From Candidatus Thorarchaeota archaeon (GTDB lineage: Archaea; Asgardarchaeota; Thorarchaeia; Thorarchaeales; Thorarchaeaceae): DNA of 35,832 nucleotides. Both the position numbers and the translations under genes were made by a program. Where the stretch lies: assembly GCA_038893995.1 (NCBI GenBank), contig JAWAQK010000022.1:1-35832 (forward strand). Direction: 5' to 3'. Below, one piece after another: positions 1 through 35,832 of this stretch (its first letter is position 1; each line of letters starts with the position of its first letter). The notes under the pieces were generated by a model. It made no database searches. It saw only the letters and a list, made by a program, of their open reading frames with translations, and was not told the origin of the DNA.

Positions 1-114
1 CTACGTCATGCCGCCTCAACAGATGTGGGCAAGAAGGCCTTCGGTCCTGCAAGATACGGTCATCCTGAGCTCGAATACGCCCCGATGGAACGGATAATCA
101 AGAACCTTCACTGA
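1..114 (+). CDS. 3' end of a gene entering the window; probable DUF917-family protein C-terminus
   Basis: Frame 1 is open from base 1 to TGA at 112-114: LRHAASTDVGKKAFGPARYGHPELEYAPMERIIKNLH. The 'G...FGP..YG....Y.P.E' pattern resembles DUF917 C-termini, and a hydantoin racemase gene follows. Confidence 0.5.
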   Translation, partial: LRHAASTDVGKKAFGPARYGHPELEYAPMERIIKNLH

Positions 115-260
115 GCCCTGACGTCTCACTCTTCCTGCCAGCATCTGGATGCAGCAGATGACTCGGGTACGTAGGCACGCGGGCGCAGTTGGCCAACCTC
201 GCATGAGTGATATGGACGATTGTCTATTGTACACTGCGGCCATCCTGGGAGGTAGTCGAC

Positions 261-1025
261 ATGAAGCGTATTGCACTCATAGGTGTGACCGGAATTGACT
301 GGTTCACCAGCGAGAACAAGCGGCAGTTCATCCAACGCATCACTCCTGCGGGATATGAGATCCTGAACATGCACGCCCGATATGGGACACACAGTGTGGA
401 GTCGCACGCTGATGAGGCGTACAATGCCCCCTACATTCTGGAACAGGTCGTCGTGGCCAACTCTCAGTCTGTTGACGCAATAGTCATCGACTGTGCCTGT
501 GACCCCATCCTCGACGCGGCAAGGGAGGTATCGGAGGTTCCAGTCGTGGGCGTCCGAAACTGTGCGCTCCACGTGGCACTCATGCTGGGCAGGAGGTTCT
601 CCATAGTCACAGTCCAGGGACAGTCGCTCGTGAAGTGCATGGAGGAGGGAGTCAGGAAGGAGGGTCTGCACCCGTTCTGTGCCTCTGTCAGAGTGCTAGA
701 CATCCCTGTCCTGAAGATCGCACAGGAACCCCAGAGGGTGCGGAGAGAGCTTGTCCGAGTCGTCAGGGAGGCTCGCGACCGAGATGGGGCTGACGTGGTA
801 GTCCTGGGATGCACTGGGCTGTCACACGAGGTGGATGTAGAGAGCGTCGCACAGGAGACCGGAGTTCCAGTCATAGATCCACTCATTGTTGCCGTCAAGA
901 TGGCAGCTCTGCTGGTCGACACCGGGCTCAGACATAGCAGGGTGGCATACCCATCACCTCCGAAGAAGCCTATCTCGGAGGCCCCTGATCTGAAGGGAGT
1001 GTTTGATGGAGTCCTCAGACAATAG
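261..1025 (+). CDS. Asp/Glu/hydantoin racemase family protein (hydantoin/allantoin racemase-like)
   Basis: Two catalytic Cys motifs IDCACDP and VLGCTGL; GADVVVLG; GVPVIDP; GGAGGT RBS before ATG 261. Confidence 0.9.
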   Translation: MKRIALIGVTGIDWFTSENKRQFIQRITPAGYEILNMHARYGTHSVESHADEAYNAPYILEQVVVANSQSVDAIVIDCACDPILDAAREVSEVPVVGVRNCALHVALMLGRRFSIVTVQGQSLVKCMEEGVRKEGLHPFCASVRVLDIPVLKIAQEPQRVRRELVRVVREARDRDGADVVVLGCTGLSHEVDVESVAQETGVPVIDPLIVAVKMAALLVDTGLRHSRVAYPSPPKKPISEAPDLKGVFDGVLRQ

Positions 1026-2274
1026 GAGTATGTCTTCTACTCTTCCTCAGGAGGACTGCAATCACCAGCAGCGAGACCGCCGAATAGAGGGCCGTGGCAA
1101 GATAGGGCAACGATGAGCCTGTATCGCCTCCCGCTATCCAGCCGCCGAACACTGGCCCAATGAAGAATCCTACACCTGCGAGGCTCTCGACCAGTCCCGC
1201 GTGGGCTCCCTTCTCGATATCGGTTGCAGATACTACGACATACAGAGCTGCGAGATAGGCGCATCCGACACCGATGCCGCACATGACTGACGCGAGCCAG
1301 AGCACAAGATAGACCTGTGATCCCCATATCATGAGCATTGACACGGAAGAGACCCCTCCCCCCATGAGCATCACCAACTCCATGTGCTCCTTGCGGAGTC
1401 TGGATATGGACGCAAAGGTCAGTGTCCGCGATATATTCCAAGTCATCAATAGGGCTCCAAAGTCAACTGCAGTATAACCCGGTAGGGTCTCGATGTACGT
1501 GGGATAGAGTGCCAGTAGGAGCGTGGATATGAAGCCAAACATCGCCACGGACACAAAAGAGGCTATGAACTTGGGACTGGTCCTCGTCTGCCTTCCTGTC
1601 TTTCTATCCATGGCCAGGTCAGCTGCGCGACCAGCGTCAGGTGCAACAGTGTTGATGACCTGTTCCGGTCTGTAGCCACCAATGAAGAGGAATATCAGGG
1701 CCAGAGAAAAAAGCTCGACGCCCAATACGACGTAGATGCTGCTGACATTTCCAAAGGTCTGCGACATGTAGGCTATGACCATCGGGCTCAGTACCATGCC
1801 CGCACTCCACGATGACGAGAAGTTGCCCAGCACGGCGACCTGTGAGGCTGGACTTAGCTCAGCAACCAGTCCCTCAATACTGGGGTAGTAGAGACCAAAG
1901 AAGAGTCCCTCTAGGGCTCTGATCACGATGAGGTGTATGGGTGTCACGAATGGCTGGGGGTAGATCAACAACAGTGTCATGTATGAGGTAGTCGCGACCA
2001 GGAGTGCGTTTCTACGTCCAATCCTGTCAGAGACCTTGCCCCCAATGGCAGGCGAGAACATGTAGACCACCCCAAACGACCCCATGGCCCAGCCCATCTC
2101 CCACGGAGATGCCCCGAGCACTCCCGCATACCAGGGCGCAAATATCTCTGTCACTCCCAGCGAGAAGGTGGCGAGAACAGTCAGTGCGTACGCCACCACT
2201 CTCATGTTTCGCTTCTGGCTCTCTGAGAGTGCTCCTCCCTGAGCCTGCTCCGGGCCGTGGTCCTCCTGGGTCAC
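1015..2274 (-). CDS. MFS transporter
   Basis: About 12 hydrophobic segments; motif A GKVSDRIGRR; RALEG. GTG 2274 follows an AGGGGTG RBS (the ORF track extends to 2304). Confidence 0.9.
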   Translation of the reverse strand: MTQEDHGPEQAQGGALSESQKRNMRVVAYALTVLATFSLGVTEIFAPWYAGVLGASPWEMGWAMGSFGVVYMFSPAIGGKVSDRIGRRNALLVATTSYMTLLLIYPQPFVTPIHLIVIRALEGLFFGLYYPSIEGLVAELSPASQVAVLGNFSSSWSAGMVLSPMVIAYMSQTFGNVSSIYVVLGVELFSLALIFLFIGGYRPEQVINTVAPDAGRAADLAMDRKTGRQTRTSPKFIASFVSVAMFGFISTLLLALYPTYIETLPGYTAVDFGALLMTWNISRTLTFASISRLRKEHMELVMLMGGGVSSVSMLMIWGSQVYLVLWLASVMCGIGVGCAYLAALYVVVSATDIEKGAHAGLVESLAGVGFFIGPVFGGWIAGGDTGSSLPYLATALYSAVSLLVIAVLLRKSRRHTPIV

Positions 2275-2284
2275 TGGAACACCC

Positions 2285-3292
2285 CTACCGCAGGCTGGGG
2301 ACAATTCTGTCAGCTATGGTCTTGACAGTTGCGATCACGTCCGTCCCAGGAACGGGAAACAGCACAGGGGTCGTGGCTCCTGCCTCCACTATCTCCTGTA
2401 TTCTCCTGGTGCATGCCTCCACATCCCCTACCACGCTGAGCTCTCGGACCTGTCTCTCCGTCAACAGGTCCGCCACACTACGGCCCTGTTCGTACGCGGC
2501 CCTGAATTCAAGAGTGTTCTGTTCAGTGACGCCAGCATGTGACATGAGTGGTCCTCCTGGCTGAGAATGTGGCAGGTAGAGACTCAGGAACTTCTTTGAC
2601 GTGTCGATGGCCCTATCTAGATCATCGTCTATCACCATTGGCAGGTAGGACACCATCTCAAAGTCGCCCAGGTCCCTCCCAGCCTTCTTGGCTCCCTCTC
2701 TGACCTGCTCCCATGCGAACCTCACGTACGAGGGCGTGTTCATGATGGACAGTATTGCTCCATCACCAATCTCTCCGGCCAGCCGGAGCCCATTCTTACC
2801 CTCGAAAGCCAGGTAGATCGGGACGCTTGTGCGGACTGGTCTGAATACCAGTTGGACATCCTTTGCCACAAAGAACTCGTCTTGATAGTTCACCTTCTCG
2901 CCGGTAATGATCCTCCGAACAAGCTCTACGCACGACCGTGTCCTCGAGAGAGGCTTTCCGACGTCAAACCCCATCTGAGACATCCAGTAGGGGACCCCCG
3001 ACCCAAGTCCGAACACTGCCCTCTTGTTCGAGAGTTCGTCAATCGTAGCGAACTCCATGGCCATTAGGGCCGGATGTCGTGAATATGGGTTCACTACGCC
3101 GAGTCCTATCCTTATCTTCTTGGTAGCATATGCCGCCGTGGCGAGGTAGGGTATTCCCCCCCGGAAGAAGTAGTCCTCCGCAAACCAGACCGATCCTATT
3201 CCCAGTTTCTCGGCAGTCACCGCAAGATCCACAGCCTCTCTGACCGGGTACACCCCTGTCATTGCGACCCCAAATTCTCTAAAGTGCGTCAA
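2285..3292 (-). CDS. LLM-class flavin/F420-dependent oxidoreductase (Mer-like)
   Basis: AEKLGIGSVWFAEDY, ATKKIRIGLGVVNPYSRHPA, IDELSNKRAVFGLGSG, LAGEIGDG. TTG 3292 lies 6 nt after GGAGGTG (the track starts at 3301). Confidence 0.9.
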   Translation of the reverse strand: MTHFREFGVAMTGVYPVREAVDLAVTAEKLGIGSVWFAEDYFFRGGIPYLATAAYATKKIRIGLGVVNPYSRHPALMAMEFATIDELSNKRAVFGLGSGVPYWMSQMGFDVGKPLSRTRSCVELVRRIITGEKVNYQDEFFVAKDVQLVFRPVRTSVPIYLAFEGKNGLRLAGEIGDGAILSIMNTPSYVRFAWEQVREGAKKAGRDLGDFEMVSYLPMVIDDDLDRAIDTSKKFLSLYLPHSQPGGPLMSHAGVTEQNTLEFRAAYEQGRSVADLLTERQVRELSVVGDVEACTRRIQEIVEAGATTPVLFPVPGTDVIATVKTIADRIVPSLR

Positions 3293-3351
3293 CCTGTACA
3301 CCTCCTACGGAAGAAAGATGGCTGGGGATGGTCCCTCGCGGGGCCTCTCCC

Positions 3352-5271
3352 CTAGGGCAGCTTTCCGATCTTGTCGAGATAGTCGGCCACGTCCTTGAGA
3401 CCGAGTTTCTCATAGGTCGCCCTCGTTGGCCAGCTGGTCCTGAGATCCCACTCATGGAGTGTGTAGTACCTGTCCAGCATCTGGTCGAGCTCCTTCTGCG
3501 AGTTCATCTGACCCTTCAGGGGTCCCGATGCAGCACCCTCATTCATGAGCCGCCATGGAAGGTTGTCGTGTGCCCTCGTTGCACCCCGCGTGACATTGAA
3601 TGCCTTCTCTAGGGTGACCACCCTACGGCCGGTCCTCATGATCTCTTCCTCCGTCATCCGGATCCCTGTGGCTGCCTCCCACAACCTGGCCATGTTGTCC
3701 GGATTCACGCCGTAGGCCGCAGTGGATGTGAAGGCACAGAAGCCTAACGAATCGGTGACCTCGTAGCAGTCCTCGTGCCACCGCACTATCTCCGCACGGT
3801 ACTCTGTGAAGTGCGGTGAGGCCCATTTCTTGCTACCTGTCAACTTCTCTATGAGTTCCTGGGCCTCGGGGCTGGCTCCAAACTCGGCAAACGTTTCAGT
3901 CATCAGGTGGTCGTTCCCACGCGGATTGACGGCAAAGGCGAGTGCGTATGCCTTGGCAGAGCGAGTTTCCACGTTGGACTGCTCAAGGCCCTTGGCGTTC
4001 ATCATGGCCCATTTGATCGAGTCCTTGCCCACCTTCTGAGTGGCGATCTTTAGGCCGTCGGCGAGAAGATTTCCTAGTTTGCCCTCTCTGTTTGCCATTG
4101 CGATCAGGGCCTGTTCAATCTCCTTTGCCCTTCCCCAGTCGAGTTCGAGACCGTCTGTGTCCTCCTTGGACAGTACTCCTCTCTTGTAGCTCTCAATCGC
4201 CCACTGGACAATTGCCCCGGCTGAGATCGTGTCTAGTCCAAGCCGGTTACATATCTCGTTCAGCCGGATCACTACCTCTGTGTCAATGCACCCCGGACCG
4301 TTTCCTAGGGCTCCAAAGGTCTCATACTCAGGTCCGCCGCTGGCGACTCCGGCATTCGGTCCCTTTGTGATCTCGCAGTATCTGTGGCATCCGATTGTAC
4401 ATCCGAAACAGGCCACCCTGCGCTTGAGATATCCTCTCTCCACAAGTGCCTGTCCTGTGATGGGGTAGACGTTCTCTGTGTAGCCGGTCTGCCAGTTTCT
4501 GCCCGGAAACGCATGCAGCTCGTTCACTCCAGCAATCGAGCCGCTAGTCCCGTATAGATGAAGGCTCACCGCACCGCTGTCCTTTCTCAGGAGTTCTCTC
4601 ATCTCGCGCACGACCTCAGCGACTCGTGCAGGGTCCTTCACCCTCACGGGCCTTGTGCCTCTGACGCATATTGCCTTGAGGTTCTTCTTTGCCATCACTG
4701 CAGCACCCCCACCCCTGGCCGCTGCATGATATACGGAACACTGTATCGAGGCAGCCCTCACAAGTCTCTCACCAGCAGGACCGATGTAGAGTCCCTTGGA
4801 TTCTTCACCATGCCACTTCTTGAGGAGGGTGTCAGTTTCGATTATGTCCTTGCCCCACAGGTCCTTAGCATCGAGGATCCTCACCTCGTCGTTCTCAATA
4901 TGTATGTATGAGGGTCTCTCAGCGACACCGTGGACCACCAGATGATCGTAGCCAGCGAACTTGAGCTCAGCTCCCCAGTGCCCGCCTGTGTTCGTCTTGA
5001 GATACAGCCCAGTCGTGGCACCAATCGTCGTCACATTTGTCCTACCCGAGGCTGGAGCGGTGGTCCCCGTGAGAGCACCAGGCGCATATATGATGATGTT
5101 GCGTGGGTCATCCCACGTTATGGAGGGGTCTCTGCAGTGGTCCCAGAGTATCCTCGCATTGATACCCCGCGAACCCAGATACAGTCGTCTCCACTCTTCT
5201 GGTAGGTCTTGGGTCCATATCTTCTCGTTACTAAGGTCGACGTGCAGAATCTTTCCCTGTTGTCCGTACAC
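3352..5271 (-). CDS. aor: Tungsten-type aldehyde:ferredoxin oxidoreductase family protein
   Basis: ELKFAGYD, IGPAGER, KNLKAI, CFGCTIGC, GPEYET, CNRLGLDTISAG, DSLGFC; 639 aa. Confidence 0.95.
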   Translation of the reverse strand: MYGQQGKILHVDLSNEKIWTQDLPEEWRRLYLGSRGINARILWDHCRDPSITWDDPRNIIIYAPGALTGTTAPASGRTNVTTIGATTGLYLKTNTGGHWGAELKFAGYDHLVVHGVAERPSYIHIENDEVRILDAKDLWGKDIIETDTLLKKWHGEESKGLYIGPAGERLVRAASIQCSVYHAAARGGGAAVMAKKNLKAICVRGTRPVRVKDPARVAEVVREMRELLRKDSGAVSLHLYGTSGSIAGVNELHAFPGRNWQTGYTENVYPITGQALVERGYLKRRVACFGCTIGCHRYCEITKGPNAGVASGGPEYETFGALGNGPGCIDTEVVIRLNEICNRLGLDTISAGAIVQWAIESYKRGVLSKEDTDGLELDWGRAKEIEQALIAMANREGKLGNLLADGLKIATQKVGKDSIKWAMMNAKGLEQSNVETRSAKAYALAFAVNPRGNDHLMTETFAEFGASPEAQELIEKLTGSKKWASPHFTEYRAEIVRWHEDCYEVTDSLGFCAFTSTAAYGVNPDNMARLWEAATGIRMTEEEIMRTGRRVVTLEKAFNVTRGATRAHDNLPWRLMNEGAASGPLKGQMNSQKELDQMLDRYYTLHEWDLRTSWPTRATYEKLGLKDVADYLDKIGKLP

Positions 5272-5272
5272 C

Positions 5273-5758
5273 TTACTTGACCTCCTTGGAGTACTTCTTG
5301 TAATCCCTCATTCTTGCTGATCTTAGCTTCTTCTTTCGGTCCATGGACTCCTTGCTGTCCTCTACCCACTGGAGGGCACCCGGCACGCAATGTGCGACGC
5401 AGTATGGGTTTCCCCCACAGAGATCACATATCAGTGGTGTCCGTGACTCAGGGTGGAGTCGGATGCCATGATACGGGCAGGCATCCACGCATAGTCCGTG
5501 TGACTTGCACTTTGACCTATCCACCGTCACGACACCTGTCTTTGGGTTCCTAGAGAGGGCCCTCTCAGGACATGAGTCGATGCAGGGGTGTGCCTCACAT
5601 TGTTCGCATAGCAGAGGCAGACCCAGTGCGATGTCCTCCCGCTTCCAGATCTTGATCCTCGACCTGAGGGGGTCGTACATGTTCTCTTTTGTGAAGGAAC
5701 ACGCCAGGGCACACTGTTTGCATCCTGTGCACTTCTCGTGGTCGACTATCAGCAGCAT
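5273..5758 (-). CDS. 4Fe-4S multi-cluster ferredoxin subunit associated with AOR
   Basis: CTGCKQCALAC, CEQCEAHPCIDSCP, CKSHGLCVDACP, CDLCGGNPYCVAHC; its stop lies 1 nt before the aor start. Confidence 0.93.
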   Translation of the reverse strand: MLLIVDHEKCTGCKQCALACSFTKENMYDPLRSRIKIWKREDIALGLPLLCEQCEAHPCIDSCPERALSRNPKTGVVTVDRSKCKSHGLCVDACPYHGIRLHPESRTPLICDLCGGNPYCVAHCVPGALQWVEDSKESMDRKKKLRSARMRDYKKYSKEVK

Positions 5759-5793
5759 GACTATGTCTCCTTCTCGGTGTCCCTAGTACTGAT

Positions 5794-5811
5794 GTTAAAC
5801 TCACATTTAAC
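5794..5811. promoter_or_regulatory. Inverted repeat GTTAAA-N6-TTTAAC in the AOR-operon promoter region
   Basis: GTTAAA 5794-5799 and TTTAAC 5806-5811; further TTTAAC copies near 5831 and 5860; lies between divergent genes. Confidence 0.35.
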
Positions 5812-5921
5812 TACTACTACTGCCGACCTGTTTAACCGTGCATAACTCTCCCACTGAGCTTTAACCCAATGCTTATCTCCTCATGAAATCGCACTCAGCG
5901 TAGCGACGAGGCCGGTCTTGT

Positions 5922-6737
5922 ATGTTCGAACCTGGAGCATCCTATTTTGCCCACTGTCCAGTCCCCATCTCCAGCTTTGCATCGAGTATCTCGTCCCTCG
6001 GGCTGAAGTTCATCGAGATACAGGCAGAACCACCATTTCGCCCCGCTGACCTGGAAGATACCGCACGTCGAGACCTCGTAGACCTGATGTCATCTTACGA
6101 CCTTGATGTCCGACTTCACGGTCCGATCTACGATGCTCGTCTCTGCGATCTCGACGACGGTCAGCGCCTATTGTCAGTACAGCTCGCTAAGGACTGTGTC
6201 CAACTTGCCAGAGATCTTGGCTCCGATGTGCTCGTCATCCATCCCGGCAAGTGTCCCGGTGACGGTGGCAATGGCGTCTGGGATACCTGCAGGGCCCGAT
6301 TCATTGAGAGCCTGAAGGAGATCTCACTCCTTGCTGGTGACCTTGGTGTGACAGTCGCTGTTGAGAATAAGCAGCGCGGAGGGGACCGAGAGCTCATCAT
6401 GTATCCTGATGAACATGTCCAGATCCTCGACGACATGCGCGATTACGGTGTAATGGCGGTGCTCGACATCGGACATGCCCACACAGTCGGTCTTGACCTG
6501 GTGCAGTATCTCGATCTGGTGAAAGAATATCTCATGGAGGTCCATCTCCACGATAATGTGGGTCTGAGAGATGAACACAGACCTCTCGGACAAGGAACGG
6601 CCGACATACGGGGCTTCATGCAGTCCCTGATGAGAGCAGGCTACGGTGGAGCGATCACTCTCGAACTGAGGAGCCTCGGGGCGATCAGCGAGGCACTGCA
6701 CTACCTGGGTATCCTCCCGCCCATCAGCATCCTGTGA
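5922..6737 (+). CDS. Sugar phosphate isomerase/epimerase (AP endonuclease 2 TIM barrel)
   Basis: LHGP, LVIHPG, VAVEN, LDIGHAH, VHLHDN, DEHRPLGQG and ITLE metal-binding motifs. Confidence 0.88.
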   Translation: MFEPGASYFAHCPVPISSFASSISSLGLKFIEIQAEPPFRPADLEDTARRDLVDLMSSYDLDVRLHGPIYDARLCDLDDGQRLLSVQLAKDCVQLARDLGSDVLVIHPGKCPGDGGNGVWDTCRARFIESLKEISLLAGDLGVTVAVENKQRGGDRELIMYPDEHVQILDDMRDYGVMAVLDIGHAHTVGLDLVQYLDLVKEYLMEVHLHDNVGLRDEHRPLGQGTADIRGFMQSLMRAGYGGAITLELRSLGAISEALHYLGILPPISIL

Positions 6738-6896
6738 GGTCTCGGCATCGGTGTGAAGTCTTGTGCACTCGATCCACAAAGCGACCAGCATACTCTACTA
6801 GACTCCACGACCTGTCCAGCACACTATATTAATCTGGAACAGTCACCGTGACTCAAGGCGATCGTGTGACATCACAATTTCTAGGAGGTTGTCAAG

Positions 6897-7415
6897 ATGG
6901 ACGTGATGGAGGCAATACTCGGTCGAAGGAGTATAAGGAAATACAAGTCCTCGCCGGTCGAGAAGGAGAAGGTCGACAAGATTCTGGAGGCGGCCCGGTG
7001 GGCACCGTCTGCGTCTAACCTACAGCCCTGGCACTTCATCGTCGTCAGAGACGAGTCTACTAGGTCACAGATGGCCAAGGCTCATCCCCACGGCCGATTC
7101 ATGAGCGAATCACCAGTCGTCATAGTCGTGCTTGGAGATCCAAGCAGACATCCGAAATACCACCTATGTGACCCGCACAACGCGGTCCAGAACATGCTCC
7201 TGGCTGCGTACTCTATGGGCCTTGGGACCTGCTGGATAGGCGTCCGAGACTCGGACGTAGAGCCACGAATCCGTGAGATCCTGGGCATTCCTGACACGCT
7301 GAGAGTTATCTGCTGCGTGTCCGTGGGCTATCCGGACGGTAGTGGCTCAAGCAGTCGACTGCCTCTAGATCAGCTGGTGTCCTACGAGGCATATGGAGCA
7401 AAGGAACGTCAATGA
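6897..7415 (+). CDS. Nitroreductase family protein
   Basis: RRSIRKY, ARWAPSASNLQPWHF, NMLLAAYSMGLGTCWIG, VGYP; GGAGGT RBS. Confidence 0.93.
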   Translation: MDVMEAILGRRSIRKYKSSPVEKEKVDKILEAARWAPSASNLQPWHFIVVRDESTRSQMAKAHPHGRFMSESPVVIVVLGDPSRHPKYHLCDPHNAVQNMLLAAYSMGLGTCWIGVRDSDVEPRIREILGIPDTLRVICCVSVGYPDGSGSSSRLPLDQLVSYEAYGAKERQ

Positions 7416-7455
7416 TGCGTCTTCGAGTTCACATCGTGAATCTGGAGGTCTCCCG

Positions 7456-8418
7456 ATGCTGATGGTGACGGATATCAAGAAGGCACACGGTCGCATTGCA
7501 GACGAGGTACATCGAACACCGATAATGAGATCAAGAACAATCAACCAGACAACCGGCAGCAATGTCTTCTTCAAGTGCGAGAACTTCCAGCGGTCAGGGT
7601 CCTTCAAGATCCGCGGCGCTCTGAACTGCCTCATGCAGCTATCCCCATCCCAGCGTGCCTCAGGTGTCATAACCCACTCATCAGGAAATCACGCCCAGGC
7701 CCTCGCTCTTGCAGCAAGAATCCTTGGATTACGGGCTACCGTCGTCATGCCTCGCAACTCGGCTACTCCCAAGGTCGAGGCTGCCCGTGGCTATGGAGCA
7801 GAGGTAGTGTTCTGTGAGCCCACCCTTGAGTCGAGAGAGAGGGTCACAAACTCATTGATTGAGAAGCACGGGTATACTCTGGTCCATCCCTACAATGATG
7901 AGAGAGTGATCGCGGGTGCTGGCACCGCCGCACTTGAGCTGCTAGAGGATGTACCGGATCTTGATGCCATCGTGGTACCAGTGGGTGGTGGGGGTCTCAT
8001 AAGCGGTTCGGCCATAGCTGCCAGAGGGCTTGACTCCAGTATTCGTGTGATTGGTGCTGAGCCTTTCAACGCTGACGACGCCTATCGATCCAAGTTGACT
8101 GGTCAGATTGCCTCCAATCCCACTGCCAATACCATCGCAGATGGGCTACGGACCACACTTGGCACCTTGACCTTTCCTATAGTTCGCGACCTAGTCAGCG
8201 AGATAGTGAGGGTCAGCGAGGCTGAGATCGTGGAGGCCATGAGGCTACTATGGGGACGGATGAAGTTAGTAGTTGAACCATCAGGAGCCGTGCCTCTGGC
8301 TGCGCTATTGTCCCGGCACGAGATGTTTGAAGGCCTTCGGACAGGAGTGATACTCAGCGGCGGAAATGTTGATCTCAATCCATTGTTTGAGCATTACAGG
8401 ACTGGGTCCGGTGCCTGA
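7456..8418 (+). CDS. PLP-dependent serine racemase / threonine-serine dehydratase family protein without ACT domain
   Basis: FKCENFQRSGSFKIRGA, THSSGNHAQA, PVGGGGLISG, EPFNADD, TIADG, LSGGNVD; GGAGGT RBS before ATG 7456. Confidence 0.9.
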   Translation: MLMVTDIKKAHGRIADEVHRTPIMRSRTINQTTGSNVFFKCENFQRSGSFKIRGALNCLMQLSPSQRASGVITHSSGNHAQALALAARILGLRATVVMPRNSATPKVEAARGYGAEVVFCEPTLESRERVTNSLIEKHGYTLVHPYNDERVIAGAGTAALELLEDVPDLDAIVVPVGGGGLISGSAIAARGLDSSIRVIGAEPFNADDAYRSKLTGQIASNPTANTIADGLRTTLGTLTFPIVRDLVSEIVRVSEAEIVEAMRLLWGRMKLVVEPSGAVPLAALLSRHEMFEGLRTGVILSGGNVDLNPLFEHYRTGSGA

Positions 8419-8455
8419 CGGTTGCACCACCCGCCATCGGAGAATCAGGTGCCAC

Positions 8456-10375
8456 TCATGATACAGGTTGCTTTCCTCTGCGAAGCAGCCTCAGCGCGTT
8501 TGCTGTCACGACTAGAGTCACCCCCATGTCTCCCACTCCAACGGCAATCCAGAGGCTGGATAGGCCCAATACTGCGAGCACGATCACCAAGGACTTGACA
8601 GTCAACGCCAGGATGACATTCTGCTTGACGATCGCCATAGTCCTCTTGGCCCTCATTATCGCAGAGACTACTCCACGCAGGTCGTTTCTCATGAGTGCTA
8701 CATCCGCGGTCTCGAGAGCTGCGTCACTCGAGGACGCGCCGACCGCGATTCCCACTGTTGCACTGGCCAAGGCCGGGGCATCGTTCACTCCGTCCCCCAC
8801 CATTGCTACTGTCTGATCTCTCGACAGCTCCCTCATCGCGGCCACCTTGTCCTCGGGCATCAGACCTGCCCTGAATCTGAGGCCGAGTTCTTGAGCGGCC
8901 CAAGCAGAGTTTGATACAGAGTCCCCGGTCAGCATGATCGAATCAATGTCCATATTCCGTAGCAGTCGGATTGTTTCCTTGGCCTCCTGCTTCAGAGAGT
9001 CGGCGAGCACTACTCGGCCCAGTTCACCCCTCTCGTCACCCACGATCAGGTCCACCAACGGTGTGTTGTCCTGGTCCGACGGACGACATGTGTGATCTGT
9101 TGGGTCATCGGTGCCCGCGCTAGTGATAGTGAATGTTTCGCCTCCGACCCGACCCCTCACCCCCACTCCTGGTTCGTATTCAAAGTCTGTGACGTCATCA
9201 ATTACCCTGAGGTTGCGTTGCTCGGCCTCTCTCACTATCGCCCTGGACACGGGGTGCTTCGACCTGGATGACAGAGCTGCAGCTTTCTGCAATAATGTTT
9301 GAACATTCTCGCCCCGCGATGAACAGACGTGTATGACCCTGAAATCGCCCGTTGTAAGGGTGCCCGTCTTGTCGAATGCAACGGTCTTGGCAGCAGCAAG
9401 GCTCTCGATGTGGCGTGCCCCCTTTATGAGCACACCTTCTCTTGCAGCCCCGGCGATTGATGACGCCATACTGACTGGCACAGAGATCACGAGCGCGCAG
9501 GGGCAGGCAGTCACAAGTAATGTCAGCCCACGATAGACTGACAGATACGGGTCTGTACCTACGATCAACATCGAAAGGGCGAGTAGAACTGATCCGGTCA
9601 CGACAAGAGGGGTATATACGTGGGAGAACCTGAGCACTGCAGACTCTACCTTTCCCCTACTCTTCCTGGCTGATTCTACAAGCTCAACTATTCTCGACAG
9701 GGTCGAGTCACTGTAGGTCGCAGTGGTCTCGATCTCCAGGTAACCATCAAGGTCTATCGTTCCTGCAAGGACCTTGTCTCCTACATTCTTCCTGACAGGT
9801 AAGGACTCACCAGTGATACTGGACTCGTCGACTGATGCGACACCAGATACTACTATTCCGTCTAGGCCTATGGTCTCCCCGGGTCTTACTACGAGCCGAC
9901 TCTTAATCGGGACCCGGTCTGGGGATAGCCGGACCTCTCCCTTGTGTGACAACACGGAGACCTCCCTATTACGTATGTTCGCCAACGATGTGACCTCACG
10001 TTCGACGGCAGAACCCGCATACTCCTCTAGCGCCTCTGCGACCGAGTACAGGACCATCACTGCAGCACCCTCTGCGGGAGCTCCTATAGTCACGGCCGCG
10101 AATGATGCAGCTGTCATGAGGAAGCTTATGTCGAGATGAAGGTGTAGGGCGCCTCTGATGCCCCTGGGGATGGTGTACCTACCCGCTACCAGTATCGAGG
10201 TCCCGTAGACGATCAGCGCCTGATCACTCAGGAGGGACAGCTCCAGGAGTACTCCCAAGAGCATCAGTACGAAACCTACGATGGCAACAGCGAATACTGA
10301 GCGTGGCTCTCTGACCTCAGCGCGAGATTCCTCCTCTGCGCAGTGCCGGCAATACTGCCCGTTGTGTTCGTCCAA
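8456..10375 (-). CDS. Heavy-metal-translocating P1B-type ATPase (Zn/Cd/Co-like)
   Basis: TGESLP, CPC in the membrane region, DKTGT, SKHP, GDGVNDAP, GDMG; short N-terminal CRHC. Confidence 0.93.
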   Translation of the reverse strand: MDEHNGQYCRHCAEEESRAEVREPRSVFAVAIVGFVLMLLGVLLELSLLSDQALIVYGTSILVAGRYTIPRGIRGALHLHLDISFLMTAASFAAVTIGAPAEGAAVMVLYSVAEALEEYAGSAVEREVTSLANIRNREVSVLSHKGEVRLSPDRVPIKSRLVVRPGETIGLDGIVVSGVASVDESSITGESLPVRKNVGDKVLAGTIDLDGYLEIETTATYSDSTLSRIVELVESARKSRGKVESAVLRFSHVYTPLVVTGSVLLALSMLIVGTDPYLSVYRGLTLLVTACPCALVISVPVSMASSIAGAAREGVLIKGARHIESLAAAKTVAFDKTGTLTTGDFRVIHVCSSRGENVQTLLQKAAALSSRSKHPVSRAIVREAEQRNLRVIDDVTDFEYEPGVGVRGRVGGETFTITSAGTDDPTDHTCRPSDQDNTPLVDLIVGDERGELGRVVLADSLKQEAKETIRLLRNMDIDSIMLTGDSVSNSAWAAQELGLRFRAGLMPEDKVAAMRELSRDQTVAMVGDGVNDAPALASATVGIAVGASSSDAALETADVALMRNDLRGVVSAIMRAKRTMAIVKQNVILALTVKSLVIVLAVLGLSSLWIAVGVGDMGVTLVVTANALRLLRRGKQPVS

Positions 10376-10504
10376 CAGACCTCATCGAGTCCACCAACTC
10401 AGATAATTATTTATAGTTAACCATACTTCCCCCACAGAACACCTTTATCCCTAGCTTGCAAGAGGAGGTGTCATCACATCTTCCACTGCCAGGTGCTATG
10501 AGAG

Positions 10505-12286
10505 ATGCACGGTGATGGTCCCCTTACAGACGAGGAACGTAACGGCAGAGCACTGAATGCCATCTCAGAGCTCCTCGAGAGACTAGGGGATCCTGCCATG
10601 GTGTCAGATGAGAACCGTGTGATATATGTCAACGATGCGTTCGCCCAGATGGTCGGCTACTCGAAGGATGAGATACTTGGTTCTCAACTGACAGGCATTA
10701 TCGATGTCGCGACGTTGTATCAGTATCGGAATGCCATAGAGAACTCGAATGATCTTATCGACAGCCCAAAGAGATTTCGCATGAAACTGGTGACCAAGAA
10801 TGGAGGCCTTGTGATGGCAGATGTCACAAGGAAGGTCCTTGCCACTGGAGGTCGCATCTGTTTCCTGAGCACTCTTCGTGATATTACCCAGCAGGTCCAG
10901 CAGGAAGACGAACGGGAGAAAGAGCGACAGACTCTCAAGACCATGTTCGAGTCGTCTCCAGTTGCATACTTCATTCTCTCCCGAAATGGTATTGTTACAC
11001 AAGTCAATGACGCAGCGGCCAGGTTGCTGGGACACGAGAAGGAGAAGATACTCAGGAGTCAATTCACTACCTTCCTCTTCCGAGACGACAGGTCCAAGGA
11101 TGATGCTGAGATCGTGAGGGCAGCGCTGGGTGGCTCCGTTCTTCGTGATGTGGAGATGAGGCTTCGAAACCGGCAGGGAGAGATGGTATGGGTGCTCATG
11201 ACTTCGAGCCCCCTGATTGTGAACGGGGAATTGATCGGGACGGCTGTCATGGTCAACGATGTGACTCGAAGAAAGATGGCAGAACAGAGGGCGCAGGAGG
11301 AGAACGAGAGATCCAGCCTGTATCTGGAGATACTGACACACGATCTCAATAACCTCAACCACACCATCCTGGTGTCGATGGGGCTACTCGAAGAGCTGCT
11401 GACGCCGCAGGGAAAGATACGAGAGCTGATCGACGAGACAGAGTGGGTCATCCGTAGAGCCACGAGGACTATAGAGAGCCTCAAGATGATACGTACACTG
11501 GCCGACTCCACGCCCCCTGTTGTCCCAATAGCGATAGAGGACTCTGTGAATCGTGCAATTGACATGGTGAGGGAAGACTTTCCGAACAGGTCGGTTGAGT
11601 TCGAGGTCCATCTGACCGAGTGTCCGCCGATCGCCGGGAACGAACACGTTGATACTGCCCTTTTCAATGTCATCCACAATGCGGTCATGTTCTGCAACCG
11701 AGATGTCGCTCATGTCGCAGTCCGCAGCAGGGTCTCAGAGGACAATCGAGCAGTAGATATCATGGTGGAGGACAATGGCCCTGGCATTCCGGATACGATG
11801 AAGGAGCTCATCTTCAAGCGTAGCGGTCACCCAGATAGCCAGAGTGTGGGCAGAGGACTCAGTCTGACCCTCGTCAACTACATCATGAAGGGACTTGGGG
11901 GTTCTGTCTGGGCAGAGGACAGAGTGGCTGGTAACAGCGAGATGGGCGCGAGACTAGTGCTGAGGTTCCCCGTCTGGGTCGAGAGAGCTGTCCCTAGGTG
12001 TGGGAGACCATCCTGCATCATCTTCTATAAGTCTGAGCACTGCGTCTTCTGTCCCTCTTCAATGGCAGCTCTGAAGGAGGCAATGGCGACACTGAACCTC
12101 CCGACAGAACTGATAGTGGAAGTTGATGTTGACGATCCGTCTCAGGGCATCCGACGGGATGAGATTCCTGTCGTACCTGCAGTCAGGCTATGTGATTCCG
12201 TGCTCACAGGGATAATTGACTACGATACTTTTCTCTCGGCGCTCATGAATCTCTCGGGAAAGGAATGCCTACCCCTGATTCGCTAG
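10505..12286 (+). CDS. PAS-PAS sensor histidine kinase with C-terminal thioredoxin-like (CxxC) domain
   Basis: Two PAS repeats; H-box LTHDLNN, N-box NVIHNA, EDNGPGI, GRGLSL; tail IIFYKSEHCVFCP...VPAVRL...LTGI. Confidence 0.88.
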   Translation: MHGDGPLTDEERNGRALNAISELLERLGDPAMVSDENRVIYVNDAFAQMVGYSKDEILGSQLTGIIDVATLYQYRNAIENSNDLIDSPKRFRMKLVTKNGGLVMADVTRKVLATGGRICFLSTLRDITQQVQQEDEREKERQTLKTMFESSPVAYFILSRNGIVTQVNDAAARLLGHEKEKILRSQFTTFLFRDDRSKDDAEIVRAALGGSVLRDVEMRLRNRQGEMVWVLMTSSPLIVNGELIGTAVMVNDVTRRKMAEQRAQEENERSSLYLEILTHDLNNLNHTILVSMGLLEELLTPQGKIRELIDETEWVIRRATRTIESLKMIRTLADSTPPVVPIAIEDSVNRAIDMVREDFPNRSVEFEVHLTECPPIAGNEHVDTALFNVIHNAVMFCNRDVAHVAVRSRVSEDNRAVDIMVEDNGPGIPDTMKELIFKRSGHPDSQSVGRGLSLTLVNYIMKGLGGSVWAEDRVAGNSEMGARLVLRFPVWVERAVPRCGRPSCIIFYKSEHCVFCPSSMAALKEAMATLNLPTELIVEVDVDDPSQGIRRDEIPVVPAVRLCDSVLTGIIDYDTFLSALMNLSGKECLPLIR

Positions 12287-12300
12287 ACGATAGTGCCATT

Positions 12301-12329
12301 CAAAAACAGTGGGCGGGACAGAGTCCCGC
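12301..12329 (-). terminator. Hairpin plus T-tract between the convergent kinase and dsrE genes
   Basis: GCGGGAC-AGA-GTCCCGC (12313-12329), followed on the minus strand by TTTTTG. Confidence 0.5.
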
Positions 12330-12337
12330 GCATCTAC

Positions 12338-12700
12338 TCAGAAGAAGATGGCCTTGTCGTGCTTGAGGATGTCGTCGATCATCTTCGCGGCACCGGCGAT
12401 CTCGATCCTCGGGTCACGAAGGTCTTCCTTGTCTAGGCCCCTGAACTGAGCCGAGTTCGAGCAGACTTCTATCTTCCCTCCCGCATCCAGGAACATCTGA
12501 ATGAGCTCTGTGAGCGGAGGAAATCCCGGTGCCTTGATCTTCTCGGCGACTCCCTTCTTCATAAGCCAGACAGCATCCATCATCAGGAATATGTTTGCAG
12601 TGACGTCCTGCGCCTGTGCAGTTGTGCCAGTAACAAACGGGCCATAGCACCTCTCAGCAGCCTCAGGACCCCACGAAGAAACGATGTAGAGTGTGGGCAT
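12338..12700 (-). CDS. DsrE/DsrF-like sulfur-relay family protein
   Basis: IFLMMDAV, GGKIEVCSNSAQFRG (conserved Cys position), ends in 'IFF'; GAGGTGA RBS before ATG 12700. Confidence 0.88.
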   Translation of the reverse strand: MPTLYIVSSWGPEAAERCYGPFVTGTTAQAQDVTANIFLMMDAVWLMKKGVAEKIKAPGFPPLTELIQMFLDAGGKIEVCSNSAQFRGLDKEDLRDPRIEIAGAAKMIDDILKHDKAIFF

Positions 12701-12710
12701 CTTGATCACC

Positions 12711-13106
12711 TCATATTGCAGACAGTGGTACGTAGTAGAGCACGAGTCCTAGTGTGAGGAACACGGCCATCAGTAGATTCGTCATGTGCGAGCTGTGAAT
12801 TGGACCGCCCTGCATCGTCTTCATCAGTATTGGGACTATCTGACCAAACTCCATGAGTAGGGCCAGAGTGTACAGCGCAAAGTCGAGGATCAGAAGAATA
12901 TGAAGCAAGTCCATCATAGTCCCCGGAGACGTTGACACAAAGACTCCGAACAGAAGGGTCACCAGCGACGACAGCATCGCGATCATCAACACAAGTACCT
13001 GCACCATCAGGTACATTCCCATCCTCCTGGCTAGCATGAAGCCACTGAACATTGTGGCCACAGACAAAGCAAACAGGAGAAGCAACAGTAACTGCATCAG
13101 TGCCAA
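12711..13106 (-). CDS. Hypothetical ~4-TM membrane protein, probably co-transcribed with dsrE
   Basis: 131 aa, almost entirely hydrophobic helices; 10 nt upstream of dsrE. Confidence 0.7.
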   Translation of the reverse strand: MALMQLLLLLLFALSVATMFSGFMLARRMGMYLMVQVLVLMIAMLSSLVTLLFGVFVSTSPGTMMDLLHILLILDFALYTLALLMEFGQIVPILMKTMQGGPIHSSHMTNLLMAVFLTLGLVLYYVPLSAI

Positions 13107-13146
13107 TTCCGGTCACCTTGTTTTCATACTGGTATAGATCTCTTCA

Positions 13147-13219
13147 ATAAACTTATCGAAAGATATACAGAATCTCAGATTTCTGTCGATAACCGACGCC
13201 ACTATGTGAGAAAGTTTAT
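13147..13219. promoter_or_regulatory. Back-to-back BRE/TATA promoters with a central dyad operator
   Basis: AAGTTTAT on the minus strand (13147-13154) and plus strand (13212-13219). Arms TTATCGAAAGATAT (13153-13166) and ATTTCTGTCGATAA (13179-13192) are 12/14 complementary. Confidence 0.6.
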
Positions 13220-13263
13220 GAATGACGACAGTCACACTTGACCCCAGCTAACAGGTGATTCTC

Positions 13264-13500
13264 ATGGCAGACGAATTCGCAAAGGAGTTTGACGCATCTG
13301 GTCTGAGATGTCCAATGCCAGTCCTACAGACAAAGAAGCACATCCAGGATATCAAGGTGGGAGAGATACTCAAGGTGATCGCGACAGACCCGGGGACCAA
13401 GAAGGACTTCCCTGCCTGGGCCGAACGCACGGGGAACGAGATTGTCAGCATGAGAGAAGAGGCAGGAAAGATAATCTGGTTGATCCGCCGAAAGGCATGA
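13264..13500 (+). CDS. tusA: Sulfurtransferase TusA family protein
   Basis: DASGLRCPMPV (CPxP), GEILKVIATDPG..KDFPAW; AGGTGA RBS. Confidence 0.93.
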   Translation: MADEFAKEFDASGLRCPMPVLQTKKHIQDIKVGEILKVIATDPGTKKDFPAWAERTGNEIVSMREEAGKIIWLIRRKA

Positions 13501-13642
13501 ACCAACTTGGATTATTGTGGTGTTTCATGGTATTCACCACCGAAACTGCCCGGCATTTTCCATCCCTTTGACACGTGAAGAGATGCGTCCAGCGGTTGAT
13601 GCGCCTACTAGTCAAACGGACTTTGGTTCGGACTACCAGTCG

Positions 13643-14299
13643 CTAGTGTCTCAGCGCCATCATTTCTCTGCTTGAGAAGAGCTCCCTGAGGATTGCTCCC
13701 AATACCATGCAGTACTTCTTGGCCTCCGAGATGTCGGACCTATTGTCGCCGACAGATGCGTACACATTGTCCACTTCCTGTGTCATTGACTCCCACCTAT
13801 CGCAGTCAGCCCGACCATAGAGCTGGAAATAGTCGCTTGTGGCCTGGTTCACAGCCTGCTCAACCGCCGACTCGATCCGTTCAGCAAGCGAAGTGTGCTT
13901 GGTGATAGGAAACACCGTGAAGTACGCGGGCTGTATCTGACTCTTACCCCCGCTCATGCGCGGCAAGACCTCGAACCGGCAGAAGTGATGTACGCCGCAG
14001 GGGGTCAACAGCCTGAGTGCAAAGGCATACTTGGGCGAGTTGATGTTTCCGATAGTTTCGACTATGGTGAAGAACTTGGCCGCATAGTAGGGCGCAAGAG
14101 GGTCGTCGAGGAGGCATCCGCTTCTGGTGATGATGTTGCTGAGGCCACACTGGGGACCGAGGTCTTGTGGCCGTGCGTCTGACCAGGCAAAGAACACACG
14201 GAGCCCCACTGGCGCCTGGCCCGTGTCTCCGATCACGACAGCTGTTCCATCTCTCAACTTACGATAAACTGTGTCGGCGTAGTTCATAAGTCCTCGCAA
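13643..14299 (-). CDS. Hypothetical protein
   Basis: 218-aa ORF with globular composition and no recognised motif; ATG 14287 is an alternative start. Confidence 0.65.
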   Translation of the reverse strand: MRGLMNYADTVYRKLRDGTAVVIGDTGQAPVGLRVFFAWSDARPQDLGPQCGLSNIITRSGCLLDDPLAPYYAAKFFTIVETIGNINSPKYAFALRLLTPCGVHHFCRFEVLPRMSGGKSQIQPAYFTVFPITKHTSLAERIESAVEQAVNQATSDYFQLYGRADCDRWESMTQEVDNVYASVGDNRSDISEAKKYCMVLGAILRELFSSREMMALRH

Positions 14300-14777
14300 T
14301 ACGTTTCATTCACTCGACTCCGTCAGGTTGATTCTCAGAAACGGAACTTCGGCATTCCTGGCACTGCACAAGACTCGCAAGATACACCGAACACATTAGG
14401 ATGGTACTTGATGCCCGAGTCTTCACAGGTGACTGGACGAGATGCCGATATCGTCCTCTGAAGTGTTCCAGTCCAGGGTAGACTGGTCTGATTCATCAGG
14501 GGTCATGCCAGCTCGAAGCCTACAGGTCACATCGAACAGGAGTGCACATGCCGTGACCCCGCATTACGCCGAGATGCTACAGAACGTGTCACATTGTGAC
14601 CATGACGCCAGCGGTCAAGGACTGAGTCCTCGGCTGCACTGTGGCTCGGTCCTCGGTGAGGATACTTCCCCTGCAATCCGTCAATCGTCGAACCAAATTT
14701 CATTTCAATCATAAACAATATATCCTCGATGGAACATGAACAGCCCAACAAGGCGACGTGGCCTTGGAGGGAAAACA

Positions 14778-15620
14778 ATGAGTAGCGAAATGAACATGAA
14801 GACATTGGTGCTTCATCTCTCGGCTATTGCACTGGTGATCTTCTACCTGATGTACATGCCCTACACAATACTATCACCAGTCGTAGACGAGTGGGGTGTC
14901 CTCCATGTCTGGCTCTACTACTTCACGCTGGTCCTAGGGATCCTATTCCCGCTGTTCTATGCGAAGGGAGATGAGGACACAGCGTGGTACATTCTCGGGC
15001 TGGCCATCATCCTGAATTCGGTGGTCTGGCTGCTTGCTACACCACCCCTGACGACGAACCCACTGTTGTCAGCCCTGATGACGCTACTGCTGGGAGTGTT
15101 CTTCTTCATCACGCCCCTAGTGCTGAAGAAGGTGTCCCAGGCAGACATGGTCAAGAACATCCTACACATCATCAAGGGCCTCTTGATCCTCGCCGCTGCG
15201 GGGTTCTATGCCAACTGGGTTCTTGATGACTTCATTGGCACCACTAGCTACAACCACATCATGCCCCAGTTCCTATTCACGGGCGGAGCACTGACAGTGG
15301 TGTTCGGCTTTGTGCTGTTTGTCTACGGTCTGTTCAACATTTTCCGCATGAAATCAGGAGGCAAGGCCAGCGAGTGGTTCGGGAAGATCTCAGAGTTGTT
15401 CTACGTACTGATGGTCATAGTATTCCTGATAGGAGTGACCATGAATGTCTCGACCCACCTGGTGGCGGCTGCATTGGTTGCTCCCTGGCTAGGCGCGACG
15501 TATGCCACCTCAATCGGCTTCTTCGGGAGCCTGATAGTGCTGGCTGGTAGCAACCTGGTCACATTCCTCCTGATTGTGCTCTACGTCTACGGCATGAATA
15601 AGATCGTAGAGAAGCACTAA
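14778..15620 (+). CDS. Hypothetical polytopic membrane protein (~8 TM)
   Basis: Repeated hydrophobic helices; GGAGG RBS before ATG 14778; followed by a terminator. Confidence 0.8.
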   Translation: MSSEMNMKTLVLHLSAIALVIFYLMYMPYTILSPVVDEWGVLHVWLYYFTLVLGILFPLFYAKGDEDTAWYILGLAIILNSVVWLLATPPLTTNPLLSALMTLLLGVFFFITPLVLKKVSQADMVKNILHIIKGLLILAAAGFYANWVLDDFIGTTSYNHIMPQFLFTGGALTVVFGFVLFVYGLFNIFRMKSGGKASEWFGKISELFYVLMVIVFLIGVTMNVSTHLVAAALVAPWLGATYATSIGFFGSLIVLAGSNLVTFLLIVLYVYGMNKIVEKH

Positions 15621-15631
15621 TCTCTGATCCA

Positions 15632-15666
15632 AAAGGGGAGTAGCCCTCCCCTTTCTCATCTTTTTC
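15632..15666 (+). terminator. Hairpin plus T-rich terminator
   Basis: AAAGGGGAG-TAGCC-CTCCCCTTT followed by CTCATCTTTTTC. Confidence 0.7.
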
Positions 15667-15752
15667 TATGTGATTCCTCTTGAATATTGTTTTCTCTGTA
15701 CGAGAATTCCTTAAATTAACTCTCTCACTGCTCTAAATATGGAGGTGCTTTC

Positions 15753-16151
15753 TTGTCTGTTCTACAGGAAATCGCACGCCAACTGGACTCCGTAGGTATA
15801 AAGTACCAATACGACCAACAGAACAACTTCATCGGAATGAGATGGCAGACAGACCACTTCGACGATCTGAGGGTCCGCATAGTCACTAATCGTGACGAGT
15901 CGTGGCTCTACATTGTGGCTCCGTTCGGCAATTTCTACAAGGTCGATAGTGACAAGCAGTTTCAGTTTGCCATTGACATGCTGAAGGAGTCATGGCGGGC
16001 CAACGGCGTGAAGATGGCACTTGACGACGACAACGATATCATCGTCATTGCAGAGACCAATGACAGGGAGCTGACTGGGGAAGAGCTCAGGCAGCTCGTT
16101 GGAAACGTGGTACATGCCTGCGACAAGCTGTGGGACATCTACCCCGCATAG
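15753..16151 (+). CDS. YbjN / type III chaperone-fold domain protein
   Basis: 132 aa, acidic; LDSVGIKY, GVKMALDDDNDIIV and a C-terminal amphipathic helix; GGAGGTG RBS with TTG start. Confidence 0.65.
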   Translation: MSVLQEIARQLDSVGIKYQYDQQNNFIGMRWQTDHFDDLRVRIVTNRDESWLYIVAPFGNFYKVDSDKQFQFAIDMLKESWRANGVKMALDDDNDIIVIAETNDRELTGEELRQLVGNVVHACDKLWDIYPA

Positions 16152-16254
16152 ACTCACCCAAGCGAGCTTCTCCGGTCCTAGGTCGTTCTGGGATAGATTG
16201 ATATTGAGATGAGGTCCGAATCGCTCGGTGCCTCCGTTGTCAGACTCAGTATCC

Positions 16255-16776
16255 ATGTCTTCGGCGCGTCCTAGGGACCGGGAGAAGCTTGTTCTTCTTT
16301 CTAGACCAAAGCGAATTGGCCGCCTGATCCACTACATCGTGGGGGTCACAGTGTTCCTCGTAGGTCTGATGCATAACGCTCTAGCGGCGGCGGGATTCAT
16401 CTCAGGTTCATACATCTCTGTTGCGCTTGGTGTCTCAGCCCTCGTGGCCGGATCGATTATTGTTGCAATCAATGAGCTCCGACGCAAGGCTGTCCTCTAT
16501 GTCATCACTACCTGGAATGTGAGGATCAGGAGAGGTATCTTCTCCAAGTACACACGGAAGCTCTTCTACGACCAGATCTCTCGTGTGGAGTACCGGATCA
16601 GTAAAGAGCGGAGGCCGGCACATATTGGCGATGTGCTGATCTTTAGGAAGGGCGTCGACGATGTGCCCGATATAATACTCGAGGACGTGCACAGCCCAGA
16701 GGGTCTCGTAGAGGTCATTCGTAAGTTCATGGAGACTACCCCGACCCCACCTCCGTGGGACCACATTCCACGCTAG
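16255..16776 (+). CDS. Membrane-anchored bacterial-type PH domain protein (bPH_2-like)
   Basis: Two TM helices then YVITTWNVRIRRGIFS...YDQI..V, IGDVLI, LEDVHSP. Confidence 0.75.
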   Translation: MSSARPRDREKLVLLSRPKRIGRLIHYIVGVTVFLVGLMHNALAAAGFISGSYISVALGVSALVAGSIIVAINELRRKAVLYVITTWNVRIRRGIFSKYTRKLFYDQISRVEYRISKERRPAHIGDVLIFRKGVDDVPDIILEDVHSPEGLVEVIRKFMETTPTPPPWDHIPR

Positions 16777-17120
16777 TCCAGGCCTCCTCAATGGGGCCGG
16801 TCTGGAATGATCACAGAACGCGACTGGTCTGGTCCATCAGTATGGCAATCATCAGTGACCGATGGGAGTTGCCATGTCAACTGCCGATGGTCTTGTCCCC
16901 CTGCGTCAGGACAATCATGCTTAGGTCCTCATGCTCCACATTGGCCAGACCGTTCCATGGACACGGACCAACCAGACAGGTGTCCGTCGTTTTGGTCTAC
17001 TGATTCGTGCCAGCGCGCTCTTCTGACTCCGGAGACCACTACTGCGCTAGATGACAACACTCAATAGCGCGGAGGTGCCATGTAGACAGTGTCTGATGAG
17101 AAGAGTCCGGGGCTGAGCAG

Positions 17121-17819
17121 TTGCAGAGAGTCTCCATAACATACGTCATCGACGACGAGCAATACCAGGCTGACATCGGTGCACGTACCACCACGATCGA
17201 CCTCACCAACACGGGGCTCTCATCTATCGACCTTCGAAACGTCAGCGGACTCCGCGACCTGCGAGAGCTGAAACTGTCGGGCAATCTGCTTGAGACTGTG
17301 GACCTCTCCCCGCTGCGCGAGTGCAGGCACCTCGAGCTGGTCGACCTCTCCAGGAACAGGCTTGAGTCGATCGATCTTTCCCCAGTCATGGGGCATGGTA
17401 ATCTCAGGTCCGTCAGCCTGTCGCACAACAGACTCCGTAGCGTGGAGGTGGGAGATACCCCGTCGCTCAGTCGTCTTGTATGGTTCTACGCGGATCACAA
17501 CCTCATATCGGAACTTGATATGCGCCCGTTTGCCAGATGTGGAGAACTAGAGTACCTAGTACTCTCCAGCAACCATCTCAAGAACATCTCTATCAGGCCG
17601 CTGCTGAACTGCAGGAAGCTGAGATACCTGATGCTAGATGGCAATCCCCTGGAGTCCCTCGACATATCCGTGCTTTTCCACCTCTACAGCTTGGAGGTGT
17701 TTTCAGTTGACGACTCGACAGAACTCGTTGCTGACTCGCACCTGAAAGGAGCGTCTGACATTCCGTTGGCAGTCGTCAGCAGGATAGGCAGGGTGAACTG
17801 GACATCGGTGGTGCATTAG
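17121..17819 (+). CDS. Leucine-rich repeat protein (LRR-only)
   Basis: About 7-8 22-aa repeats of the type LxxLxLxxNxLxxIDLSPL. Confidence 0.9.
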   Translation: MQRVSITYVIDDEQYQADIGARTTTIDLTNTGLSSIDLRNVSGLRDLRELKLSGNLLETVDLSPLRECRHLELVDLSRNRLESIDLSPVMGHGNLRSVSLSHNRLRSVEVGDTPSLSRLVWFYADHNLISELDMRPFARCGELEYLVLSSNHLKNISIRPLLNCRKLRYLMLDGNPLESLDISVLFHLYSLEVFSVDDSTELVADSHLKGASDIPLAVVSRIGRVNWTSVVH

Positions 17820-17838
17820 CTCCGAGGGTTGACCACAG

Positions 17839-19227
17839 TTGGCCAATTCAGACCGGACCGCTGACCAGGTTGATGAGAGGGGCAGGCTAGTTCGTGCTAT
17901 TGGGCCGTGCGGACAAGTCCTGCATATCCCGCTGTCGGGCAGGTCCCTGTTCCTCGGAGGAATGGGCCTGTCTGAGATTCATCTTGATTCTGTGGATGAC
18001 CTCTCGAACATAGAGACTCTGTGGCTCTACGACAACAGGATTACCCATGTCGATCTGAGGCCTCTGTCCTCTGCATCTGGACTGAGATCGCTCTCTCTGG
18101 CACGAAATCGTCTGACTCGGATAGACCTCTCACCCCTTGCACAGTGCAATCGCCTGACAGACATTGACCTGGGAGAGAACCTGATTGAATCGCTGGATCT
18201 CTCTCCCCTACGGGGACTAAGGACCCTTGAAGTGCTGAGACTCGGTCATAACCCTCTTCGAGCACTGGATCTTTCTGCCCTCGAGGGATGTTGCTCCTTG
18301 AGTAAACTGGACATCACAGGGCTGACCATGCTTTGTGGATCTCCAGACGGCTGTGGCAAGGACAGTCCTGCATCGGGCCTGGATCTCACTTCATTGTTCA
18401 TGTGCAACTCATTGATAGACCTGGTCATCGATAATATGACACCAGTCATCGTAGACCCGGTACTCAAGTATGTGATACTGTCGAACATGAACCCGCTACG
18501 GGGCGTCATATCGTCTGCACCCCGACGTGCATGCATGCCCAGAATGGCCTGGCTGTCCCCCTCGCTGGCTGGCAGGATCTACTGGCCTGACTATTCGACC
18601 CTTTACCGAGTCCACGGACCTCACGAAACTCTACATCGGATCCGTCGGATTCTCGCAACCGCCGACGAGATATACTCATTCCATCTGACATGTGGCCTTC
18701 TATGCGGCTTCGGACTCGGAGGTCTTGTGGGACTTGACACTGAGCCAGAGAGGCTATTGAGCGACCTCTCGGGCGACGAACCATACGAGGTTGCCAGGAC
18801 GGTAGTGCAGCGCAATGCCATCAGCCTGCTGAGAGAACAACTCACGACTGGCGGCCCCAGCCTGTTTTTCGATGTCGAGACGCTGCTGAATATGGGTGCA
18901 ACCGATCTCGTGTCGCTAGTGTTGGACAGGCGAAGGTCCGAGGTAGAAGAAACTGTGATAGAGGACCATGGAGACCATTTCGACATACGCGATCTGATGC
19001 TCACAGCCTACGGTCGTTCTGTCACTAAGGCACTGCACGTGAGAGGTAATCGTGTGAGCCCTGAGATTCTCAACCAGATCCAGGACGTCTTTGATCGGGT
19101 TGGTATTCGCCTCCGTGTTGTCAGAGCATCAGCCTCTAGGGGACCGAAGTATCCCAGATTGCGCTTTTCGGAGAGCCTCATCCGAGTTCTGGGGGAAGAT
19201 GCACCAGCATTCAGAGAATGGGTGTGA
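17839..19227 (+). CDS. Leucine-rich repeat protein with conserved C-terminal domain
   Basis: About 6 LRRs, then a domain with GLDxxP, GGPSLFFD and LMLTAYG that is shared with 21743-23164. Confidence 0.88.
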   Translation: MANSDRTADQVDERGRLVRAIGPCGQVLHIPLSGRSLFLGGMGLSEIHLDSVDDLSNIETLWLYDNRITHVDLRPLSSASGLRSLSLARNRLTRIDLSPLAQCNRLTDIDLGENLIESLDLSPLRGLRTLEVLRLGHNPLRALDLSALEGCCSLSKLDITGLTMLCGSPDGCGKDSPASGLDLTSLFMCNSLIDLVIDNMTPVIVDPVLKYVILSNMNPLRGVISSAPRRACMPRMAWLSPSLAGRIYWPDYSTLYRVHGPHETLHRIRRILATADEIYSFHLTCGLLCGFGLGGLVGLDTEPERLLSDLSGDEPYEVARTVVQRNAISLLREQLTTGGPSLFFDVETLLNMGATDLVSLVLDRRRSEVEETVIEDHGDHFDIRDLMLTAYGRSVTKALHVRGNRVSPEILNQIQDVFDRVGIRLRVVRASASRGPKYPRLRFSESLIRVLGEDAPAFREWV

Positions 19228-19331
19228 ACATCGACACTTGCGTTGTGCTGACCCCTGGCCACTCAGTCATACGTCTGCAATACAACGACTAATCTTAGGC
19301 AGGCGGTCACGGGACATCGGGTGACGATGCA

Positions 19332-19991
19332 TTGGACTGTCCAGAGGACCTCTGTGCACGTAGGACCCTAAGAACGGCTGGGACATTTCAGGAGATAAGG
19401 GACGCATGGAAGCGGAGACTGGATGCGTACTTCCACCAGCTCAACTCACTCATTGAGGGGGGCTGGTACACTGTCAACGATCTCTCAGGCATAGTACGCG
19501 AATCCAGGAATGCTGCACACGAGGCACTTGACGGTCTGGCAGGGGACCTCAGCGCTGAACTGGTACATGAATCGAGCAGACTCATCCAGAAGTATGAGAA
19601 GGAGAGATCATCACTCAACGGTCAGATACAGGATCTGAAGAGCATGCTCAACGGGGTGCTCTCTGGAGAGGAGGACTTCTTCAGGAGACAGAATGAGCTT
19701 CTGATAGCCGCCCTGATGAAGATTCCAGAGTACCAGCTACTCGAAGTGTTGCGTGCTCATGGCAAGGCCACGTACGATGAACTCGCACGGGCAATGGCCT
19801 GGAAGAAACCCGCTGTGAGAAAGGCCTGCAGCGTGCTAGTATCGTCCGGTTATGCCGCGCTCGAGGGGACTGCCAGGGCCCGAGTTGTCCGATTCCTGTC
19901 CGCGCCGTGGTTCACCCAGAAACACCCGTCGCAGGACGCAGCGGAACCGGGACTCCAGACCTCGCTACTGTCTGCCAGTCATGACATGTAG
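19332..19991 (+). CDS. Hypothetical coiled-coil protein with C-terminal winged helix-turn-helix
   Basis: Heptad-like segment KYEKERSSLNGQIQDLKSML, then LLEVLRAHGKATYDELARAM...VRKACSVLVSSGY. Confidence 0.7.
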   Translation: MDCPEDLCARRTLRTAGTFQEIRDAWKRRLDAYFHQLNSLIEGGWYTVNDLSGIVRESRNAAHEALDGLAGDLSAELVHESSRLIQKYEKERSSLNGQIQDLKSMLNGVLSGEEDFFRRQNELLIAALMKIPEYQLLEVLRAHGKATYDELARAMAWKKPAVRKACSVLVSSGYAALEGTARARVVRFLSAPWFTQKHPSQDAAEPGLQTSLLSASHDM

Positions 19992-20042
19992 GAAATAGTC
20001 CCCCGATCGGCCGTTAGTGCATGGATAGCATATGTCCAAACA

Positions 20043-20795
20043 TCACTTGAAGAGTATCTCGTCGAGGGGTCTGTTTATCCCCCTTGCACCCTGATCACTG
20101 CGGTGAAGTTGGAGTCCGCGTATTATCGCCACTGGAATGGCCTCGTCGGCCTGTCCCATGACAAGCTCTGCAGCCTGCGCAAGCTCGTCGGCCAGACATA
20201 CTACCGACCCTCTGAGCGGTCTGCCGAACAGATCGGGACGTCCCCTGTTACTGATCAATGTGGCTACGCCTGAGGCACCAATGGCGACATTGACAGCACC
20301 CTGTCTCCACGGTCTACCCTGTGTGTCCACGATGATGACTCCCACATCCGTTCCGGTCAGTCGCCTGATATCTTCTCGAATCCTTGATGCAGACGCATCC
20401 GGGTCTGGCGGTAGAGTCACAAGGGAGCCCTCTGGTGTGTTACTTCTGTCGACGCCGGCGTAGTCAGTTATGATGCCCTGTGGGGTGACCGTTATCAGTA
20501 CGGGCGACTCACGAAGTACCCCGACTGAATGTTCAAGCGCAAGTTCGACCTTGAATGGGTCGGCGTCGTTCATGCGTGCTATCGCGTAAGCCTTCTCTGA
20601 CACACGTATCTTCGAGACGGGGACTACACAACCCTCGGACACTGACACGATCTTGTGACTCACTACAACAATGTCTCCAGCCTGCAGCTGGAGTCCGCTC
20701 CTATTCAATGCGTCCGCAATCAGAAGGGCGATGTCGTCTCCCCTCTTCACGAGCGGAATGCCGTGAACAGGAATTACCTGATATCGAGCAGACAT
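20043..20795 (-). CDS. cofE: Coenzyme F420-0:L-glutamate ligase
   Basis: GIPLVKRGDDI, KIVSVSEG, AGVDRSN, DTQGRPWRQG, ADELAQAAELVMGQADE. Confidence 0.93.
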   Translation of the reverse strand: MSARYQVIPVHGIPLVKRGDDIALLIADALNRSGLQLQAGDIVVVSHKIVSVSEGCVVPVSKIRVSEKAYAIARMNDADPFKVELALEHSVGVLRESPVLITVTPQGIITDYAGVDRSNTPEGSLVTLPPDPDASASRIREDIRRLTGTDVGVIIVDTQGRPWRQGAVNVAIGASGVATLISNRGRPDLFGRPLRGSVVCLADELAQAAELVMGQADEAIPVAIIRGLQLHRSDQGARGINRPLDEILFK

Positions 20796-21212
20796 CGATC
20801 AGTAGATACGGCACTTGACTGAAGAACTTGACCTTCAGTACTCACCGGTCTGTGCCCTTCGCCGCCATCGTCTACTATCCCCCTGCTATTGCCGAACATC
20901 GGACCCGCATACGAGGCCAGAAGACTGTGGGAGCGAGGGTCAGCAGCGAGCAGAGCACCGGTCTGGCAGTCCTATTGACTTCCCTGCATGGCTCCGGCAC
21001 ATCTACCAAATTTGTACCGGGCAGACATGTGTTGGGTCTCAAGGCCGATCGAGCGGTGTCGTCCTGGAAACGAACGCAGGCCGGAGGCGTTGGGAACGCC
21101 CTGCCACTCTGACTGCCTGGCTGTTTCGCTGGGTCTTGGACCGAAGAGTTTCCATGTTCGGATCCGCAGCGCATAGCCCAGGGAGTCTCTTGGCCCAGGA
21201 GAGTGCTGATCT

Positions 21213-21627
21213 TTGCCTCTGTCGGGAGCTGACGAGAGAGCCGTCAGAAGAATCATGGCCGGGTCACGTTGGGTCTACCCCGAAGATATCGCGTTCTACG
21301 TCGCGTCCTATCCAGTAGCGTGCGGACCCATGATTCTTCTTCCTGCACTGTAGACCTCAGGCGCGCCGAGTCCGGTACTCAGTCTGCGGAGGTGGCGTGG
21401 TCTGGCACAGGGTATTCCAGGACGGGTTGGAGGCAGTGCGCACTGAAGTTCCTGCGGACGAGTCCAAGTTGGCACCCGCTGGTGATCTGATCTCCCTGCT
21501 CCGGCCCTCATCTAGTCGCCCCATCCGGCTACTCGTGATCGACACATACGATGGACTGGAGTACACGGGCCGGACCCACATCACCGATGGCGGGGTCGAG
21601 CTCCGTGAGGCAATTCTGGTCCCGTAA
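21213..21627 (+). pseudogene. Possible frameshifted small gene, or two tiny ORFs
   Basis: ORF A (TTG 21213 to TAG 21353, 46 aa) overlaps a +1 frame that is open from 21334 to 21627; both translations look protein-like. Confidence 0.3.
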
Positions 21628-21742
21628 TAGGTACTGAGGCGAGCCTGAAGGCCTTCATTCGTCATAGCCAGAGCCCGACTGATGATGATCCTGCCTCGGC
21701 TCAGCGATGACCTGTTCGAGACATGCCCATGCCTCGTCTCGT

Positions 21743-23164
21743 CTAGACCATTCGCGGAGCATGCGATGTCTGACAGGCCATCTGCGGTTCTGCAAACACC
21801 CTAGTGCTGAGGATATACGTCTTGAATGACTCAGAAACGATCTCGACCAGCGGCGAGTAGGACGGACCCTGTTCGATTCTGAGTCTGACTCCCAGGTCAG
21901 CCATCAACGATCTGATGGTCCTGAGTGTCGCGAGGTCCACTTCTGGGCTCGACAGTCTCAGCGCCATGCGGACAGAGTGTCCATAGGCGGTCATGAATAG
22001 GGGTTCAAGGTCTGCCACGGATCCCCTAGTTCCGATGGTCATCTCCCTCAGTTCCTCGATCCTCCTCTGTACGACCAATGCCACGAGTTCATATTCTGCC
22101 TCGTCCATGTTCGGTCGATCGAGTGAGGTGTCTATGAAGACGGTGGGTCCTCCTCTCAACACCTGGTACTTGAGTTTCTTCAACACAGTCTCGCGAAGCG
22201 CACAACGGGCTCCGTCGTAGTCTTCTCTCGCTGACAGTAACCGGACGATGTCAACTGGTCTACAGTCGAGGCCACTCAGATGCGGGAGCTCCATCCCAAA
22301 GAGCAGTCCTCTGAGGGCCGGATACCACTCAATAGGGTTCAGGCTGGCGGCAGTGCGTCGGATTCTTGACACCGTTGTAGGCCATCCCTCGAGTTCGGCC
22401 AGGACTCTGTAGCAGTACCTCTCTACTATATCGAACGAGCACTGGACCGTGAACTGATGCAGGGGGTCTGCGAACGACCCTGGTCCCCCCCTTCTGTAGG
22501 TGAGGGTCGGTCTGTTCGTGACGGGTGTCACATCAACTCGAGGGAGTGGGTTCCTCGTGAGGTCGAGCGACTCGATGACACTGCACGCCGCAAGTGGCCA
22601 CAGGTCAAGTCTGGCAAGCCTATTGTGGCTGAGATCCAGGACCCTCAGGTGACGGGCGTTCCTTAGAGGACGGAGGTCCAGCTCTGTGAGTAGATTGTGT
22701 GAGAGCTTCAGTACTGTGAGGCGTCTGGCTCGGGCCAGTGGCTCAAGATCTATGTCGTCGAGCCTGTTGTTGTCCAGGAACAGGTACTCTAGACTCCGAC
22801 AGCTAGCGAGGGGTGAAAGGTCGATGTCGTCCAGGATGTTGTCCGAGAGGGAGAGTATCATCAGATGCTTGCTATTGCTGAGCGGAGCGAGATCAATATG
22901 ACGCAGGTTGTTGTCCGACAGGTTGAGCTCCCGGAGCTGAGGGCACCCTGCGATAGCACTGAGGTCTACGTTGCTCAGCCAGTTCTTGCACAAGCGAATT
23001 GACCGCATTCTGTGGCAGGCGGAAACTTCACTGAGATCCACTGCACGTAGGTGCCTGCCAGATAGGTCGAGTATGCCCTGGTCCGATGATAATTGGTGAA
23101 CCTCCTCTGGGCCACGTTCGACCTGACAGCGCATGCTAGGTCTACCTGGGGTACGTGAGACCAC
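21743..23164 (-). CDS. Leucine-rich repeat protein with conserved C-terminal domain
   Basis: About 8 22-aa LRRs, then GLDCRP, GGPTVFID, LFMTAYG. Confidence 0.9.
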   Translation of the reverse strand: MVSRTPGRPSMRCQVERGPEEVHQLSSDQGILDLSGRHLRAVDLSEVSACHRMRSIRLCKNWLSNVDLSAIAGCPQLRELNLSDNNLRHIDLAPLSNSKHLMILSLSDNILDDIDLSPLASCRSLEYLFLDNNRLDDIDLEPLARARRLTVLKLSHNLLTELDLRPLRNARHLRVLDLSHNRLARLDLWPLAACSVIESLDLTRNPLPRVDVTPVTNRPTLTYRRGGPGSFADPLHQFTVQCSFDIVERYCYRVLAELEGWPTTVSRIRRTAASLNPIEWYPALRGLLFGMELPHLSGLDCRPVDIVRLLSAREDYDGARCALRETVLKKLKYQVLRGGPTVFIDTSLDRPNMDEAEYELVALVVQRRIEELREMTIGTRGSVADLEPLFMTAYGHSVRMALRLSSPEVDLATLRTIRSLMADLGVRLRIEQGPSYSPLVEIVSESFKTYILSTRVFAEPQMACQTSHAPRMV

Positions 23165-23309
23165 AATCGATCTCCATTTTCACACTCGTCGCGTCACATA
23201 AGAACATGATTGTAGTGCATGTCTTGCTACCATCGATGGTCCGCACCTACAGGTCCTGAGCAGATGTAAGAGATAATAAGGTCCTGTTACGAGCTTGACT
23301 GGACCTGAC

Positions 23310-24455
23310 ATGAAGGGACGGCTCGTGTATCCCTACTCGTCGAGTCTGCTCAAGTACGAGTTCAGTAAGACTCACCCTCTGAAGCCAGATCGCCTGCGTC
23401 TCACCTTCGAACTGTCGAAGATGCTAGGCCTGATTGAGAAGGTCGAACTGGTCGAGCCTACCCCTGCAACACGAGAAGACCTCGAGATGTTTCACACTCC
23501 TGACTTCATAGATGCTGTCATTCGGTGCAAGACAGACAGCCGCATAAATGCCGTATATGGTCTGGGGATCTCAGACAATCCTATCTTCCCAGAGCTCTTC
23601 GAAGCTGCAAGTATGTATGTGGGTGCGACTCTCGAGGCAGCAGATAGAATAGTGAATGGGAGGGATCGCGCCTTCGTAATATCCGGGGGTCTCCACCATG
23701 CTCAGAGGAGTGAGGCATCAGGATTCTGCATATTCAACGACATAGTACTCGGCATCATGAGGATACGAAAAAAGGTTCCATGCAGGGTACTCTACTTCGA
23801 CTTCGACGCCCATCATGGTGACGGCGTCCAGAACGCGTTCTACAGGTCCAAAGATGTCCTCACGATATCCGTTCATCAGTCGGGTAAGACCCTGTTCCCA
23901 GGAACAGGATTTGTGTATGAATGTGGTGCGGCGGAAGGCCTCGGATATTCAGTCAATGTTCCGCTCCTGCCAGGGGCCGGGACACCCGAGCTGATCAGGA
24001 CCTTCGAGGAGATCGTCGTACCGCTGTTCGAGTCTTTCAGGCCAGATCTGGTAGTAACTCAACAGGGCGTCGACGGCCACTACCTAGACCCCCTGGCTCA
24101 TCTTGCGCTTACCAGCCACGGCTACGAGCACGTCCTGAGACGTCTGATGGACCTCACGAGTCAGTGCAGGCTAGGCTGGTTAGCGCTTGGAGGCGGAGGT
24201 TACCACCTGGTCAACGTCGCAAGGCTCTGGTCCCTGTTTCTGGCGATCCTGCTCGACGAGAAGGTACCGGATCACATTCCTGACGAGTTCTTGCAGTCCC
24301 TGCCAGACTACGGCTACGAGCACATTCCAACCACAATGCGGGACCCTGACCAAGTGGTGTCTATGTACCTCCCGAGAGAACAGATTGAGCTCGACCTTGA
24401 TCGCGTAATAAGGCGGCTCAGGGAACTCGTCTTTCCGTATCACGGTCTCGCCTGA
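23310..24455 (+). CDS. Histone deacetylase / AcuC family Zn-dependent deacylase
   Basis: HPLKPDR, GGLHHA, GFCIFND, DFDAHHGDGVQ, FPGTG, VNVPL, DPL, GGGGY. Confidence 0.93.
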   Translation: MKGRLVYPYSSSLLKYEFSKTHPLKPDRLRLTFELSKMLGLIEKVELVEPTPATREDLEMFHTPDFIDAVIRCKTDSRINAVYGLGISDNPIFPELFEAASMYVGATLEAADRIVNGRDRAFVISGGLHHAQRSEASGFCIFNDIVLGIMRIRKKVPCRVLYFDFDAHHGDGVQNAFYRSKDVLTISVHQSGKTLFPGTGFVYECGAAEGLGYSVNVPLLPGAGTPELIRTFEEIVVPLFESFRPDLVVTQQGVDGHYLDPLAHLALTSHGYEHVLRRLMDLTSQCRLGWLALGGGGYHLVNVARLWSLFLAILLDEKVPDHIPDEFLQSLPDYGYEHIPTTMRDPDQVVSMYLPREQIELDLDRVIRRLRELVFPYHGLA

Positions 24456-25083
24456 GTCGCCCCTGTTCTCGCCCGCGTCTCAATTGCCTGTCTATCCAGA
24501 GCCTTACTGCCTTCGTGACCAGGTCCGATGCTGCTGCCATGACTACTGCATATGCGTCCTCGGATAGGACCGACGTTGGGTCCACCCCATCACGGGCCAT
24601 CTTGCACAGCGCTGGATAGCACATCAGTCCCAGCACCTCAATGACGTCCTCGTGGTTTGAACCGCTGATGTCAACATCCTCCTCGAGGATGTCCAGGACG
24701 GTCACTCTAGGGTCGCTGCTGAAGATCTCGATCAGGGTGTCCAGGTCCGCGCTGACTACCACGTCGGATTCGAAACAGTCCTCACTCACCTCTGCAACCC
24801 CATCATCAAACACAATCGATGCGCGTTCGTCCGTGTCGTTTGCGACGAAACACACCGATATGTTCCTCAGCGATGGCTCCACAGACTCCAGATGCCGATT
24901 GAACTCGTCCTCAGTCATATTGCGCGAGTGCTCAACGTCCGCCACTCCCATCCTCAGCGCTACACGACATCCGTTCAGGAGCGGCACTAGGTAGTCCATG
25001 ATCATGAACCTGTCATCGTTCATATCTCGGACTAGTCTTCTGAGGGCCGTGTCGAGACTTAGAGGACGTGAGATGTCTGACAT
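24418..25083 (-). CDS. Hypothetical acidic protein with possible SCP2-like domain
   Basis: ASIVFDDGVAEVSEDCFESDVVVSADLDTLIEIF...VDISG resembles the SCP2 pattern; overlaps the HDAC 3' end by 38 nt. Confidence 0.6.
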   Translation of the reverse strand: MSDISRPLSLDTALRRLVRDMNDDRFMIMDYLVPLLNGCRVALRMGVADVEHSRNMTEDEFNRHLESVEPSLRNISVCFVANDTDERASIVFDDGVAEVSEDCFESDVVVSADLDTLIEIFSSDPRVTVLDILEEDVDISGSNHEDVIEVLGLMCYPALCKMARDGVDPTSVLSEDAYAVVMAAASDLVTKAVRLWIDRQLRRGREQGRLRRDRDTERRVP

Positions 25084-25226
25084 CTCATTTCACTGGCAGT
25101 CCACAGTGCAGGCATATAGAGGTGACGGAGCTGACGGCTCCTGACCTGCTCAGAGAAACTCAATGTATCTGCGGTCAGTCTGCAATACAGATATCTACTG
25201 AGCAAGCATTACAGTAGGGCCCGAAG

Positions 25227-25976
25227 ATGACAATAGACATTCACACGCATCTGGGAAAAGACCGCATGAGCATAACGTCCATCGACCGTTCGGACCTTCC
25301 ATTTCTGACGGACCAGCTGATTGCGGCAATGGACCAACACGGTGTCGATGTGGCAGTGGTCACTCCGTCTGAACCATACGTGGACTCCGAAGTATGCATC
25401 GAGGCGGCCGAGATGTCTCCCGATCGTCTTCTCTGGTCGTGCAGCATGATTCCTCGCCCTATTGACCGGGCCCGCACTCAGCTGCGCTCCTTCGTGGACA
25501 GAGGCTGCGCAGGACTTGTCATGGACCAAGAGACTTTTCATCCGTCAGATCCTGCTGCAGACGCGCTTGCGTTCAGCGCGTCGATGCATGGGCTGCCCAT
25601 CTTCCTACACACATATGAGTTGACACCCGAGGGCGCCTCCTTCATAGACAGGATATCGGCAGCATGTCCTGAGCTACAGATAGTCGTCGCTCACATGGGA
25701 GGCATTCTTGGGGTCTACAGGTTGATGCCGTACCTTGGCCGGGGCAATATATGGCTGGACATATCCTCGACGCTTGCGAGATTGGTCGAGCCTCCAATGA
25801 GGATGTTCCTGGACGTGCTTGCTGAGACGCATGGCTTCTCCAAGCTGGTATTTGGTTCGGAGCACCACAACGAGTACGGTAATGTGCGGGGCTCTCTCAA
25901 CCTGATGAAGCTGGACATCGAGACACTTCGTCTGGTCACCGACGAAAACCCGCGACGAATACTTCGACTCAACTAG
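25227..25976 (+). CDS. Amidohydrolase family protein (Amidohydro_2-like)
   Basis: IDIHTH, MDQHGVD, LPIFLHT, VVAHMGG, NIWLDIS, LVFGSE. Confidence 0.85.
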   Translation: MTIDIHTHLGKDRMSITSIDRSDLPFLTDQLIAAMDQHGVDVAVVTPSEPYVDSEVCIEAAEMSPDRLLWSCSMIPRPIDRARTQLRSFVDRGCAGLVMDQETFHPSDPAADALAFSASMHGLPIFLHTYELTPEGASFIDRISAACPELQIVVAHMGGILGVYRLMPYLGRGNIWLDISSTLARLVEPPMRMFLDVLAETHGFSKLVFGSEHHNEYGNVRGSLNLMKLDIETLRLVTDENPRRILRLN

Positions 25977-26299
25977 GTCCTTGTCAGCAGGTAGGAATGT
26001 ATTACATTCTCCAGTTCCTCATGTGTAGGAATGCCTGTTAGGACAGCAGAACCAACTCTGATCGCTGGTATCGCTCGTATGTCGTTGGTCCCTGCCCTGC
26101 CAGCAGGCCAATCTATCTGCTGGACAACAATGTTCACATAGACGTCCTGATCCCGTAGCCTCTCCGCTGACTGTCTGACGACCTCCAGCGCCTGCCCACA
26201 GAATGCGCACTTCTCGTCTGTGTATACCGTCACTGTAAGGTCCTGTCGATAGCGTCCACCGTCCGCTAGCAATCTCCGTTCTCTCCATGAATCCAGCAC
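25973..26299 (-). CDS. Thioredoxin-family protein (archaeal MJ0307-like)
   Basis: VYTDEKCAFCGQA, cis-Pro motif IRAIPAI, LTGIPTHEEL. Confidence 0.82.
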   Translation of the reverse strand: MLDSWRERRLLADGGRYRQDLTVTVYTDEKCAFCGQALEVVRQSAERLRDQDVYVNIVVQQIDWPAGRAGTNDIRAIPAIRVGSAVLTGIPTHEELENVIHSYLLTRT

Positions 26300-26318
26300 T
26301 TGATCTGGGTCCTTCCAA

Positions 26319-26549
26319 TCATTCCGCGAAGACAGGGGGCTTGAGTCTTACCTCCTCCCGCACCTGAGCGATTGACCGGAATGGTATGGTTTCCCACACG
26401 ATGGCGCCGCTCTGTTCCCCACGTTCCACAACGACAACTGGCCCCTCTGTCTCGTCCAGCCAGATCCTCTTGACCCGTCCTATGGGATAGCCACGGAAGT
26501 CGCACACAACCTTGTTCTTGAGCAACCGCTTCAAGTCAATCGTGTTCAT
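26319..26549 (-). CDS. PRC-barrel domain protein
   Basis: LKNKVVCDFRGYPIGRVKRIWLD...IPFRSIAQVREEVRL; 76 aa. Confidence 0.8.
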   Translation of the reverse strand: MNTIDLKRLLKNKVVCDFRGYPIGRVKRIWLDETEGPVVVVERGEQSGAIVWETIPFRSIAQVREEVRLKPPVFAE

Positions 26550-26697
26550 GTCCTGTTACCGCGAATGTTCGACTGCAACGCCTAGATTAGGTTGAGTAAA
26601 ACACACGGCATATCGTGCGCAGTATTTCCGAGACAGGACTGCTACTGAGGGATAGTTGCCTGATCTTCCTGCCTTCGTCCAGTCGTGCTCTCTGGAT

Positions 26698-26768
26698 TCA
26701 TCCCAGTATCTGTACCAGTCTCTCAGACGGAGCTGTGTGGCCTGTCTGGGTATGGTCATCCCAGTATC
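26698..26768. repeat. 13-bp direct repeat TCATCCCAGTATC (two copies)
   Basis: Copies at 26698-26710 and 26756-26768, in the spacer between divergent genes. Confidence 0.6.
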
Positions 26769-27068
26769 CCTGCAGATGATTCCTATAGAGCAGGAAAGCT
26801 GGGGCAGCAGAGCGAGTGACAAGAGTATCGATGGCAGTTCACAGCCAGCCCCTCGGATACGGGATTCGCGTAAGTTGCCGGTCGTCGGGGCCATGAACTC
26901 TCAGCCCCCTGTCTCGCGCCCCGGACCTTCTTGTCCCCGGAACGGTTTTAACTGAATCGTCCGCGTCATGCCATGTCGCGCTTCCTGACATCATCTCTCC
27001 GAGCTCCGACGAGCTGGTTGATTGCGGCCGGTTCCCTGAGCGTTGTTCAATGACCTACCCGGAGCAGC

Positions 27069-28511
27069 ATGAAGGGACAGCAGTCTATGAGGCGATTCTC
27101 CCGTTTCTTTGGACTCGAGGATCCGACTCCCAAGGCGGTAGATCTGGTGAGGCGCATGGTCCTCTTCATGCCCGCTGCAATATCAGCATACATGATCTCT
27201 ACCACGTTCTGGATGATTCAGATCGCGGAGTCGCTTGGTGGCGGGGACTACATGGCTGGACTGGGAATGGTAGGCGTTCTCGTCGTCGTTCAGCTCCTGG
27301 TTCAGATCCTCTTGGACTATCCCTCGGGCGCTCTAGGTGATCGCATTGGGCAACGGTACGTGGTCATGCTGGCTCTTCTGACCCATTCGGCTGCATTCTG
27401 GTTTACGTCGATGGTCGAGCCGACTTCTCCTTATGAGTACTTCATTGCCATCTATGTCCTGAGGGGAATTGGACAGTCACAGGAGTCGGGTGCCTGGACT
27501 GCATGGATGGACAACAACTACCGTGCTGCCATGCCCCATGACAGGGATCGAAAGATGTACGGAGTCATGTCAGGCCGCTTGGGACTGATTCGTGAGGTCG
27601 TTGCAACGGTCGTCCTGCTGCCTGGATCATGGCTCGCAGTCACGTACTCCCGCGCATGGGTATTCAGGCTCCAGGCCCTGCTCTGCGCAATTCTTGCGCT
27701 TGCTGCAGTCAGAGTCTTGAGAGACTTTCCTGAGGTCGAGACAATACGGAGTAGGCAGACCGCAAGAGGGTATACCGGAGTACTGAGAGATGGCATTCGA
27801 TTCCTTGGCTCAAGTCGTTTTGTACTCCTGGTCATCACCGGTGAAGTCATCATATGGTCAGTCGGTGTGGTCTGGTGGGACCTGCTGCTCTTTCCGCTCT
27901 ATTACACATACCTGACTACGGATGTGGCAGTAGCAGCCTATAGGACACTCATCTTCGTACCCAACATAGTCTCTGTCGAACGCAGCGGTGTCTGGAGCCG
28001 GCGACTCGAGCCGACCAAGTGGGTGCCTCGACTCAGGGTACTGCAGTTTGGTGGTTTCTTGTTCTACGTACTACTGTCGGCCATCACGCTATTGTTTCCC
28101 GGTCCGAGCGACTCTGGCGACCTCTTCAGGATATATGCCCCGTTCACAGACATTCCACTCATTGAGGCGCCAGTACAGTCCCTCGTCCCGATCTTCCTGA
28201 TCTTTGTCACCTTCACGATTGGTGACTTTGCAGGTTCATTTGCTGGTATACTATCACAGAGAATCATGCTCGATGTGATTCCAAATCGGATTCGAAACAG
28301 CCTCTACTCGCTGCAGCCAACCCTCGCCATGATTCTCGCTGCTGTCCTGATTCCCATCTTCAGTTATCTGTTACCGTCAAGTGGTTTTGGACCCACTTTC
28401 GCCCTTGCCGGACTCATTACTCTGATAGGCTCCACCCTGGTGTGGGCCGGCTTCTGTCAGCCGATACCTGCTTCAGAGGACATCGATGCTTTTGGCCAGG
28501 AACCATCTTGA
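27069..28511 (+). CDS. MFS transporter
   Basis: LLDYPSGALGDRIGQR, SQESGAWTAW, DVIPNRIRNSLYSL; about 12 TM segments. Confidence 0.9.
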   Translation: MKGQQSMRRFSRFFGLEDPTPKAVDLVRRMVLFMPAAISAYMISTTFWMIQIAESLGGGDYMAGLGMVGVLVVVQLLVQILLDYPSGALGDRIGQRYVVMLALLTHSAAFWFTSMVEPTSPYEYFIAIYVLRGIGQSQESGAWTAWMDNNYRAAMPHDRDRKMYGVMSGRLGLIREVVATVVLLPGSWLAVTYSRAWVFRLQALLCAILALAAVRVLRDFPEVETIRSRQTARGYTGVLRDGIRFLGSSRFVLLVITGEVIIWSVGVVWWDLLLFPLYYTYLTTDVAVAAYRTLIFVPNIVSVERSGVWSRRLEPTKWVPRLRVLQFGGFLFYVLLSAITLLFPGPSDSGDLFRIYAPFTDIPLIEAPVQSLVPIFLIFVTFTIGDFAGSFAGILSQRIMLDVIPNRIRNSLYSLQPTLAMILAAVLIPIFSYLLPSSGFGPTFALAGLITLIGSTLVWAGFCQPIPASEDIDAFGQEPS

Positions 28512-28636
28512 CTCTGACCGTTCCGTCAGGTCGTTCTTTCGATGGTACAGCAGATTGAGACGATTGCAGATCCCCTTGCAATAGCTACTCATGCGACCTG
28601 ACCAATCATTTATCTTGATCGGGGCGTACAGATCTG

Positions 28637-28656
28637 GGGATACGTGAGTGTATCCC
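28637..28656. promoter_or_regulatory. Palindrome GGGATAC-N6-GTATCCC between the TATA-like box and RBS of the ATP-cone gene
   Basis: Arms at 28637-28643 and 28650-28656; TTTAT near 28609; GGAGG at 28659. Confidence 0.4.
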
Positions 28657-28673
28657 ACGGAGGCAAAGCTGAG

Positions 28674-28919
28674 ATGCAAGTGCGAAAACGTGATGGATCT
28701 ATTGAGGCATTCATGCCCGAGAAGATAGTGGTCAGTATTGTGAAGTCAGGTGCGCCCTATGAAACAGCAAGAGAGATTGCAGCGACCATATCGGAGAGGA
28801 CCGAAGCCCAGCTGGACACATCGGTGATCCGAGAGTTGGTGCTTGATCAGCTGAAGCGCAGAGGACACGAGCAGTCCGTCATACATTGGCGTGAGTACGA
28901 TGCGAGGAAGCACTCGTAG
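28674..28919 (+). CDS. Stand-alone ATP-cone domain protein
   Basis: MQVRKRDGSIEAFMPEKIVVSI...TSVIRELVLDQL...Y; 81 aa. Confidence 0.88.
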   Translation: MQVRKRDGSIEAFMPEKIVVSIVKSGAPYETAREIAATISERTEAQLDTSVIRELVLDQLKRRGHEQSVIHWREYDARKHS

Positions 28920-29070
28920 CTATAGTCGTCCAGGGCCCGCCAGAGACTCTACGACTACTGTACGGAGATCTTCCGGACTGTAGATCATTGTCAGGTTATC
29001 TTGTGGTCCCCGTGGCATCCACCACTGGTGCTCACCACTCTCATCGTGAACAGTGATACCGCAACTCCAG

Positions 29071-30267
29071 TCAACGAAATACCCTTGAACAAAGGTAACC
29101 TGGCGCCACTCTCAATAGTGTACTGCTCACTGACCGATCGCCCACAAGCATCTCAGCAATGGTGCGTCTTGCCTTCTCGGAACTCAACGATCTGGTGTGG
29201 GTCATCCCGCTGCCTGGCCTAGCAAGGAGTTTCTGGAGTCTCAGTCCCCACCGGAGGTCTGAGCCCATTGCCCTTGTCCACAGTTTCTCGTAGTTTCGTA
29301 GTAGGTGCACTGGCCGTTCAGATCGTACTGCGTCCGATGCGACCATGCCCGCTAGGCCGCCTGCGACCATGGAGTAGTAGATTCCCTCCCCCGTGATTGG
29401 CGAACAATGCGCCCCTGCATCACCTGCTAGTAGGATGTGCCTCGAGAACGATGGCCTCACTATGCCGGCGAGCGGAACCAATGCCGCCCTCGTCTTGACC
29501 AGCCCTGTCTGGACGTACTCCCCTGCCAGTGTTCTGCTGTATTGGACCACACGGTCGAGGTAGTTCTTCATGTCCGCTCTCTGACGCTTTACTCTCTGTA
29601 CTATTCCTCCCGTTCCAATGACCACCTCCCTTCTCCTGGGAAAGATCCACGCATAGGCTCCTGGCGAGAACTCATGGCCGTAGAGGAAGGTGTTTGTGGC
29701 CTCGATCTGACTGTCACTAGTGAATTCCATCTCAGACTGTATCGCATATCCCACTTGGTCGTCTTCAAGCCGCCGCCTGACTTGTCCTGACCTGACAGAG
29801 ATGGGGCTGACACCGCTAGCATCTATGAGCACTCTGGTCTTCACTGTGTACGTTGACTCGTCCGTCTGACATATGACCTCGCAGCGGTCATGGTACTCCA
29901 CCACTCTGCTGACAATGGTGTTGAGTCTGACCTCGCAAGTTCCCTTGCCTGCCCAGTCAAGGAGCGTCGATCCCAGATCTCCTCTTGAAACATTGTACCC
30001 AACTACCCTGTCGAAGTGTACTGTGTGCGCCTCTTGACCAGGAAATCTGATCCGGATATTCCTTATCGGGTACATCTTGTCGTTTGGCTGGACCCCAAAT
30101 GAGCGAAGCGCACGAGTTGGCACGAATCCGCCGCAGACCTTCGTCTCGCCTGGGGATCTCTCCTTGCTGATGAGGAGCGCCTCTGCACATCTTTCGTTCA
30201 TGACCCGCGCAGCGGCAAGGCCTGCAGGACCAGCACCGATGATCACGATATCAGCAGACTCTGACAT
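29071..30267 (-). CDS. Geranylgeranyl reductase family FAD-dependent oxidoreductase
   Basis: IIGAGPAG, VCGG, DASG, YAWIFP, LLAGDAG...PITGEGIYYSM. Confidence 0.9.
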   Translation of the reverse strand: MSESADIVIIGAGPAGLAAARVMNERCAEALLISKERSPGETKVCGGFVPTRALRSFGVQPNDKMYPIRNIRIRFPGQEAHTVHFDRVVGYNVSRGDLGSTLLDWAGKGTCEVRLNTIVSRVVEYHDRCEVICQTDESTYTVKTRVLIDASGVSPISVRSGQVRRRLEDDQVGYAIQSEMEFTSDSQIEATNTFLYGHEFSPGAYAWIFPRRREVVIGTGGIVQRVKRQRADMKNYLDRVVQYSRTLAGEYVQTGLVKTRAALVPLAGIVRPSFSRHILLAGDAGAHCSPITGEGIYYSMVAGGLAGMVASDAVRSERPVHLLRNYEKLWTRAMGSDLRWGLRLQKLLARPGSGMTHTRSLSSEKARRTIAEMLVGDRSVSSTLLRVAPGYLCSRVFR

Positions 30268-30378
30268 GACAGGAACCCGGTCGTTGTTGGCAATAAGAAT
30301 GTTCGGAATTGTGGCAGCTCTGGAGATGGTAAACGTTTAGTGTCCACGGTACACTCGAGCTGTTTGACCGTACACGTT

Positions 30379-30466
30379 AGAGTCTGACAGACGGCTTCCA
30401 TGCGTGAACACGACGATCTGCATCGTGTACATGTAAACCAATCGCATGGGCGTACTGTCAGCCTCT
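30379..30466. other. Long nested inverted repeat in an intergenic spacer
   Basis: CTGACAG 30384/CTGTCAG 30455, CCATGCG 30398/CGCATGG 30443 and ACACGA 30408/TCGTGT 30423 are nested. Confidence 0.5.
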
Positions 30467-30564
30467 TGCACGGACAAGGGCTTCGGAGTACCAATCTCCT
30501 TATATCTATCCCTGCCGCATAAATGCGTAGTACCCTTAGAGCTTCCTCACGGTAGGCGGAGAGA

Positions 30565-33096
30565 GTGACGGTAAGGCCACTCATGGTACTCAGCGAGAGA
30601 CACCTGGACGTAGCAAAACGACTGACCAAGTCCAGAGTAGTCGCTGATGCGGTCATAGTCAACTCATTTGCCCGTGCAAAGAAGGTCTACAATGGACAAG
30701 CTCCTGATGTCATATTGTCAGAGTGCCGAATCGGTAGAACCTCCTGCCTCTCTCTTGCCCGTTCGATCCAGCGGACTCAGAAACATCCGGTACTTGTTGT
30801 GATTGCAGGTCAATCTGACCTAGACGTGGCTGCGCAGGCCCTTCAATACACGACCGGACACATAGTCCTTGACAGGGACGACCCCGTACACCTCTACCGA
30901 AGGATCGAGAAGATACTGTCCGAGATAGACGCCAGGCCGCACATCGGCACAGGTGGTATGTGGCAACAGTGTGGGTCGATGCTCGATGCGATCAAGGACG
31001 GTGTTCACCTTGTAGATCGCAACCTGAGGATAGTCTTTGTGAACGAGTCTCTCCTCCTGTGGATACAGCTCTTCGGGATTGCTCCCGACATAGTTGGCAG
31101 ACATATCAGAGATGCGTTTCCGTTCTTGAGCGAGAGTGTCCTGAGCCGGTATCAGAGTGTCTTCGAGTCGGGAACCCCTAATTCAGACATCGACCACATG
31201 GTCCTGGACGGACGGCCAGTGTGGACAGAGGTCCGCAGATTCCCCGTATGGGACGGTGATCGGGTGTCGTATGTGATCACGGTGCTACGAGACATCACCG
31301 AACAGAAAGAGACTGAGCAGAAACTCGCCGAGAGCGAGAGGGTCCATAGGACGATTGTTCGGTCGATTGGTGAAACGGTACTTGTCGTAGATCCGCAGAA
31401 CAGGGTCACAGAGTATCATGGTACTGAGATCGAGCATCCCCTGCTGAGGCATGCGCATGTATTGGGCAAGAGTATCGGTGAAATCCTTCCTCAGGACTTC
31501 ACGACAAGATTCCTGGATCGCGTCAAGCAGGTGCGTGCGACAGGTACAGCAGCAAGACTGGATTTCACACTGCCCTCTGACAATGCGACCGAGTGGTTCT
31601 CGGCTGTCATAACTCCTCATGAGAGCACGGACGACATAGTCGTAGTGATCAGAAACATCACAGACAAGAAAGCCGTAGAGGAACTGTTCCGGTCATCTGA
31701 GGCGGTATACCATGCTGTCTTCGACGGGACGGTTGAGGGCATGCTCATCTGCGAACACACGAGCATGAAGATTCTATCTGCAAACCGTAGTATCTGCAAT
31801 ATGTTTGGGTATGCACCCGACGAGTTTCTGCAGATGACACTCGATAGGCTGTTTGTCAATATGGTCGCCGCGCAGGTACTCCAGCAACTGAGAGAGGCAT
31901 CTCGTGGACAACCTAAGAGATTGACCACTGTCCCATGCATTCGCCGTGATGGCACACGCTTCGTTGCTGATATTTCGTGCACTGATGTGAACGTCGGTGA
32001 CAAGACATTAGACGTAGTATTCGTGAGCGACGTGACTGACCGTGAACTTCATCAGGCCGCGATTCGAAGGTCCGAGGAGTGGCTCCGCAGCATAATTCAG
32101 GACTCCCCAGTTGCGATTCGTGTGTTCGATGCGGACGGAAGACTTGTCACGGCCAATCACGCGTGTCTGGATCTGATGGGTGTGTCGTCAGTATCCGACC
32201 TACGACCGCTCAGTATCTTTGATGACCCATCTGTTCCGAAGGACGTGATAGAGAAGGTCAACGCCGGCGAAAGGGTCAGAAGTGTGAGTACCCTGGACTT
32301 CGACCTGGTACGTAAGCTTGGTCTATACCCCACTTATCGTACCGACAAGATATACCTTGACGTGTCGTATTCCCCTCTGGTATACGAAGACCGTGTCCAG
32401 GGGTACATCGTCCAGGCCAACGACATAACTCTGCTGAAGAGACAGAGAGACGAGCTCAGCGAGTTTGCCCACAGTATGGCGCACGACATTCGGTCAAGCC
32501 TACATACGATCCTGGTCGCATCAGAGCTCGCAAGACAGGAATGTGACTCGAAGCACATCGACAATGTAGAGGCTACTGCCAGACAGGTCATTGAACTTGT
32601 GTCAACGTCCGTCGAGCTGGCTGATGCGGGCCTGGTTGTTGGGACCCCGGAGAAGGTAGATCTGCGGGCCATCGTCGAGGAGGTGGCTGCGCGGGTAGTG
32701 CCAGGTCATATTGCACTCAACATCGGTCCAATGCCCCTAATAGAATGTGATAGGGCCAGGCTGGTCAGGGTGGTCGAGAACATATTGAGAAACGCTGTCG
32801 AACACGGAAAACCAACGAAGATAGACGTTCGCTTCATCAGTCATGCAGATCATGACGAGTTCATCATCTTGAACGATGGCGTTCGAATTCCCCATGCTCA
32901 TCGAGGTCGTCTCTTTGAGAGGGGATACTCCACAAAACCACATGGTGGGCTTGGCCTCTTCATTGTCAAGAAGATTGTCGAGGCGCATGGCTGGATGATA
33001 TCGCTCAAGGACTCCGAAGAGACTGCCTTCTCCATCATTATGCCCAAACGCTCCAAAGTGTATGGTAGGCATTCCGAGGACTGGTCTCTCTCCTGA
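30565..33096 (+). CDS. Pseudo-receiver, 4x PAS sensor histidine kinase
   Basis: N-terminal REC-like PDVILSE...AAQAL; four PAS repeats; AHDIRS, NILRNAVEHG, NDG, GGLGLFIVKK. Confidence 0.9.
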   Translation: MTVRPLMVLSERHLDVAKRLTKSRVVADAVIVNSFARAKKVYNGQAPDVILSECRIGRTSCLSLARSIQRTQKHPVLVVIAGQSDLDVAAQALQYTTGHIVLDRDDPVHLYRRIEKILSEIDARPHIGTGGMWQQCGSMLDAIKDGVHLVDRNLRIVFVNESLLLWIQLFGIAPDIVGRHIRDAFPFLSESVLSRYQSVFESGTPNSDIDHMVLDGRPVWTEVRRFPVWDGDRVSYVITVLRDITEQKETEQKLAESERVHRTIVRSIGETVLVVDPQNRVTEYHGTEIEHPLLRHAHVLGKSIGEILPQDFTTRFLDRVKQVRATGTAARLDFTLPSDNATEWFSAVITPHESTDDIVVVIRNITDKKAVEELFRSSEAVYHAVFDGTVEGMLICEHTSMKILSANRSICNMFGYAPDEFLQMTLDRLFVNMVAAQVLQQLREASRGQPKRLTTVPCIRRDGTRFVADISCTDVNVGDKTLDVVFVSDVTDRELHQAAIRRSEEWLRSIIQDSPVAIRVFDADGRLVTANHACLDLMGVSSVSDLRPLSIFDDPSVPKDVIEKVNAGERVRSVSTLDFDLVRKLGLYPTYRTDKIYLDVSYSPLVYEDRVQGYIVQANDITLLKRQRDELSEFAHSMAHDIRSSLHTILVASELARQECDSKHIDNVEATARQVIELVSTSVELADAGLVVGTPEKVDLRAIVEEVAARVVPGHIALNIGPMPLIECDRARLVRVVENILRNAVEHGKPTKIDVRFISHADHDEFIILNDGVRIPHAHRGRLFERGYSTKPHGGLGLFIVKKIVEAHGWMISLKDSEETAFSIIMPKRSKVYGRHSEDWSLS

Positions 33097-33201
33097 GGGC
33101 ATCGCATCCCAGTCTTCTTGTATTACTGGCGGTCCAGGTGGATATGCTCACTTGGCAGCATTTCATGATAACACTCTGGTCACTGCCTGCGTCTGCTATG
33201 C

Positions 33202-35010
33202 TCATGTCTGGGTAGCGTTCACATTTACCGCAGGGAATCTGAGAACAACCTTGAGTCCACGCTCGGGCTTGTTTCGGATCCGGTCCTCGACTCTGAGTGT
33301 ACCCCCATATTTGTCTACGAGCGTGTTCACGATCATCAGACCGAGTCCCTTAGTCTTATGGTTCTTGAATACACTCTTCTTCTCCTCGTCACTGAGGCCG
33401 GGTCCGTTGTCCGCTACTGATATCTCCACCATGTCACTCTGAACTCTCTCAGATATCCAGACTGTTGGATTTCTCGACCTGTTATGTTTGAGTGCGTTCT
33501 CGAGAAGATTCCAGAACAACTGGCCCACTGCGCCATCAGCCATGATCATTGCAGGCCGCTCGATCTTCAACACAGTCTTGACCCTGTAGAGCTTTGCCAA
33601 CGTCTTCACAGCGTTGTCCAGTTCTGAAACAATGTCGAAGGGTTTCAGTGGTTCCGAACGTGACTGCTCAAGTTCGCGCACCCTTCGTATTATCTGCAGA
33701 CATTTCTCAGTGGCTGAACTTATGTAGTCACAGGAAGACCTGACCTGATCGGGGGTTGGACTGATACCAACCATCTCTATGCTGTTGGATATCAGCTGGA
33801 GCTGATTGCCAATGTCGTGAACCAGCAGATTGAGAAGCAGTCTTGCCTCTTCTTCCGCTCTCCTTAGTCCTGATATGTCTGAGACCACTGCAAATGAGCC
33901 GACGTAGTTCTTGTGTCTATCGAGTAGTGGTGCTGCGCTTAGCACCACTGGGATGAGACGTCCTGTCTTGTGAATAAGATGTGACTCGTATCTCTCCGTC
34001 AGACCGCGCATGCGAGCGACCTTCTTCTCCTCAAATACATCTTTCGTGATACCGTGGAAGAGATCCCAGTCGGCCTTCCCGATCAGTTCCTCCTTCCTCT
34101 CGTACCCCGCCATCCTTGCGAGGGCATCGTTAGCGTACACGATTCTCCCTGTGTCGTCGTCTATTGCCAGACCATCTGTCATTGTTTCAACAAGGGATCT
34201 GAACCTGTACTCACTCTCGACTAGCGCTTCGCGGCTCTTGACCACATCCGTGATGTCGATCAGCTGTGCGACGGTCTTGACCTCGCCAGTCCGCGTTCTG
34301 GTCACGGCACTGGCTATCTGAACATCCATCACTTCTCCGTTCTTCCGGACTATCTTGAACTCGTAGATAGGAGGGACTGGCTCGCCCTTCTGACGTTGGA
34401 TGTACCTGCTCTCGACAATCTTGACCCAGTCCGGATGAACATATAGTCGGAAGTCGGTCCCCAGTATCTCGTCCCTTGTTCGACCCAACATCTCGCAGAG
34501 TCTGTCATTCACGTATTCGAACTTGTAGTCCGTCCCCACGACAAGTGTACCGGCTCTAGAGTGAGTGACTGCGAACTTGAGCAGATCAATGACATCAGAC
34601 TCTCTCGAGAGTCTACGCTCCCTCATTGTCATGTCGAACGCTATGGCCGCATATCCACAGAGTTCACCATCGCGAGTGATCCTGAAGGCAGTCACCTCAA
34701 TTGGGACTCTCTGACCACCCTCTGACAGTATCTCAACTGAGATCGAGCGGATCTCGGTCCCTGGTAGTATCCTCTCTATCCCAGCTCTCACCAGTGCTGG
34801 ATACTCGCGGGCCAGGAGTTTGTCGACCAGGGGTCTCTCTCTCAGGATAGATTCGTTCGTTCCTAACAACCTCAGACCGGCCCGGTTTGCATAGAACAGT
34901 CTCAGGTCCATGTCAAACTCGAAGATGGGTATCTGAGAGCATTCAGCGAAGGCCCGCAGTATTCCCTCTTCTATGTCTGTGGGGTACTCTTCATTGCAGG
35001 TCACGTACAC
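33202..35010 (-). CDS. 3x PAS sensor histidine kinase
   Basis: PAS repeats; LVHDIGNQLQ, NLLENALKH, DNGPG, GLGLMIV. GTG 35010 follows GGAGG (the track extends to 35055). Confidence 0.9.
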   Translation of the reverse strand: MYVTCNEEYPTDIEEGILRAFAECSQIPIFEFDMDLRLFYANRAGLRLLGTNESILRERPLVDKLLAREYPALVRAGIERILPGTEIRSISVEILSEGGQRVPIEVTAFRITRDGELCGYAAIAFDMTMRERRLSRESDVIDLLKFAVTHSRAGTLVVGTDYKFEYVNDRLCEMLGRTRDEILGTDFRLYVHPDWVKIVESRYIQRQKGEPVPPIYEFKIVRKNGEVMDVQIASAVTRTRTGEVKTVAQLIDITDVVKSREALVESEYRFRSLVETMTDGLAIDDDTGRIVYANDALARMAGYERKEELIGKADWDLFHGITKDVFEEKKVARMRGLTERYESHLIHKTGRLIPVVLSAAPLLDRHKNYVGSFAVVSDISGLRRAEEEARLLLNLLVHDIGNQLQLISNSIEMVGISPTPDQVRSSCDYISSATEKCLQIIRRVRELEQSRSEPLKPFDIVSELDNAVKTLAKLYRVKTVLKIERPAMIMADGAVGQLFWNLLENALKHNRSRNPTVWISERVQSDMVEISVADNGPGLSDEEKKSVFKNHKTKGLGLMIVNTLVDKYGGTLRVEDRIRNKPERGLKVVLRFPAVNVNATQT

Positions 35011-35017
35011 GGGGGCC

Positions 35018-35035
35018 TCCAGATGCGCATCTGGA
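35018..35035. promoter_or_regulatory. Perfect 18-bp palindrome TCCAGATGCGCATCTGGA overlapping the kinase RBS
   Basis: Exactly self-reverse-complementary; overlaps the minus-strand GGAGG at 35016-35020. Confidence 0.45.
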
Positions 35036-35674
35036 CACGCAATCCATCCCCACAATCCCCCTATTTAGCTTTGCAGAATGGACAGGAGACACTGACACTG
35101 AACCACTGACGCTCTTCAGCATGGTCTGGAACGGGCCCACAGCCTGACCTGTAATCTGCATGCTCTGATGCCTCTCTCTTCTGACAGTGCACTCAGAAGT
35201 GATTGTCGACTGTAGACCCTACTACGTCGCAGGGCTCACGAGCCAGAGACCAATGCGGAAGGATGACTCTCCAGATTCGGAATCTCGGGGCTGGCAGTCC
35301 CACCATGACGAGGAGCGACTCGTGTGGTCGCTCATGAGGGTATTGCTGGGGTGACCCAGGTCGTATCTCCAGAGACTTGAGACTGGATCGTGGCACCACG
35401 GGGATTGGTCTGGGATCTTAGGTCGGGCCTAGGGGCGGCTCCGGACTGTTCCAACGAGTGAGGAAACCACCATGCCAAGGCATGAAAAGCCGGTTCCTTC
35501 TACTTGTGCTCATTCAGATGCCCGGGATAGATATTCAGCGGAGAAAGATAGAAATGGTACGATATCGTGAGAGTTCGCGCTGCTCTGCAGTGGTAAATGT
35601 CCAGCGATGGAAGCGCAGAGCCGATTGAGGGTGCTATGGATAATGAGATTAGAGTCTACTAGCCTTGCAGTCAT

Positions 35675-35832
35675 TCAGTTGTGCCAGTCTGAGCGTACTC
35701 GCTTCATCGCGGAGGAGAGAGACCCCCGAAAACCCTGTGCCCTCGTGTCCGGGGGCGCGTTAACGACAAAGCCATCTGCGGAGAACACCATGTCTTCGAA
35801 CTCTTTAGTCACTTCTACTGTTTCACGCGTGT
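35675..35832 (-). CDS. Possible 3' end of a gene entering from the right edge
   Basis: Open frame TRETVEVTKEFEDMVFSADGFVVNAPP...DWHN to TGA at 35677-35675; no recognised motif. Confidence 0.3.
   Translation of the reverse strand, partial: TRETVEVTKEFEDMVFSADGFVVNAPPDTRAQGFRGSLSSAMKRVRSDWHN

Follow-up and report, generated by a model that had tools for sequence, protein, structure and literature searches.

An orphan histidine kinase of Thorarchaeota carrying a cysteine-rich thioredoxin-fold tail, a candidate thiol-based switch

The C-terminal tail of a soluble orphan histidine kinase encoded by a Candidatus Thorarchaeota archaeon, a member of the Asgard archaea, is best read as a thiol-based regulatory domain of a kind not described before, and it probably acts as a thiol-based switch on the kinase. 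The kinase ORF (10505–12286, + strand; 593 aa) lies within a window of 35,832 nucleotides, by which we mean the whole stretch of DNA analysed, and matches to Pfam and NCBIfam models, taken with a full-length AlphaFold model, give a PAS-PAS-DHp-CA order followed by the thioredoxin-like tail. We hold with moderate confidence the fuller proposal that a lineage-specific, Cys-rich domain of the thioredoxin/glutaredoxin fold was acquired after the catalytic domain of a soluble orphan two-component kinase and serves there as a thiol switch. To our knowledge, very little of the signal transduction in Asgard archaea has been characterised, the majority of their kinases being orphans without assigned inputs, and the kinase-tail fusion offers a defined and conserved candidate for thiol-based input in this lineage. 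Thorarchaeota live in sulfidic sediments.

The AlphaFold model of the full-length kinase has a mean pLDDT of 82.7, and the protein, a cytoplasmic enzyme, contains no transmembrane segments. PAS domain 1 (10595–10882, +; residues ~31–126) is recognised by Pfam PAS families in two stretches and PAS domain 2 (10964–11260, +; residues ~154–252) by PAS_9 (2e-26, residues 152–254), both with corresponding secondary structure in the model; a LOV-type identity for the first, raised by an NCBIfam YtvA match, was rejected on inspection, as the flavin-binding Cys motif is absent. The DHp two-helix hairpin (11264–11506, +; residues 254–334) is modelled as helices 254–299 and 304–334, with the phospho-acceptor His279 in the middle of the first helix within a T-H-D-L-N-N sequence that supplies the acidic residue and the Asn/Thr at +4 typical of HisKA-type kinases. 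Among 20 full-length orthologs T278, H279 and D280 are invariant and N283 nearly so, and since the Pfam HisKA model gives no match to the kinase at E ≤0.1, we regard this DHp as divergent. The catalytic ATP-binding domain (11522–11974, +; residues 340–490) carries N, G1, F and G2 boxes and matches HATPase_c (PF02518) over residues 381–489 (2.4e-13, 50.9 bits against a cut-off of 26.4), and its box residues N392, D423, G427, K433, F437, R439 and G449–L452 are invariant in the orthologs, with G425 conserved. As judged from sequence, the kinase core is thus intact, with His279 and all four boxes invariant. Proteins with this kinase-tail fusion are annotated in public records merely as 'PAS domain S-box protein'.

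A sequence-only reading of the window had described a ~95-aa thioredoxin-like tail with six cysteines following a complete HATPase domain, and the ORF, the quoted strings and the Cys count all bear this out. The tail (11999–12283, +; residues 499–593, 95 aa) contains IIFYKSEHCVFCP (505–517), VPAVRL (557–562) and LTGI (567–570), and is separated from the catalytic domain by a linker of ~10–14 residues, the last catalytic strand ending at 490 and the first tail Cys standing at 499. In the full-length model the linker has a pLDDT of ~66, compatible with a tethered yet mobile tail. Against Pfam, the tail alone reaches Thioredoxin_3 only below threshold (E 0.088, 13.3 bits against a cut-off of 24.8), and when 44 of its relatives were compared with curated families, 25 weakly matched Glrx-like and 19 Glutaredoxin, all at E 1e-4 or weaker. 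An exhaustive HMMER search with the tail returned 59 relatives, with about 12 kinases of ~450–590 aa bearing the same tail at or above E 2.6e-10, and a profile of the tail family matched the PDB entries 1nho (6.9e-7) and 1fo5 (1.2e-5). The tail itself was modelled with a pLDDT of 87.9 in the order β-α-β-β-β-α, which has the β-α-β…β-β-α core topology of the thioredoxin fold; DSSP assigns strands 19–23, 51–55, 73–76 and 79–82 and helices 30–43 and 87–98 (tail numbering, in which 27 is C513), with helix 2 shrunk to a short turn. The best Foldseek matches listed and the best 50 VIA-align rows were all thioredoxin-fold proteins or thioredoxin-fusion constructs, at Z 7.6–9.8. Despite the sub-threshold Pfam score, the match to thioredoxin-fold proteins is therefore far beyond chance, and on its model the tail is a minimal thioredoxin/glutaredoxin-fold module, as had been suspected from its sequence pattern. 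The fold by itself is no proof of function, as KaiB and the N-terminal domain of SasA also align to the tail at Z 8.4–8.6. No Response_reg match was found in the protein, so that a C-terminal receiver, and with it a hybrid histidine kinase, could be set aside; the C-terminal position of the thioredoxin fold, in place of a receiver, is as unusual as had been proposed.

Residues 498–593 contain exactly six cysteines: C499, C504, C513, C516, C563 and C588. Two of them form an active-site-like CxxC, C513-V-F-C516 (12041–12052, +), preceded by H512 and placed by the model at the N-terminus of helix α1 (tail 27 and 30, ahead of helix 30–43), and P558 (tail 72) occupies the cis-Pro position immediately before strand 3 (73–76). 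The CxxC, P558 and all six cysteines are invariant in 26 orthologs whose tails share just 34–45% identity. More widely, the tail occurs in two classes with almost no intermediates, one with six cysteines that comprises fused as well as free-standing proteins, and a fused one that keeps the CxxC only; the CxxC is invariant across 40 six-Cys fused, 17 two-Cys fused and 32 free-standing six-Cys sequences, so that the expectation of a conserved CxxC held in every fused copy examined, both in the orthologs and in the second class. The four accessory cysteines, spaced as C-x4-C before strand 1 (C499, C504), one after strand 3 (C563) and one after the last helix (C588), are retained or lost as a block. 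The earlier count of six was right but missed this separate, all-or-none unit of four. Because they are retained or lost together, the pattern suggests that the four accessory cysteines make up one separate Zn, Fe-S or disulfide site. Both fused classes conserve S510, H512, P518 and D543-D544-P545, positions at which the free-standing family shows no such conservation. The CxxC-only kinases have TrmO_N, EutA, nitroreductase and radical SAM genes as neighbours, which give no clue to function.

The best profile matches among solved structures, MTH895 (1nho) and MJ0307 (1fo5), are small archaeal glutaredoxin-like thioredoxins that resemble the tail in their minimal fold, in a CxxC placed at helix 1 and in a Pro ahead of strand 3. 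They are free 85-aa proteins with CPYC-type motifs, whereas the tail has a His followed by C-[LVIF]-F-C, four extra invariant cysteines and a helix 2 that is degenerate, forms part of a kinase and falls below the curated Pfam threshold. The C-[LVIF]-F-C dipeptide is atypical of known redoxins, which weighs against simply assuming redox activity. Zinc-finger thioredoxins of the Trx2 type (7d6l, Z 9.5; 2ppt, Z 8.5; the matches include the N-terminal extension) resemble the tail in having additional cysteines outside the active site, which in Trx2 bind Zn; Trx2 carries them in a distinct N-terminal finger that contains a pair of CxxC motifs, whereas the four cysteines of the tail are dispersed and their metal binding would be by analogy.

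The kinase-tail fusion was present in 32 of 36 related genomes. The tail module as such was found in 74 of the 76 genomes of the Thorarchaeota family and in none of 224 genomes drawn from 29 further families of that phylum, and its six-Cys form also occurs free-standing, in several copies per genome. It thus defines a six-Cys thioredoxin-like family with free and kinase-fused members, which is without annotation and has escaped curated models. We found no paper describing the kinase-thioredoxin tail fusion, and a census of archaeal two-component systems makes no mention of it (PMC5847659).

No receiver domain above cut-off lies in the window. The sole receiver-like signal there, at the N-terminus of another kinase (30565–33096), reaches 24.5 bits against a cut-off of 30.2, so the earlier statement that the window lacks a response regulator was essentially right. 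The genome holds five receiver domains above cut-off, on contigs C17 and C75, and no receiver gene was found near the kinase in six genomes checked, which include orthologs in five relatives. The kinase is an orphan, with no response regulator linked to it.

In the mechanism we propose, the tail CxxC would serve as a thiol switch, either by cycling between dithiol and disulfide or by binding something thiophilic, for instance sulfane sulfur or a soft metal. The state of the CxxC would change how the tail packs on the adjacent catalytic or DHp domains, and the altered packing would adjust the autokinase or phosphatase activity directed at a single-domain response regulator encoded at an unlinked site. 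The thioredoxin-fold topology and the all-or-none phyletic pattern together predict that the four accessory cysteines cluster at the pole opposite the CxxC. The site they form there, in all likelihood a Zn(Cys)4 staple and less probably an Fe-S centre or disulfides, would anchor both the linker and the C-terminal end on strands 1 and 3. Kinase activity is set by the thiol/disulfide state of the protein's own cysteines in RegB/PrrB, ArcB, SrrB and the archaeal MsmS, and we propose the same logic here; those kinases use single cysteines or Cys pairs within DHp, PAS, GAF or catalytic domains, and we know of none among them with a dedicated thioredoxin-fold domain after the catalytic domain. Should the tail gate the kinase, it would be the first dedicated thioredoxin-fold sensor in that position and a compact module for engineering redox-responsive kinases; were it only a structural appendage, it would still extend, modestly, the range of lineage-specific architectures recorded for archaeal kinases.

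A bolder version of the proposal holds that the tail represents a hitherto unseen class of kinase input domain, located after the catalytic domain: the Cys6 thioredoxin fold would directly read a thiophilic signal of the cytoplasm, sulfane sulfur passed on by TusA/DsrE or a soft metal that the adjacent ZntA-type pump exports, and the Cys4 site would be a second sensor, of Zn release or Fe-S type. If this were true, Thorarchaeota would possess a two-component pathway devoted to thiol stress from sulfur or metals; we regard it as possible but doubtful.

The sulfur half of this idea had been raised from gene order, and the neighbours are as claimed: the kinase converges on a DsrE-family sulfur-carrier gene (12338–12709, −; PF02635, 6.4e-16, 59 bits) and a gene immediately upstream of it for a DUF5400 four-TM membrane protein (12711–13106, −; PF17379, 6.5e-8), which are divergent from a TusA sulfur-carrier gene (13255–13500, +; PF01206, 1.1e-23, 83.3 bits). 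Family membership is joined by the canonical carrier cysteines, in E-V-C-S-N-S-A of DsrE and in the CPxP motif of TusA (G-L-R-C-P-M-P), and the NCBIfam TusA equivalog model scores 1.1e-16 and 60.4 bits, below its cut-off of 78. DsrE orthologs occur in 31 relatives at 64–82% identity, and the DUF5400 gene stays with DsrE and TusA. TusA-DsrE relay clusters are known, for example dsrE3A-dsrE2B-tusA of Metallosphaera cuprina (PMC4175335; PMC11094781), likewise a small cassette pairing a CPxP-Cys TusA with a DsrE-family protein bearing a conserved Cys; the thorarchaeal cassette differs in having the DUF5400 membrane protein in its middle and no sHdr or Dsr genes adjoining it in the window.

That the tail senses persulfide or sulfane sulfur coming from, or equilibrating with, TusA/DsrE, and that the kinase regulates sulfur trafficking, is plausible from thiol chemistry and would fit two distributional facts. 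In 16 of 32 genomes, representing 9 of 16 genera, no more than 1.5 kb separates the kinase 3′ end from the DsrE-DUF5400-TusA cassette even though kinase identity is 27–40%, and G009 (97% complete), the sole near-complete relative without the fused kinase, also lacks a DsrE ortholog. The predicted synteny with tusA/dsrE therefore stood in half of the genomes, though these, being related, are non-independent samples; it failed in the other half, the cassette having moved in 7 genera (23–100 kb off or to other contigs), and in three loci with a displaced cassette that we inspected the kinase retains its other neighbours. A luciferase-like oxidoreductase gene intervenes between kinase and cassette in 4 genera, and where the adjacency holds it sits inside a wider syntenic block in which w15753, w16228 and w19332 follow in the same order. 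The kinase and dsrE converge on a small intervening hairpin, an arrangement that excludes co-transcription. We could not detect an operator common to the ATPase-kinase spacers (14 loci) and the DUF5400-TusA spacers (16 loci): of 16 orthologous spacers, 1 carries the window's ACAGAA-N8-TTCTGT dyad and 7 carry TGTAAC, the latter a frequency within the shuffle range. Nor do the CxxC-only kinases or the free-standing paralogs stand beside sulfur-relay genes. An ATPase is the steadier neighbour. As far as gene order can tell, the functional coupling of kinase to TusA/DsrE put forward in the sequence-only reading is weakly supported, and we consider a sulfur-sensing role of this kind unlikely.

That neighbour is a ZntA-type (P1B-2) heavy-metal ATPase (8456–10375, −; TIGR01512, 444.9 bits against a cut-off of 313.5), whose gene and that of the kinase stand head-to-head, 129 bp apart. 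It adjoins the kinase in 20 of 28 genomes, representing 13 of 16 genera, 6 of which have lost the DsrE adjacency, and is the kinase's most persistent neighbour. The tail might then sense cytoplasmic soft metals (Zn, Cd, Cu), with the kinase controlling the divergent efflux ATPase: the six invariant cysteines, H512 and D543/D544 are typical metal ligands, and G009 lacks both the kinase and an ATPase ortholog. But genus g11 (3 genomes) and G025 have no ATPase ortholog, yet the kinase is retained in G010, G033 and G025, and block synteny could also explain the adjacency. The free-standing six-Cys module, with its several copies per genome, has no metal context, the CxxC-only class has no ZntA-type ATPase neighbour, and archaeal metal efflux genes are usually under one-component repressors, all of which makes this reading quite unlikely.

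Finally, the tail could be an output or docking module instead of an input, either a protein-protein adaptor comparable to the KaiB-like domain of SasA or a catalytic disulfide reductase. The cyanobacterial SasA also joins a thioredoxin-fold module to a HisKA-type kinase, its N-terminal domain (1t4z, Z 8.6) and KaiB (Z 8.4) are among the structural matches, and a distant free-standing paralog of the tail lies beside two KaiC-type ATPases; the existence of a free-standing six-Cys family suggests that the module has an independent function, and the confidence of the linker is moderate. However, the SasA domain is N-terminal, lacks a CxxC, as does KaiB, and acts by binding KaiC, whereas the tail follows the catalytic domain, has four more cysteines besides a CxxC invariant in 57 of 57 fused sequences, and is not linked to KaiC, no gene for which was found near the kinase in 20 loci inspected. 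Dozens of true thioredoxins score equally well or better, and the residues around the CxxC are conserved in fused copies alone, which points to co-adaptation of the tail with the kinase; we therefore judge a docking or reductase role decidedly improbable. A SasA/KaiB-type clock-output kinase in the strict sense was rejected on the C-terminal position of the domain, its invariant CxxC and its KaiC-free neighbourhoods, the similarity to 1t4z/4kun being no better than that to many thioredoxins.

The gene at 10505–12286 (+; 593 residues) encodes a complete, orphan and probably active histidine kinase whose C-terminal tail is a conserved, family-specific thioredoxin fold. Pfam and NCBIfam searches identified two PAS domains and HATPase_c (residues 381–489) with no significant family match beyond residue 489, the last 96 residues matching only Thioredoxin_3, at E 0.088. 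The full-length model (mean pLDDT 82.7, pTM 0.47) comprises an N-terminal helix (residues 9–26), PAS1 (31–126), PAS2 (154–252), a DHp hairpin (254–334), a catalytic domain (340–490, ATP lid 441–448 disordered), a linker (491–504, pLDDT about 66) and the tail (505–583). The kinase lacks transmembrane segments and a receiver domain, and no receiver genes lie near it in six genomes checked. Twenty full-length orthologs show no variation at T278-H279-D280 or in the N, G1, F and G2 boxes, so that these kinases should be active. Relatives are publicly annotated as ‘PAS domain S-box protein’ and nothing more, and related contigs and proteins carry Candidatus Thorarchaeota as their organism name. The window holds two more histidine kinases (30565–33096, + and 33202–35055, −), both without a tail after HATPase_c; the N-terminus of the former is receiver-like but sub-threshold (24.5 bits vs a cut-off of 30.2).

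The sequence-only reading had proposed a thioredoxin fold for the tail, and both the strings it quoted and its six cysteines (C499, C504, C513, C516, C563 and C588) are present. Searching 1.84 billion representatives exhaustively with HMMER yielded 59 relatives. Around a dozen are kinases of roughly 450–590 aa with the tail at the C-terminus, and the remainder are mostly free proteins of about 110 aa. A profile built from 44 tail relatives matches solved thioredoxin-fold proteins, best the small archaeal redoxins MTH895 (1nho, 6.9e-7) and MJ0307 (1fo5, 1.2e-5), and individual relatives weakly match Glrx-like (25/44) or Glutaredoxin (19/44). AlphaFold2 with the same alignment (pLDDT 87.9) gave the order β1, α1, β2, β3, β4, α3, with the CxxC beginning α1 and a conserved proline preceding β3. 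Among the matches listed, Foldseek against the PDB returned thioredoxin-fold proteins and a few thioredoxin-fusion constructs, and VIA-align, which is independent of Foldseek and scanned 48,161 chains, gave the same picture among its listed matches (Z 7.6–9.8). The fold prediction is therefore confirmed; as modeled, the tail has the fold in its minimal glutaredoxin/NrdH-like form, in which helix 2 is degenerate.

Across 26 orthologous tails, just 34–45% identical to that in the window, all six cysteines are invariant, bearing out the predicted conservation of the CxxC, as are F507, Y508, S510, D543, P545, P558 and G569. Tabulating the six cysteine columns across all collected tails revealed two discrete patterns. 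All six cysteines are present in 40 non-redundant fused and 32 free-standing sequences, whereas 17 fused sequences have the CxxC alone and make up a second kinase lineage. The four accessory cysteines are thus retained or missing as a set, which argues that they form a single unit distinct and separable from the invariant CxxC. In the thioredoxin fold β3 is the antiparallel neighbor of β1, so C504, just before β1, and C563, just after β3, would be cross-strand neighbors at the end of the fold away from the active site, with C499 and C588 on the adjoining N- and C-terminal segments; on this topology, the most economical reading is that the accessory cysteines form a Zn(Cys)4 staple. Both fused classes, unlike the free-standing family, conserve S510, H512, P518 and D543-D544-P545, a pattern suggesting that the active-site face has co-adapted to kinase attachment.

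When 301 genomes spanning the phylum were searched with a profile, the module was recovered at E ≤ 1e-12 in 74/76 genomes of the window’s own family and in 0/224 from 29 other families. Among 60 relatives, tail homologs occur in 36/36 same-family genomes and the kinase-fused form in 32/36, missing from G009 (97% complete), G024 (85%), G029 (74%) and G036 (74%). The CxxC-only lineage (for example L082:6214–7944 and L080:7282–8958) was not found in the window’s own genome (91% complete); five relatives with both kinases on one contig carry it 17–34 kb from the six-Cys kinase. CxxC-only kinases adjoin TrmO_N, EutA and nitroreductase genes, and in 5/10 relatives a 145-aa TrmO_N-domain gene lies 3′ on the same strand.

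Among the nearest analogues are MTH895 and MJ0307, the zinc-finger thioredoxin Trx2, and the Cys-based redox kinases RegB, ArcB and SrrB, none of which combines a catalytic domain with a dedicated CxxC thioredoxin fold after it. SasA also joins a thioredoxin-fold domain to a kinase, but its domain is N-terminal, lacks cysteines and binds KaiC, whereas the tail described here is C-terminal with a CxxC. An archaeal two-component census contains no such fusion (PMC5847659), and our literature searches found no description of a kinase fused to a C-terminal thioredoxin fold.

The gene layout proved as previously described: a DsrE-family gene (12338–12709, −) and a four-TM DUF5400 gene (12711–13106, −) lie downstream, convergent with the kinase and divergent from TusA (13255–13500, +). 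This cassette and the 3′ end of the kinase gene are no more than 1.5 kb apart in 16/32 genomes (9/16 genera), directly adjacent in 10 and separated in 6 by a luciferase-like oxidoreductase gene (loci L049, L051, L052, L053 and L054; genera g9, g8, g2 and g12). This synteny holds there and not in the remaining genera, where the cassette is 3.7–100 kb away or on another contig; in such loci that were fetched, the kinase retains its other neighbors. The intervening LLM-class gene is 22–26% identical to window 2285–3301.

The most persistent neighbor is a ZntA-type P1B-2 ATPase (8456–10375, −; TIGR01512, 444.9 bits vs a cut-off of 313.5), upstream and head-to-head with the kinase in 20/28 genomes (13/16 genera), including six genera without DsrE adjacency. 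An ATPase ortholog is absent from genus g11 and genome G025; the kinase is still present in G010, G033 and G025. The pump carries a CPC motif (ACPCALVIS) and only a short N-terminal CRHC, with no Pfam HMA domain found. Comparing the positions of fused tails, DsrE orthologs and ATPase orthologs, together with 20 neighborhoods of 6.4–16 kb, we observed a conserved block of ATPase, kinase, cassette and the genes at 15753, 16228, 17121, 19332 and 20043, so that adjacency largely reflects shared ancestry and the related genomes counted are non-independent samples. In G009 none of the three (fused kinase, DsrE ortholog, ATPase ortholog) was found, and its congener G023 has them all, a suggestive but lone case.

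We infer for the tail a thiol-based regulatory role, exerted on the catalytic or DHp domains next to it. Its signal could be general redox state, or a soft metal tied to the ZntA-type pump; sulfane sulfur arriving via TusA/DsrE, the relay originally proposed, is a minority hypothesis. Genomic context backs the soft-metal and sulfane-sulfur signals weakly and about equally. A docking or catalytic-output role is less likely, given an invariant CxxC surrounded by residues that only the fused copies conserve.

The 51-bp spacer between kinase and dsrE contains a 6-bp GC-rich hairpin (GCGGGA, 5-nt loop, TCCCGC; 12313–12329) beside a minus-strand T5 run. No motif common to the divergent ATPase-kinase and DUF5400-TusA spacers was found. 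An ACAGAA-N8-TTCTGT dyad (within 13147–13219) between tusA and DUF5400-dsrE occurs in 1/16 orthologous spacers, that of the own genome, and TGTAAC or GTTACA at a similar position in 7/16, within the shuffled-control range. Beyond tusA, ORFs at 13643–14299 (−; no family match) and 14736–15620 (+; multi-TM) found no counterpart among the 20 related loci inspected, seven of which place tusA 0.15–1.1 kb from the 15753 homolog; 13643–15620 looks like a local insertion. The own genome encodes four free-standing thioredoxin-like paralogs adjoining unrelated genes: L002:1342–1698 (−), with all six tail cysteines and a CECGC insert, and the CxxC-only window 25973–26299 (−), L004:1321–1707 (−) and L005:1459–1830 (−). 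On the last contig (C1; L005:3–2951), a glutaredoxin-like CxxC protein with a weak, sub-threshold KaiB match (E 0.0056) is encoded directly 3′ of two KaiC-type ATPase genes and adjoins Roadblock/LC7 and Ras-family small GTPase genes, and could be part of a KaiB/KaiC-like module next to Asgard ‘eukaryotic signature’ genes.
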